Source: Escherichia coli
GTDB taxonomy: Bacteria; Pseudomonadota; Gammaproteobacteria; Enterobacterales; Enterobacteriaceae
Length of the DNA stretch: 64,000 nt
Direction: 5' to 3' (one strand)
Assembly: GCF_022846255.1 (NCBI RefSeq)
Contig: NZ_AP025682.1
Below, one piece after another: positions 1 through 64,000 of the stretch (position 1 is the first letter of the stretch; every line of letters begins with the position of its first letter). The position numbers and the translations under genes were made by a program. The notes under the pieces were generated by a model. That model searched no databases. It was given only the letters and a program-made list of their open reading frames with translations, and had not been told where the DNA came from.

Positions 1-554
1 TGTATCTTCTCTGCAATATCTTTCTGGCAACCCATCGCATCAGTTGTGATGATTTTTCCTTTAATATCCAGCATGTTAAGAAGTTCAGGGATAGCTGTAA
101 TTTCATTGGATTTCTCATCCGTCCTGATCTGTCCGATGACCAGACTGTGCATTGTTGAGAACGCACTAATGACATGAATCGCTCCCCTGCGGCGACTCTT
201 GTCATAAGAATGTCGGAGCGTTTTTCCATCAATTGCAATAACGTCTTTATCATCTGAAGAATGGCAGTCACGCATCCAGTTAATAAAGCACTCGTGAAAT
301 TTTGCAGGACTGATACAGGATACAACTCTGGCAATGGTATCGTGAACAGGAATACCATTTTCAAAATCACCATATTGCTTCAAAAAATCGAGATGTGTTT
401 CCCCAAAACCCTCTATATCTTCCCAGCCTTCTGCACCAGAAATAACGGCACAAATAGTCAACAGTAGAATATCCGATAATTTATGTTCCACTTTCCAGGC
501 TTGTCTGTAATCGGGGATAATAGAAATATGTTCCATCAATTTTTTAAGTACCAT
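1..554 (-). CDS. ISAs1-family (H-repeat-associated) transposase, N-terminal part; CDS runs off the window start
   Basis: Reverse-strand translation from the ATG at 554-552 gives [32 protein letters not shown]..., matching H-rpt/ISAs1 transposases; AAGGAG RBS just upstream. Confidence 0.85.
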
Positions 555-661
555 TTTGTTCTCCTTAATTATGTAAGGAGTATTTGATCATGTATAAGCA
601 ATAAAAAACAGCTTCAGGTAATAAGGAATATCTCAATTTTTAAACATAAAATGCGAATTAT

Positions 662-871
662 TTAGTACAAAAAAGCAGCGTTACGTGATCTTTCCCTGGT
701 TATCGCTGTTCTTTCCCCTTGACCAGGCAAATATTTTTCATTATGGATCCATACCTTGCTATAATCAATTGTATTCTCAAAAATCGATCTGGCCAATGTT
801 AATTCACCAGATGTCATTCTCCTTAATGACATATCCTTTCCCCTGGAAATAATATCTTTCAGATAAAACAC
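662..871 (-). CDS. small hypothetical protein (69 aa), possibly YncH-like
   Basis: ORF track; sits between the H-rpt transposase and ansP where yncH lies in K-12; no recognisable domain. Confidence 0.4.
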   Translation of the reverse strand: MFYLKDIISRGKDMSLRRMTSGELTLARSIFENTIDYSKVWIHNEKYLPGQGERTAITRERSRNAAFLY

Positions 872-1769
872 AAACGCTCTTTGATGTTCAACATTCCCAC
901 TTTATACAGTATTGATGGCATCATCTTCATAGAAAATGAAATCAAAGCAAGTTATCAACGTTTCCCATTACGATTTCTTAACATTAATTCTCAGCATTTT
1001 TATTAATCTATTTTCAATATCAATAACCGATGCAAATGATTACGCAGTTAACATAATCCTTATCAATTGATTAATATCTGTAAACGCTACCGCCCCACCC
1101 TGATATCTTAATCTGCACATAGCAATCTTAACGTTATGCCCCATACATTAGTAATGTAAATTAAGAATTCGGAATATATCAAATTCACTTCATAAATTAA
1201 TATCGGGAATGATATACACATTAATTATATTGAAGTAATGGTTTAAGAGTTGTAATGACCATGGAACAGGACTAATTCCAGAAACTCCTGTTGGGCAATA
1301 GCGCGTTTATCATCCTACATGCCTCTTACATTTTTTAGCCTTTTCTTTAACGTCAGCAATTGGCTCATTTAATCAGCAATGGTATTGGTATTTGGCGTAT
1401 TACCCCTGAAACCCGTCATGTGCTAGCACCTCACTATTCAATGAGCCAACCACGCCAGTGTCCACTGCAACCACTGGCGTTCAGAGCGACGAACGAGTGG
1501 CGCAAGAGTAGGACTGCCGTCGGGCATCATCAAACCAATAGTTGTTGTTTCCGTCAAAATTTCATCAGGTTGCTATTTGGTTGCCGGCCGCCTTTATCCC
1601 CACATATTTATAGCGGGATTATTTTGCATCGTTACACGATAAAAGGTAGGATTCTGCGCCGACAGTTATACCCATAAAGAATAATGGTGAATCTTGTCAT
1701 CGCCAGGATGAATAAACATTGTTCATGGCAACTTATATGACTTTTTCATTAAAGCAATCAGGGAGAGCA

Positions 1770-3269
1770 ATGAGTAAACACGACACCGACACTTCAGATC
1801 AACACGCCGCGAAACGCCGCTGGCTTAATGCCCACGAAGAGGGGTATCACAAAGCGATGGGCAATCGCCAGGTACAGATGATCGCCATTGGCGGCGCGAT
1901 TGGCACCGGCTTGTTTTTAGGTGCAGGAGCCCGACTGCAAATGGCGGGGCCAGCACTGGCACTGGTCTATTTAATCTGCGGCCTGTTTTCATTTTTTATT
2001 CTGCGTGCATTGGGTGAGCTGGTGCTACACCGCCCTTCCAGTGGCAGTTTTGTCTCTTATGCCCGTGAGTTTTTAGGAGAGAAAGCCGCTTACGTTGCAG
2101 GCTGGATGTACTTCATCAACTGGGCGATGACGGGGATTGTCGATATTACCGCCGTCGCTCTGTATATGCATTACTGGGGTGCGTTTGGCGGCGTGCCGCA
2201 GTGGGTCTTTGCGCTCGCTGCGCTGACCATCGTTGGTACCATGAATATGATTGGTGTGAAATGGTTTGCGGAGATGGAGTTCTGGTTTGCGCTTATTAAA
2301 GTGCTCGCCATCGTGACCTTTTTGGTCGTGGGTACAGTGTTCCTCGGTAGCGGTCAGCCGCTGGATGGCAACGCCACTGGCTTTCATTTAATTACCGATA
2401 ACGGCGGCTTTTTCCCCCACGGTTTGCTGCCTGCGCTGGTGTTGATTCAGGGCGTAGTGTTTGCTTTTGCCTCCATTGAAATGGTGGGTACAGCGGCCGG
2501 AGAATGTAAAGATCCGCAGACCATGGTGCCTAAAGCGATTAACAGTGTGATTTGGCGTATTGGTCTGTTTTACGTCGGCTCCGTGGTGTTGCTGGTTATG
2601 TTATTGCCGTGGAGCGCGTATCAGGCGGGGCAAAGTCCGTTCGTGACGTTTTTCTCTAAACTGGGTGTGCCATATATCGGCAGCATTATGAACATTGTGG
2701 TGCTGACCGCTGCCCTCTCCAGCCTGAATTCAGGTCTGTACTGCACCGGGCGTATTCTGCGCTCGATGGCGATGGGCGGTTCCGCACCGAGTTTTATGGC
2801 GAAAATGAGTCGTCAGCATGTGCCGTATGCCGGGATTCTGGCGACACTGGTTGTGTATGTCGTCGGCGTATTCCTCAACTATCTGGTGCCGTCGCGCGTA
2901 TTTGAGATTGTGTTGAACTTCGCGTCGCTGGGAATCATCGCTTCATGGGCGTTTATCATCGTGTGCCAGATGCGCCTGCGTAAAGCGATTAAAGAAGGCA
3001 AAGCAGCGGATGTCAGTTTTAAACTGCCTGGCGCGCCCTTCACTTCCTGGCTGACATTACTGTTTTTACTGAGTGTCCTTGTGCTGATGGCGTTCGATTA
3101 CCCGAACGGGACTTATACTATCGCGGCGCTGCCGTTTATCGGTATTCTGCTGGTTATAGGCTGGTTTGGTGTGCGCAAACGCGTTGCTGAAATTCACAGC
3201 ACTGCGCCAGTCGTCGAGGAAGATGAAGAACAACAGGAAATTGTGTTTAAGCCTGAAACGGCGAGTTAA
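1770..3269 (+). CDS. ansP: L-asparagine permease (amino acid permease family), 499 aa
   Basis: ORF track 1719..3269; start placed at MSKHDTDTSDQ (ATG 1770) preceded by GGGAGAG RBS; characteristic APC-family transmembrane sequence. Confidence 0.93.
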   Translation: MSKHDTDTSDQHAAKRRWLNAHEEGYHKAMGNRQVQMIAIGGAIGTGLFLGAGARLQMAGPALALVYLICGLFSFFILRALGELVLHRPSSGSFVSYAREFLGEKAAYVAGWMYFINWAMTGIVDITAVALYMHYWGAFGGVPQWVFALAALTIVGTMNMIGVKWFAEMEFWFALIKVLAIVTFLVVGTVFLGSGQPLDGNATGFHLITDNGGFFPHGLLPALVLIQGVVFAFASIEMVGTAAGECKDPQTMVPKAINSVIWRIGLFYVGSVVLLVMLLPWSAYQAGQSPFVTFFSKLGVPYIGSIMNIVVLTAALSSLNSGLYCTGRILRSMAMGGSAPSFMAKMSRQHVPYAGILATLVVYVVGVFLNYLVPSRVFEIVLNFASLGIIASWAFIIVCQMRLRKAIKEGKAADVSFKLPGAPFTSWLTLLFLLSVLVLMAFDYPNGTYTIAALPFIGILLVIGWFGVRKRVAEIHSTAPVVEEDEEQQEIVFKPETAS

Positions 3270-3321
3270 TTGCAAAACTGCCCGGCTACGTGCCGGGCAA
3301 ATTCAGACTACTGACGAAGGT

Positions 3322-3345
3322 GCCGGATGCGGCGTGATAAAAGTC
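3322..3345. repeat. REP (repetitive extragenic palindrome) element
   Basis: GCCGGATGCGGCGTGA motif in the ansP/yncE convergent intergenic region. Confidence 0.6.
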
Positions 3346-3381
3346 AGGCAAGTCTCTCCATTTTCACCCTCGCCATATCTA

Positions 3382-4443
3382 TTACAGCGCAATACGAATC
3401 ACATCGTCCGGCTGGGTAGCTTCCTGCTGTTTAGTGGATTTTTGTTTCACACTGACATACAGCGTTTTGCCATCGGCAGACAGCGCCAGGCTGTTCGGAT
3501 GAGTCGGCGTATCGAACGTTTTCACCACTTTATAGCTTTTCGCGTCAATCACACTGACTTTACCTGCCTGACGATGCGTCACGTAGGCTTCATTACGCGC
3601 GGGGTTAAACAGCACAGCCAGTGATTCCGGTGCCGCAACCTTCGCCAGAATATTGCCATTACGGGTATCGACCACTAACACTTCTGCCGCTTTAGAATCG
3701 GTGATAAATGCACGCTGCCTGGCGGTATCAAGGCTAATGTTGATAAAGAAGTGCTCTTTGCCGTCATCCAGCAGCTTTTTACGGCTGAGGATTTTATTGT
3801 CGGCGGTGTCGATGGTAATCAATTCGCCGTCAGCGTTAGTGGTGTAAAGACGTTTGCCTTTGCTATCCAGCGCCAAACCGGTACTCATTTTACCGGTGTT
3901 CTGGATGGCGGTTTTCAGTTTGATATTCTCGCCATCAACGACCCAAATCACGCTCTCTTTACCAATACCACTGATGTAAACGGTGTTCGTGGCATCATCA
4001 GTTACCAGCTCACGCGGCTGCAACGGACGCACTTCTTCGGTACGTTTACGCTCATCAAGCACCAGACGTCCTTTCACTTCGCCCGTTTTGGCATCTATCG
4101 CCGTGACCGCACTATTTACGGTGTTACCAAACCACAACGTCTGAGTCGTGTTATTGATGGTGGCACCAAACGACTTGAGATCGTTATGGATCGCCTGCGT
4201 CACTTCCAGAGTAACCGGATCAAGACGATAAACCACACCGCCTTTATCCAGTTTGCGGCTTTGCGAAGTGGCGAGCCACAGCGCGTTTTCTTGCTGGCTA
4301 TAAGCCATTTCGTAGGCACCTTTACCTACCGCTTTACGCAGCATTTCTTCTGCGGCCTGCGTACTGAATGATGAAGCAACGAGCAATGAACCTAACAGTA
4401 ATGAACCACGCAGGCGCGATGAAAACAGATGACGTAAATGCAT
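3382..4443 (-). CDS. yncE: YncE beta-propeller protein (353 aa)
   Basis: ORF track; sequence matches YncE; N-terminal signal-like segment. Confidence 0.9.
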   Translation of the reverse strand: MHLRHLFSSRLRGSLLLGSLLVASSFSTQAAEEMLRKAVGKGAYEMAYSQQENALWLATSQSRKLDKGGVVYRLDPVTLEVTQAIHNDLKSFGATINNTTQTLWFGNTVNSAVTAIDAKTGEVKGRLVLDERKRTEEVRPLQPRELVTDDATNTVYISGIGKESVIWVVDGENIKLKTAIQNTGKMSTGLALDSKGKRLYTTNADGELITIDTADNKILSRKKLLDDGKEHFFINISLDTARQRAFITDSKAAEVLVVDTRNGNILAKVAAPESLAVLFNPARNEAYVTHRQAGKVSVIDAKSYKVVKTFDTPTHPNSLALSADGKTLYVSVKQKSTKQQEATQPDDVIRIAL

Positions 4444-4685
4444 GACGACTCCCTTTGATGAACCGATATTTTTGCTGCTTCACAATGCTTCGCTAAGCGT
4501 AATCATCGTTACGCCCTTGTTATAAATGGGAATGGTAATCATTATTTTCTCAAATGTGGAGCATTTCTTACCGTTACGACTACAATTTTCTCAATTACTT
4601 AACGTATTGTGCCGTTTCGTTTTCCATAATTTTACAATTTTATTACTATGACGGTGTTTTCCCCATTCTTAACCTGGCTTTTTTC

Positions 4686-6788
4686 ATGAAGATTTTTTCC
4701 GTCCGACAAACCGTTTTGCCCGCACTGCTTGTCCTTTCCCCCGTTGTTTTTGCCGCTGATGAACAGACCATGATTGTCAGTGCCGCACCGCAGGTGGTTT
4801 CAGAACTGGATACCCCAGCAGCCGTGAGCGTGGTGGATGGCGAGGAGATGCGCCTGGCAACACCGCGCATTAACTTGTCTGAATCACTGACTGGCGTGCC
4901 TGGTTTGCAGGTACAAAACCGGCAGAACTATGCGCAAGATTTACAGCTGTCGATTCGCGGATTTGGCTCCCGCTCCACTTACGGAATTCGTGGTATTCGC
5001 CTGTATGTGGACGGTATTCCCGCCACCATGCCCGACGGACAAGGGCAAACATCTAACATCGATTTAAGCAGTGTGCAAAATGTGGAAGTGCTGCGTGGCC
5101 CCTTCTCTGCTCTGTATGGCAACGCGTCTGGCGGTGTAATGAATGTCACCACCCAGACCGGACAACAGCCACCAACCATTGAAGCCAGTAGTTACTACGG
5201 CAGTTTTGGCAGCTGGCGCTATGGGCTGAAAGCTACGGGCGCAACGGGCGACGGCACACAGCCTGGCGATGTCGATTACACCGTCTCAACCACACGTTTT
5301 ACGACCCACGGCTATCGTGACCATAGTGGCGCACAGAAAAATTTAGCCAATGCCAAACTGGGCGTTCGCATTGATGACGCCAGCAAATTAAGCCTGATTT
5401 TCAATAGTGTGGATATCAAAGCAGATGACCCAGGTGGGCTAACCGAAGCAGAATGGAAGGCGAATCCACAACAAGCGCCTCGTGCAGAACAGTACGACAC
5501 GCGAAAAACCATCAAGCAAACTCAGGCTGGGTTGCGCTATGAGCGTAGCCTGAGCGCGCAAGATGATATGAGTGTGATGATGTATGCCGGAGAGCGAGAA
5601 ACGACCCAGTACCAGTCAATCCCGATGGCCCCCCAACTTAACCCGTCGCATGCGGGCGGCGTGATTACTCTGCAACGCCATTACCAGGGGATAGACAGCC
5701 GCTGGACACACCGTGGTGATCTGGGCGTTCCGGTCACGTTCACTACCGGCCTGAACTATGAAAACATGAGTGAAAACCGCAAGGGCTACAATAACTTCCG
5801 CCTGAATAGCGGCGTGCCGGAATACGGGCAAAAAGGTGAGTTGCGCCGCGACGAACGCAATCTGATGTGGAACGTCGATCCCTATTTACAGACGCAGTGG
5901 CAGCTGAGCGAAAAACTGTCGCTGGATGCTGGCGTGCGCTACAGCTCCGTGTGGTTTGATTCCAACGACCATTACGTTACTCCGGGTAACGGCGATGACA
6001 GCGGTGATGCCAGTTATCACAAATGGCTACCTGCCGGTTCGTTAAAATATGCAATGACCGATGCCTGGAATATCTATCTGGCAGCCGGGCGAGGTTTTGA
6101 AACGCCGACGATTAATGAGCTGTCTTATCGTGCTGATGGACAAAGCGGTATGAACTTTGGGTTAAAACCCTCCACCAACGATACAATTGAGATCGGCAGT
6201 AAAACGCGTATTGGTGATGGGCTGCTTAGTCTCGCATTGTTCCAGACCGACACCGATGATGAAATTGTTGTCGATAGCAGTAGCGGTGGGCGTACGACTT
6301 ACAAAAATGCCGGAAAGACCCGTCGTCAAGGCGCTGAACTGGCATGGGCTCAACGTTTCGCGGGAGATTTTCGCGTAAAAGCGTCCTGGACCTGGCTTGA
6401 TGCGACCTATCGCAGCAATGTGTGCAATGAACAGGATTGTAACGGTAACCGGATGCCAGGGATCGCCCGTAATATGGGCTTTGCGTCGATAGGTTATATA
6501 CCGGAAGATGGTTGGTATGCAGGCACGGAAGCGCGTTATATGGGCGATATTATGGCAGATGATGAAAATACGGCCAAAGCGCCTTCTTATACACTCGTCG
6601 GCTTATTCACCGGGTATAAATACAATTACCACAATTTTACCGTGGATTTATTTGGTCGTGTCGATAATTTATTCGATAAAGAATACGTTGGCTCTGTCAT
6701 TGTCAATGAGTCAAACGGGCGATATTACGAACCTGCGCCCGGACGAAATTATGGTGTCGGCATAAATATTGCGTGGCGATTTGAGTGA
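4686..6788 (+). CDS. yncD: TonB-dependent outer membrane receptor YncD (700 aa)
   Basis: ORF track 4554..6788; start placed at MKIFSVRQTVLPALLVLSPVVFA signal peptide (ATG 4686); C-terminal ...AWRFE typical of TonB-dependent receptors. Confidence 0.9.
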   Translation: MKIFSVRQTVLPALLVLSPVVFAADEQTMIVSAAPQVVSELDTPAAVSVVDGEEMRLATPRINLSESLTGVPGLQVQNRQNYAQDLQLSIRGFGSRSTYGIRGIRLYVDGIPATMPDGQGQTSNIDLSSVQNVEVLRGPFSALYGNASGGVMNVTTQTGQQPPTIEASSYYGSFGSWRYGLKATGATGDGTQPGDVDYTVSTTRFTTHGYRDHSGAQKNLANAKLGVRIDDASKLSLIFNSVDIKADDPGGLTEAEWKANPQQAPRAEQYDTRKTIKQTQAGLRYERSLSAQDDMSVMMYAGERETTQYQSIPMAPQLNPSHAGGVITLQRHYQGIDSRWTHRGDLGVPVTFTTGLNYENMSENRKGYNNFRLNSGVPEYGQKGELRRDERNLMWNVDPYLQTQWQLSEKLSLDAGVRYSSVWFDSNDHYVTPGNGDDSGDASYHKWLPAGSLKYAMTDAWNIYLAAGRGFETPTINELSYRADGQSGMNFGLKPSTNDTIEIGSKTRIGDGLLSLALFQTDTDDEIVVDSSSGGRTTYKNAGKTRRQGAELAWAQRFAGDFRVKASWTWLDATYRSNVCNEQDCNGNRMPGIARNMGFASIGYIPEDGWYAGTEARYMGDIMADDENTAKAPSYTLVGLFTGYKYNYHNFTVDLFGRVDNLFDKEYVGSVIVNESNGRYYEPAPGRNYGVGINIAWRFE

Positions 6789-6823
6789 TTATCTTGATGC
6801 CCGGTATTTGCTGGGCATTTAAT

Positions 6824-7489
6824 TTAACGATTATATTGCTGGTATAACATAGCAACATTTTGTTGCATAATTTCAGCAAGACAATGTCTGCATCCCTCTT
6901 TGTCTTTTACTTTTAACGCGGCGAGTAGTTCATGATAGCTTTCTATACGCTCACGTAATTCCGCTGGGTTAATCGCTTCATAAAGATAATGTAAACCAGG
7001 TCCCATCCTGATCCACAGTTGCTCAATCATTTCACACAGGATGGGCATATTTGAACGATGATAAATCGCTAAGCGAAATAGTCTGTTCGCATTAATGATT
7101 TGTTCCATGTCGCCCTTTTCTTGCGCCTGCTGTAATTTCTCGAGCAATTCCTCGAGTTCCGCCAGGTCTGGCGGGGTGAGGTTTTCAAGAGCCAGAGTAA
7201 CTGCCATTAATTCCAGTTCGTAGCGAATCCGATTGATTTCGTCTAATTGACGTTTCCCCACTTCCGGAACTGTAAATGCTTGCGCTGGTGCGACAGAAAG
7301 CGCATTCACCGAAACCAGACGTAATAATGCTTCACGCACGGGTGTAATACTCATACCTAATTGCTCCGCCAGATTTTTAGTAATCAGGCGTGCGCCAGGT
7401 TTTAATGCGCCAATACTAAGCTGATGTTTCAGGTCGTTCTCAACCTGCATAGTCAAACTGATATGCGGTATTTTTTCCGTTCCAGGCAT
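6824..7489 (-). CDS. mcbR: GntR/FadR-family transcriptional regulator McbR (221 aa)
   Basis: ORF track; N-terminal HTH (MSITPVREALLRL) and FadR-type C-terminal domain. Confidence 0.9.
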   Translation of the reverse strand: MPGTEKIPHISLTMQVENDLKHQLSIGALKPGARLITKNLAEQLGMSITPVREALLRLVSVNALSVAPAQAFTVPEVGKRQLDEINRIRYELELMAVTLALENLTPPDLAELEELLEKLQQAQEKGDMEQIINANRLFRLAIYHRSNMPILCEMIEQLWIRMGPGLHYLYEAINPAELRERIESYHELLAALKVKDKEGCRHCLAEIMQQNVAMLYQQYNR

Positions 7490-7687
7490 GTTATTTCCTT
7501 CACGTGTATTCGTTCTAACTCTGCCGGTATAGCAGAAGTTGTTTACCTGGCGTATGAAGCTGAATAATCATTATCCACTCATCTTTATTGTTATTAGCCG
7601 TCGAACAGTGATGTAGTTAGTTAATTAAAGCTGGAAATAAGATTTTTGCCTGGATTTTTGTGGCGGCTTTACGCCGCCGTCGTATCT

Positions 7688-8725
7688 TTAGTCATCACCC
7701 GCGACGCGAATAACAACTTTACCGAAGTTTTTGCCGTTCAGCAGGCCAATAAACGTCTGTGGGGCGTTCTCCAAACCGTTGGTAACTTGTTCACGATAGT
7801 GAATTTTTCCCTCTTTTACCCACTGCCCCATCTCTTGCTGAAACTCATGGATGCGGTGACCATAATCCTGACTAATAATAAACCCTTGCAAGCGAATGCG
7901 TTTTTTCAGCACCGTTGCCATCAACAGGGGTAAACGATCCGGACCGGGTGGTAGCTCTGTAGCGTTATAGCTGCTCACTAAGCCACAAACGGGAATGCGC
8001 GCAGATGTATTAAGTAATGGTAGCACTGCATCAAATACCTTACCGCCCACGTTTTCATAATAGATATCAATACCTTTTGGGCACGCTTTCGCCAGTTGTT
8101 CGGCAAAATCGTCCGCGTGGTGATCAAGGCAAACATCGAAGCCTAACACCTCGGTAGCATGGCGGCATTTTTCCGCGCCACCGGCTACCCCCACCACTCT
8201 GCAACCTTTAAGTTTGCCGATTTGCCCCACCGTCGCCCCTACTGGTCCTGTCGCCGCCGCAACCACCAGCGTTTCGCCCTCTTTAGGCTGACCGATATCC
8301 AGTAGGCCCATATAAGCAGTAAAGCCTGGCATCCCCAGCACACCCAGCGACCACGATGGATTTTGCGGATGATCGCCAAGTTTCACCAGTTCATCACCAC
8401 TGGATATGTCATAGTCCTGCCATCCACTGTAGCCCAGCACCCAGTCGCCAGGCTGATAATCAGGATGATTCGACTCCACGACACGGCTCACCGTGCCGCC
8501 GACCATCACGCCGCCAATATCAACAGGCGGTGAATAAGATGGCTCATCGCTCATACGTCCACGCATATACGGGTCCAGTGACAAATAAACTGTGCGCAGT
8601 AACACCTGTCCTTCACCCGGTGTGGCGACATCATCTTCTTCAAGACGGAAATTCTCCGGAACCGGTGCGCCATGCGGACGCGAGGCCAGAACCCAACGGC
8701 GGTTACGCTGCTTTTGTTGCCCCAT
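7688..8725 (-). CDS. curA: NADPH-dependent curcumin/dihydrocurcumin reductase (345 aa)
   Basis: ORF track 7688..8818; start placed at MGQQKQRNRR (ATG 8725-8723) with AGGAGAG RBS; medium-chain dehydrogenase fold. Confidence 0.9.
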   Translation of the reverse strand: MGQQKQRNRRWVLASRPHGAPVPENFRLEEDDVATPGEGQVLLRTVYLSLDPYMRGRMSDEPSYSPPVDIGGVMVGGTVSRVVESNHPDYQPGDWVLGYSGWQDYDISSGDELVKLGDHPQNPSWSLGVLGMPGFTAYMGLLDIGQPKEGETLVVAAATGPVGATVGQIGKLKGCRVVGVAGGAEKCRHATEVLGFDVCLDHHADDFAEQLAKACPKGIDIYYENVGGKVFDAVLPLLNTSARIPVCGLVSSYNATELPPGPDRLPLLMATVLKKRIRLQGFIISQDYGHRIHEFQQEMGQWVKEGKIHYREQVTNGLENAPQTFIGLLNGKNFGKVVIRVAGDD

Positions 8726-8905
8726 AATGCTCTCCTGTGCTTTTAGCATGAATCCATCAATAGTAGCAGGCTCACAGGATTGGTTTTGTTTGCAGCCGTC
8801 ACATCCCCTCTGCAACACGCAATAATTTCATAGAGGAATCCGTTGCTTCGGGCTGTTTTCGATAGTATTGATAACATCATCATCATTATTTTATCGAGGC
8901 CAGAC

Positions 8906-9424
8906 ATGTCCATCCGTTTTGCCCGCAAAGCCGACTGTGCTGCAATTGCGGAAATTTATAACCACGCCGTGTTGTATACGGCGGCTATCTGGAATGACCA
9001 AACGGTGGATGCGGATAACCGCATTGCCTGGTTTGAAGCGCGGACCATAGCAGGTTATCCGGTGCTGGTGAGTGAAGAAGATGGCGTAGTGACGGGATAT
9101 GCCTCGTTTGGCGACTGGCGTAGTTTTGATGGTTTTCGCCATACCGTGGAACATTCGGTTTATGTCCATCCCGATCATCAGGGGAAAGGTCTGGGGCGTA
9201 AATTGTTAAGCCGATTGATTGATGAAGCGCGGGATTGCGGGAAGCATGTCATGGTCGCCGGGATCGAATCGCAAAATCAGGCCTCGCTGCATCTGCACCA
9301 GTCGCTGGGATTTGTCGTCACCGCGCAAATGCCGCAGGTAGGCACTAAATTTGGGCGCTGGCTGGATCTGACATTTATGCAGTTGCAACTCGACGAGCGC
9401 ACTGAACCGGACGCGATTGGATGA
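8906..9424 (+). CDS. mnaT: GNAT N-acyltransferase MnaT (172 aa)
   Basis: ORF track 8843..9424; start at MSIRFARKADC (ATG 8906); GNAT motifs. Confidence 0.9.
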   Translation: MSIRFARKADCAAIAEIYNHAVLYTAAIWNDQTVDADNRIAWFEARTIAGYPVLVSEEDGVVTGYASFGDWRSFDGFRHTVEHSVYVHPDHQGKGLGRKLLSRLIDEARDCGKHVMVAGIESQNQASLHLHQSLGFVVTAQMPQVGTKFGRWLDLTFMQLQLDERTEPDAIG

Positions 9425-9870
9425 ATCAGTCACTTACCCTTGCCTTTTTGATTGCAGCCGGGATTGGTCTGGTAGTCCAGAACACGCTGATGGTGCGCAT
9501 CACCCAGACCTCCTCTACCATTCTCATCGCCATGTTGCTGAACTCACTGGTGGGGATTGTGCTCTTTGTTTCTATTTTATGGTTTAAACAAGGCATGGCG
9601 GGGTTTGGCGAACTGGTGTCCAGCGTGCGCTGGTGGACACTTATACCTGGCTTGCTGGGATCGTTTTTTGTCTTCGCCAGTATCAGCGGATATCAGAATG
9701 TGGGAGCGGCGACAACTATTGCAGTACTGGTCGCCAGCCAGCTGATTGGCGGTCTGGTGCTGGATATCTTCCGCAGCCATGGCGTACCACTTCGGGCGTT
9801 GATCGGCCCAATTTGTGGCGCAATTTTACTTGTGGTTGGCGCCTGGCTGGTGGCCAGACGCTCATTTTAA
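9421..9870 (+). CDS. ydcZ: DMT-superfamily inner membrane protein YdcZ (149 aa)
   Basis: ORF track; hydrophobic multi-TM sequence; start overlaps mnaT stop. Confidence 0.88.
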   Translation: MNQSLTLAFLIAAGIGLVVQNTLMVRITQTSSTILIAMLLNSLVGIVLFVSILWFKQGMAGFGELVSSVRWWTLIPGLLGSFFVFASISGYQNVGAATTIAVLVASQLIGGLVLDIFRSHGVPLRALIGPICGAILLVVGAWLVARRSF

Positions 9871-10104
9871 TCAGAGGATGGTACCGCCTTTGGTTAACTG
9901 TTCGTGGCGCGCTTCCATATCTTCTTTATGTTTGCGACCGTGATGAGCAATAGCGGTGCGCAAACGCTGCTGCTGGGTGTAGCGATCTTCCCGACTTAAC
10001 TCCGCGTCATCGCTCAGGGCGATTAATAATTCGTTCATATGGGCAATGACGCTCTCTTCAATCGCGGCATCCACGCGCGCGATGACTTCATCCAGATGCG
10101 ACAT
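9871..10104 (-). CDS. ydcY: YdcY, uncharacterised 77-aa protein
   Basis: ORF track; matches YdcY. Confidence 0.85.
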   Translation of the reverse strand: MSHLDEVIARVDAAIEESVIAHMNELLIALSDDAELSREDRYTQQQRLRTAIAHHGRKHKEDMEARHEQLTKGGTIL

Positions 10105-10189
10105 ACTTTCTCCTTAGCCACTTGTGAAATTTATCGATTCATCCAAATGATATAAGTCTGCGTGGTGCCGTCAAGCCAGTGCATAAGAT

Positions 10190-10363
10190 TTAAAACAGAG
10201 AAAACAACAGCGCCACCGGGAAACTCATCGGCCATGTTGCCCCCACCAGAAAGGCGCTTAAGAAACGGATGCGTTTCTTATCGTGAGAAAGAAACCAGGT
10301 GATAAGAAATGCGATTGCTGCCATAACCGCATAAAAAACAAGCATATGTTGATAGAGAGACAT
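10190..10363 (-). CDS. ortT: OrtT (YdcX) small membrane toxin, 57 aa
   Basis: ORF track 10190..10429; start placed at MSLYQHMLVFYAVMAAIAF... (ATG 10363-10361). Confidence 0.85.
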   Translation of the reverse strand: MSLYQHMLVFYAVMAAIAFLITWFLSHDKKRIRFLSAFLVGATWPMSFPVALLFSLF

Positions 10364-10558
10364 GTACGGGCGTCCAGCCAGATGAATAAAACGCGCGCAA
10401 ATATGCGTCATTTTTTTGACGTGCATCAAGTTTTTTCACCAGTTAGAGAAAAAATCATCAAACAGCAACTTGCCCTTCTCTATCTTCAGAATGAGTATTA
10501 TTGCGGATTTTCTTAACCCGTACTATACACATAGGGGCAATGATAAAAGGTGGCAAAA

Positions 10559-10654
10559 ATGAATGTTTCCAGTAGAACTGTAGTACTGATAAATGTCTTT
10601 GCTGCTGTTGGTTTGTTTACTCTTATCTCTATGAGATTTGGCTGGTTTATTTGA
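10559..10654 (+). CDS. yncL: YncL small membrane protein (31 aa)
   Basis: Hand translation: ATG at 10559 gives MNVSSRTVVLINVFAAVGLFTLISMRFGWFI then stop; AAGGTGG RBS upstream; below ORF-track size cut-off. Confidence 0.7.
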   Translation: MNVSSRTVVLINVFAAVGLFTLISMRFGWFI

Positions 10655-10750
10655 TGTTGTGATTTTGCACGCAGCACGTACTGTCAGAGAAATCAGTGCT
10701 CTGACAGTACGCAAGATCATCTCATACTCTTACGATCTGCAATATTATCC

Positions 10751-12175
10751 TTAATGTTTAACCATGACGTGGCGGACGACGGTGTAATCCTCCAGCCCAT
10801 AAAGTGACATATCCTTGCCGTAACCAGAAAGTTTCTGCCCACCGTGCGGCATTTCACTTACCAGCATGAAATGGGTATTGACCCAGGTACAACCATATTG
10901 CAGCCGCGCGCTGACGCGATGCACCCTGCCCACATCTTTCGTCCATACCGAAGATGCAAGTCCGTACTGGCTGTCATTCGCCCAGTTCACCACCTGTTCT
11001 TCGTTGTCGAAGAGCGTAACACTCACTACCGGACCAAATACCTCTTTTTGCACGATGGCATCGTCCTGTAATGCGCCAGCCAGCAGCGTCGGCGCATAGT
11101 AATAGCCATTACCCTTGCGCTTTTCACCGCCAGTGATCACTTTGATGTGCCCTGTCGCTTTCGCCTCTTCTACCGCCTTGCTGACGCGTTCGAGATGCGC
11201 CAGCGAGCTTAAAGGTCCAAGCTCCGTAGACTCGTCATCCGGCGAACCCGATTTTAACGTTGCCACCGCAGCACCGAGTTTTTCCACCAGCGTATCGTAA
11301 ATGCCTTTTTGCGCGTAGATCCGACAAGCCGCAGTACAATCCTGTCCGGCATTGTAATAGCCAAAAGTACGTACACCTTCGACCACTGCTTCAATATCCG
11401 CATCATCAAAAACAATCACTGGCGCTTTGCCACCAAGTTCCATATGAGTACGCTTAATGGACGGCGCGGTATGGCTGATGATGTGTTCCCCAGTGGCGAT
11501 AGAACCCGTCAGCGACACCATCCGCACTTTGGGATGTCCGGTCAGCGGATCGCCCACCGTTTTGCCTCTGCCAAACAGCACGTTAATCACGCCAGCCGGG
11601 AAGATATCTTTCGCCAGCTCTGCCAACTTCAACGCGGTCAGCGGGGTAATTTCTGATGGTTTAAGCACTACGCAGTTCCCTGCCGCCAGCGCCGGAGCCA
11701 GTTTCCACGCAGCCATCATCAGCGGATAATTCCACGGTGCGATAGAAGCCACGACCCCCAACGGATCGCGACGGATCATCGAAGTATGACCTTCAAGATA
11801 TTCACCTGCCGCCAGACCATTCAGGCAGCGCGCCGCACCGGCGAAAAAGCGAAAGACATCGACAATCGCCGGAATTTCATCATTGAACGCGCGATGCAGC
11901 GGTTTGCCACAATTACGGGACTCCAGTTCGGCAAAAACCTGACCATTTTCTTCAATAACATCAGCCAGTTTCAGCAGGCATTCCGCACGCGCTTTTGGCG
12001 TGGTTTGCCCCCATTCGGCAAATGCTGCATCTGCCGCGCGAACAGCAGCATTGACCTGCTCTGCGGATGCCTCGGCAATCTCCAGTAAAACGTCCCCCGT
12101 TGCCGGATTATAGACAGGCTGTTTTTCCCCTTCGCCGCTAACCAGTTCTCCGTTAATCAGTAACTTATGTTGCAT
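10751..12175 (-). CDS. patD: gamma-aminobutyraldehyde dehydrogenase (474 aa)
   Basis: ORF track; aldehyde dehydrogenase family sequence with catalytic Cys region. Confidence 0.93.
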
Positions 12176-12196
12176 AGCATATTCCTGTATCAGTGG

Positions 12197-12991
12197 TTAT
12201 TGACCATTGTCGCCTTCGCGGGTTAGCCACCAGGCCCCCAGGATCGGCAAGGTTGTTACCAACATAACCAGCAGTGCCACCACGTTGGTTACCGGGACAT
12301 CACGCGGTCGCCCAAGCTGATTGAGCAACCACAACGGTAACGTTCGTTCATGACCTGCCGTAAAAGTCGTCACGATGATTTCATCGAACGACAAGGCAAA
12401 CGCCAGCATTCCTCCAGCCAGTAACGCCGAACTGAGATTCGGCAACACTACGTAGCGGAAGGTTTGCCAGCCATTGGCCCCAAGATCCATTGACGCCTCA
12501 ACCAGACTCCACGAGGTGCGGCGAAAACGGGCGATGACATTGTTAAACACCACCACTACGCAAAAAGTCGCATGACCGACTACGATGGTGAAAAATCCCG
12601 GCTCCAGATTGATGGTTTTAAAAGCGGTTAATAGCGCCAGACCAGTGACAATGCCCGGCAGCGCAATGGGCAGCAGCAGTAACAACGAAATGGCGTTTTT
12701 ACCGAAAAAGTCTCGTCGCCACAGCGCGGCAGCGGCCAGCGTCCCTAACACCAGCGCGATTAATGTCGCCAGCGCCGCCACTTTAAGTGACAGTGTCACG
12801 GCATCAAGAATATCACTACGCTGTGCTGCCACGCTAAACCAGCGCAGCGTCAGGCCTTGCGGTGGAAAACTAAACGCCGCATCTTCAGTGTTAAACGCAT
12901 AAACGGCGATAATCAGAATGGGAAAATGTAAGAAAACCACGCCGCCCCAGGCCGCCAGTTTGAGGAAAAACGGTGCGCGTTCAGAGTGCAT
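12197..12991 (-). CDS. ydcV: ABC transporter permease YdcV (264 aa)
   Basis: ORF track; polyamine-type ABC permease; last gene before patD on the same strand. Confidence 0.9.
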
Positions 12992-13922
12992 CGAACGCTC
13001 CCAGACGTTTCACGAACGCCAGGTAAAGTGCGATGAGAACAATCGGCACCAGGGTGAATGCCGCCGCCATCGGCATATTGCCAATCGCCCCCTGCTGGGA
13101 ATAAACCATATTGCCGATAAAATATCCTGGAGGGCCAACCAGCTGCGGGACAATAAAATCGCCCAGCGTGAGTGAGAAGGTAAAGATAGAGCCAGCGGCA
13201 ATACCCGGGATTGCCAGCGGCAGCACCACATAGCGAAAGGTTTGTCGTGGACGTGCGCCAAGATCAGCCGACGCCTGCAACAATGACGGCGGCAAACGCT
13301 CAAGCGCCGCCTGCACCGGGAGGATCATGAACGGCAACCAGATATAGAGAAACACCAGAAAGCGCCCCAGCCCGGAAGTTGACAGCGTATTGCCGCCCAC
13401 CGCCGGTAGCGTGAGGAACGCAGTCAGCAGTGGTTCCAGCCCCAGATGTTGTAAAAACCACTGCGCCACGCCATCTTTTGCCAGCAATAACGTCCAGGCA
13501 TAGGCTTTAACAATGTAGCTCGCCCACATCGGCAACATTACCGCGATATAAAAAAACGCTTTCATTTTTCCGCTGGTATAGCGCGCCATATACCACGCCA
13601 TTGGAAAAGCCAGAATGGCGCTGGCGATAGTGACTGCCACAGCCATGGTCAGCGTGCGGAGAATGATGTCGTAATTCGCCGGATTAAACAGCGCACGGAT
13701 ATTCGCCAGCGTCAGTTCCGGCGTTACCGACATGGTGAAATCGTCAAAGGTATAAAAGCCCTGCCACAACAGCGTCAGCAGCGAGCCGAAATAGACAATG
13801 CCAAACCACATTAGCGGGCCAAGCAGCAGCAAAAACAGCCCCAGCCCCGGATTACGCCAGAAGAAACCGGACACCTTACCCAGACCTGGACGTGAAGGTG
13901 ATTGCAATACGTTCATCGCCAT
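12981..13922 (-). CDS. ydcU: ABC transporter permease YdcU (313 aa)
   Basis: ORF track; overlaps ydcV start, consistent with operon. Confidence 0.9.
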
Positions 13923-14936
13923 TCACCTCTCCTCAACCAGCGCCACCATCACATCACGCGACCAGGAAACCATCACCTGTTGTCCGGGCGTGAGCGTGGC
14001 AGGCAGTTCTTCGCCTGTCATATTGGCCTGACTCACCAGCAGTTTTTCACCGCCGCTCAGTGTCAGTTCAAAACGAGTTGCCGCGCCCTGATACTGCACC
14101 GCCTGGATCGTGCCATTAGCCTGCATTTCGCCAGGGGTGTTGAGGCGGATATGTTCCGGTCGTAGTGCGAAGCTTCCCGTCATGCCACAAAGTTTCTCTG
14201 CCATCAGTCCATCAAAAACATTCGATGTCCCAACGAATCCCGCAACAAACGGCGTGCGCGGGCGCATATAGAGATCGCGCGGAGAATCGACCTGTTCAAT
14301 GCGTCCATTATTGAAAACCGCCACCCGATCGGACATCGATAACGCTTCGCCCTGATCGTGGGTAACGAAGATAAAAGTGATACCGAGAGACTGTTGCAGC
14401 TTTTTCAGCTCAAGCTGCATTTGCTCTCGCAATTTGAGATCCAGCGCGCCGAGCGGTTCATCCAGCAACAACACACGCGGTTCGTTCACCAGTGCTCTGG
14501 CGATGGCGACTCGCTGGCGCTGACCACCAGAAAGTTGTGACGGTTTACGTTGCTGTACAAACCCCAACGCCACTTTCTCAAGCGCCTCTTGCGCCATTGC
14601 ATGCCGCTGCTTTTTATTCACGCCTTTGACCATCAGCCCGTAGGCTACGTTGTCAAGAATCGACATATGCGGAAATAGCGCGTAGTCCTGGAAGACAGTA
14701 TTCACGTCCCGCTCCCACGGTGGCAGATTGCTGGCGGGCGTACCAAAAATAGAGATAGCCCCGCCGGAAAGCTGTTCGAATCCAGCAATCAGGCGCAGGC
14801 AAGTGGTTTTGCCGGAGCCGGACGGCCCCAGCATAGAGAAGAACTCACCATCTTTTATCGCAATACTGACGCCATCTACTGCGCGCACGTCACCGTACAA
14901 CCGTGAGACGTTGTCAAACTCCACTGCGTACGTCAT
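13923..14936 (-). CDS. ydcT: ABC transporter ATP-binding protein YdcT (337 aa)
   Basis: ORF track; Walker A GPSGSGKTT and ABC signature LSGGQRQR. Confidence 0.93.
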   Translation of the reverse strand: MTYAVEFDNVSRLYGDVRAVDGVSIAIKDGEFFSMLGPSGSGKTTCLRLIAGFEQLSGGAISIFGTPASNLPPWERDVNTVFQDYALFPHMSILDNVAYGLMVKGVNKKQRHAMAQEALEKVALGFVQQRKPSQLSGGQRQRVAIARALVNEPRVLLLDEPLGALDLKLREQMQLELKKLQQSLGITFIFVTHDQGEALSMSDRVAVFNNGRIEQVDSPRDLYMRPRTPFVAGFVGTSNVFDGLMAEKLCGMTGSFALRPEHIRLNTPGEMQANGTIQAVQYQGAATRFELTLSGGEKLLVSQANMTGEELPATLTPGQQVMVSWSRDVMVALVEER

Positions 14937-14953
14937 AAAACACCCCAGCGAAG

Positions 14954-16099
14954 TTAGCGACCGCCCATAATGGCAATGTAATCCTGCGTCCAGCGACTGT
15001 AGGGAACAAACTTGCCCCCTTCTGCTATAGGCGTTTTCCAGAAGGCGATTTTATCGAAATAGTTAAAACCGTTTGTTTCACAACCTTTCTCGCCTAATAA
15101 CGGACTGGCTTTACACCCTTGCGGCACTACTGGTAACGAGCCAAACCAGGCCGCCACATCGCCCTGCACTTTTGGGGTTAATGACCAGTTCATCCATTTG
15201 TAGGCGCAAACCGGATGTTTCGCTTCGCTATGTAGCATGGTGGTGTCAGCCCAACCGGTAACGCCCTCCTTCGGGAAAACGGTAGCGACAGGCTGGCCTT
15301 CGGCTTTCAGGGCGTTGGCCTGATAGGGCCATGCACTGGAAGCCACCACACCCTCGTTTTTGAAATCGCTCATTTGCACGGTAGTGTCATGCCAGTAGCG
15401 ATGGATCAAATTATGTTGATCGCGCAGCACTTTCAGCACCGCCTGATACTGTTCTTCGGTGAGTTGATACGGATCACTGATGCCCAACTGTGGCTGCGTG
15501 GCTTTGACGAACAACGCGGCATCCGCAATGTAGATAGGGCCATCATAAGCCTGTACCCGGCCTTTATTGCTCTTGCCGTCCGGCAGATTCTGCTCAACAA
15601 AAACCACTTGCCAGCTATCCGGCGGCGTCGGGAAGGTTTTAGTGTTGTACATCAGCAGGTTCGGCCCCCATTGGTAAGGTGTGCCGTAAACTTTGCCACC
15701 AACGTTAAACCAGTCGCCTTTAACCACGCGCGGATCGAGCGCTTTCCAGTTGGGAATCAAGGCGGTATTAATTGGCTGCACGCGTTTGCCCATAATCAAA
15801 CGCAGCGAGGCATCGCCGGATGCCGTAACCAGATCGTAACCCCCTTTGGCCATCAGACTGACCATTTCATCGGAAGTCGCGGCGGTTTTAACATTCACCG
15901 CGCAGCCTGTCTCTTTTTCGAATTGCGTTACCCAGTCGTACTGTTTATCAGTTTGTCCGCGTTCGATGTATCCCGGCCAGGCGATAATATCCAGTCGCCC
16001 TTCCGGATTCTCTAAATTGGTAGGCGGTTCGGCGGCGTGAGCGGTCATTATTGTCATGCTGAGCGCACACAGGCTGCTGCGGGCAAATGTCTTGCTCAT
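14954..16099 (-). CDS. ydcS: periplasmic substrate-binding protein YdcS (381 aa)
   Basis: ORF track; signal peptide then PotD/PotF-like binding protein. Confidence 0.9.
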   Translation of the reverse strand: MSKTFARSSLCALSMTIMTAHAAEPPTNLENPEGRLDIIAWPGYIERGQTDKQYDWVTQFEKETGCAVNVKTAATSDEMVSLMAKGGYDLVTASGDASLRLIMGKRVQPINTALIPNWKALDPRVVKGDWFNVGGKVYGTPYQWGPNLLMYNTKTFPTPPDSWQVVFVEQNLPDGKSNKGRVQAYDGPIYIADAALFVKATQPQLGISDPYQLTEEQYQAVLKVLRDQHNLIHRYWHDTTVQMSDFKNEGVVASSAWPYQANALKAEGQPVATVFPKEGVTGWADTTMLHSEAKHPVCAYKWMNWSLTPKVQGDVAAWFGSLPVVPQGCKASPLLGEKGCETNGFNYFDKIAFWKTPIAEGGKFVPYSRWTQDYIAIMGGR

Positions 16100-16343
16100 A
16101 AGGTCTTACTCCTGTCGTAATTAATTGTTCAGCCGCCGTGCCGTAAAAATATCTCCTTGTTTAACCATAGACGGCGGCTTGCAGGCACACCTTCGGCCCT
16201 GAGAAAATTTAATCAGGTTGTGAGCTACCGCGCATTATGCCGTCTGTAAGGTTATCTTCTGGAGTATAGACAAGGAGTTAGGATATATGACTGCTATTCG
16301 AAATTCATATTACCCAACCTGAGAGGAATTAAATTAAACGCTA

Positions 16344-17750
16344 TTACAGCCGTTCTTGAATAAGTTTGCCTAATTGTTTTACCGCCTGTTCTTCACGTTC
16401 TCCCCACTGCCACGCGGTATTAAAACGAAAAAAACGTGACCAGTTTTCACCGGTAGAAAACATATTACCCGGCGCAATACTGATATGATGCGTCAGTGCC
16501 ACCAGGCTTAATTCTCCTGCATCTAACGGCTCGGGGAGCTCCAGCCAGAGAAAATAACCGCTGTCATTGTGATGAATTTTGACTTCCGCAGGCAGATAAC
16601 GCAGCAAAGCCTGCCAGGCGCGTTGTTTACGTTCCGCAAGCTGGCGACGCAGGCGACGAAGATGAGCATCGTATCGGCGAGTAGAAAGGTAATCCACCAG
16701 CGCAAGCTGCATCGGTGAGCTGGTGGAAAGCGTACTCATCAACTGCAAGCGTTGAATTTTACGTGCATGTTTTCCGGCGGCGACCCAACCAATACGAAAA
16801 CCAGGCACCAGACATTTCGAAAACGAAGAGCAATGCAAAACACCATCGTGGCGATCCCACGCTTTCGCAGGCAGCGGTTTTTCCCGTCCAAAATAAAGTT
16901 CGCTATAAACGTCATCTTCAATCAGCGTTACGTTGTACTGATTGAGCAACGCTACCAGCCGCACTTTTTTCTGCGGCGTTAAGGTAAATCCAAGTGGGTT
17001 CTGGCTATTAGTCATCAGCCAGCACGCTTTCACCGGATACTCCTGCAACGCCAGTTCCAGCGCCTGAAGATCGATCCCTTCTTTAATATCCGTCGCTACC
17101 GATAACGCCTTCAGCCGTAACCGCTCCAGCGCCTGCAACGCGCCGTAGAAACAAGGATTCTCTACTATCACCCAATCGCCCGGTTCAGTGACCGCTTGCA
17201 AACTGAGGTTTAATGCCTCTAACGCCCCGGCGGTAATGACAATTTCATCAGGAGAAATGGTGATGCCCTGTAAGGCATAGCGACGAGCAATAGCCTGACG
17301 CAGTTCTACGTTTCCTGGCGGTAAGTTTTCAATCACGCTCATCGCCGTGGCGGTTTTGCTTACCTGCGCCAGCGAGCGGTTTAGTTGTTGGAGGGGGAAA
17401 AGTCGCGGGTCGGGAAAGGCCGAGGCAAACGGAACTACCGACGGATCACGACTGGCCTGCAACATATCAAAAATATAGGTGTTGATATCGACTGCTTCAT
17501 CTCGTGTGACTGGAATGACTGTCGCTTTCGGCATTTTTATTGCCTGTGGCGCAACGTAATAACCCGATTGCGGTCGCGCGATAATATATCCCTGACTTTC
17601 GAGCAACTGATAGGCATGGCTGACAGTCATAAAGCTCATGCCAGAAAGCGCCACCTGGTCACGCAACGAAGGCAAACGATCGCCGGGTTGCCAGATACCC
17701 GACGCAATCTGCTCGCGTAATTGTTCTGCAAGCTGCTGGTATTTTTTCAT
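16344..17750 (-). CDS. ydcR: MocR-family (GntR HTH plus aminotransferase-like domain) transcriptional regulator YdcR (468 aa)
   Basis: ORF track; N-terminal GntR HTH and C-terminal fold-type I PLP domain. Confidence 0.9.
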   Translation of the reverse strand: MKKYQQLAEQLREQIASGIWQPGDRLPSLRDQVALSGMSFMTVSHAYQLLESQGYIIARPQSGYYVAPQAIKMPKATVIPVTRDEAVDINTYIFDMLQASRDPSVVPFASAFPDPRLFPLQQLNRSLAQVSKTATAMSVIENLPPGNVELRQAIARRYALQGITISPDEIVITAGALEALNLSLQAVTEPGDWVIVENPCFYGALQALERLRLKALSVATDIKEGIDLQALELALQEYPVKACWLMTNSQNPLGFTLTPQKKVRLVALLNQYNVTLIEDDVYSELYFGREKPLPAKAWDRHDGVLHCSSFSKCLVPGFRIGWVAAGKHARKIQRLQLMSTLSTSSPMQLALVDYLSTRRYDAHLRRLRRQLAERKQRAWQALLRYLPAEVKIHHNDSGYFLWLELPEPLDAGELSLVALTHHISIAPGNMFSTGENWSRFFRFNTAWQWGEREEQAVKQLGKLIQERL

Positions 17751-17828
17751 TATCGAATCGTAATTATGTGCAGATGATTCGGCAGTCTATATCAGTTGTT
17801 AAAAATGACAACTTTTCATTAACTGTAA

Positions 17829-18068
<240 letters not shown>

Positions 18069-18243
18069 TTACCTCCGTGTGTAATGTGCTCGAAAATAGC
18101 ACTAAATCGCCGCAACGGCAGAATGCAATGCAAAATCAGGAAGGAAGATTCCAGAATTTCTTTGCTCTAATTTGCAAAACTGAATAATAACCTCAAGAAA
18201 CGATCGGCATCATAGCGGCAAAAGGTTAGAAAAAGGTGGCGGG

Positions 18244-18474
18244 ATGTTTTCGAAGGCGTTATCGGTTGTCTTATTAACGTGTGCACTGTTCTCAGGACAA
18301 CTCATGGCAGGGCACAAAGGACATGAATTTATGTGGGTAAAGAATGTGGATCATCAGCTGCGTCATGAAGCGGACAGCGATGAATTGCGTGCTGTGGCGG
18401 AAGAGTCGGCGGAAGGTTTGCGCGAGCATTTTTACTGGCAAAAATCGCGCAAACCAGAAGCGGGACAGCGTTGA
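18244..18474 (+). CDS. yncJ: YncJ (DUF2554), secreted 76-aa protein
   Basis: ORF track; signal peptide MFSKALSVVLLTCALFSGQLMA. Confidence 0.88.
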   Translation: MFSKALSVVLLTCALFSGQLMAGHKGHEFMWVKNVDHQLRHEADSDELRAVAEESAEGLREHFYWQKSRKPEAGQR

Positions 18475-18484
18475 GTCGTGTGTT

Positions 18485-18515
18485 GCCGGATGCGGCGTGA
18501 CACCTTACCCGGCAG
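18485..18515. repeat. REP element
   Basis: GCCGGATGCGGCGTGACACCTTACCCGGCA in the yncJ/rlhA convergent intergenic region. Confidence 0.6.
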
Positions 18516-18565
18516 GCAATATCATGCAGATTTGATGAGTGGTGAGTAACCCGAAAACTGGCGTT

Positions 18566-20527
18566 TTACCCTTTTCGCTTCGGCAATGTTTTCAGCAGAT
18601 CATCCGGACTTACGGATGCCACTACGCTTCCCGGTAACGGCATTTTCAGTATGTGATTTTTGATTTTGCCAATGACGTGCATCTCGCATGGGCGGCAATC
18701 AAACTTTAGCGTTAATACTTCATCGCCGTTAACCAGTTGCATTGGCGTCGCCTTCCAGCTTTTGATATTGCCTTTCGCCTGTTTCGGGCACAGATTGAAG
18801 GCAAAGCGCAGACAATGCTTGGTGATCATCACCGGGACTTCGCCCTTCTCTTCATGTGCCTCATACGCCGCGTCAATCAGTTGCACACCATAGCGATGAT
18901 AAAATTCACGCGCTTTCTGGTTGTATACGTTCGCGAGGAAACTCAGATGCGTTTGCGGATAAACCGGCGCAGGATCAGCAACCGGTTTACGGCTGCCGCG
19001 CTGGTAACTGGCAAGACGCGCAGCATCAAGCATATCGGCGGCTTCACGGCGGAACTGGTTTAACAGACTGTTTGGTACAAACAGCGCCCCCGGCAAATTA
19101 ATTTGCACATTGCGGGCGTAATAGATGGTTTGCCCCAGTTTTGCCAGACCATCCTTCAGATTGTTCATTGCTTTTTCGGCGTTATTGGCTTCGTCGAACT
19201 GCCCGTCCAGCGTATGTGTGATGCTGACACCCTCTTCACTGGTGAGGGTCAGAATCAGTTGTTCCTGCCAGCCGCCCAGTTCAATGTCTACCGCCACCCG
19301 GCGTTCGCTGGAGGTTTTTGTCAGTGCCTGCTGCCAGTTATGATCAAGATTTCGGTTTAGTGGGTGATGCGGGCGAATTTTGTGCAAATCTGCTGGCATT
19401 TCATTGGGCCAGACGCGGTACTGATTTTCTCCGGTTTTCTCTACCGTATTAGCACGAAAACCGACGACTTCACGTTTAATCATCACGTTCAGGCCATCGC
19501 CATTTGCCAGTGGCTCGGTAACGGCAACATCAATATGATCTTTCGCTACTTTCAATACTTCGCCCACCGGCAGGCCGATAAATTTCGGCGAATCGAACGC
19601 GCCAATATCGCCTTTACGGGCATTCACAAAATAATCTGTGCTACCACGGTGGAAAGTCTTTTCCGTCGATGGAACAAAGAAATGTTCAGTACGACCTGAT
19701 GAAGCGCGCGCCAGATCGCCACGTTCTTCAATAATGGCATCCAGCATCTGACGATAATGGGCGGTGATATTCTTCACGTAGCTCATATCTTTGTAACGCC
19801 CTTCAATCTTGAAGGAGCGTACGCCAGCATCAATCAGCGCGCCGAGGTTGGCAGTCTGATCGTTATCTTTCATCGACAGCAGATGTTTTTCATAGGAAAC
19901 CACCCGCCCCTGATCGTCTTTCAATGTGTATGGCAAACGGCACGCCTGCGAGCAATCGCCACGGTTGGCGCTACGCCCTGTTTGCGCATGAGAAATGTAG
20001 CACTGACCCGAATAGGCCACGCACAATGCGCCATGAATAAAGAATTCAATGGTCGCGTCCGTGGCCTGGTGAATCGCGCGGATCTGCTCAAGATTCAGCT
20101 CTCGCGCCAGCACAATCTGCGTGAAGCCAACATCAGAGAGGAACTTCGCTTTTTCTACTGTACGAATATCGCACTGCGTACTGGCGTGCAGTTCAATCGG
20201 CGGAATATCAAGTTCCAGAATCCCCATATCCTGAACAATCAGCGCATCGACACCGATCTGGTAGAGGTCAGTAATCAGCCGTTGCGCGGGTTCCAGCTCA
20301 TCATCATGCAAAATGGTGTTAAGCGTGACGAAAATTTTTGCACCATAACGATGGGCAAACGGCACCAACTCGGCAATATCTTTCAGGCTATTACTGGCAT
20401 TATGACGGGCACCAAAACCAGGGCCGCCGATATAAACAGCATCGGCACCGTGCAAAATAGCTTCGCGGGCAATGGCGGCATCGCGTGCCGGGCTTAACAG
20501 TTCAAGACGATGAGAAGATACGGTCAC
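18566..20527 (-). CDS. rlhA: peptidase U32-family protein RlhA/YdcP (653 aa, GTG start)
   Basis: ORF track 18566..20569; U32 peptidase signature; start inferred at the in-frame GTG 14 codons in (MTVSSHRLELLSPARD). Confidence 0.85.
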   Translation of the reverse strand: MTVSSHRLELLSPARDAAIAREAILHGADAVYIGGPGFGARHNASNSLKDIAELVPFAHRYGAKIFVTLNTILHDDELEPAQRLITDLYQIGVDALIVQDMGILELDIPPIELHASTQCDIRTVEKAKFLSDVGFTQIVLARELNLEQIRAIHQATDATIEFFIHGALCVAYSGQCYISHAQTGRSANRGDCSQACRLPYTLKDDQGRVVSYEKHLLSMKDNDQTANLGALIDAGVRSFKIEGRYKDMSYVKNITAHYRQMLDAIIEERGDLARASSGRTEHFFVPSTEKTFHRGSTDYFVNARKGDIGAFDSPKFIGLPVGEVLKVAKDHIDVAVTEPLANGDGLNVMIKREVVGFRANTVEKTGENQYRVWPNEMPADLHKIRPHHPLNRNLDHNWQQALTKTSSERRVAVDIELGGWQEQLILTLTSEEGVSITHTLDGQFDEANNAEKAMNNLKDGLAKLGQTIYYARNVQINLPGALFVPNSLLNQFRREAADMLDAARLASYQRGSRKPVADPAPVYPQTHLSFLANVYNQKAREFYHRYGVQLIDAAYEAHEEKGEVPVMITKHCLRFAFNLCPKQAKGNIKSWKATPMQLVNGDEVLTLKFDCRPCEMHVIGKIKNHILKMPLPGSVVASVSPDDLLKTLPKRKG

Positions 20528-20599
20528 TTTCTTATCCAGTAGCTGAAAAATGGCGGCTATTTTAGCCACAAGCGCGACGTTGCGAAATAGTTTTCCCGC

Positions 20600-21136
20600 T
20601 TAACTGCGCGGGTAATGGATGAGGGAATGAAAATGTACGGTTTGCTCCCCACCATTACGATAGACATGCGTGACGTCTGCAGCAAATCGAACGCCTTCCC
20701 CACAATTAAGGCTCTGCCATTCACCATCAACACACAGATCAAGTTGTCCATCAATGACGACGACATGTTCGATTACCCCCTTTTCATGGGGCGTCGATTC
20801 GCTTATTGCACCGGGTGCCATCTGAATCGAGAAGTGTTCAAAGCAGAGTTGTGGATCATAAGGAAACAGCGAAGTGATCACCATCGCCTGCCGTTGTGGA
20901 TCATAAACTGAAGGCGTAGAGGACTGCGGCGGAGAAATAAATGTTGAAAATGGCACGTTCAACCCGGTGGCAATTTTCCATAATGTCGCGACCGTCGGGC
21001 TGGATTCATTACGCTCAATCTGCCCTAACATCGCTTTAGAAACGCCCGTCGCTTCTGCCAGTCGCGAAAGACTCCAGCCGCGCTGCTGACGTAGTTGTTT
21101 AAGTGTGGTGGATAAAAAGCGAGCGAGATTTTCCAT
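20600..21136 (-). CDS. sutR: XRE-HTH plus cupin transcriptional regulator SutR/YdcN (178 aa)
   Basis: ORF track; N-terminal HTH (LRQQRGWSLSRLAEATGVSKAMLGQIER) with C-terminal cupin. Confidence 0.9.
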   Translation of the reverse strand: MENLARFLSTTLKQLRQQRGWSLSRLAEATGVSKAMLGQIERNESSPTVATLWKIATGLNVPFSTFISPPQSSTPSVYDPQRQAMVITSLFPYDPQLCFEHFSIQMAPGAISESTPHEKGVIEHVVVIDGQLDLCVDGEWQSLNCGEGVRFAADVTHVYRNGGEQTVHFHSLIHYPRS

Positions 21137-21227
21137 GCGACTCCTCCGGCAAAACGGAAGTTTATCACTTGTGCGTTATAACGGACAAATGCTACGGTAC
21201 CTGTACGTTATAACGCACGAGGTGACT

Positions 21228-22403
21228 ATGCGTCTGTTTTCTATTCCTCCACCCACGCTACTGGCGGGGTTTCTGGCGGTATTAATTGGCTACGCCAGTT
21301 CAGCGGCAATAATCTGGCAAGCAGCGATTGTCGCCGGAGCCACCACTGCACAAATCTCTGGCTGGATGACGGCGCTGGGGCTGGCAATGGGCGTCAGTAC
21401 GCTGACTCTGACATTATGGTATCGCGTACCTGTTCTCACCGCATGGTCAACGCCTGGCGCGGCTTTGTTGGTCACCGGATTACAGGGACTAACACTTAAC
21501 GAAGCCATCGGCGTTTTTATTGTCACCAACGTGTTAATAGTCCTCTGCGGCATAACGGGACTCTTTGCTCGTCTGATGCGCATTATTCCGCACTCGCTTG
21601 CGGCGGCAATGCTTGCCGGGATTTTATTACGTTTTGGTTTACAGGCGTTTGCCAGTCTGGATGGTCAATTTACGTTGTGTGGCAGTATGTTGCTGGTATG
21701 GCTGGCAACCAGGGCCGTTGCGCCGCGCTATGCGGTAATTGCCGCGATGATTATTGGGATCGTGATCGTTATCGCGCAAGGTGACGTTGTCACAACTGAT
21801 GTTGTCTTTAAACCCGTTCTCCCCACTTATATTCCCCCTGATTTTTCGTTTGCTCACAGTCTGAGCGTTGCACTCCCCCTTTTTCTGGTGACGATGGCAT
21901 CGCAAAACGCACCGGGTATCGCAGCAATGAAAGCAGCCGGATATTCGGCTCCTGTTTCGCCATTAATTATATTTACTGGATTGCTGGCACTGGTTTTTTC
22001 CCCTTTCGGCGTTTATTCCGTCGGTATTGCGGCAATCACCGCGGCTATTTGCCAAAGCCCGGAAGCGCATCCGGATAAAGATCAACGTTGGCTGGCAGCT
22101 GCCGTTGCAGGCATTTTCTATTTGCTCGCAGGTCTGTTTGGTAGTGCCATTACCGGGATGATGGCTGCCCTGCCCGTAAGTTGGATCCAGATGCTGGCAG
22201 GTCTGGCGCTGTTGAGTACCATTGGCGGCAGTTTGTATCAGGCGCTGCATAATGAGCGTGAGCGCGACGCGGCGGTGGTGGCATTTCTGGTAACGGCAAG
22301 TGGATTGACGCTGGCCGGGATTGGTTCTGCGTTTTGGGGATTAATTGCCGGAGGCGTTTGTTACGTGGTGTTGAATTTAATCGCTGACAGAAACCGATAT
22401 TGA
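21228..22403 (+). CDS. ydcO: BenE-family inner membrane transporter YdcO (391 aa)
   Basis: ORF track 21105..22403; start placed at MRLFSIPPPTLLAG (ATG 21228) with GAGGTG RBS. Confidence 0.88.
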   Translation: MRLFSIPPPTLLAGFLAVLIGYASSAAIIWQAAIVAGATTAQISGWMTALGLAMGVSTLTLTLWYRVPVLTAWSTPGAALLVTGLQGLTLNEAIGVFIVTNVLIVLCGITGLFARLMRIIPHSLAAAMLAGILLRFGLQAFASLDGQFTLCGSMLLVWLATRAVAPRYAVIAAMIIGIVIVIAQGDVVTTDVVFKPVLPTYIPPDFSFAHSLSVALPLFLVTMASQNAPGIAAMKAAGYSAPVSPLIIFTGLLALVFSPFGVYSVGIAAITAAICQSPEAHPDKDQRWLAAAVAGIFYLLAGLFGSAITGMMAALPVSWIQMLAGLALLSTIGGSLYQALHNERERDAAVVAFLVTASGLTLAGIGSAFWGLIAGGVCYVVLNLIADRNRY

Positions 22404-22442
22404 CATCCTCCACGCCCTGAAGGACGTGGATCCCTGCTACGT

Positions 22443-23651
22443 TCAGGCTGTCGCCTGAATCATTTCGGTGGGTTCCTGCTTCAACGGGCGGCCTGACTGC
22501 ACCATCTCTCCACAGGCAAGAACGGCGTGCCCCGCCGCTAAAATGTTACGAGCGCCATTTACATCGGCGTTCGCTGTATATCCACATACCTGGCATCTGA
22601 ATTTACTTTGTGACAGGCGGTTCTCTTTCGCTGTATGACCACAGTACGCGCAACGCTGGCTTGTATACGCTGGCGGAACAGCAAGCACCTGACCGCCACG
22701 CCAGAGCTGCTTGTACTCAAGCTGGCGGCGCATTTCATACCAGCCCTGATCCAGTATCGAACGGTTTAAACCTGATTTTGCCCGGACATTGCGCCCCGGC
22801 TGGCTGACCGTACCCGCTGCTGACTTTGACATGTTGCTGACCTTCAAATCCTCAATGACTATCATTGCGTGGTTTTTGCTGACGGCCGTTGTGACTTTGT
22901 GAAGGTAGTCCCTGCGGATATTTGCGATACAGGAATGCAGTCGCTGTATTTTGCGTTTCTGCTTCTGCCAGTTGTTGCTGAATTTGACCTTGCGGCTTAA
23001 CTGTCGCTGAAGTCTCGCCAGCGTCTTCTGGTTTTTCTGAAAACTGTTTACAGGCTCAAAGACTGTGCCATCTGACAGCGTGGCGAGTTTAGCCACGCCA
23101 GCATCCAGCCCGACCATTGATGCTGAAGGGTGAGCCGGAGTGGATACTTCACTTTCTGTCTGAATACTGATGTACCACTTACCGCAGGACTGGCTGACAG
23201 TGACATTTTTCACAACACCCGTGACCTGACGGCTATTCCGGTAGCGCATCCAGCCCAGTTTCGGCAGAAAAATACGGCTGTTTTCCTGATCGAGCTTAAC
23301 GCCCTGCGGGTAGCGGAATGCATCATTCTGTCCCCGCTTTTTGAATCGGGGAAAAGCAGCCCGCTTCCGGAAGAAGTTTTTGTAAGCCCGCTCAAGGTCT
23401 TTCAGTGACTGTTGCAATGGCTGTGAGGGAGAATCTTTAAGCCATTGCGTTTCAGTGGCGTTTTTCCACTCAACCAGCCAGGAAGCCATTTTCCCGTAAG
23501 GGATGTATTTATTACCGGCCTCATGATTCTCATTCTGAAGCGCCAGAGCACGATTGAAAACGAAACGACATGCGCCTGCGAAGCGCCTCATTTCACACTC
23601 CTGTTGACCACCTGGTCTTAACTGGAATTTAAATGCCTGTAATCGTTTCAC
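22443..23651 (-). CDS. insQ: TnpB (IS605 OrfB-family RuvC-like RNA-guided nuclease), 402 aa, apparently intact
   Basis: ORF track; N-terminal KFQLRP...NRALAL, C-terminal zinc-finger CAYCGH...CQVCG and RuvC-like segments. Confidence 0.9.
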
Positions 23652-23658
23652 AGGTCAA

Positions 23659-24164
23659 ATGATACTTTGGTCTGTGAAAAAAGAAACCGATATCCGGCGT
23701 GGAAGGCATTGTGTTTTCCTGATGCATGTTCAGCTGGTCTTTGTCCCAAATACCGACGCCAGATTTTTGACCATGACGCGACAGAAAAACTACGCACTTA
23801 CTATTCAAATGTATGTGCTGATTTTGAAGCTGAACTGGTTGAAATGGATGGCGAACCAGATCACGTCCATTTGTTAATTAACTATCCTCCCAAACTGGCG
23901 ATATCCAGTCTGGTAAACAGCCTCAAAGGCGTATCGGGTAGGTGACTGCGACGAGATCGACCAGATATTGCAGTCAGGTATTACTACAAAGGCGTTTTGT
24001 GGAGTCCTGGCTATTTTGCCAGTAGCTGCGGAGGTGCGCCAATATCCGTCATCCGCCAATACATTGAACAACAGCAAACACCTGGTCAGGTGGAAAACCG
24101 CGCCTTATATCCCCGCCCTGAAGGACGGGGTTTTACGGCGCACCGGATAAAAAGCGCCATCTAA
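23659..24164 (+). pseudogene. IS200/IS605 Y1 (HUH) transposase TnpA, disrupted
   Basis: Motifs split across frames: ...HVQLVFVP then KYRRQIF...DHVHLL...LKGVSGR, in-frame TGA at 23943-23945, then YYKGVLWSPGYFASSCGGAPISVIRQYIEQQ. Confidence 0.7.
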
Positions 24165-24181
24165 CGATGGCGCGTCTGGAA

Positions 24182-24850
24182 CTACTTTTTGTTAACGTCA
24201 AACATGGTGGCATCGGTCGCCATGTCATCAATAACTTGTTTAATATTTTCGAAAGCCATTGGCGTACTTTCGTTATTCAGGTCTTTACCTTCGCCCTGAC
24301 GAACGACTTTGATAACCGGTTTATTAGTCGCTGCATCAATCAGCTCACCTTCAAAATACAAGCGAGTATCCATGGTTCGGTGGCCTGTAGCCATTTGCGT
24401 CCCCGCTACCACTAATGCAACAGGAACCACTTCATAGAATTGCAGCCCTTCTTTACTGGTATCTACACCGGTAATGGCCCCACGGAAAATCAGACTACGC
24501 GGCCCAGCGGTGGTAACCAGTGGTTTACGCTGCGCTATCGCTTCTTTCATTTCGGTGTTGGTATAGTTCAAAATTTTATCCAGAACTTTCTGCCCTACCT
24601 GGGTAGAAGGTTTCGGTACCGGATAATAAGTGATTGGGTTCCAGACGATGCTGTCATATTTGCTTTGATCAAAACTCGGGTCTACCCAACGTAAAACAGG
24701 TTTACCTGTTGCCGAGGTTGTTTCTTTTAAATCAGAGTAATTGTTTAAAAAACCAGAATATTTATCTGGCTGGGTGATTTTAGAGGCACAACCAGACAGA
24801 GCCAACAAGCCGCATAAAGCTGCAACTTTCGCAAATGATGTGGTACGCAT
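24182..24850 (-). CDS. ydcL: lipoprotein YdcL (222 aa)
   Basis: ORF track; lipobox LALSGC. Confidence 0.9.
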   Translation of the reverse strand: MRTTSFAKVAALCGLLALSGCASKITQPDKYSGFLNNYSDLKETTSATGKPVLRWVDPSFDQSKYDSIVWNPITYYPVPKPSTQVGQKVLDKILNYTNTEMKEAIAQRKPLVTTAGPRSLIFRGAITGVDTSKEGLQFYEVVPVALVVAGTQMATGHRTMDTRLYFEGELIDAATNKPVIKVVRQGEGKDLNNESTPMAFENIKQVIDDMATDATMFDVNKK

Positions 24851-25152
24851 GAATAGTTTCCTGAGATGATTATATTACTTTCTAAGTTATAGCAAAAAGC
24901 GCCGCTTCGTGTTGTGGCAAAAAAAGTGTTGGTGAAAATAAATTTTTTAGCCCCTTTTCAGACGACATAGTCAATGCCGAAAAAGGGGCTAAGTCAATCA
25001 TCAGTAGTTAAATTTCAGTAAGTTAAGCGGCTAAAAAACTTCGACTACTGTGATTAATTTCACATCCCTTCGATAAAAAATATGCTTACCGAAAAGAAGA
25101 ACAGTAAACCATCTCAGCGTGGGGAATTTTCACGCGCTTTGTTCTTACCGGA

Positions 25153-25746
25153 TCATTTTTTACGTGCCAGCATCGTGGCGAAACGCAGTTTAATACGATT
25201 ACCGTTGGCGTCGGTGCGGTGCAGTTCGCCGACGTCTTCATTGTATTTCACCATCTCCCAGCCTTCGTAATATCGACGTAATTCCCCCTCTTTGAAGGCA
25301 AACGGGAAGCCGACGGTACATGGATAATCAGCGGTATCCATCGCCGCCACAATCAGGTTGTAACCACCAGGTTTCGTGCAACGTTGCATATTGGCAATCA
25401 GCCCTGGGATGGTTTTAGCCTCAAGGAACATCAGCACCACAGTCGAAAGAATAAAATCGTATTTCCCATCAAATGTGAGGTTATTCAGATCAACGACCCG
25501 GGTGTGTAAATTATCCAGATTTTCAATGGATTTAATGCGCTCGACGTTGGCGATACTCATGGCATTTTTATCCCATGCGTCAACATCATAACCATTGGCT
25601 GCCAGGTAGAGACTGTTACGACCATTGCCACAGCCCAGATCCAGCGTTTTACCCGGTTTAACCACTTTCACCGCTTCCAGTACTTCAGAGTGTGTGCGAG
25701 TTAATTCATATTTATCAGTAAAATAGTTTTCGTCACGAATGATCAT
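25153..25746 (-). CDS. tehB: tellurite methyltransferase TehB (197 aa)
   Basis: ORF track; SAM-methyltransferase motif [11 protein letters not shown]. Confidence 0.93.
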
Positions 25747-26735
25747 TCTTTGTCCTCTGCTTTCATTAAAACGGCGCGCTCGGTTCTGATTAACAATTTT
25801 CCCTGCATCAGAAGCGCAAAAGTACGGATGAGCAGTATTGCAATAATAAAATTGGTAAAGATAAACAGCGGCACCGCCAGCGTATGGAAAAATCCATTAT
25901 CGCTGCTACTCCCCAGATGCAAACCGGTGGTTGCCAGTGCAGATACACCGAACGAGAAACTCCAGAATGAAGCATTAAATGGCTGGGAGAGATACCATGG
26001 CATCAGACGTAGCATAAACAGCAGTTGCAGCAGTCCATAACCGAAAAGCATTTTCGCCAGCGTGTCACCCTCGCCGCCGTTGACGCTCAGCCAGGCACTA
26101 CAGGCCACCAGCGCAGGAGCGAGCTGAATGCCGAGTGATGTCCGCAGTGCCGTGGGTAATTCTCCCGAACTGCGCAGACGCTGCAAGATCACCGGTTCCA
26201 GGCTTAGCCATGAGAAAACGCCTGCGCCTAAAAACACCAGACCGGCGTCGGTGTAGCCCAACGCACCACAGGCCATTGCGCTGATAAAGTTGTTGGCAAC
26301 TGTCGGCAGATACAGTCCAGGCGTGGTAGCTTCTTCAGGGTGAGATCCGCGCCATAATCCCGCAGTTTGCCAGGCGGCATAAGCCAACTGAACCACGACA
26401 CCAAAACTGAACAGGCACACCGCCAGTGGGCGAAACCACGGAACAAAACCAATCGCCACCAGCATCGTCGTTGCCGGAAACAAACTCACAAAACTGCTCA
26501 GCACTGGATGGCGCACTTCTGCCAGCACGCTATGCGGAAAGCGTATGAGTCGGGTAATAAATGCGCCAGTCAATAATCCCCAGATGATCATCGCCAGAAT
26601 CACCAGCCCATCACCCAACCAGTGGCTGACCTGCCAAACCTGGCTGGCATAGCGCCAGGCAAATCCCATCCCTATCGTCCCCAACACAATACCAAAGTAG
26701 CCTGCCGGCAAATTGAGCACTTTATCGCTCTGCAT
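25743..26735 (-). CDS. tehA: tellurite-resistance / dicarboxylate-exporter family membrane protein TehA (330 aa)
   Basis: ORF track 25743..26843; start placed at [19 protein letters not shown] (ATG 26735-26733); overlaps tehB start. Confidence 0.9.
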
Positions 26736-26858
26736 CTTCTTACTCATTTTGTTTAATTTATAAAGTATATTTGAAATGCATTTTATGGAATTTTCTCGAG
26801 CATAGCCAGAGCCGCAGAATTTGCTACGGTTATAGTAAGTCACCTGTGGGAAAACGCT

Positions 26859-27839
26859 ATGCGTAAATATCGTCTAAGTGAAGAACAGCGAGCCTTTAGT
26901 TATCAGGAAGATGGCACTAAAAAAAGTGTGTTATTACGGCAAATTATCGCCATGAGCGATTTTAACGATGTGATAGCAGGAAGCGCTGGCGGCTGGATCG
27001 ATCGCGAAACGGTGTTAGCACAGGAAGGAAATTGCTGGATTTACGACCAGAATGCTATTGCGTTCGGCGGAACGGTGATTTCCGGGAATACGCGTATCAC
27101 CGGCACCAGCGTGCTGTGGGGAGAGGTTTACGCAACGGATAATGTCTGGATCGATAATAGTGAAATCAGCCAGGGGGCATATATAAGTGACAGCGTCACC
27201 ATTCGTGACTCATTAGTTTGCGGTCAATGTAGAATATTTGGTCACGCCTTAATTGATCAACATTCTATGATCGTCGCCGCACAAGGCTTAACGCCCGAAC
27301 ATCAACTCCTGCTACAAATTTATGATCGCGCGAGGGTTAGCGCCTCGCGTATTGTCCACCAGGCACAAATTTATGACGATGCCGTCGTCCGGTATGCTTT
27401 TATTGAACATCGCGCCGAAGTTTTTGATTTTGCCAGTATTGAAGGTAATGAAGAGAACAACGTCTGGCTATGCGATTGCGCTAAAGTTTACGGTCACGCG
27501 CAGGTGAAATCTGGCATAGAAGAAGATGCCATTCCGACGATTCATTACAGTTCACAGGTGGCGGAATATGCCATTGTGGAAGGTAATTGTGTGTTAAAAC
27601 ATCATGTCTTGATTGGCGGAAATGCCGTGGTACGTGGCGGACCGATTCTGCTCGACGAGCACGTTGTCATACAAGGTGAGAGCCGTATTACAGGTGCGGT
27701 GATAATTGAAAACCATGTGGAGTTAACTGACCACGCCGTCGTTGAAGCCTTTGATGGCGACACGATTCATATCCGTGGTCCAAAAGTCATTAACGGCGAG
27801 GAGCGCATTACGCGAACGCTGCTGGCAGGGTTATTGTGA
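26859..27839 (+). CDS. ydcK: YdcK, hexapeptide-repeat (left-handed beta-helix) protein, 326 aa
   Basis: ORF track; repeated [LIV]-G-x4 hexapeptide pattern. Confidence 0.88.
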
Positions 27840-28370
27840 ATCGATAATACGCGCGTATAAGTTCACATCATCATAGGCATCATTCAGGAACTCAGCCTGT
27901 TTAAGGCAACCTTCAAGGATAAAACCATTGCGCAACGCTACCTGGTTGCTTTGCGGATTGTCCACCCGACATTTGATCACGAAGCGTCTAAGTTCACCAG
28001 ACTGAGCGTAATGATGAATCAATGCCTGCAGCGCCTGAGAAATGATCCCCTGCCCCTGATGAGATTCGTCCAGCCAGTAGCCGATTTCAGCGGTTTTATT
28101 CAGTGGTTCAATACGATTAAACGAGATAACGCCGATAAGTTCATCTTCTTTGAAAATCATGAACATTTTGGCATAGCCGCGTTGATGCAACATTACATTG
28201 CCCTGCACTGTTTTTCGCGTGTCCTCTTCACTTTGAACAAACTGCGGCCAGTTTAGCGACTGCTGTAACCAGGTTCTATTTTTACAGATTAACTGATAAA
28301 GAGGTGTGACATGACTTTCTGCAACAGCATGTAATTCAAGTGATTCGCTTACTTTTATCGTTTCGGTCAT
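27831..28370 (-). CDS. rimL: ribosomal protein L7/L12 serine acetyltransferase RimL (179 aa)
   Basis: ORF track 27831..28385; start placed at [16 protein letters not shown]; GNAT motifs. Confidence 0.9.
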
Positions 28371-28432
28371 CTTATCTCCAGTCAATCCATGCAGTTGTTA
28401 AAAAAGCCGCCTGGCTGGCGGCTTAGGAAAGT

Positions 28433-28657
28433 TTACACCTCTTTGACGCTCTCCTGCTGCAGGATTTTGAGCATCTCATCTTTTAACTGTAGCTTTTGTT
28501 TTTTCATGCGGACCACTTCCGCATTGTACCCTCGACCGTTGGAACCTTCCTTTCTGGCAATTTCATGATCAAGTTTATTGTGTTTATCGAACAAGGACAT
28601 AAAGCGAGGATTTTCGTTTTTCAGACGGGATATTAAATCTCGATATTCTGGAAACAT
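28433..28657 (-). CDS. ydcH: YdcH (DUF465) small protein, 74 aa
   Basis: ORF track 28433..28663; start placed at MFPEYRDLISRL. Confidence 0.85.
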   Translation of the reverse strand: MFPEYRDLISRLKNENPRFMSLFDKHNKLDHEIARKEGSNGRGYNAEVVRMKKQKLQLKDEMLKILQQESVKEV

Positions 28658-28796
28658 ACGCACTCCCTGTTAGTGGCTGACAAGGTGTATCTGAAATACA
28701 CACCATCAGATTACTCATTTAACTTAGGGAAAAATGCGAGCGGGATCGTGTTTAACCAGACGGCACCTCCCGAAGAAGATGCCGAAGAAAAAACGA

Positions 28797-30452
28797 TTAA
28801 CTCATCACGCGGTCATCAACATACTGACGTTTATCCGGCGCTGGCGGGAAATACTGATACAGCCATGTTTCACTGATAGCGTCGCCCTGACAACGCAGAT
28901 ACATCCGCATATCGACCGGATCAGTGGAGTCCGAAGTCGGATACCAGTCAAACTGAATACGATAACCATCAATGGGTTCAATATAGAGAATTTCGATTTG
29001 CTTCGCTTCCCCACTGGAAAGCGTAATCACCGGCTCAATGCCTTTTGGCGCGGCAGCTTTCAGATCACCACCAACGAAATCGACGGCAAAACGACGCGCC
29101 CATTTTTCGGGATAGTGTTCACCTGGAGCCCAACCTTCCGGGAAACCACCCATGCCGGTACGCGTCGCCATAACGCGCGCTAATGGGCAATGAACAGGCG
29201 GTTGCGCACTCCAGTACAGACGATACTGGAATGCAAACTCATCACCCGCTTTTACAGCTTTTTCTGGCTGCCAGAAGCAGACAATGTTATCCAGCGTTTC
29301 GCCCGTTGTTGGGATTTCCATCAGGCCGATGGTGCCCTTACCCCACTTGTTACGCGGTTCCACCCACAGACTTGGGCGTTTGTTATACCAGCCCATAATG
29401 TCCTGATAATGGGAGAAATCACGATCCAGTTGCAATAAACCAAACCCTTTCGGGTTGTTGTCGGTGTAAGCATTGAACTGCAATTTTTGCGGATTGTTCA
29501 GCGGACGACAAATCCACTCGCCGTTGCCCCGCCACATGGACAAACGATCAGAGTCATGGATTTGCGGATGAATGGTGTCGCACATCCGACGTTCATTAGT
29601 ACCGCAGCTGAACATACTGGTCATCGGCGCAATGCCCAGCTGTTTAATGTCTTTGCGCGCATACAGGTGATTTTCCACATCCATAATCACCTGACTTTTC
29701 TCGCAATGGATAGTGAACTTATAGGCACCAGTAATGCTGGCGCTATCGAGCAACGCATAAACGGTAAAGGTGGTTGCCCCCGGTTTTACCGTATCAAACC
29801 AGAAGGCGGTAAAGTCGGGGAACTCTTCTTTACTGTCGGTGTAAGTGTCGATCGCCAGGCCGCGAGCCGATAGACCGTATTGATATGTGTCGTCAACGGC
29901 GCGGAAATAACTCGCACCGAGGAATGATACTACATCACGGCGCGCCAGTTCGGGGGCTTTAAACACGCGAAAACCGGCAAAACCGAGATCGCTTTGCCCT
30001 TCTAATTGTTTGGTATCCACACCCGCATCGTTGTATTTGAACAACTCCGGGCGAAAGTGAATTTCACGCGCCAGATGTGTTGCGGGATCAACAGAAAACA
30101 TACGAACGCGGCGACGGAATCCCATTCCCATATGGAAAAACTGAGCGTCCAGTTGACGGTTCTCAACGTTATGCCAGAGCGATTTTTCGGCGTCGTATTG
30201 AATACTGTTATAAGCCTGCGGCGTCATTGTCGCCAGCGTGTCAGGTAACGGACGCGGCGCACCACGCCACGCTGTTTGCGCTAAGTCGTGCGCCATTGAC
30301 TGTAGAATGGAGAAGTCAAAACGCTGGGTTTGCCCGTCGGCAATATCAGAATCTGCCGCGAATGCCGCCTGAGAAAAAAGAGAAACAATGCCGCTGGTAC
30401 CGCACACGGCGGCCATAGCCATTGAACCTTTAATAAATCGTCTACGATCCAT
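28797..30452 (-). CDS. opgD: glucans biosynthesis protein D (periplasmic, Tat signal), 551 aa
   Basis: ORF track; twin-arginine signal [16 protein letters not shown]; MdoG/MdoD family. Confidence 0.93.
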
Positions 30453-30676
30453 ACCTGAAAGTGAGTCCTTCTGGTGTTGTGAATGGTCCCGCGCTGGTCG
30501 TTTTCAGCGGCAAGAAAGTGCTTATTTATGACCGCTCACTCTAGACAATATTTATTAATAATCCAATTGTTGAACTGAGAGAATATGCATAAATCGGCAA
30601 TTTTTTTATGTCGATGGGATGAGCCTGATTCGTTTGTAAAATCAGGCAAATTTTTGCAAAGGCGGATGGTCAGAAT

Positions 30677-32020
30677 TTAAAGCAAACCACAGCGACGTTT
30701 ACTGCGTTCTTCCGCTTCCTGATAAAGCTGGAACTCATCCAAAACCGGGCAGCCCAACGCCTGCTCAAATGCTTCGCGACTGGCATTACCGTGACTGCGT
30801 GCCTGCGTTTCATTACCCAGATTTGACTGGAAGATCCCCGCCGCGCTAACGGGCAAGAAATCTTCATAGGTAATGGGTTGCGCCACTACCCAACCACGTT
30901 CAATTAAGGGCTGTGGATCGTCTCCGGGATGAATCGCCTGACGATGCGCCTCACCCGAAGGCGTCAGACGGTACCGGAACCATGCCAACCCTTGCTGACG
31001 CATTAAAAACTCACTGTCAGGAAAAGTGCGGAAGGTTTCCTGTAAATGCATTTGGTGAGTGAGATTATCCTGCCCGGTTCCAGCGTTACGCAGAAGATCA
31101 TCATACAGTTGTCGCCCTTTCGGCGTTAATGCCACACCACGCTGCTCTATTTCACCAAAGCGCGCGGTATGCGTACCCTGTTTCTGCCCTGCAAACAACA
31201 CCGTCTCTTCCAGTGCTTTAAAGCTGGTCTGGCGTAGTAAAATCGGTACCTCGCGGCGCGGCGGCCCTTCGATCAGAATTTTGGGTTCAATCCCGCATTC
31301 AGGCATCATCGACTGCACCCGGTCAATATCCAGCGTACGTGGCGTCAGGTGGTTGATATGGCATCCAGGAAAACAGACCACATCAGCAATCAACCGATGT
31401 TCGTTGTGCAAGGCGCGATAGGTTTCTTCATCTACCGTTGCTGACTGGTGCCAACGAAACGTTTCCAGGGCTTCCTGCACAAACTCCTGTGCCTGTGTTT
31501 CGTTAAAACCGCCCCGCTGCTCATACTCCTCTAACAGTTGTCGACAACGTGGGGTGAAGATATCGCGCTGACGCAGAATCTCCGCCGCTTTCTGGCGCAA
31601 AAATTCGTTCTCGATAAGCTCAAGGCGGAGTAATGAGGTAAAAACGCGGAAGGGATTACGCGCCAGAGAAGCATCATCAATGGGCCGAAATGCTGTGGAA
31701 TGTACCGGCACTCCCGCCTGCGAGAGATCGTAATAGCTCACCGGGTACATCCCCATAATGGTAAACATCCGCCGAAGAGTAGCAAGCTCTTGTGCAGTCC
31801 CAACACGAATCGCCCCATGACGTTCAACATTCAGTCGCGCCAGCTCGTCTGCATTTACCATTTTTTCGTGCAGTTGAGGATTGTTTTCCAGCACAGCCAG
31901 ATTCACATCAGCTACCAGTTCCAGCAGCGTGCCATATTGCGGAACTTCTTGCTGGTACATGGCTGACATTGCCTGCGAAAACTGTTCCCGAATCTCATCC
32001 GCCGTGATGCTGTTCGCCAT
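30677..32020 (-). CDS. ydcJ: YdcJ (DUF1338, metal-dependent dioxygenase-like), 447 aa
   Basis: ORF track; matches YdcJ. Confidence 0.88.
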   Translation of the reverse strand: MANSITADEIREQFSQAMSAMYQQEVPQYGTLLELVADVNLAVLENNPQLHEKMVNADELARLNVERHGAIRVGTAQELATLRRMFTIMGMYPVSYYDLSQAGVPVHSTAFRPIDDASLARNPFRVFTSLLRLELIENEFLRQKAAEILRQRDIFTPRCRQLLEEYEQRGGFNETQAQEFVQEALETFRWHQSATVDEETYRALHNEHRLIADVVCFPGCHINHLTPRTLDIDRVQSMMPECGIEPKILIEGPPRREVPILLRQTSFKALEETVLFAGQKQGTHTARFGEIEQRGVALTPKGRQLYDDLLRNAGTGQDNLTHQMHLQETFRTFPDSEFLMRQQGLAWFRYRLTPSGEAHRQAIHPGDDPQPLIERGWVVAQPITYEDFLPVSAAGIFQSNLGNETQARSHGNASREAFEQALGCPVLDEFQLYQEAEERSKRRCGLL

Positions 32021-32236
32021 AGTGTCTGCCTCCAGTGGTCAGTAATCTGGAGTGTAGGTAACCGCATTCACTCCGGCGGGAAGAATTTACAAACTGTGAT
32101 CTCGCCGCGAAAACATCAATATTATCCATTTTGCTGTAACATAATTGCTTTAATTGTTAATAATATTTTGCAATCAAGTTATCATAATCAAACAACTTCA
32201 CTTGTCAGCGACACCGCTTCGTTTTTAACATCGCTT

Positions 32237-33160
32237 ATGGAAAAAAATAGTCTGTTTAGTCAGCGCATCCGTTTGCGCCACCTTCATACATTCGTAGCTG
32301 TCGCACAACAAGGAACTTTGGGGCGCGCGGCTGAAACCCTTAATTTGAGTCAACCTGCGCTCTCTAAGACATTGAATGAACTGGAGCAGCTGACGGGCGC
32401 TCGCTTGTTTGAGCGTGGTCGTCAGGGGGCGCAACTTACCTTACCCGGCGAACAATTTTTAACGCATGCAGTCAGAGTACTTGACGCCATCAACACTGCC
32501 GGACAGTCGCTTCATCGTAAAGAAGGTCCTAATAATGATATCGTCAGGGTTGGTGCACTACCTACTGCGGCACTAGGGATATTACCTTCGGTTATAGGTC
32601 AGTTTCATCAGCAACAAAAAGAGACGACCTTGCAAGTTGCGACAATGAGTAACCCTATGATTCTGGCGGGTTTAAAAACCGGGGAAATCGATATCGGCAT
32701 TGGTCGGATGTCAGATCCTGAACTGATGAACGGGCTTAATTACGAACTGCTGTTTCTTGAATCGCTGAAGCTGGTTGTCCGCCCTAATCACCCGCTACTT
32801 CAGGAGAACGTAACGCTAAGCCGGGTGCTGGAATGGCCGGTCGTTGTATCACCAGAAGGCACTGCGCCACGCCAGCATTCAGATGCATTAGTGCAGAGCC
32901 AGGGATGTAAAATTCCTTCGGGTTGTATCGAAACGCTGTCTGCTTCGCTATCTCGTCAACTTACGGTTGAATACGACTACGTGTGGTTTGTCCCTTCTGG
33001 CGCTGTAAAAGACGACCTGCGTCATGCCACGCTGGTGGCCCTGCCTGTTCCGGGACATGGTGCAGGCGAACCGATTGGAATACTGACCCGCGTAGATGCG
33101 ACGTTCTCTTCTGGTTGCCAGTTGATGATTAACGCTATTCGAAAATCAATGCCGTTCTGA
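32237..33160 (+). CDS. ydcI: LysR-family transcriptional regulator YdcI (307 aa)
   Basis: ORF track 32096..33160; start placed at MEKNSLFSQRIRLRHLHTFVAVAQQGTLGRAAETL (ATG 32237). Confidence 0.9.
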   Translation: MEKNSLFSQRIRLRHLHTFVAVAQQGTLGRAAETLNLSQPALSKTLNELEQLTGARLFERGRQGAQLTLPGEQFLTHAVRVLDAINTAGQSLHRKEGPNNDIVRVGALPTAALGILPSVIGQFHQQQKETTLQVATMSNPMILAGLKTGEIDIGIGRMSDPELMNGLNYELLFLESLKLVVRPNHPLLQENVTLSRVLEWPVVVSPEGTAPRQHSDALVQSQGCKIPSGCIETLSASLSRQLTVEYDYVWFVPSGAVKDDLRHATLVALPVPGHGAGEPIGILTRVDATFSSGCQLMINAIRKSMPF

Positions 33161-33197
33161 AAGGTGAAGGGATCTGTCGATCCCTCCTTTAACATTT

Positions 33198-34838
33198 TCA
33201 CACCGTAGCGAAACTAACTGGTTCACCCGCTCCGCGAGGTACTGCCGACACGGAATGTTTGTTCAGACGGAATACGTCCACCGCCTCAGTTAATCGTGCA
33301 GCCTGTTCTTCAAGGGACACCGCCGCTGCTGAGGCTTCTTCTACCAGAGAAGCATTCTGTTGCGTCACCTTATCCATTTCAGAAATCGCCTGGCTAACCT
33401 GCGTTATGCCTCTACTTTGTTCATCCGAGGCGGCGGCGATTTCCTGCATGATATGTGTGACACTCGCGACGGCATCAACAATAGTGCTCATGGTTTTCCC
33501 TGCCGTTGCCACCTCATCCGACCCCAGGTCAATTAACCTGACTGATTCACTGATCAAGCCTTCAATCTCTTTCGCCGCCTGAGCGCTGCGGCTTGCGAGT
33601 GTCCGTACTTCGCTGGCGACAACGGCAAATCCACGCCCTTGCTCACCCGCTCGCGCGGCTTCAACGGCAGCATTCAGTGCCAGAATATTCGTCTGGAAAG
33701 CAATACTGTTGATGACGGCGGTGATCTCAGAAATTTTCTTCGAACTCGTGGAGATAGCGCCCATCGTTTTTACTACACCGGAAACCGTCTGCCCGCCATT
33801 GCAGGCTTTAATAGAAGCCTCTTGCGCCAGTTTGCTGGCATGATGCGCGTTATCCGCATTCTGTTTCACCGTCGCAGTGAGTTGCTCCATGCTGGCGGCA
33901 GTTTGTTCAATTGCCGCCGCTTGTTCTTCAGTGCGAGATGAAAGGTCCGCATTGCCAGCGGAAATTTCGCTGGTGCCACGATAAATCTCTTCCGCGCCCT
34001 GTCGAACGGTCCCTACAGTCATCCCCAGTGAATGCTGCATTTGCTGTAAATGACGACTTAAGCGACCGATTTCATTACGACCCGCCGGTTCATCATTCAT
34101 CGTCAGATCGCCACTGGCGATTTTTTCAATCCGTTGTGCGGCATGTTGCAGTGGACGAATGACGATCCGACGTAGCACTATAAATGTTATCAGCGTCATG
34201 ACCAGGGCAAGCACAAACGCGCCAATCATGAACATCCCACCCAGGCGGGTGCGCTGATGGGCCAGTTCCGCCAGTTGGTTGGCTCTGGTGCTACGTATCT
34301 TAACGGCTTTGTTCAAAATATCGGTATAAGCATTATCCAGCGGTCGGATCTGCTCACTTTCATGATTGATAATCGCTTCAAACATGCCATTTTTGGCATA
34401 TTTCAACATCGGTTGCATACCCGTGATATAAGCCTGGAAGCGTTGATTTAATTCAGTGTCGAGGGCTTCATCAGCAGGTGTTTTCACCGACCGATTCTGA
34501 TAAGCACGATAACCTTGCTGCGACTGTTTAATCTCCGATTCGGCTTGCGCAATATTTCGCTTCATTGCTTCCATTTCCGCAATACGACTCGCTGCCCCGG
34601 CCTGAATCATATTGATCCGGGCTGAACGCAAAAAATCTGAACTGTTCGCTAACCCGGTCCGAATCTCAATCTCCGCAGTAACATCACGCTGATCGCGATC
34701 GGCCTGCCAGAGGAAATAGCCAGCCAGAGCAGAACTTAATGCGAATAGAACTAAGATACCGCCAAGAATGCAGGCAAATAACGGAACCAGCCTGATGTGA
34801 TGCAAAAAACCTAATCGCTGTGAGGGAGTTGTATTCAT
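33198..34838 (-). CDS. trg: methyl-accepting chemotaxis protein III (ribose/galactose), 546 aa
   Basis: ORF track; periplasmic sensor, HAMP and highly conserved MCP signalling domain. Confidence 0.93.
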
Positions 34839-35133
34839 TACCGTTGTCTCTCGTCCAGGTTTACTCCTGATAGAAAGTCATCGGCACTTGACGGTAATTA
34901 CTTATGACCAAAAACCTCTTTGCGTCACATTTTTACAACAATTATGGCAGAGAAGAATAATGCCATTGGAATGAAGAGAGTAACGAATGATTAAACTGGC
35001 AAACCCGAATGACGAAAAATTCTGGAAAACAGCACGCAATTTCGTCAGGTGATTATTTTCGTCCCTAAGGAAACCACATAGGATGCTCACGGGTGCCTGA
35101 GACTTTCTGTTTTCAGGCTAACCGGGAATCAGA

Positions 35134-35178
35134 AAGACGAAGGCCCCGACCGATATTTCTATCAACCGAGGCCAACGA

Positions 35179-35189
<11 letters not shown>
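35134..35189 (-). ncRNA. sokB: SokB antisense RNA of the hokB/mokB type I toxin locus (position approximate)
   Basis: Placed antisense across the mokB start by analogy with hok/sok loci and remembered K-12 layout; ends not determined from sequence. Confidence 0.3.
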
Positions 35190-35386
<197 letters not shown>

Positions 35387-35457
35387 GGGCAAGCGCGGGG
35401 ATTTTCCCCGCGCATCTGACTAGCAGATTCATTTTCTCATGGCACCCCTTTTACACT

Positions 35458-35631
35458 TCAGTTAGTGCATGTTTTTTTCGATGCACTAATAGAACCATCA
35501 TTACAGACAAATTTGCCGCCTGCCGTACAGTGTGAGATCCCCCCTTTCGAACCAGAACAGGGTTTGCGCCCGGCATCGGCATAAAAGGAAACAAGCGTTC
35601 CCATAACCAGGATAAGCGCCAGTTTTTTCAT
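35458..35631 (-). CDS. ydcA: YdcA small secreted Cys-containing protein (57 aa)
   Basis: Hand translation from ATG 35631-35629 with GGAGG RBS: MKKLALILVMGTLVSFYADAGRKPCSGSKGGISHCTAGGKFVCNDGSISASKKTCTN; below ORF-track cut-off. Confidence 0.8.
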   Translation of the reverse strand: MKKLALILVMGTLVSFYADAGRKPCSGSKGGISHCTAGGKFVCNDGSISASKKTCTN

Positions 35632-35801
35632 ATAACCTCCATGATTTATCGAATCTTATGTTCGATTTGAACGTTATACGCTGGTTTATTTTGATACCGT
35701 TGATGAGATCAAAGATCGGGTGAATTGATTAAAGATAAGCCAGATGGACGTATAGACAAGGATTATGGTTTTATTTGTCATACAAATAAATATAATAGGC
35801 G

Positions 35802-35865
35802 CTTCCGATGTAGGCCCGTATTCTTCGCCTGTACCACGGGTCGGTTTTAGTACAGGCGTTTTCTT
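35802..35865 (+). ncRNA. rydC: RydC Hfq-dependent small RNA
   Basis: CTTCCGATGTAGGCCCGTATTCTTCGCCTGTACCACGGGTCGGTTTTAGTACAGGCGTTTTCTT matches the RydC pseudoknot sRNA; TATAAT -10 box at 35791-35796; lies between ydcA and cybB. Confidence 0.85.
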
Positions 35866-35875
35866 TAAATATCCT

Positions 35876-36406
35876 TCAGGAACGTTTACGCGGCATCATG
35901 CGTAGAAGTGTGTTGTCCTTCCAGAAATAGTGGTGTGCCAGTGCAGCCGCAGCGTGCAACCCGATGACAAAATATCCCAGATTCGCCAGCGTTTCATGCC
36001 ACGACTTTAAGCTATCAACCCGTTCGAAATTGGCCTCTGAAGCGTAAGGCATCGTCAAACCAAACGCAAACCACGGGTTGCCCCGGTTATACATCATCAC
36101 CAAACCAATCACTGGCAGCGCAATAAACAGGAGATAAATCACCAAATGGCCCAAATGCGCCAGTCCCGTCATCATCGGTTTTGGCTTAGGTATAATCGGC
36201 GGGGTTGGGCATTTCAGCCTTAACAAAAGACGAACCACCATCAGTACGAGAATTGAGATGCCACAGGAAACATGAATCATGTTGATGAGGGGCCGATCGC
36301 TACGTGGGAAGAAACCACGAAACTCCATTGCGCAATACGCTACGATAACCAGCAAAAAGACCAGCCAGTGAATGCTGATTTGTAACCTTGAGTATTTATT
36401 TCCCAT
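35876..36406 (-). CDS. cybB: cytochrome b561 (176 aa)
   Basis: ORF track 35876..36442; start placed at M(G/E)NKYSRLQISIHWLVFLL; conserved His ligands. Confidence 0.9.
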   Translation of the reverse strand: MGNKYSRLQISIHWLVFLLVIVAYCAMEFRGFFPRSDRPLINMIHVSCGISILVLMVVRLLLRLKCPTPPIIPKPKPMMTGLAHLGHLVIYLLFIALPVIGLVMMYNRGNPWFAFGLTMPYASEANFERVDSLKSWHETLANLGYFVIGLHAAAALAHHYFWKDNTLLRMMPRKRS

Positions 36407-36594
36407 AACATTTCCTGCTTTAACATAATTTGCCGTTAACATAACGGGCTTTTCTTAAAATTTCATTAAATATTGTTCACCTGTTTTCAGTACGTTACGT
36501 TTCGCTGCAAGAATGTAGATTGCCCATCCCGCCATCCTGGTCTAAGCCTGGAAAGGATCAATTTTCATCCGAACGTTCCTGACAGGAGAAGACC

Positions 36595-37596
36595 ATGAGT
36601 AAAGTTGGTATTAATGGTTTTGGTCGTATCGGTCGACTGGTGTTGCGTCGATTACTTGAAGTCAAAAGCAACATAGACGTTGTCGCTATTAATGATCTCA
36701 CTTCCCCAAAAATTCTCGCCTACCTGCTGAAACATGATTCAAACTACGGACCGTTCCCCTGGAGCGTTGATTATACGGAAGATTCACTTATCGTTGATGG
36801 GAAAAGTATCGCGGTTTACGCCGAAAAAGAGGCTAAAAATATTCCGTGGAAAGCGAAAGGCGCAGAAATCATTGTCGAATGTACAGGCTTTTATACCTCC
36901 GCCGAGAAATCGCAGGCGCATCTTGATGCTGGCGCGAAGAAGGTGTTGATTTCCGCCCCTGCCGGTGAAATGAAAACCATCGTTTATAACGTCAATGACG
37001 ACACTCTGGATGGCAACGACACCATTGTTTCCGTGGCGTCATGCACCACTAACTGCCTTGCGCCGATGGCCAAAGCCTTGCATGACAGTTTCGGGATAGA
37101 AGTCGGCACGATGACAACCATTCATGCCTATACCGGCACCCAGTCACTGGTGGATGGCCCACGTGGTAAAGATTTACGTGCTTCACGCGCAGCGGCAGAA
37201 AATATCATTCCCCACACTACGGGGGCGGCAAAAGCCATTGGTCTGGTGATCCCGGAACTGAGCGGCAAACTGAAAGGTCATGCGCAACGCGTGCCGGTGA
37301 AAACAGGTTCGGTCACTGAACTGGTGTCGATTCTCGGAAAAAAAGTGACTGCCGAAGAGGTGAACAACGCGCTTAAAAAGGCGACAAACAATAACGAGTC
37401 ATTTGGTTATACTGATGAAGAAATAGTCTCTTCCGATATCATTGGCAGCCATTTCGGTTCGGTGTTTGATGCCACGCAAACGGAAATTACCGCCGTGGGC
37501 GATTTACAACTGGTGAAAACGGTCGCCTGGTACGATAACGAATATGGCTTCGTCACACAGCTTATTCGCACCCTCGAAAAATTCGCTAAACTCTGA
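36595..37596 (+). CDS. gapC: glyceraldehyde-3-phosphate dehydrogenase C, intact (333 aa)
   Basis: ORF track; uninterrupted GAPDH with [12 protein letters not shown] motif and catalytic [10 protein letters not shown]. Confidence 0.92.
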
Positions 37597-37637
37597 CGCG
37601 CACAGGCGGAGGAAAAAACCTCCGCCTCTTTCACTCA

Positions 37638-39077
37638 TTACGACTGTAAATAAACCACCTGGGTCTGCAGATATTCATGCAAGCCATGTTTACCATCTGC
37701 GCCGCCAATACCGGATTTACGCCATCCAGCGTGGAAGCCTTGCATAGCTTCGAAGTTTTCACGGTTGATGTAAGTTTCACCAAACTTCAGCCCTTTAATG
37801 GCTTTCATCGCGACGTTCAGATTTTGGGTATAGATTGATGAGGTCAGGCCGTAATCACTGTCATTAGCCATTGAGATAGCCTCTTCCAGCGTGTCAAATG
37901 CGACCACCGGCAGAACCGGGCCAAAGGTTTCCTCATGCATAATCGACATTTCCTGGCGAACATCCAGCAGCAATGTCGGCGGATAATAATATCCTTTCCC
38001 CTCTACCGCTTTGCCACCCAACGCCACTCTCGCCCCTTCTTCTACTGCGCGCGCCACTTTTTGCTCAACCCTTTCCAGCGCCGCGGCGTTAATCAACGGT
38101 CCCATCGCAATGTCGTTGCGTTCAGCAGGGTTACCAAATTGAACCGCCTGCATCGCTTCACCCAGCCGATTGACGAACTGATCATAAATGCTTTTCTGTA
38201 CATAAACACGTTCTGCACAGTTACACACTTGCCCACTATTAATGACGCGTGAATCAACGATGGCTTTGACTGCCAGTTCAAGATCGGCATCGTCCATTAC
38301 GATAGCCGGTGCTTTACCCCCCAATTCCAGGCACACTTTGGTGATGTTTTTCGCCGCAGTCGCCATAATCTTTTCACCTGCAGAGACGCTGCCTGTCATA
38401 CTGACCATTGCGACCTTTGGGTTACCCGCCAGTTCTTGCCCAACGGTTTCACCACGCCCGAGTACAAGGTTAAACACGCCGCGCGGAAGGCCTATTTCAT
38501 CAACGATTTTGGCGAATGCAATCGCATTGTTTGGCGTAAATTCACTGGGTTTAATGACGATGGTATTACCGGTCAAAAGAGCGGGAGCCATTTTGCGGGC
38601 AATGAGGAAGAACGGAAAGTTCCACGGCAGAATGCCGGTAGTCACGCCAAGCGCACGTTTAAACAGAAGAATATTTTCTCCTGGACGATCGCTTTGAATA
38701 ATCTCGCCCTCGTAACGCCGTGCCCACTCCGCCATATAATCGATATAGTCCGCAGTAAAAGCCACTTCGACTTCAGCCAACTGCTGGATCTTGCCCCCTT
38801 CTTCGACAATCAGCGCACTGATTTCACTGGCACGTTCCCGGATCCCGGCGGAGATTTTGCGCAACCAACTGGCGCGTTCAATAGCAGGCAACGCTTCCCA
38901 TTCTGGTTGTGCACGTTCTGCTGCATCGATTGCCTTACGGGCATCCTCGGCCTGACCATCGGGAATGCGGGAAATGACAGCCTCTGTAGCAGGGTTTTCC
39001 ACATCAATCCATGCGTCTCCACGCCAGGTAACAAACTGTCCATCGATATACATAGGATGTTGAACGGGTACTGACAT
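37638..39077 (-). CDS. aldA: lactaldehyde dehydrogenase (479 aa)
   Basis: ORF track; aldehyde dehydrogenase family. Confidence 0.93.
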   Translation of the reverse strand: MSVPVQHPMYIDGQFVTWRGDAWIDVENPATEAVISRIPDGQAEDARKAIDAAERAQPEWEALPAIERASWLRKISAGIRERASEISALIVEEGGKIQQLAEVEVAFTADYIDYMAEWARRYEGEIIQSDRPGENILLFKRALGVTTGILPWNFPFFLIARKMAPALLTGNTIVIKPSEFTPNNAIAFAKIVDEIGLPRGVFNLVLGRGETVGQELAGNPKVAMVSMTGSVSAGEKIMATAAKNITKVCLELGGKAPAIVMDDADLELAVKAIVDSRVINSGQVCNCAERVYVQKSIYDQFVNRLGEAMQAVQFGNPAERNDIAMGPLINAAALERVEQKVARAVEEGARVALGGKAVEGKGYYYPPTLLLDVRQEMSIMHEETFGPVLPVVAFDTLEEAISMANDSDYGLTSSIYTQNLNVAMKAIKGLKFGETYINRENFEAMQGFHAGWRKSGIGGADGKHGLHEYLQTQVVYLQS

Positions 39078-39273
39078 GGGCGACTCCTGTGATTTACATG
39101 TTTGTTTTTGGTAAATTTATTGTTAATTAACATCAATTATCAGAGAGACGGCATCGTGAAAGGACAATTCTGTGAAGGGCTTCATAAAAACAAGTGTAAA
39201 AGGAATTAAAGGCAGAAATAAAAGTCAGAAGTCATGCCCGTTTGCAAACAATTGGTTCACGAACGGGCAATTT

Positions 39274-40074
39274 TTAACGTAACGAGCGACTTTCCATCGC
39301 CTCGATGAGCACCGCATCGTGTTTCAGCGTTTGCCATGCCTGGATGACTTCTGCCGGAAAATCAACGTGAACGATAAAATCTCGCCCGCGGGGGCCGTAG
39401 CCATCGCTATCATCGCGTAAACGCGGCAGCTCGCCAGTGAGTAGCGATAGATAACGCTCAACCGGCCATAATCCTTGCAACGGATTAACAAAGATTACAC
39501 TGTCTGCGTTATTTCCTAACTGAGGAACGAATCCGGGATAACTTAACCAGCGTGGTGCATCGGGATTATCCCCGGTTATACGGCGGAACGTCGCCATCGT
39601 GCGCCGCTGCATGGTGGGGTCCTGAACAACGATAGCCGTATGAACTCGTTCTACGGCCTGATTCAATAGCGCGATGCTAAAGCGTGCGTTTTCACCGCAG
39701 TTTGTTGACTGGTCTTCAATCCAGATTTTTTCATGCGGAATATGCCAGAACTGATGAGCGATATCCGCCAGGATGGTAGCTTCAGCTCTGCCAGTGGTGC
39801 GGATAGTGTTGTAGTGTGGATGCTGTGCGATGGCGCTATACAAAAAAGTTGTCGAGTGACCGATACCACCACTAATCAGTAAAGGAATTTGCTGATCGCG
39901 GGCAATCTTACATGCCGCATCGATAGTCGGCATAACCGCATTGCCTGCAAGGATCACGCAATCGGCCTGATACGGCACCTCACCGGAGAAATCATCCTGC
40001 GCCAGCCACTGTCCGATAACATTTATGGCATCTATGGTTGCCGGCGAAAGCGTCGGAAACGGGGTAATATTCAT
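39274..40074 (-). CDS. ydcF: YdcF (DUF218), 266 aa
   Basis: ORF track; matches YdcF. Confidence 0.9.
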
Positions 40075-40289
40075 GGTTCCTCCTTATCGTTCCCTTAAGA
40101 ATACTGCGTGAGATAATAGTGAGAAGCGGAGCACTCTGAAAGGAGGAAGTCGTATTTCCTTAACTGCCACTCCGCAAGCCTGACATATTTTTTAAGGAAA
40201 TGCTGTAGATAAACATTATTCATCTTGCAGCAGAGAATTGTATTTTTCTGAACTCCTGAATTTTTTCCCTTATCGTTTTTAGAATTAAT

Positions 40290-40320
40290 AAAAAACCCGG
40301 CGCTAAATGCTTACCGGGTT
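40290..40320 (-). terminator. rho-independent terminator downstream of hrpA
   Basis: On the minus strand a CCCGGTAAGCATTTAGCGCCGGG hairpin is followed by a T-run, immediately after the hrpA stop. Confidence 0.55.
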
Positions 40321-40346
40321 TTAGATTTATCAGGCAAATAGCAGTG

Positions 40347-43300
40347 TTAACCGCTAATCTGCTCCATCGCCTGCAAAATACGCTTATCCGAAATCGGATA
40401 AGGCGTGCCAAGTTGTTGAGCGAAGTAACTAACGCGCAGCTCTTCTATCATCCAGCGGACCTCTTTCACGTCTTCATCCTCACGACGTGCAGGCGGTAGT
40501 TTGTTGATCCATTGCTGCCACGCCTGCTGGACGTTTTCGACTTTCAGCATCTGAGCACGGTCGCGATGTGGATCAATCGCCAGTTTTTCCAGTCGTTTTT
40601 CAATCGCCTGCAAATAACGCAGCGTGTCGCCCAGCCGTTTGAAGCCGTTACCAGTGACAAAACCGCGATACACCAGCCCGCCCATCTGCGCTTTAATGTC
40701 AGAAAGCCCCAGCGCCATGGTCATATCCACCCGCCCTTTCAGACGTTTGTTGATATTGAACACCGCAGTGAGGATTTGCTCGACCTGCTTCGCAATATCC
40801 ACCACTGTGTCGTTCAGTTCAGCGCGGACTTTTTCATGCAGCGCAGCAAAGCCTTCTTCCGTCCAGACCGGGCCACCATTGGCGTCGATCAGTTGATCCA
40901 CACCGCAGGAGATACAGTCGTCGATCAGCTCCAGCACTTTGCCATACGGGTTAAAGTACAGCCCCAGCTTGGCTTTGTTTGGCAACTTCTCATGCAAATA
41001 TTTGATTGGCGAGGGAATATTCAGCAGCAGTAAACGGCGAAGACCGTTCCACATTGCCTGCTTCTGTTCCAGCGGGTTATCAAACAGTTTGATCGCTACG
41101 CTGTCACGCTCATCCACCAGCGCCGGCCACGCCTTCACTTTGTAGTTGCCGCGCTTCTGCTCGTAGCTTTCCGGCAGTTGACCAAAACTCCAGATATGTA
41201 AACCGCTCTGCTCGATACCGTCATCCGCCACGGCAGACAGCGTTTCCTGCACTTTGCCTTTCAGGGCGTCTTTCAGATCCTGTAATGAGCGCCCTTCTTT
41301 TAGCTTCTTGTTTTTGTCATCCACCACGCGGAAAGTGATTTTCAGGTGATCGGGCACCTGATCCCAGTGCCAGTCTTCGCGGTCAACGGTGACGCCAGTC
41401 ATCCGCCGTAACTCTCGTTCAAGGCTGTCGAGCAACGGCAATTCCAGCGGTGTGACGCGGCCTAAAAACGCTTCGGCGTAGTTTGGCGCGGGCACAAAAT
41501 TACGGCGTACCGGCTTCGGCAGCGATTTAATCAGGGCGATGATCAGCTCACGACGCAGACCGGGGATCTGCCACTCAAACCCACTCTCCTCAACCTGGTT
41601 AAGTAACGGCAGCGGGATATGCACGGTCACACCGTCAGCATCCGCACCGGGCTCAAACTGATAGCTCAAACGCAGTTTGAGATTGCCCTGATGCCAGAAG
41701 TTCGGGTAATCCAGTTTGCTGATTTTTTCCGCCCCTTCTTTGATCAACATGCTCTTTTCAAAGTTGAGCAAATCAGGCGTTTCGCGGCTGACTTTTTTCC
41801 ACCAGCTGTCGAAGTGACGTGCGGAAATCACATCGTGGCTGATGCGCTGGTCGTAGAACTCAAACAGCGTTTCGTCATCCACCAGAATATCGCGGCGACG
41901 TGATTTGTGTTCCAGCTCTTCTACTTCCGCCCGTAGTTTCAGGTTTTCACGGAAGAATGCGTGACGCGTCTGCCAGTCACCTTCCACCAGCGCGTGGCGA
42001 ATAAAGAGTTCACGACATAACGCCGGATCGATCTGGCTGTAGTTGACCTTACGCGCAGCAACAATCGGCAACCCGTAAACAGTGACTTTTTCCGTTGCCA
42101 TCACCGCGCCCTGCGCCCGTTCCCAGTGCGGTTCGCTGTAGGTGCGTTTGATTAAATGCTGAGCGACAGGTTCCACCCATTCTGGATCGATGCGTGCCGC
42201 AATGCGCCCCCACAGGCGGCTGGTTTCTACCAGTTCCGCCACCATTACCCATTTCGGCGGCTTTTTGAATAAACCAGAACCGGGGAAGATGGAGAAACGC
42301 GCGTTACGTGCGCCGGTATATTCTTGTTTATCGGCATCTTTCATGCCGATATGCGAAAGCAAACCGGTCAGCAACGCAATGTGAATTTCGCGATAATCCG
42401 CCGGTTCGCTGTTAACCGGAATGCCAAGTTCTTTCACCACCTGGCGCAACTGGGTGTAGATATCCTGCCATTCGCGCACGCGCAGATAGTTGAGATAATC
42501 AGTACGACACAGGCGACGGAAGGCGTTTGAAGAAAGCGCCTTTTGCTGCTCGCCAAGATAATTCCACAGATTCACAAATGCCAGGAAGTCAGACTCTTTG
42601 TCGTGGAAGCGACGATGTTTTTCGTCAGATGCCTGCTGTTTATCCATCGGACGCTCACGCGGATCCTGAATGGAGAGCGCGGACGTGATAATCATCGCCT
42701 CACGCACGCAGCCATGTTTTTGCGCTTCCAGCACCATTCGCGCCAGACGAGGATCGACTGGCAGTTGCGAGAGCTGGCGACCGAGCGGCGTCAGTTTATA
42801 GGCGCTGGCCTGTTCATCAGTGGTGATCGCGCCCAGCTCTTCGAGCAGACGCACGCCATCCTGGATATTGCGTTTATCCGGTGCTTCGACAAACGGGAAT
42901 GCGGCGATATCGCCCAAGCCCAGTGCGGTCATCTGCAAAATAACCGAGGCCAGGTTAGTACGCAGAATTTCTGGGTCGGTAAACTCCGGGCGCGAGAGGA
43001 AATCGTCTTCGGAATAGAGACGAATACAGATCCCTTCTGACACACGACCGCAGCGGCCTTTACGCTGATTAGCTGAAGCCTGCGAAATTGGCTCAATCGG
43101 CAAACGCTGCACTTTGGTGCGATAGCTGTAGCGGCTGATACGCGCCGTACCTGGGTCGATAACGTATTTAATCCCCGGTACGGTCAGCGAGGTTTCCGCG
43201 ACGTTAGTCGCCAGCACAATGCGCCGTCCGCTGTGCGACTGGAAGACGCGGTTCTGCTCGCTGTTGGAAAGCCGTGCATAAAGCGGAAGAATTTCCGTAT

Positions 43301-44249
43301 GGCGTAAGTTCAGCTTGTTCAGCGCATCGGCGGTATCGCGAATTTCTCGCTCGCCGCTCATAAAAATCAGAATGTCGCCAGGGCTTTCCTGGCTCAGTTC
43401 ATCTACGGCATCGAAAATCGCCTGCAACTGGTCGCGCTCGGTGTCATCAGCTTCTTCAACAATCGGGCGATAGCGCACTTCCACCGGATAGGTCCGACCG
43501 GAGACTTCGATAATCGGCGCATTATTAAAGTGGCGCGAAAAGCGTTCCGGGTCGATAGTCGCGGAGGTGATAATAATTTTTAGGTCAGGACGCCGCGGCA
43601 GCAACTCTTTCAAATAGCCGAGGAGAAAATCGATATTCAGGCTGCGTTCGTGCGCTTCGTCAATAATGATGGTGTCGTACTGCATCAGCAGGCGGTCTTG
43701 CTGGATCTCTGCCAGCAGGATGCCGTCGGTCATCAGCTTGACCATCGTGTTATCACTGACGTGATCGCTGAAACGCACTTTGTAACCGATGCAACCGCCC
43801 GGCTCCGTTTTCAGCTCTTCCGCAATACGGTTCGCCACCGTTCTTGCCGCCAGGCGACGCGGCTGGGTATGGCCGATCAGCCCTTTAATCCCGCGCCCCA
43901 GCTCCATACAGATTTTCGGTAGCTGAGTCGTTTTACCGGAACCCGTTTCCCCGGCGACGATCACCACCTGGTGGTCACGAATCGCTTCGAGAATGTCCTG
44001 CTTTTTCTGACTAACCGGCAAATTGTCCGGGTAAGTAATCTCCGGTCGTGCCGCTTCACGCAGCAGGACTTTCCCTGCCGCATGGTCAATCTCTTTCGCC
44101 ATCTCCTGGAAAATGGCTTGTTGTGCATCAGGATTTTTAACCTTCTTCACACCGTGCAGACGGCGTAAAAAACGCTGTCTGTCGCGCAGCATCAGCGAAT
44201 CCAGCCGCTGCTGCAAGTCAGCAAAGGTCAATTTTTGTTGTTCTGTCAT
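40347..44249 (-). CDS. hrpA: ATP-dependent RNA helicase HrpA (DEAH-box), 1300 aa
   Basis: ORF track; Walker A GETGSGKTTQ, DEAH box. Confidence 0.95.
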   Translation of the reverse strand: MTEQQKLTFADLQQRLDSLMLRDRQRFLRRLHGVKKVKNPDAQQAIFQEMAKEIDHAAGKVLLREAARPEITYPDNLPVSQKKQDILEAIRDHQVVIVAGETGSGKTTQLPKICMELGRGIKGLIGHTQPRRLAARTVANRIAEELKTEPGGCIGYKVRFSDHVSDNTMVKLMTDGILLAEIQQDRLLMQYDTIIIDEAHERSLNIDFLLGYLKELLPRRPDLKIIITSATIDPERFSRHFNNAPIIEVSGRTYPVEVRYRPIVEEADDTERDQLQAIFDAVDELSQESPGDILIFMSGEREIRDTADALNKLNLRHTEILPLYARLSNSEQNRVFQSHSGRRIVLATNVAETSLTVPGIKYVIDPGTARISRYSYRTKVQRLPIEPISQASANQRKGRCGRVSEGICIRLYSEDDFLSRPEFTDPEILRTNLASVILQMTALGLGDIAAFPFVEAPDKRNIQDGVRLLEELGAITTDEQASAYKLTPLGRQLSQLPVDPRLARMVLEAQKHGCVREAMIITSALSIQDPRERPMDKQQASDEKHRRFHDKESDFLAFVNLWNYLGEQQKALSSNAFRRLCRTDYLNYLRVREWQDIYTQLRQVVKELGIPVNSEPADYREIHIALLTGLLSHIGMKDADKQEYTGARNARFSIFPGSGLFKKPPKWVMVAELVETSRLWGRIAARIDPEWVEPVAQHLIKRTYSEPHWERAQGAVMATEKVTVYGLPIVAARKVNYSQIDPALCRELFIRHALVEGDWQTRHAFFRENLKLRAEVEELEHKSRRRDILVDDETLFEFYDQRISHDVISARHFDSWWKKVSRETPDLLNFEKSMLIKEGAEKISKLDYPNFWHQGNLKLRLSYQFEPGADADGVTVHIPLPLLNQVEESGFEWQIPGLRRELIIALIKSLPKPVRRNFVPAPNYAEAFLGRVTPLELPLLDSLERELRRMTGVTVDREDWHWDQVPDHLKITFRVVDDKNKKLKEGRSLQDLKDALKGKVQETLSAVADDGIEQSGLHIWSFGQLPESYEQKRGNYKVKAWPALVDERDSVAIKLFDNPLEQKQAMWNGLRRLLLLNIPSPIKYLHEKLPNKAKLGLYFNPYGKVLELIDDCISCGVDQLIDANGGPVWTEEGFAALHEKVRAELNDTVVDIAKQVEQILTAVFNINKRLKGRVDMTMALGLSDIKAQMGGLVYRGFVTGNGFKRLGDTLRYLQAIEKRLEKLAIDPHRDRAQMLKVENVQQAWQQWINKLPPARREDEDVKEVRWMIEELRVSYFAQQLGTPYPISDKRILQAMEQISG

Positions 44250-44440
44250 AACGTTAGTGGGCAGTAGGCTGCCTGATTAATTTTCTTTTAAATGATAGAT
44301 ATAGAGTACCACATCGCGGCTTTCTATGCGTTGTTCAATAAATTCGAACATAGGCTTCGATTTATTGCGCTATCTCTGTGGCAGGATTGTGAATAAAGTG
44401 TCAACAAGCAACGGGGCATTGCCCATTCAAATATCTATAA

Positions 44441-45055
<615 letters not shown>

Positions 45056-45066
45056 GATTTATGATG

Positions 45067-45093
45067 CCTCCCACGAAAGTGGGAGGTTTTTTT
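45067..45093 (+). terminator. rho-independent terminator of azoR
   Basis: CCTCCCAC-GAAA-GTGGGAGG hairpin followed by TTTTTTT, 12 nt after the azoR stop. Confidence 0.65.
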
Positions 45094-45095
45094 AT

Positions 45096-45962
45096 TTAAC
45101 CCGCCTTTTGCGCAATACTGTCCAGCGTTGCCAGCACGTCATCCGTTAGCACTAATTCATCGGACGCCATATTCTCCCGCAGATGCCCCACCGAAGAGGT
45201 GCCAGGAATCAACAAAATATTCGGTGAACGTTGTAACAGCCACGCCAGCGCCACCTGCATTGGTGTTGCACCCAGGCTCGTAGCAACATCGGAAAGCGTG
45301 GAGGATTGCAGCGGCGTAAAGCCCCCGAGCGGGAAGAACGGCACGTAGGCAATGCCATCACGAGCCAAAGCATCAATCATTGCGTCATCAGCACGGTGGG
45401 CAATGTTGTATTCGTTCTGCACGCAGACGATTTCGGCAATCTTTCGCGCCTCTGCAACCTGCGTCGGTGTGACGTTACTCAGGCCAATATGTTTTACCAG
45501 GCCTTGTTGTTGCATCTCCGCCAGCACTGTCAGGCTGGCCTCAATCGATCCTTCCGCTGGGCCATGACCATCCCCCATCATAACGCGCAGGTTAACCACA
45601 TCCAGTACGTCCAGGCCGAGATTACGTAGATTATCGTGTACCGCTTTTTGCAGCTCTGCCGGAGAAAATGCGGGTAACCAGGAAGCGTCCTCTCCACGCC
45701 GCGCACCAATTTTAGTGACAATTGTCAGGTCGTCAGAGTAAGGATAAAGCGCTTCGCGGATAATCTGATTGGTGACGTGCGGACCATAAAAGTCGCTGGT
45801 ATCAATATGATTGACGCCCAATGCCAGCGCCTCGCGCAGCACGGTTATAGCGACGTGGCGATCTCTTGGGGGGCCAAAAACCCCAGAACCAGCCAGTTGC
45901 ATCGCGCCATAACCAAGACGGTTAACGGATTTTGTACCGAGAGTAAATGTGTTGCTGCTCAT
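45096..45962 (-). CDS. ydbC: putative NAD(P)-dependent oxidoreductase YdbC (aldo-keto reductase family), 288 aa
   Basis: ORF track; AKR-family sequence. Confidence 0.85.
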   Translation of the reverse strand: MSSNTFTLGTKSVNRLGYGAMQLAGSGVFGPPRDRHVAITVLREALALGVNHIDTSDFYGPHVTNQIIREALYPYSDDLTIVTKIGARRGEDASWLPAFSPAELQKAVHDNLRNLGLDVLDVVNLRVMMGDGHGPAEGSIEASLTVLAEMQQQGLVKHIGLSNVTPTQVAEARKIAEIVCVQNEYNIAHRADDAMIDALARDGIAYVPFFPLGGFTPLQSSTLSDVATSLGATPMQVALAWLLQRSPNILLIPGTSSVGHLRENMASDELVLTDDVLATLDSIAQKAG

Positions 45963-46087
45963 CGCACCCTGCCCTGTAATAAAACGGATTAAGAAAAATC
46001 AGTATAGGAATGAATAGAGATAAATAATGCGAGGGTGTAAACAAGATTACTGGATGAGTAGCTCTAATATCCTGAAAGACACCAAAA

Positions 46088-46149
46088 CAAGACGCGTCAA
46101 GTACCGCATCCGGCAATAAAAAACCGCAACCTGTATCAGCGTTGCGGTT
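46088..46149. repeat. REP-like palindromic unit plus hairpin with T-run (likely paaY terminator on the minus strand)
   Basis: GACGCGTCAAGTACCGCATCCGGCA REP-like motif; AACCGCAAC...GTTGCGGTT hairpin followed on the minus strand by TTTTTTATT. Confidence 0.5.
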
Positions 46150-46162
46150 AAGGTATCACATG

Positions 46163-46783
46163 CTAAAAATTAGAACGTTCAGCATCTGGACGTGACTGTT
46201 TCGGTCGCAGATTCTCATCAAATACCAGACGCTGCCTGCCAGGTTCAACTTCCCGCAATGGCTCGACTTGATGCAACGTCTGCTTACAACGTGTCACCAG
46301 CACCTGATACTCATGCGTGCCCTGCTTTTTCCATGCCAGCTCCTGCTCACTAAGTTCACGAATCGCTTTTGCCGGGCTGCTGACAATCAGATAATTAGCA
46401 GGCATTTCTGCTTTGGCTTTCACAAATGCGGATGCGCCAACAATACTGTTCTCACCAATCACCGCACCGTCCATCACTACCGCGTTCATTCCCACTAACG
46501 CATTGCGGCGGATAATGCAGCCGTGAAGGATAGCGCTATGACCAATATGCCCATCTTCTTCAACGACAGTATCCTGCCCGGGAAAGCCGGGCATAACGCA
46601 ATTATCCTGAATGTTCGCGCCATCTTTCACCACGATACGACTAAAATCACCTCGCAGGCTGGCATTTGGTCCAACGTAAACGCCCTTGCCGAGAATAACA
46701 TCGCCGATCAATACCGCTGTCGGATGAACAAAACTCTCTTCTGTTACAATCGGAGTCAGACCGTCTATCTGATAAATTGGCAT
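46163..46783 (-). CDS. paaY: hexapeptide-repeat thioesterase / gamma-carbonic-anhydrase-like protein, PaaY-type (206 aa)
   Basis: ORF track; [11 protein letters not shown]... with left-handed beta-helix repeats; GGAGG RBS; the rest of the paa operon is absent from this window. Confidence 0.75.
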
Positions 46784-46818
46784 AACACCTCCTGTTCAAT
46801 ATTCAAACCGCCAAAACG

Positions 46819-47124
46819 TTGAAAATACAGGCTACCCGGCGAAGGCTGCTCACCGACCGAGGTTTCACCTTTTTCACTAACGAACGCTACAGCAGCAGGC
46901 GCTACGCGCTGATAAAATTTGCCGATAAAGGTTTGGTGGTCGCGCAATATATTCGTAACCGTCGTCTCGATTTTTGTGCAGATGCGATTCGCCATGCCGC
47001 AGATGATGAAAAACTGGCAGGCATTGGCTTTCATTGGGGATTTTCCGACCAGAGTCATTTTTCAACGGTATTTAAACAACGCTTTGGGATGACGCCAGGC
47101 GAGAATCGGCGTAAATTCCGCTAA
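46819..47124 (+). pseudogene. feaR: AraC-family regulator, C-terminal HTH fragment (likely feaR remnant)
   Basis: 101-codon ORF ending in an AraC-type second HTH (GFHWGFSDQSHFSTVFKQRFGMTPGENRRKF); no N-terminal domain; adjacent to ydbL as feaR is in K-12. Confidence 0.5.
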
Positions 47125-47161
47125 CTAATTCGCGTTGCATGTACAGCAACGCGAATTAGTT
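47123..47161. repeat. perfect 16-bp inverted repeat (hairpin) spanning the feaR-fragment stop
   Basis: AACTAATTCGCGTTGC-ATGTACA-GCAACGCGAATTAGTT; no flanking U-tract on either strand. Confidence 0.6.
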
Positions 47162-47295
47162 AAAACAGATATTTGACTATGCATTTTTCAGGGCAAAAGA
47201 CAATTTGGCAGGAATTTTTGAATAATCATCTTATTTCCGGAAAATAGATTAATCGCCTTCTCCTGTAGCGTTATCCCGATATTGCGGTTTTGCTA

Positions 47296-47622
47296 TTAAA
47301 ATTTTCGCACCCATTTACCGTTTATCCCTTGTACATATTCCCCGGGTTTGGCCCGTTCTACGAGCTTTTGCCCGGCGAGTTTCGCGATATCATCCACCGA
47401 CACATTATTTTGCTTTGCCAGTTGTTGATAGCTCGCTTTACGTTCGGCATTGATGTCGGTTACTAATTTCTCAGTTTCAGCATCTGTTTTCAGCGCAACC
47501 AGATAACCATAAAATGTTTCGCCTACCCGCCCCTGAGTTCTGGCTTCATCCAGAGTCAATGCCATTACATTGCTGCTTACCAAGCCAACAAGAAATGCAC
47601 AAAGAAGTAATGTTCTTTTCAT
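47296..47622 (-). CDS. ydbL: YdbL (DUF1318) periplasmic protein, 108 aa
   Basis: ORF track 47296..47703; start placed at MKRTLLLCAFLVGLVSSNVMA signal peptide with GAGGTG RBS. Confidence 0.88.
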   Translation of the reverse strand: MKRTLLLCAFLVGLVSSNVMALTLDEARTQGRVGETFYGYLVALKTDAETEKLVTDINAERKASYQQLAKQNNVSVDDIAKLAGQKLVERAKPGEYVQGINGKWVRKF

Positions 47623-47629
47623 CATCACC

Positions 47630-47815
47630 TCAAAAAAGATCGCTACGGGTCTCAAGCAGCTCTTCGACATCTTTGTCTGCCTTGATGATGATCTCATGCT
47701 CAATTTTAACGTTCATATTGATAGTGATCGGTTCCTTAGGTGCAGCGACTTCAATGCGAGGCGTACAGCCAACCAGCATAAAAGATGACGTCAACGCAGC
47801 CAGTAAAATTTTCAT
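47630..47815 (-). CDS. ynbE: YnbE lipoprotein (61 aa)
   Basis: ORF track; lipobox LVGC. Confidence 0.88.
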   Translation of the reverse strand: MKILLAALTSSFMLVGCTPRIEVAAPKEPITINMNVKIEHEIIIKADKDVEELLETRSDLF

Positions 47816-50451
47816 TGTTTATCCTCACACTCTTTTCCTTGCGGACAGTCATTTCCCGGTAGACGCGCGTTCTGCTCCAGCCATGCCTGGAGATTATCGC
47901 CAAAGCGTAAACTGCGCCACAGCGTAAAAATATTCTCTTCATGATGGTAATTAATATTTACCGTACCGCTTTTACCATCAACGCGACTGGTACCTGTAAT
48001 ATTGGCCTGCATGGTTAATAAACCGAGATTATCTAAATTAATTTTTGTCGATGAACGGCTAATTTCCATATAGCGCAACCAGTTAATTGCTGAACCCGCG
48101 GTCATATTGTCTTTCACCACCGCATCTGCGGTGTCTTTATCCAGCCGCAAGGTCATCGGCCCGCTATTTGCCAGCCAGCCGTCTTTCACAATCCATTTTT
48201 CGTTGTTTAGCCATAACGGCAATGCACCACTAAATGCCCCGGACATGGCGAATTGTTTCGGATTGACGGCGCTAACCAGTTCGCTGGAGGAAAGATTATT
48301 CAGCCGCAACAGCGCCGGGTCATGTTGCGGCATACGTAATTGTTTCATCAGCACGTTACCGCCTAACACATCGACGCTAACATCAGTCAACAGCAATGGT
48401 TCTTCTTCAGTCCACGGATAACGCCCTTGCAAATCAGCCGTAATATTTTTCGCTGTAACCAGATTAATCACTTCGGCAATTCGCAACGTAACGGGACCGC
48501 GAGTCCCCAGATGCCAGGCTCCATCGGCAAAACGGAAAGGCAGGACAAAATCGACACCGTTAACCTGATTATCTGGCATCCAGGCACTACCGCCTTTCAA
48601 CACGCCGTGCCCTCCCGCGCGGAATCCTTGTTCGGGCGCTGCTGAAAATGCAACCTGAGCATACAGTTCACCATCGCGTAAGTTCATCTTCCAGTCGGGT
48701 GGCACCAACGGCTGGAATACAGTCAGTGATTGTTTAGGCCACCAGGCGTTACCGCGCAGACGAATACCGTCCCAGCGACCATTTACCCGAACCGGGCCAA
48801 TCTCACCAGCATGTAAATCGCCTTTAAAGAGGAAATACGTCGGATCGCGCCCATCGACGCTAAATTTTAAGGTTGATGGCGGTAACACACTGCCGCCAGT
48901 GAACAGCGTTTGCCCGGCGTCCAGTGACAGCGCGCCGCTGAAGGAGGGATGCTGTGCGTCACGTCCCCAGACGACGGGCTTGTCGAGAATTAATCGCGGC
49001 TTTTCTACCGTCATCGTACCGTATTGTAACTGGTCGAAACCGGTGGAGAGATCGGTCAGCGTAATCGTGCTGTCATGCCACTCACCTTTTCCTGCGACAT
49101 CCCAGGTGGCATTCATCGGTGTAAAACTCCCTTTTCCCCAGTAGCGCCACTGCCAGCGGCCAGCGTCAGGGAGAAAATCATTCGCCAGCCCATCCATATG
49201 CAGCACGAAATCGCCCAGTTCATTTTCATGCGCCTGCAAAATGGCCTGCAAACGTCCGTCAACACCACGTTGGGTGACTTTTACACCCGCTAAAGGCCAG
49301 CGGATTTCATCGATGTCCAGCGAATCAATGACTCTTCCCTTTGAACGAAGTAACGCGCCAGGCTCAAAGGTCAGCGTTGGGTCAGACAGACTTCCACTTA
49401 GCTGCGCAGGTAAACGGGCATATAAAATGAGGTCCGCCTGTTTCGCTTCACCGGTCAGCTGCAGAGGCAGCTGGCTGTTATCCATGCTTAATTTTCCTGG
49501 GCCAAAATTTAACACCGCGTTGCCTTTACCCGCTTGCCCCTGGGTCAGCACACTCAGTCGCCCGCTGACCAGAGCGTTCTCGAGCCCTGCCTGCCAGTTG
49601 TCGACTTTAACACCCAGTCGGCCACTCAAAGGAAAACCTGCATACGGCCAGCTCCAGCGACCATCGCTTACGGTCAATTGTTGACGAGTAATTTGCCACG
49701 GCAAATCGAGCAACGGATCGCCGTTATCCCGTGCCAGCACAATCAATTGCCCGCTATTTTCCTGCCAGTCCAGCTCGGCATCCACCAGTGACGGTTCCTG
49801 CGGCAAGTTTAACGTCGCAGTAGCATGACCACTTACCGGAAGTCCATCCGGCACGAGCGGCATAGTAAATTCCCCCACCAGTTTTACCGGCGGCTGATTT
49901 TCAAACGCGGCGACATCCAGTTCGCTGACTGTAAGTTGTTGCCCTTTCAGCTGGCCTTGAAATTTAACTTTTTCGCCCTGATAACGCAGTTGCTGGATAT
50001 CGGAGGTTAATGCGAGAGAGAGTTTTCCCTGCCATTCCTGCCAGGGAGAAAAAATCAGTTTATCGATATTGATCCAGGTGTTAGGCAGCATGGACTGCCA
50101 CTGCGCGAGGGTTTTTGGAGCGGCTGGCGATTGTTCCGCCTGCGGCAATTTCGCCAGACAAGCAGAATCAAGTTCTACCGTGCCGACGTTCAATAACCAG
50201 CGGCTGGGATGTGAAAGGCTGGCGTTGGTGATATGCGCAAGCTGACAATCTCCCACCAGATAACGGAGATCGGGGATGATTAAACCTTTACGCGTAATGC
50301 GTGGGCTTTCATCTAATGCAATACGTGTCCCGAGCGGTAGCCAGATGCCCGCCAGCGTGGGAACCCACAGCCCGAGCGTCATCAGCAGCGTCAACGGCAC
50401 AAGAATAATCAGTAATAACAGCGCGAGAACGGCTTTATATTTACCCAGCAT
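47812..50451 (-). CDS. ydbH: YdbH, AsmA-like large envelope protein (879 aa)
   Basis: ORF track; N-terminal membrane anchor; operon with ynbE-ydbL. Confidence 0.9.
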   Translation of the reverse strand: MLGKYKAVLALLLLIILVPLTLLMTLGLWVPTLAGIWLPLGTRIALDESPRITRKGLIIPDLRYLVGDCQLAHITNASLSHPSRWLLNVGTVELDSACLAKLPQAEQSPAAPKTLAQWQSMLPNTWINIDKLIFSPWQEWQGKLSLALTSDIQQLRYQGEKVKFQGQLKGQQLTVSELDVAAFENQPPVKLVGEFTMPLVPDGLPVSGHATATLNLPQEPSLVDAELDWQENSGQLIVLARDNGDPLLDLPWQITRQQLTVSDGRWSWPYAGFPLSGRLGVKVDNWQAGLENALVSGRLSVLTQGQAGKGNAVLNFGPGKLSMDNSQLPLQLTGEAKQADLILYARLPAQLSGSLSDPTLTFEPGALLRSKGRVIDSLDIDEIRWPLAGVKVTQRGVDGRLQAILQAHENELGDFVLHMDGLANDFLPDAGRWQWRYWGKGSFTPMNATWDVAGKGEWHDSTITLTDLSTGFDQLQYGTMTVEKPRLILDKPVVWGRDAQHPSFSGALSLDAGQTLFTGGSVLPPSTLKFSVDGRDPTYFLFKGDLHAGEIGPVRVNGRWDGIRLRGNAWWPKQSLTVFQPLVPPDWKMNLRDGELYAQVAFSAAPEQGFRAGGHGVLKGGSAWMPDNQVNGVDFVLPFRFADGAWHLGTRGPVTLRIAEVINLVTAKNITADLQGRYPWTEEEPLLLTDVSVDVLGGNVLMKQLRMPQHDPALLRLNNLSSSELVSAVNPKQFAMSGAFSGALPLWLNNEKWIVKDGWLANSGPMTLRLDKDTADAVVKDNMTAGSAINWLRYMEISRSSTKINLDNLGLLTMQANITGTSRVDGKSGTVNINYHHEENIFTLWRSLRFGDNLQAWLEQNARLPGNDCPQGKECEDKQ

Positions 50452-50658
50452 GGGTAGTTAATATCCTGATTTAGCGAAAAATTAAGCATTCAATACGGGT
50501 ATTGTGGCATGTTTAACCGTTCAGTTGAAGGTTGCGCCTACACTAAGCATAGTTGTTGATGAATTTTTCAATATCGCCATATCTTTCAATTATATTTGAA
50601 ATTTTGTAAAATATTTTTAGTAGCTTAAATGTGATTCAACATCACTGGAGAAAGTCTT

Positions 50659-51648
50659 ATGAAACTCGCCGTTTATAGCACAAAACAGTACGACAAGAAG
50701 TACCTGCAACAGGTGAACGAGTCCTTTGGCTTTGAGCTGGAATTTTTTGACTTTCTGCTGACGGAAAAAACCGCTAAAACTGCCAATGGCTGCGAAGCGG
50801 TATGTATTTTCGTAAACGATGACGGCAGCCGCCCGGTGCTGGAAGAGCTGAAAAAGCACGGCGTTAAATATATCGCCCTGCGCTGTGCCGGTTTCAATAA
50901 CGTCGACCTTGACGCGGCAAAAGAACTGGGGCTCAAAGTAGTCCGTGTTCCAGCCTATGATCCAGAGGCCGTTGCTGAACACGCCATCGGTATGATGATG
51001 ACGCTGAACCGCCGTATTCACCGCGCGTATCAGCGTACCCGTGACGCTAACTTCTCTCTGGAAGGTCTGACCGGCTTTACTATGTATGGCAAAACGGCAG
51101 GCGTTATCGGTACCGGTAAAATCGGTGTGGCGATGCTGCGCATTCTGAAAGGTTTTGGTATGCGTCTGCTGGCGTTCGATCCATATCCAAGTGCGGCGGC
51201 GCTGGAACTCGGTGTGGAGTATGTCGATCTGCCAACCCTGTTCTCTGAATCAGACGTTATCTCTCTGCACTGCCCGCTGACACCGGAAAACTACCATCTG
51301 TTGAACGAAGCCGCCTTCGATCAGATGAAAAATGGCGTGATGATCGTCAATACCAGTCGCGGTGCATTGATTGATTCTCAGGCGGCAATTGAAGCGCTGA
51401 AAAATCAGAAAATTGGTTCGTTGGGTATGGACGTGTATGAGAACGAACGCGATCTGTTCTTTGAAGATAAATCCAACGACGTGATCCAGGATGACGTATT
51501 CCGTCGCTTGTCTGCCTGCCACAATGTGCTGTTTACCGGGCACCAGGCATTCCTGACAGCAGAAGCTCTGACCAGTATTTCTCAGACTACGCTGCAAAAC
51601 TTAAGCAATCTGGAAAAAGGCGAAACCTGCCCGAACGAACTGGTTTAA
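50659..51648 (+). CDS. ldhA: fermentative D-lactate dehydrogenase (329 aa)
   Basis: ORF track; D-2-hydroxyacid dehydrogenase NAD motif GVIGTGKIG. Confidence 0.95.
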   Translation: MKLAVYSTKQYDKKYLQQVNESFGFELEFFDFLLTEKTAKTANGCEAVCIFVNDDGSRPVLEELKKHGVKYIALRCAGFNNVDLDAAKELGLKVVRVPAYDPEAVAEHAIGMMMTLNRRIHRAYQRTRDANFSLEGLTGFTMYGKTAGVIGTGKIGVAMLRILKGFGMRLLAFDPYPSAAALELGVEYVDLPTLFSESDVISLHCPLTPENYHLLNEAAFDQMKNGVMIVNTSRGALIDSQAAIEALKNQKIGSLGMDVYENERDLFFEDKSNDVIQDDVFRRLSACHNVLFTGHQAFLTAEALTSISQTTLQNLSNLEKGETCPNELV

Positions 51649-51655
51649 TCTTCCC

Positions 51656-51683
51656 GCTCCCCTGCATTCCAGGGGAGCTTATT
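51656..51683 (+). terminator. putative terminator of ldhA
   Basis: GCTCCCCTG-CATTC-CAGGGGAGC hairpin followed by TTATT. Confidence 0.5.
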
Positions 51684-51758
51684 CAGATAATCCCCAAAGA
51701 CCTTTCATCCTCTATTCTTAAAATAGTCCTGAATCAGAAACAGTAATTGAGAACCACA

Positions 51759-52181
51759 ATGAAGAAAGTAGCCGCGCTTGTTGCGCTAAGCCTGCTGATG
51801 GCGGGATGTGTAAGTAGTGACAAAATTGCTGTAACGCCAGAACAGCTACAGCATCATCGCTTTGTGCTGGAAAGCGTAAACGGTAAGCCCGTGACCAGCG
51901 ATAAAAATCCGCCAGAAATCAGCTTTGGTGAAAAGATGATGATTTCCGGCAGCATGTGTAACCGCTTTAGCGGTGAAGGCAAACTGTCTAATGGTGAACT
52001 GACCGCCAAAGGGCTGGCAATGACCCGTATGATGTGCGCTAACCCGCAGCTTAATGAACTCGATAACACCATTAGCGAAATGCTGAAAGAAGGTGCACAA
52101 GTGGATCTGACCGCGAACCAGTTAACGCTGGCGACCGCGAAACAGACATTAACTTATAAGCTGGCGGATTTAATGAATTAA
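51759..52181 (+). CDS. hslJ: heat-shock lipoprotein HslJ (140 aa)
   Basis: ORF track 51747..52181; start placed at MKKVAALVALSLLMAGC. Confidence 0.9.
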   Translation: MKKVAALVALSLLMAGCVSSDKIAVTPEQLQHHRFVLESVNGKPVTSDKNPPEISFGEKMMISGSMCNRFSGEGKLSNGELTAKGLAMTRMMCANPQLNELDNTISEMLKEGAQVDLTANQLTLATAKQTLTYKLADLMN

Positions 52182-52444
52182 TAGCTGCCACAGCTCCCGG
52201 CGGCAAGTGACTGTTCGCTACAGCGTTTGCCGTTGGGTAATGCACACATCCCAATCGCCGTACCATCCAGTTGGCGGGCAACAGAAAGCGAACCGCCGAT
52301 CATTGCACAATTTGCTTCTCCACTACTGGACATCGACGCTTTTAAACCTGGCGCTACGTGCGCCGCAGTCGCCTGCTGAACAGGTTCACTACTACACGCC
52401 GACAACAATAAAGCGGCACACCCTACCCAAAACGCTGCTCGCAT
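52178..52444 (-). CDS. ydbJ: YdbJ (DUF333) lipoprotein, 88 aa
   Basis: ORF track; lipobox LLSACS. Confidence 0.88.
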   Translation of the reverse strand: MRAAFWVGCAALLLSACSSEPVQQATAAHVAPGLKASMSSSGEANCAMIGGSLSVARQLDGTAIGMCALPNGKRCSEQSLAAGSCGSY

Positions 52445-52717
52445 CTTTTCTTCCTCTGATCTTCAAGCCAAACGACACCGCCATAAATAATAGGCAGCAC
52501 AGAGGGCGGCGTCGAGAGCTGTCCTGCGCGTTGCCCCGCATTTTTACTTTTTTATGGCTATTTTTTTGCCCTCTGTTTGATCAAAACATTCATTACGCTG
52601 ATGTGGGGGACACAAAAGCGAAAATGCAGAAGAAAGCCATTTGCTAAAATTGAACGATTACTACTGGGCGCGCAGCAATTTCGTGCGCCCCTCATTTGCG
52701 CAATGTAAGGGTGTCAT

Positions 52718-55700
52718 ATGATTACTATTGACGGTAATGGCGCGGTTGCTTCGGTGGCGTTTCGCACCAGTGAAGTTATCGCCATCTACCCTATTACCCC
52801 CAGTTCCACGATGGCAGAACAGGCTGATGCATGGGCCGGAAACGGCTTGAAAAACGTTTGGGGAGACACACCACGCGTGGTTGAAATGCAGTCGGAAGCG
52901 GGTGCTATCGCTACCGTGCATGGTGCTTTGCAAACTGGTGCCCTCTCAACATCGTTTACGTCATCGCAGGGTTTGCTGCTGATGATCCCGACGCTGTACA
53001 AACTGGCAGGCGAACTCACACCGTTTGTCCTGCATGTTGCGGCACGTACCGTTGCCACACATGCACTCTCTATTTTTGGCGATCATTCCGACGTTATGGC
53101 GGTGCGCCAGACGGGTTGCGCGATGTTGTGTGCAGCAAACGTCCAGGAAGCGCAAGACTTTGCTCTCATTTCGCACATCGCGACGCTGAAAAGCCGCGTG
53201 CCATTTATTCATTTCTTTGATGGTTTCCGCACATCCCACGAAATCAATAAAATTGTCCCGCTGGCCGATGACACGATTCTTGAACTGATGCCGCAGGCAG
53301 AAATTGATGCTCATCGCGCCCGGGCACTCAACCCGGAACATCCGGTGATCCGCGGTACGTCCGCCAATCCTGACACTTATTTCCAGTCTCGCGAAGCCAC
53401 CAACCCATGGTACAACGCGGTCTATGACCATGTTGAACAGGCGATGAATGATTTCGCTGCCGCGACAGGTCGTCAGTATCAGCCGTTTGAGTATTACGGG
53501 CATCCGCAAGCGGAACGGGTGATTATCCTGATGGGCTCAGCCATTGGCACATGTGAAGAAGTGGTTGATGAATTGCTGACCCGTGGCGAAAAAGTCGGCG
53601 TGCTGAAAGTTCGCCTGTACCGCCCCTTCTCCGCCAAACACTTGCTGCAAGCTCTGCCGGGATCCGTGCGCAACGTGGCGGTACTGGACAGAACCAAAGA
53701 GCCTGGTGCCCAGGCAGAACCGCTCTATCTGGATGTGATGACCGCACTGGCAGAAGCCTTTAATAATGGCGAGCGTGAAACCCTGCCCCGTGTCATTGGT
53801 GGGCGCTATGGTCTTTCATCCAAAGAATTTGGCCCGGACTGTGTACTGGCGGTATTTGCCGAGCTCAACGCGGCTAAACCGAAAGCGCGCTTTACGGTTG
53901 GTATTTACGATGATGTAACCAATCTGTCACTGCCGTTGCCGGAAAACACCCTACCAAACTCGGCGAAACTGGAAGCCTTGTTTTATGGCCTTGGTAGTGA
54001 TGGCAGCGTTTCCGCGACCAAAAACAATATCAAGATTATCGGAAATTCCACGCCGTGGTACGCACAGGGCTATTTTGTTTACGACTCCAAAAAGGCGGGC
54101 GGCCTGACGGTTTCTCACCTTCGCGTGAGCGAACAGCCGATTCGTTCCGCTTATCTCATTTCCCAGGCTGATTTTGTTGGCTGCCACCAGTTGCAGTTTA
54201 TCGATAAATATCAGATGGCTGAGCGTTTAAAACCTGGCGGCATTTTCCTGCTCAACACGCCGTACAGCGCAGCTGAAGTGTGGTCGCGCTTGCCGCAGGA
54301 AGTTCAGGCCGTGCTAAACCAGAAAAAAGCGCGCTTCTATGTGATTAACGCGGCGAAAATCGCCCGCGAATGTGGCCTGGCGGCTCGTATTAATACCGTC
54401 ATGCAGATGGTTTTTTTCCATCTGACGCAGATTCTGCCTGGCGATAGCGCCCTGGCAGAATTGCAGGGTGCGATTGCCAAAAGTTACAGTAGCAAAGGCC
54501 AGGATCTGGTGGAACGCAACTGGCAGGCTCTGGCGCTAGCACGTGAATCCGTAGAAGAAGTTCCACTGCAGCCAGTTAATCCGCATAGCGCCAATCGACC
54601 GCCAGTGGTTTCCGATGCCGCTCCTGATTTCGTGAAAACCGTAACCGCTGCGATGCTCGCGGGGCTTGGCGACGCCCTCCCCGTTTCGGCACTGCCGCCA
54701 GACGGCACCTGGCCGATGGGCACCACGCGCTGGGAAAAACGCAATATCGCCGAAGAGATCCCCATCTGGAAAGAGGAACTCTGTACGCAATGTAACCACT
54801 GTGTCGCCGCTTGCCCACACTCAGCTATTCGCGCAAAAGTGGTACCGCCTGAAGCGATGGAAAACGCCCCTGCCAGCCTGCATTCGCTGGATGTGAAATC
54901 GCGTGATATGCGCGGGCAGAAATATGTCTTGCAGGTGGCTCCGGAAGATTGCACCGGTTGTAACTTGTGCGTCGAAGTTTGCCCGGCGAAAGACCGTCAG
55001 AATCCAGAGATTAAAGCCATCAATATGATGTCGCGCCTGGAACATGTCGAAGAAGAGAAAATCAATTACGATTTCTTCCTCAACCTGCCAGAAATCGACC
55101 GTAGCAAACTGGAACGTATTGATATTCGTACATCGCAGCTGATTACACCGCTGTTTGAATATTCAGGTGCTTGCTCCGGTTGTGGCGAGACGCCGTATAT
55201 TAAATTGCTGACTCAGCTCTATGGCGACCGGATGTTGATCGCTAATGCCACTGGCTGTTCTTCAATATACGGCGGTAACCTGCCTTCAACACCATATACC
55301 ACCGATGCCAATGGTCGTGGACCGGCATGGGCGAACTCGCTGTTTGAAGATAACGCCGAATTTGGCCTTGGTTTCCGCCTGACGGTCGATCAACATCGTG
55401 TCCGCGTGCTGCGTCTGCTCGATCAATTTGCCGATAAAATCCCGGCAGAATTACTGACTGCGTTGAAATCAGACGCCACGCCAGAGGTTCGTCGTGAACA
55501 GGTTGCAGCTTTACGCCAGCAACTCAACGATGTTGCTGAAGCACATGAACTGCTGCGTGACGCAGATGCCCTGGTGGAAAAATCAATCTGGCTGATTGGT
55601 GGCGATGGCTGGGCTTACGATATCGGCTTTGGCGGTCTGGATCATGTATTGAGTTTGACGGAAAACGTCAACATTCTGGTGCTGGATACGCAATGCTATT

Positions 55701-56242
55701 CCAACACCGGTGGTCAGGCGTCGAAAGCGACACCGCTGGGTGCAGTAACTAAGTTTGGCGAGCACGGCAAACGTAAAGCGCGTAAAGATCTTGGCGTCAG
55801 TATGATGATGTACGGTCATGTTTATGTGGCGCAGATTTCTCTCGGCGCGCAGCTGAACCAGACGGTGAAAGCGATTCAGGAAGCGGAAGCGTATCCGGGG
55901 CCATCGCTGATCATCGCTTATAGCCCATGTGAAGAGCATGGTTACGATCTGGCACTCAGCCACGATCAGATGCGCCAACTCACTGCTACCGGCTTCTGGC
56001 CGTTATATCGCTTCGATCCTCGTCGTGCCGATGAAGGCAAACTGCCGCTGGCGCTGGATTCACGCCCGCCGTCAGAAGCACTGGAAGAAACGTTACTTCA
56101 CGAGCAGCGTTTCCGTCGTCTGAATTCGCAGCAGCCAGAAGTGGCAGAACAGTTATGGAAAGATGCTGCAGCTGATTTGCAAAAGCGCTATGACTTCCTG
56201 GCACAAATGGCCGGAAAAGCGGAAAAAAGCAACACCGATTAA
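52718..56242 (+). CDS. ydbK: pyruvate:flavodoxin/ferredoxin oxidoreductase (1174 aa)
   Basis: ORF track; two 4Fe-4S ferredoxin CxxCxxCxxxCP motifs and TPP-binding domain. Confidence 0.95.
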   Translation: MITIDGNGAVASVAFRTSEVIAIYPITPSSTMAEQADAWAGNGLKNVWGDTPRVVEMQSEAGAIATVHGALQTGALSTSFTSSQGLLLMIPTLYKLAGELTPFVLHVAARTVATHALSIFGDHSDVMAVRQTGCAMLCAANVQEAQDFALISHIATLKSRVPFIHFFDGFRTSHEINKIVPLADDTILELMPQAEIDAHRARALNPEHPVIRGTSANPDTYFQSREATNPWYNAVYDHVEQAMNDFAAATGRQYQPFEYYGHPQAERVIILMGSAIGTCEEVVDELLTRGEKVGVLKVRLYRPFSAKHLLQALPGSVRNVAVLDRTKEPGAQAEPLYLDVMTALAEAFNNGERETLPRVIGGRYGLSSKEFGPDCVLAVFAELNAAKPKARFTVGIYDDVTNLSLPLPENTLPNSAKLEALFYGLGSDGSVSATKNNIKIIGNSTPWYAQGYFVYDSKKAGGLTVSHLRVSEQPIRSAYLISQADFVGCHQLQFIDKYQMAERLKPGGIFLLNTPYSAAEVWSRLPQEVQAVLNQKKARFYVINAAKIARECGLAARINTVMQMVFFHLTQILPGDSALAELQGAIAKSYSSKGQDLVERNWQALALARESVEEVPLQPVNPHSANRPPVVSDAAPDFVKTVTAAMLAGLGDALPVSALPPDGTWPMGTTRWEKRNIAEEIPIWKEELCTQCNHCVAACPHSAIRAKVVPPEAMENAPASLHSLDVKSRDMRGQKYVLQVAPEDCTGCNLCVEVCPAKDRQNPEIKAINMMSRLEHVEEEKINYDFFLNLPEIDRSKLERIDIRTSQLITPLFEYSGACSGCGETPYIKLLTQLYGDRMLIANATGCSSIYGGNLPSTPYTTDANGRGPAWANSLFEDNAEFGLGFRLTVDQHRVRVLRLLDQFADKIPAELLTALKSDATPEVRREQVAALRQQLNDVAEAHELLRDADALVEKSIWLIGGDGWAYDIGFGGLDHVLSLTENVNILVLDTQCYSNTGGQASKATPLGAVTKFGEHGKRKARKDLGVSMMMYGHVYVAQISLGAQLNQTVKAIQEAEAYPGPSLIIAYSPCEEHGYDLALSHDQMRQLTATGFWPLYRFDPRRADEGKLPLALDSRPPSEALEETLLHEQRFRRLNSQQPEVAEQLWKDAAADLQKRYDFLAQMAGKAEKSNTD

Positions 56243-56270
56243 ATGCTCTGGATAAGGATCATCCAATTCT

Positions 56271-56380
56271 AAAAAAAAGCCCGGACGACTGTTCGGGCTT
56301 GTCTTCTTATATGTTGGAAAATCAGTAGCAATGCAATGGCCCAACAGAAAATAAAATCTGTGACAATAAAGGCATATAAC
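56271..56380 (-). ncRNA. micC: MicC Hfq-dependent small RNA (ompC/ompD repressor)
   Basis: Minus strand reads GTTATATGCCTTTATTGTCACAGATTTTATTTTCTGTTGGGCCATTGCATTGC...AGCCCGAACAGTCGTCCGGGCTTTTTTTT; divergent from ompN as in K-12. Confidence 0.85.
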
Positions 56381-56607
56381 CCGCGCAGAATAACGTATAG
56401 AAAATTAAAAGTATAATTTTTATTTTGTATGTGTTATCTCCAATACATTCACCAGACTTATTATCATTTCTGAAGAATTATTTAATTAAGGTTTTACTTA
56501 AGGCGTAACAAATGATATTTATCGGCTAACTGAACTTCTCCTTTAGGATGTTTTCACTCCCCAAAATGGGGATGAAAGGCAAATAAAATAACTAAAGGAT
56601 TTATTCA

Positions 56608-57741
56608 ATGAAAAGCAAAGTACTGGCACTCTTAATTCCTGCCCTGCTCGCTGCAGGTGCTGCACATGCAGCCGAAGTTTATAATAAAGACGGCAACAAA
56701 TTAGATCTGTATGGCAAAGTTGATGGCCTGCATTATTTTTCTGATAATTCAGCGAAAGATGGCGACCAGAGCTATGCTCGTCTGGGTTTTAAAGGCGAAA
56801 CCCAAATTAACGATCAACTCACTGGCTACGGTCAATGGGAATACAATATTCAGGCAAACAACACCGAATCTTCAACAAACCAGTCATGGACCCGTCTGGC
56901 ATTTGCCGGACTGAAATTTGCAGATTACGGTTCTTTCGATTACGGACGTAATTATGGCGTAATGTACGACATCGAAGGCTGGACTGATATGCTACCTGAA
57001 TTTGGCGGTGACTCTTATACCAATGCAGACAACTTTATGACTGGTCGTGCCAATGGCGTCGCGACTTATCGTAATGCTGATTTCTTCGGTCTGGTAAATG
57101 GTCTGAACTTCGCGGTGCAGTATCAAGGTAACAACGAAGGTGCCAGTAATGGTCAGGAAGGCACCAACAACGGACGTGATGTTCGCCATGAAAACGGTGA
57201 CGGCTGGGGTCTTTCCACAACATATGATTTAGGCATGGGCTTTAACGCTGGTGCGGCATACACCTCTTCTGACCGCACCAATGACCAGGTTAACCATACT
57301 GCGGCGGGTGGTGATAAAGCAGACGCGTGGACTGCTGGGCTAAAATACGATGCTAACAATATTTACCTGGCAACCATGTATTCAGAAACGCGTAATATGA
57401 CCCCGTTTGGCGACAGCGATTATGCTGTTGCAAACAAAACCCAGAACTTTGAAGTCACTGCACAGTACCAGTTTGATTTTGGTCTGCGTCCGGCAGTCTC
57501 TTTCCTGATGTCTAAAGGCCGTGACCTGCACGCTGCCGGTGGTGCAGACAACCCAGCAGGTGTTGATGATAAAGATCTGGTTAAATACGCCGATGTTGGC
57601 GCGACTTACTATTTCAATAAAAACATGTCCACCTATGTTGACTATAAAATCAACCTGTTGGATGAAGATGACAGTTTCTACGCTGCCAACGGCATCTCTA
57701 CCGATGATATCGTCGCTTTAGGTCTGGTTTATCAGTTCTAA
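56608..57741 (+). CDS. ompN: outer membrane porin OmpN (377 aa)
   Basis: ORF track; signal peptide, general-porin family, C-terminal ...LVYQF. Confidence 0.93.
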
Positions 57742-57749
57742 ATCCCCCT

Positions 57750-57773
57750 GCCCGCTGTTTTGGCGGGCTTTTT
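57750..57773 (+). terminator. rho-independent terminator of ompN
   Basis: GCCCGC...GCGGGC hairpin followed by TTTTT just after the ompN stop. Confidence 0.6.
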
Positions 57774-57800
57774 CTGCCTATTCATCCTCCTTTGATCTAA

Positions 57801-58316
<516 letters not shown>

Positions 58317-58323
58317 CACTAAC

Positions 58324-58348
58324 GCCCGCACATTGCTGCGGGCTTTTT
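58324..58348 (+). terminator. rho-independent terminator of uspF
   Basis: GCCCGCA-CATTGC-TGCGGGC followed by TTTTT. Confidence 0.65.
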
Positions 58349-58502
58349 GATTCATTTCGCAAATGTGCTGACATTTTCCCCTCTAATCATTACAATTTAA
58401 ATTTATGAATTATGCATTGATAATCGCTATTATAATATCGTTCCCTGTGCATTATTATCAGTTTTTCTGGTATTAAAAGACTGGGCGCTAATAGGAGATG
58501 CA

Positions 58503-59004
58503 ATGAACCACGCAATGTTTCCTGGCATAGTTCTAGCCTGGATTATAGGTATGCCGCTGGGAATTGGTGCATTTATTGTAGGACTGTCTTGTGCAATTGC
58601 AACTGGCTATCTGAAAGATAATAGCATCATAAAGAAAGATACCATTATAGGTATCGTTTTTTCAGGAATTTTTGTCTTGACTATCAACAGGCACAAGTCA
58701 GCGGATTACAGATATCATTATTACATTACAGTTTACTCTGCATGGTATCGCCTACCATTTTTGCCACATTAAAAGCAGTCGGAATTATTCTGTCTATATA
58801 CTATTAACAGCTCCAGGGTCTATTGCTGTCCTCACCACGCGTCGCTTTCATAAGGCATTACTTATCGCCGTAACGATATCAATAACAATATCAGGCGTAT
58901 GGTTATTATATTTTCTCGACAGAGCCCCAGCGCCGACAATCGTCCTCTTATTTGCTGTAGCATTTCTTTTCGCGCTGATAATAATCAATTTTCGGAAACA
59001 ATAA
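58503..59004 (+). pseudogene. membrane protein remnant resembling the C-terminal half of an ABC-3 family (ZnuB/MntB/SitD-type) metal-transport permease; two frameshifts
   Basis: AGGAG-ATG start, then hydrophobic reading continues through three frames; final frame ends ...FLDRAPAPTIVLLFAVAFLFALIIINFRKQ, like the conserved ABC-3 permease C-terminus; AT-rich codon usage. Confidence 0.45.
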
Positions 59005-59283
59005 TCTCAACAGTAGAATAAAGAGGCAAATCAATCATTACATATATAAGATGGTGCTAATATTGTACCGCCTTTAAATTGAATTTTATCCTTTCACCCT
59101 TACACAATTTAAGGAATGCAGATGACTATTTTATCAGCTCCCAGCCTTTTTCCTGGTAATCGAAAACTTGAAAATCATTAACTCTAAGAAATTCTGCCAA
59201 ATCGTTGAAATTACTTTAAATTAGACTCGAACAAATCAACCCCTGATGGGGCTTTTACTTATCAATTTAATCGTGTAGATATC

Positions 59284-59331
59284 GACCTCCATCTGCCCGC
59301 CTCAGATTCGTACCTGGTGGAGGTCTTTTTT
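59284..59331 (+). terminator. orphan terminator-like hairpin with U-tract in the AT-rich remnant region
   Basis: GACCTCCA...TGGAGGTC 8-10 bp stem followed by TTTTTT; a second small hairpin (CCCCTGATGGGG) lies about 40 nt upstream; no annotated gene ends here. Confidence 0.4.
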
Positions 59332-59392
59332 CGTTGCCTCTTTCCCCCTTTAGTTCAGTATAAAATCATCAAACTAATGCTGTTCACACTAT

Positions 59393-59572
59393 TTACCTCC
59401 AGCATTCTATATAAATAATAGAAATAAAAACCCCAATACATAGTGCATTGGCATGACCAAACATCAATGCCATTATACTCGCCTCTGTTAAATACTCGCT
59501 AGTTAATATGATAGGCACGCATGATATAACAATCCATATGCTAATACATAAATACACCAGTATTTTTCTCAT
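59393..59572 (-). CDS. candidate small membrane protein (59 aa), AT-rich, unknown function
   Basis: Hand translation: MRKILVYLCISIWIVISCVPIILTSEYLTEASIMALMFGHANALCIGVFISIIYIECWR; AGGGA RBS-like 7 nt upstream; two hydrophobic segments; below ORF-track cut-off. Confidence 0.3.
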   Translation of the reverse strand: MRKILVYLCISIWIVISCVPIILTSEYLTEASIMALMFGHANALCIGVFISIIYIECWR

Positions 59573-60279
59573 AGTCAGTCCCTGTGATTAACAACAAGGC
59601 ATAGTTAAACATATTTCACATTCAAACGTAAACATTATTAATAAAATTCTGTCAATCAAACTGACATCACGATTCAAGCCCTCTTCAAACTGAAGGTTAG
59701 AGCAGCGTAGAACATTTCAAAACAATACACTAAAAAAATACCCGAACAAAAAACTTAATTCTTTTTTATTGTGAACTTTAGTAATTTTGCCATGCAACTC
59801 TTTATTACATTTAGGCCTATCTTATTTCATGGCAACGCAGATACAGGACCATTTCTTGTGCTATGGATAAGTAATAAGCTAGTTACATCTTTTTAAGAGA
59901 ACCATTTTCACATATCAAGATATCATCACCACCCACAATGAATTAAGTATTTTTCTTATTCTTTAGATTAGATGCGTAATGAATCCCTAACTCCATTCGG
60001 GCGTTATGGCTCTTTCATTTGAAATACATTCATATCCAATGTAATATTTCCATGCGCAAATATAACTACCGACCATACTCATCATTTATTACAGAGAATT
60101 ATTTTATTCACCGAAAAGTTTCACAAAATATCCCCTGATAGAAAACTAAAAAACACTGCATAATATCGCTATTCTGGCACTTGCGAAAAATTATATTCTG
60201 CACCTGTTGTAGCGTTCTATTTCTCCGCCTGGCAACGAATGCACAATGTCCGCCACAGTTTCTGTTCTAATTTCTTCCT

Positions 60280-60588
60280 GTGTTACCGCATCCTGTACGG
60301 GTAGCGCAACACCAGCATGCTAAGCAAGGCTTTCCCATCAGATTTCACTACGACTATTTGGGAGCGAGATGGAATGCAGCAGTAAAACGTGCTGGTATTC
60401 GCCGCCGTAATCCGTACCATACGCGACATACTTTTGCCTGCTGGCTGTTGACGGCAGGAGCGAACCCGGCATTTATAGCCAGCCAGATGGGGCATGAAAC
60501 TGCGCAGATGGTGTATGAAATTTACGGTATGTGGATTGATGACATGAACGACGAACAGGTAGCCATGTTAAATGCGCGGTTATCGTAG
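60280..60588 (+). pseudogene. phage tyrosine integrase, C-terminal fragment (Rac-type integrase remnant)
   Basis: ORF carries the integrase C-terminal catalytic region (...HTRHTFACWLLTAGANPAFIASQMGHETAQMVYEIY...); no N-terminal or core-binding domain; directly upstream of ttcA. Confidence 0.7.
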
Positions 60589-60639
60589 TTGCAAAGTTTG
60601 CCCTCAATATGCCCCACTTAGTACCAGAGAACTGAAATA

Positions 60640-61575
60640 ATGCAAGAAAATCAACAAATTACAAAGAAAGAACAATACAACCTGAACAAATTACAAAAAC
60701 GTCTGCGTCGTAACGTGGGCGAAGCCATTGCTGACTTCAATATGATTGAAGAAGGCGATCGCATCATGGTTTGCCTCTCCGGGGGTAAAGACAGCTATAC
60801 CATGCTGGAGATTCTGCGCAATTTGCAGCAAAGCGCGCCAATCAATTTTTCGCTGGTGGCTGTTAACCTCGATCAAAAGCAACCGGGCTTCCCGGAACAC
60901 GTTCTGCCCGAGTATCTTGAAAAGCTGGGCGTTGAGTACAAGATTGTTGAAGAGAACACTTACGGTATCGTGAAAGAGAAGATTCCGGAGGGCAAAACCA
61001 CTTGCTCACTGTGTTCTCGCCTGCGTCGCGGTATCCTTTATCGTACCGCAACGGAACTAGGGGCGACGAAGATCGCACTGGGTCACCATCGTGACGATAT
61101 CCTGCAAACGCTGTTCTTAAATATGTTCTACGGTGGCAAGATGAAAGGTATGCCTCCGAAACTGATGAGCGATGATGGCAAACATATCGTGATCCGTCCG
61201 CTGGCCTACTGCCGCGAGAAAGATATTCAGCGCTTTGCCGATGCAAAAGCGTTCCCGATTATTCCGTGCAACCTGTGCGGTTCACAGCCTAACCTGCAAC
61301 GTCAGGTGATTGCTGACATGTTGCGTGACTGGGATAAACGTTATCCGGGGCGTATCGAGACGATGTTCAGCGCAATGCAGAATGTGGTGCCGTCGCATCT
61401 GTGCGATACCAACCTGTTCGATTTCAAAGGCATTACCCACGGTTCTGAAGTGGTTAACGGGGGTGATCTGGCGTTTGATCGCGAAGAGATCCCACTACAA
61501 CCAGCGGGCTGGCAGCCTGAAGAAGATGAAAATCAGTTGGATGAGTTACGGCTGAATGTGGTTGAAGTGAAATAA
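60640..61575 (+). CDS. ttcA: tRNA-cytidine(32) 2-sulfurtransferase TtcA (311 aa)
   Basis: ORF track; PP-loop motif SGGKDS and CxxC pairs. Confidence 0.93.
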
Positions 61576-61660
61576 CCCGGATAGCGCCCGATGCGCAAGC
61601 GTATCGGGCTACTCTTATGGAGGCCGGATAAGACGCGGCCAGCGTCACATCCGGCAATGC
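61576..61660. repeat. REP/BIME cluster between ttcA and dbpA
   Basis: Palindromic units CCCGATGCGCAAGCGTATCGGG and GGCCGGATAAGACGCGGCCAGCGTCACATCCGGCA in the convergent intergenic region. Confidence 0.6.
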
Positions 61661-61703
61661 CGAAGAAGATGTTTACTCTTGCACCCTGCAATTCAACATT
61701 TCA

Positions 61704-63077
61704 TTATTTTAATAACCGCACCCGGCACGTTTTTCCTTTAATCTTCCCACCCTGTAGCTGTTTCCATGCTTTATGAGCAACAGCCTGACGCACCGCGACA
61801 TAGACATGCGCCGGATGCACGGCAATTTTGCCAATATCTGCGCCATCAAGCCCGATGTCTCCTGTCAGCGCACCTAATACATCACCCGGGCGCATTTTGG
61901 CTTTTTTCCCGCCATCGATACACAACGTTGCCATTTCTGCTTTCAGCGGCACAATGGAACTATTTGCTGGCGGCGTTTGCCAGTTAAGTTTTATCTGCAA
62001 CATGTCAGAAATGATATTGGCCCGCTGTGCTTCTTCCGGGGCACAGAAACTGATCGCCAGACCGCTATTTCCTGCACGAGCTGTACGACCGATGCGATGT
62101 ACATGAACTTCAGGGTCCCACGCCAGCTCAAAGTTCACCACCAGCTCAAGCGATTTTATATCCAGACCACGCGCAGCAACATCAGTCGCGACCAGTACAC
62201 GGGCGCTACCGTTAGCAAAACGTACCAGGGTCTGATCGCGATCGCGTTGCTCCAGATCGCCGTGTAACGACAATGCACTTTGCCCTACTTCATTCAGCGC
62301 GTCACAGACAGCCTGGCAATCTTTTTTGGTATTGCAAAACACCACGCAAGAGGATGGCTGATGCAAGCTTAATAACCGTTGCAACAGAGGAATTTTGCCT
62401 TTGCTGGATGTCTCATAAAATTGTTGTTCAATAGGTGGCAGAGCATCTGTTGAGTCAATTTCAATCGCTAAAGGATCGCGTTGCACTCTTCCGCTGATTG
62501 CGGCAATGGCTTCCGGCCAGGTTGCCGAAAACAGAAGTGTCTGCCGAGATGCTGGCGCAAAACGGATGACATCATCAATGGCGTCACTAAATCCCATATC
62601 CAGCATGCGGTCGGCCTCATCCATCACCAGCGTATTCAACGCATCCAGTGATACAGTGCCTTTTTGCAGGTGATCCAGCAAACGGCCCGGCGTTGCCACG
62701 ATAATATGCGGCGCATGTTGCAACGAATCACGCTGCATACCGAACGGTTGACCACCGCACAACGTCAAAATTTTGGTATTTAGCAGAAAACGCGCCAGCC
62801 GACGCAATTCACCTGCCACCTGATCCGCCAGTTCACGCGTAGGACACAGCACTAAACCCTGGGTTTGAAATAGCGACACATCAATTTGCTGTAACAAGCC
62901 GAGGCCAAAAGCCGCCGTTTTGCCGCTGCCGGTTTTCGCCCGCACGCGAACATCTTTTCCGGCAAGGATCGCCGGAAGCGCGGCGGCCTGCACCGGCGTC
63001 ATGGTTAAATAACCCAACTCATTAAGGTTTGTGAGTTGGGCGGGAGGCAAAACATTCAGGGTAGAAAAAGCGGTCAC
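61704..63077 (-). CDS. dbpA: ATP-dependent RNA helicase DbpA (DEAD-box, 23S rRNA hairpin-92 specific), 457 aa
   Basis: ORF track; motifs AKTGSGKT, DEAD, SAT and C-terminal RNA-binding domain. Confidence 0.95.
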   Translation of the reverse strand: MTAFSTLNVLPPAQLTNLNELGYLTMTPVQAAALPAILAGKDVRVRAKTGSGKTAAFGLGLLQQIDVSLFQTQGLVLCPTRELADQVAGELRRLARFLLNTKILTLCGGQPFGMQRDSLQHAPHIIVATPGRLLDHLQKGTVSLDALNTLVMDEADRMLDMGFSDAIDDVIRFAPASRQTLLFSATWPEAIAAISGRVQRDPLAIEIDSTDALPPIEQQFYETSSKGKIPLLQRLLSLHQPSSCVVFCNTKKDCQAVCDALNEVGQSALSLHGDLEQRDRDQTLVRFANGSARVLVATDVAARGLDIKSLELVVNFELAWDPEVHVHRIGRTARAGNSGLAISFCAPEEAQRANIISDMLQIKLNWQTPPANSSIVPLKAEMATLCIDGGKKAKMRPGDVLGALTGDIGLDGADIGKIAVHPAHVYVAVRQAVAHKAWKQLQGGKIKGKTCRVRLLK

Positions 63078-63106
63078 AATCTATTCTCGTGGTCATCGAC
63101 GCAAAG

Positions 63107-63280
63107 TCAGCAGGCGCGTATCCTCGCAGATCTACGCTCACGATGCGACAATTTAATCGGTTCTTCATCGGGTGGTGGGTCAGGCATGGGTTGCGGGCGA
63201 GGGATCGGATCAGGTACTGGAACAGGATCGCCAGGAATCGGTTCAGGGACAGGAATTTGCAAATAAATAAGTGTCGTCAT
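63107..63280 (-). CDS. candidate proline-rich small protein (57 aa) immediately upstream of dbpA
   Basis: ATG at 63280-63278 preceded by GGAGGG; translation MTTLIYLQIPVPEPIPGDPVPVPDPIPRPQPMPDPPPDEEPIKLSHRERRSARIRAC; stop 29 nt before dbpA start; below ORF-track cut-off. Confidence 0.4.
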   Translation of the reverse strand: MTTLIYLQIPVPEPIPGDPVPVPDPIPRPQPMPDPPPDEEPIKLSHRERRSARIRAC

Positions 63281-63554
63281 ATTTCCCTCCGGTCATTGGG
63301 TGGACTCTTAAAGGGTAGACGCTGATAAATAACAGGCAAAAAAAAGCCGACTCATCAAAGTCGGCGTCGTACGAATCAATTGTGCTATGCAGTAATTCAA
63401 AAAAGGAAGTAAGACAATATGGAGCGCAACGCCCATCGCTTGACGTTGCATTCACCTGCAAGAGAGATATTGCCCTGAATGGGTAGAGAGTTTATTGACT
63501 TCGCTCAAACTTTACGGCGTTTTTGTATACAGATAGCCGGAAAAATTGCTTTTG

Positions 63555-64000
<446 letters not shown>

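Follow-up and report, generated by a model that had tools for sequence, protein, structure and literature searches.

The window that we analysed is the whole stretch of 64,000 nt of Escherichia coli DNA (assembly GCF_022846255.1, contig NZ_AP025682.1). Its minus strand carries an open reading frame of 57 codons that begins with ATG and extends from 63280 to 63107 in the ORF list (Table 1). The 57-amino-acid translation is MTTLIYLQIPVPEPIPGDPVPVPDPIPRPQPMPDPPPDEEPIKLSHRERRSARIRAC. The ORF lies between the small RNA FnrS and dbpA. Its stop codon ends at 63107 and the GTG of dbpA is at 63077 on the same strand, leaving a gap of 29 nt. A sequence-only reading of this DNA had described an ORF with a GGAGGG Shine-Dalgarno (SD) sequence, a body of PxP repeats and a basic tail shortly before dbpA, with a mirror Gly-rich frame on the opposite strand. 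We found all of these, with the proline-rich ORF on the minus strand and the mirror frame on the plus strand.

Table 1. Features of the fnrS-ynaL-dbpA region. Positions are those of the window; entropy is given for codon positions 1/2/3.
Feature	Position	Strand	Entropy	Basis or remark
FnrS sRNA, immediately upstream of ynaL	63342..63459	-		Rfam RF01796, 134.8 bits, E=1e-25
FnrS terminator stem	63365-63346	-		terminator scan
FnrS terminator T-run (eight Ts)	63345-63338	-		terminator scan
Candidate ynaL promoter TTGCCT-N16-TACCCT; -35 uses the last two FnrS terminator Ts	63312..63339	-		putative, by inference
Shine-Dalgarno GGAGGG, ATG 4 nt further on	63285..63290	-		sequence; GGAGG-type SD at the matching position in most ynaL-bearing species
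ynaL ATG	63280..63278	-
ynaL CDS, 57 codons plus stop, "proline-rich small protein YnaL"	63107..63280	-		ORF list, RefSeq, Pfam, K-12 identity
ynaL codons 1-16, variable N-terminal segment	63233..63280	-	1.36/1.10/1.77 (codons 2-16)	entropy; sequence and length vary among genera
ynaL codons 17-40, conserved acidic PxP core (…DPVPVPDPIPRPQPMPDPPPDEE)	63161..63232	-	0.24/0.20/1.33	entropy, pN/pS; protein coding, purifying selection
ynaL codons 35-37, PPP inside DPPPD, predicted EF-P-dependent stretch	63170..63178	-		sequence
Block A, CCGATTAAATTGTCGCAT, ynaL codons 41-46, dbpA promoter -49 to -32	63143..63160	-	0.16/0.12/0.15	nucleotide-level constraint
ynaL codons 47-49, variable spacer	63134..63142	-	1.12/1.26/1.51	variable; in-frame stops in 12 species
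Block B, AGATCTGCGAGGATACGCGCCTGC, ynaL codons 50-57 ("RSARIRAC" tail), dbpA core promoter -22 to +2	63110..63133	-	0.13/0.28/0.05	nucleotide-level constraint
Extended -10, TGC-GAGGAT (TG 63128-63127, hexamer 63125-63120)	63120..63128	-		alignment to outgroups; TSS distance
GC-rich 8-nt discriminator ACGCGCCT, between -10 and TSS	63112..63119	-		nearly invariant
dbpA TSS, G of ynaL codon 57 (TGC)	63111	-		Kim 2012, PMC3415461
dbpA 5'UTR, 34 nt, with conserved SD-like CGAGA(A/G/T) at 63088-63084	63078..63111	-
dbpA CDS, GTG start, 457 aa	61704..63077	-		ORF list; RefSeq annotation
Mirror Gly-rich antisense ORF, 76 aa, TTG start	63036..63266	+		not a gene; stops in 7/67 species

The proline-rich ORF is the known E. 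coli small-protein gene ynaL and is not new; the sequence-only reading had allowed for its being annotated already. The coordinates of ynaL in the RefSeq annotation of strain Nissle 1917 correspond exactly to the ORF, and the genes there are in the order zntB, ynaL, dbpA, ttcA (in a feature table without RNA genes). Strains of the B2 type, Nissle 1917 and CFT073 among them, are 100% identical to the window DNA. The 57 amino acids are identical to those of YnaL from K-12, whose DNA differs at only a few synonymous sites. A query of 551 nt around the ORF matched 5392 of the 5426 complete E. coli genomes, once in each. The label of the feature under the match was "ynaL: proline-rich small protein YnaL" or "protein YnaL", and dbpA was the next gene. 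A query with the ORF alone matched the same 5392 genomes at 95% identity or more. The ynaL label was present in 29 of 30 rows sampled across these matches; the weakest row read "hypothetical protein". The protein also matched the Pfam family PF23677 "YnaL" (PF23677.1) over its full length (residues 1-57 to model positions 1-57 of 57; i-Evalue 2.2e-40, 136.8 bits). That is, the ORF belongs to the YnaL family by a full-length HMM match, by the K-12 sequence and the fnrS-ynaL-dbpA locus, and by the translation reported in the literature.

Translation of ynaL has been observed in two ways. In ribosome profiling with tetracycline (TetRP), Nakahigashi 2016 (PMC4909307, supplementary file 3, row 92) reported an initiation peak for an ORF at 1407332-1407505 (U00096.2) with the same sequence, named IVP7, and the start of that ORF (1407332) is exactly the ynaL ATG. 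Start-site mapping at this ATG, which the sequence-only reading had proposed, is therefore already published. IVP7 was among four new small ORFs that were picked for chromosomal Venus fusions (Nakahigashi 2016, PMC4909307). VanOrsdel 2018 (PMC6001520) placed ynaL between fnrS and dbpA at K-12 positions 1409308-1409481, with 57 amino acids and the identical sequence, and described it as adjoining dbpA and as an earlier, unidentified positive in tetracycline-inhibited ribosome profiling. In that study a chromosomal SPA-tagged YnaL was seen by immunoblot, among 36 short ORFs whose products were detected. The gene came to light by ribosome profiling in 2016, was confirmed by tagging in 2018 and has since acquired RefSeq and Pfam entries. 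The TetRP peak and the tagged product together bear out that this ORF, which has a strong SD, is genuine and translated, and a substitution pattern of the coding type (below) lends further support. No function is assigned to YnaL in the literature that we searched, where VanOrsdel 2018 is the sole mention by name; Weaver 2019 does not mention it.

We compared the dbpA locus in 80 species, represented by one genome each (dbpA 81-98% identical). A proline-rich ORF lies directly upstream of dbpA in 67 of them. The genera that carry it include Escherichia, Citrobacter, Enterobacter, Klebsiella, Raoultella, Salmonella, Kosakonia, Leclercia, Lelliottia, Superficieibacter and Pseudocitrobacter; within this set of species it is absent from Kluyvera, Cedecea, Dryocola, Siccibacter and Atlantibacter. 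In a protein search we obtained 162 homologue clusters, all 162 of them enterobacterial and bearing PF23677. We conclude that ynaL is a genuine, translated small-protein gene that is restricted to the Enterobacteriaceae.

Selection acts differently on different parts of the gene (Table 1). Entropy calculated for each codon position showed a three-base periodicity in the core. The pN/pS of the core was 0.134 at a pS of 0.635, and that of dbpA in the same genomes was 0.097 at a pS of 0.633. Because the two ratios are close and pS is equal, selection on the core as protein is almost as strong as that on the helicase, and its synonymous divergence is normal. None of the 67 species has a stop codon in the sense frame of the core. 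Seven residues are invariant (P21, P27, P29, P31, P33, D34 and P35), and conservation extends to residues other than proline (D18, D24, R28, Q30, D34, D38, I42, K43 and S45). The triplet PPP is present in 63 of the 67 species; three others (E. albertii and two Citrobacter species) have DPSPD and are without any adjacent prolines, and one has DPPQE. Within E. coli and Salmonella, rare alleles differ by in-frame repeat slippage of ±10, 11 or 15 codons, and a few alleles, each seen once, have a frameshift or have lost the stop codon. The conservation and substitution check that had been suggested for this ORF shows a preserved reading frame (67/80 species; core pN/pS 0.134). Judged by these sequence comparisons, with their periodicity and the absence of sense-frame stops in 67 species, the ORF is far beyond chance.

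The sequence-only reading had left the coding status unproven because of the mirror frame. It could be that the Gly-rich antisense ORF is the real frame, or that the repeat does not code for protein, with both frames there by accident. The antisense frame does have a similarly low pN/pS (0.174), but the two frames share wobble positions, so that this similarity cannot discriminate between them. Other evidence can. The antisense frame is interrupted by stops in 7 of the 67 species, as opposed to none for the sense frame, and it would start with a TTG inside antisense dbpA with no SD. In contrast, the sense strand has a conserved SD and ATG, a TetRP peak and a tagged product. We regard the chance that the antisense frame is real, or that neither is, as negligible, and we rejected the antisense ORF as a gene. 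This settles the ambiguity: the sense frame is the coding one.

The last third of ynaL presents a different picture from the core. From the sequence comparisons described below, we predicted a dbpA transcription start site (TSS) at 1407498-1501 (U00096.2) before we found the published one. Kim 2012 (PMC3415461, supplementary file 2) gives an experimentally mapped dbpA TSS at 1407501 (NC_000913.2), supported by 126 reads and defining a 5'UTR of 34 nt. Since ynaL at 1407332-1407505 corresponds to 63280-63107 of the window, this TSS falls in the last codon of ynaL. The sequence given upstream of the TSS by Kim 2012 (PMC3415461) is ACCGATTAAATTGTCGCATCGTGAGCGTAGATCTGCGAGGATACGCGCCTG, and it corresponds to blocks A and B.

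The elements of a promoter can be recognized in these blocks. The mapped TSS is preceded, at a distance of 9 nt, by an extended -10 with the TGn and the hexamer; the E. coli type of dbpA promoter has GAGGAT as this hexamer, followed by ACGCGCC. Block A of the E. coli type contains an A/T tract and a -35-like TTGTCG, which is atypical in sequence and in its distance of 20 nt from the -10. The conserved stretch has a counterpart in the outgroups Cedecea, Dryocola, Siccibacter and Atlantibacter. It aligns there to ATGACC-N17-TGC-TAG(A/C)(A/C)T, with block A on the ATGACC -35 and with -10 forms TGC-TAGAAT, TAGCAT or TAGACT at a 17-nt spacer from ATGACC. By its sequence this outgroup form is a good sigma-70 promoter of the extended -10 class, and it lies 30-45 nt before the start of dbpA. 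Because the distance between -35 and -10 is atypical, standard promoter rules do not fully explain the invariance of block A. A possible UP-like element is the A/T tract at about -46 to -38. Stringently controlled promoters have discriminators that resemble this GC-rich one, and it might by inference have a role in stringent control. A consensus sigma-70 scan of positions 62950-63560 flagged no promoter; the mapped one of dbpA and the candidate of ynaL both depart too far from consensus for such a scan.

Codons 41-57, which include the basic tail, are conserved mostly as dbpA promoter DNA and not as protein. In 12 of the 67 species ynaL ends early, after IK(L/M)S(H)R. In 10 of these 12 species block B reads AGATCTG(C/A)GAGGATACGCGCC even though it is untranslated; in the other two it differs by one or two bases. 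The sole common variant of block B is a change of TGC to TGA, found in 11 species, at the free "n" of TGn. In Kluyvera there is no SD and no proline-rich body, and both blocks follow directly after the FnrS terminator. Since the DNA is kept in the 12 early-stop species and in Kluyvera, the tail should not be taken for a functional protein motif. We also considered a 14-codon mini-ORF (MSH..RSARIRAC, as in Kluyvera), and we rejected both it and the protein motif because 12 species carry an earlier or internal stop while the DNA is invariant.

A few positions of block A vary in Kluyvera. This points to additive constraints, from coding and from the promoter, in the species that have ynaL. The dual use as coding and promoter sequence accounts for conservation at all three codon positions. 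Because 12 of 67 species stop before the overlap, the coding use seems to be optional and the promoter is the dominant constraint. The arrangement is like other embedded promoters in that the -10, discriminator and TSS of dbpA lie within codons 50-57 of ynaL, and it is unlike them in that the coding use of the overlap is seemingly optional. Our analysis adds that the dbpA promoter occupies the last third of ynaL and that the basic tail is not a protein motif.

These results bear on the idea, raised in the sequence-only reading, that ynaL is a leader-like regulatory ORF for dbpA. In such a model, an EF-P- or proline-dependent pause at DPPPD would set dbpA expression in cis, through coupling, Rho access or promoter interference. 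Precedents are the proline-codon leaders mgtL and mgtP, which, like SecM, TnaC and the Erm leaders, are ribosome-stalling regulatory leader peptides. Like these, ynaL is short, has a strong SD and immediately precedes a larger gene in the same orientation; its DPPPD motif is expected to slow ribosomes, and its amino acid sequence is conserved. Several observations fit with such a leader: ynaL adjoins dbpA on its upstream side in 67 of 80 species, 63 of 67 retain PPP, the strong SD is conserved, and the core has about the length of a peptide filling the exit tunnel during a pause at PPP. In addition, dbpA has a GTG start and a weak SD.

However, the mapped TSS lies in codon 57, 4 nt before the ynaL stop, so that the main dbpA mRNA, with its 34-nt 5'UTR, does not include the ynaL coding body. 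Stalling leaders are unlike ynaL in this respect. In the Kim 2012 dataset ynaL is not inside the 5' leader of the dbpA mRNA. Nor does the junction have the alternative RNA structures, the SD sequestration or the terminator that typify such systems. A terminator scan gave no terminator-like site between ynaL and dbpA. RNAalifold, with 19 species, gave -4.6 kcal/mol and 0 compensatory pairs, that is, no conserved structure, and in E. coli the minimum free energy of the junction was not unusual relative to shuffled sequences (z=+0.48). The only plausible helix at the junction is broken by the change of TGC to TGA without compensation. We therefore rejected an RNA element or attenuator there, on the grounds of no covariation, no excess stability and no terminator.

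Variation among species argues in the same direction. In 47 species, 27-30 nt separate the stop of ynaL from the start of dbpA; the distance is 14-23 nt in 8 others and 57-63 nt in a further 12, and so ranges from 14 to 63 nt. Kluyvera has lost the SD and body of ynaL and yet keeps the promoter and dbpA. The stall motif is not universal either, as E. albertii and the two Citrobacter species with DPSPD have no adjacent prolines. Finally, tagged YnaL protein accumulates. Together, the TSS, the variable gap, the losses of PPP and Kluyvera argue against an obligatory cis-regulatory leader. The proposal that ynaL controls dbpA as a leader is not supported, and we consider a cis-acting, pause-dependent leader unlikely. 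Any role of this kind would be a minor one, on rare read-through transcripts.

As for transcription of ynaL itself, Kim 2012 (PMC3415461) lists a TSS for FnrS at 1407153 and, next, that of dbpA at 1407501, with no ynaL TSS between the two in that list. We found a candidate ynaL promoter (Table 1), and the sequence CTACCCT or CTACGCT is kept at a fixed distance across the genera that have ynaL. The FNR regulon paper does not mention dbpA.

It is also conceivable that ynaL is translated and that the peptide itself is functionless. In this case the act of translation would matter, for example by protecting FnrS read-through or P1 transcripts from Rho, or by affecting traffic at the dbpA promoter. 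YnaL has no known function or partner, its N- and C-terminus are dispensable or variable, and the body is lost in Kluyvera, all of which would be compatible with a role for translation alone. But specific residues other than proline are conserved in the core while synonymous sites have diverged as in dbpA, a pattern that translation alone would not require. We consider this explanation very unlikely.

We examined what kind of protein the core might form. An AlphaFold model of YnaL, made with an alignment of 34 sequences, was an extended chain with a pTM of 0.22, in which pLDDT was about 90 only at residues 21-40. The sole secondary structure element in the model, as assigned by DSSP, was a helical turn of three residues in the variable N-terminus. 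A sequence search found no relatives in the PDB. The model fits with a core that would form a rod of the polyproline-II type and lack a globular fold. Hydrophobicity of the N-terminus is not consistent from genus to genus, making a membrane anchor unlikely.

Synthesis of YnaL may depend on EF-P. The DPP, PPP and PPD motifs contained in DPPPD rank among the strongest EF-P-dependent ones. Residues 34-38 (DPPPD) provide at least three consecutive prolines in such a strong context. By the strength of the motif, as motif rules would have it, YnaL synthesis probably needs EF-P. We found no dataset from an efp background that covers ynaL in the literature that we searched.

Based on these results, we favor a composite view of ynaL, to which we assign a probability of roughly 0.85: a free N-terminus, a core selected as protein, a tail that bears a promoter, and transcription of dbpA mainly from its own promoter. 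According to this view, the first ~16 residues vary freely. The core of about 25-29 residues (DPxPxPDPIPRPQPMPDPPPDEEPIK) is under purifying selection at the protein level. The last ~17 codons overlap the dbpA promoter, comprising the A/T tract, the TGn-extended -10 GAGGAT, the GC-rich discriminator and the TSS in codon 57. Transcription of dbpA occurs mainly from this promoter inside the 3' end of ynaL, and ynaL is not needed as a leader. As its most likely mode of action, YnaL would be a free peptide, soluble, acidic and rich in proline, whose synthesis should depend on EF-P because of the DPPPD stretch. The rigid PxP rod would probably bind a partner, and the peptide would thereby act in trans.

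A peptide that acts in trans would be no more than the default reading of conservation at the protein level. Nascent arrest peptides are also conserved at the amino acid level, which speaks against a trans-acting reading. A role in cis would likewise be in keeping with the tight synteny with dbpA (67 species) and with a PPP that 63 of 67 retain.

The composite view has consequences for how ynaL is studied. The part of YnaL that selection protects would be an acidic PxP rod of ~25 residues. Because the tail is the dbpA promoter, a full deletion of ynaL or a tag at its 3' end is expected to disturb transcription of dbpA as well, and the phenotypes would be confounded.

A more speculative notion connects the peptide to DbpA itself. 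The PxP core, as a nascent chain paused at DPPPD or as a free polyproline-II peptide, might engage the exit tunnel or the peptidyl-transferase region near hairpin 92 of 23S rRNA, the target of DbpA. This would link EF-P or proline status to assembly of the 50S subunit or to traffic at the embedded dbpA promoter. We think of this as a long shot. If it is true, ynaL and dbpA are a functional pair and more than mere neighbors.

Similarity of YnaL to TonB is compositional only, and the X-Pro repeats that both have account for the weak matches. The match to the TonB model NF008084 of NCBIfam was 20.8 bits against a cut-off of 315, and that to the Pfam domain TonB_N (PF16031) had an E-value of 0.75; we rejected homology. 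YnaL, at only 57 amino acids, lacks the transmembrane anchor and the C-terminal domain of TonB. It is like the proline-rich spacer of TonB in its alternating X-Pro repeats and acidic residues, which would be expected to form a rigid polyproline-II rod.

We found that the 3' end of ynaL, the annotated 57-codon gene for a proline-rich small protein, contains the dbpA promoter. The promoter consists of an A/T tract, a TGn-extended -10 element (GAGGAT), a GC-rich discriminator of 8 nt and the mapped transcription start site (TSS). This sequence is nearly invariant over ~74 species, more so than is usual for promoters. In addition, 20 nt separate the -35-like TTGTCG from the -10 element here, compared to 17 nt in the outgroup genera. 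Based on the near-invariance and the 20-nt spacing, the sequence suggests that the promoter block is under an additional constraint, for example a putative binding site for a regulator.

Features from the FnrS sRNA gene to the dbpA promoter (window positions)
Feature	Position	Strand	Remarks
dbpA promoter	63110-63160	-	overlaps last 17 ynaL codons; TSS mapped at 63111
TTGCCT-N16-TACCCT	63312-63339	-	conserved; directly after FnrS terminator
FnrS sRNA	63342-63459	-	full-length Rfam match, 134.8 bits

The ynaL ATG is 61 nt downstream from FnrS. The conserved TTGCCT-N16-TACCCT element, the -35 of which reuses the last Ts of the FnrS terminator, is a possible promoter for ynaL. A published map (Kim 2012, PMC3415461) reports no TSS at this candidate, so expression of ynaL might depend on read-through of the FnrS terminator instead. 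If so, then ynaL would be FNR-dependent and induced anaerobically.

The adjacency of FnrS and dbpA is common to the genera that have ynaL and to Kluyvera. It was not present in the loci compared from Cedecea, Dryocola, Siccibacter and Atlantibacter. In the Kluyvera dbpA loci (L071, L072, L073, L076, L078 and L081), the ynaL Shine-Dalgarno sequence and codons 1-40 are cleanly missing at ~115 nt upstream of dbpA. FnrS is still in place in these loci, as are the two promoter blocks (ynaL codons 41-46 and 50-57) and the CTACCCT element. What remains is a 14-codon mini-ORF, (M/L)SH..ARSARIRAC*, that starts with an ATG or TTG matching ynaL codon 44. A secondary deletion probably explains this arrangement in Kluyvera.

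In-frame length variants of YnaL are rare and arise by slippage between PxP repeats. Homologues were shorter by 11 codons (E. coli E69, locus L004, and protein P0088) or 15 codons (P0112), or longer by 11 codons (P0001) or 10 codons (P0053, from a Salmonella). A few singleton alleles have a frameshift or stop-loss and run into the +1 frame across the dbpA start.

Among complete E. coli genomes, 34 had no match to the ynaL locus, which is chromosomal, and 6 of the 5392 matches were on records labelled plasmid. Replicons that were mis-assigned, or deletions close to the Rac prophage site, could account for these cases. The neighbourhood of ynaL has another tiny annotated ORF, just upstream of zntB and past the end of the window. 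RefSeq annotates this 15-codon ORF as 'protein YnaN' (gene label ydaN) in Nissle 1917 (locus L001, 1402-1449).
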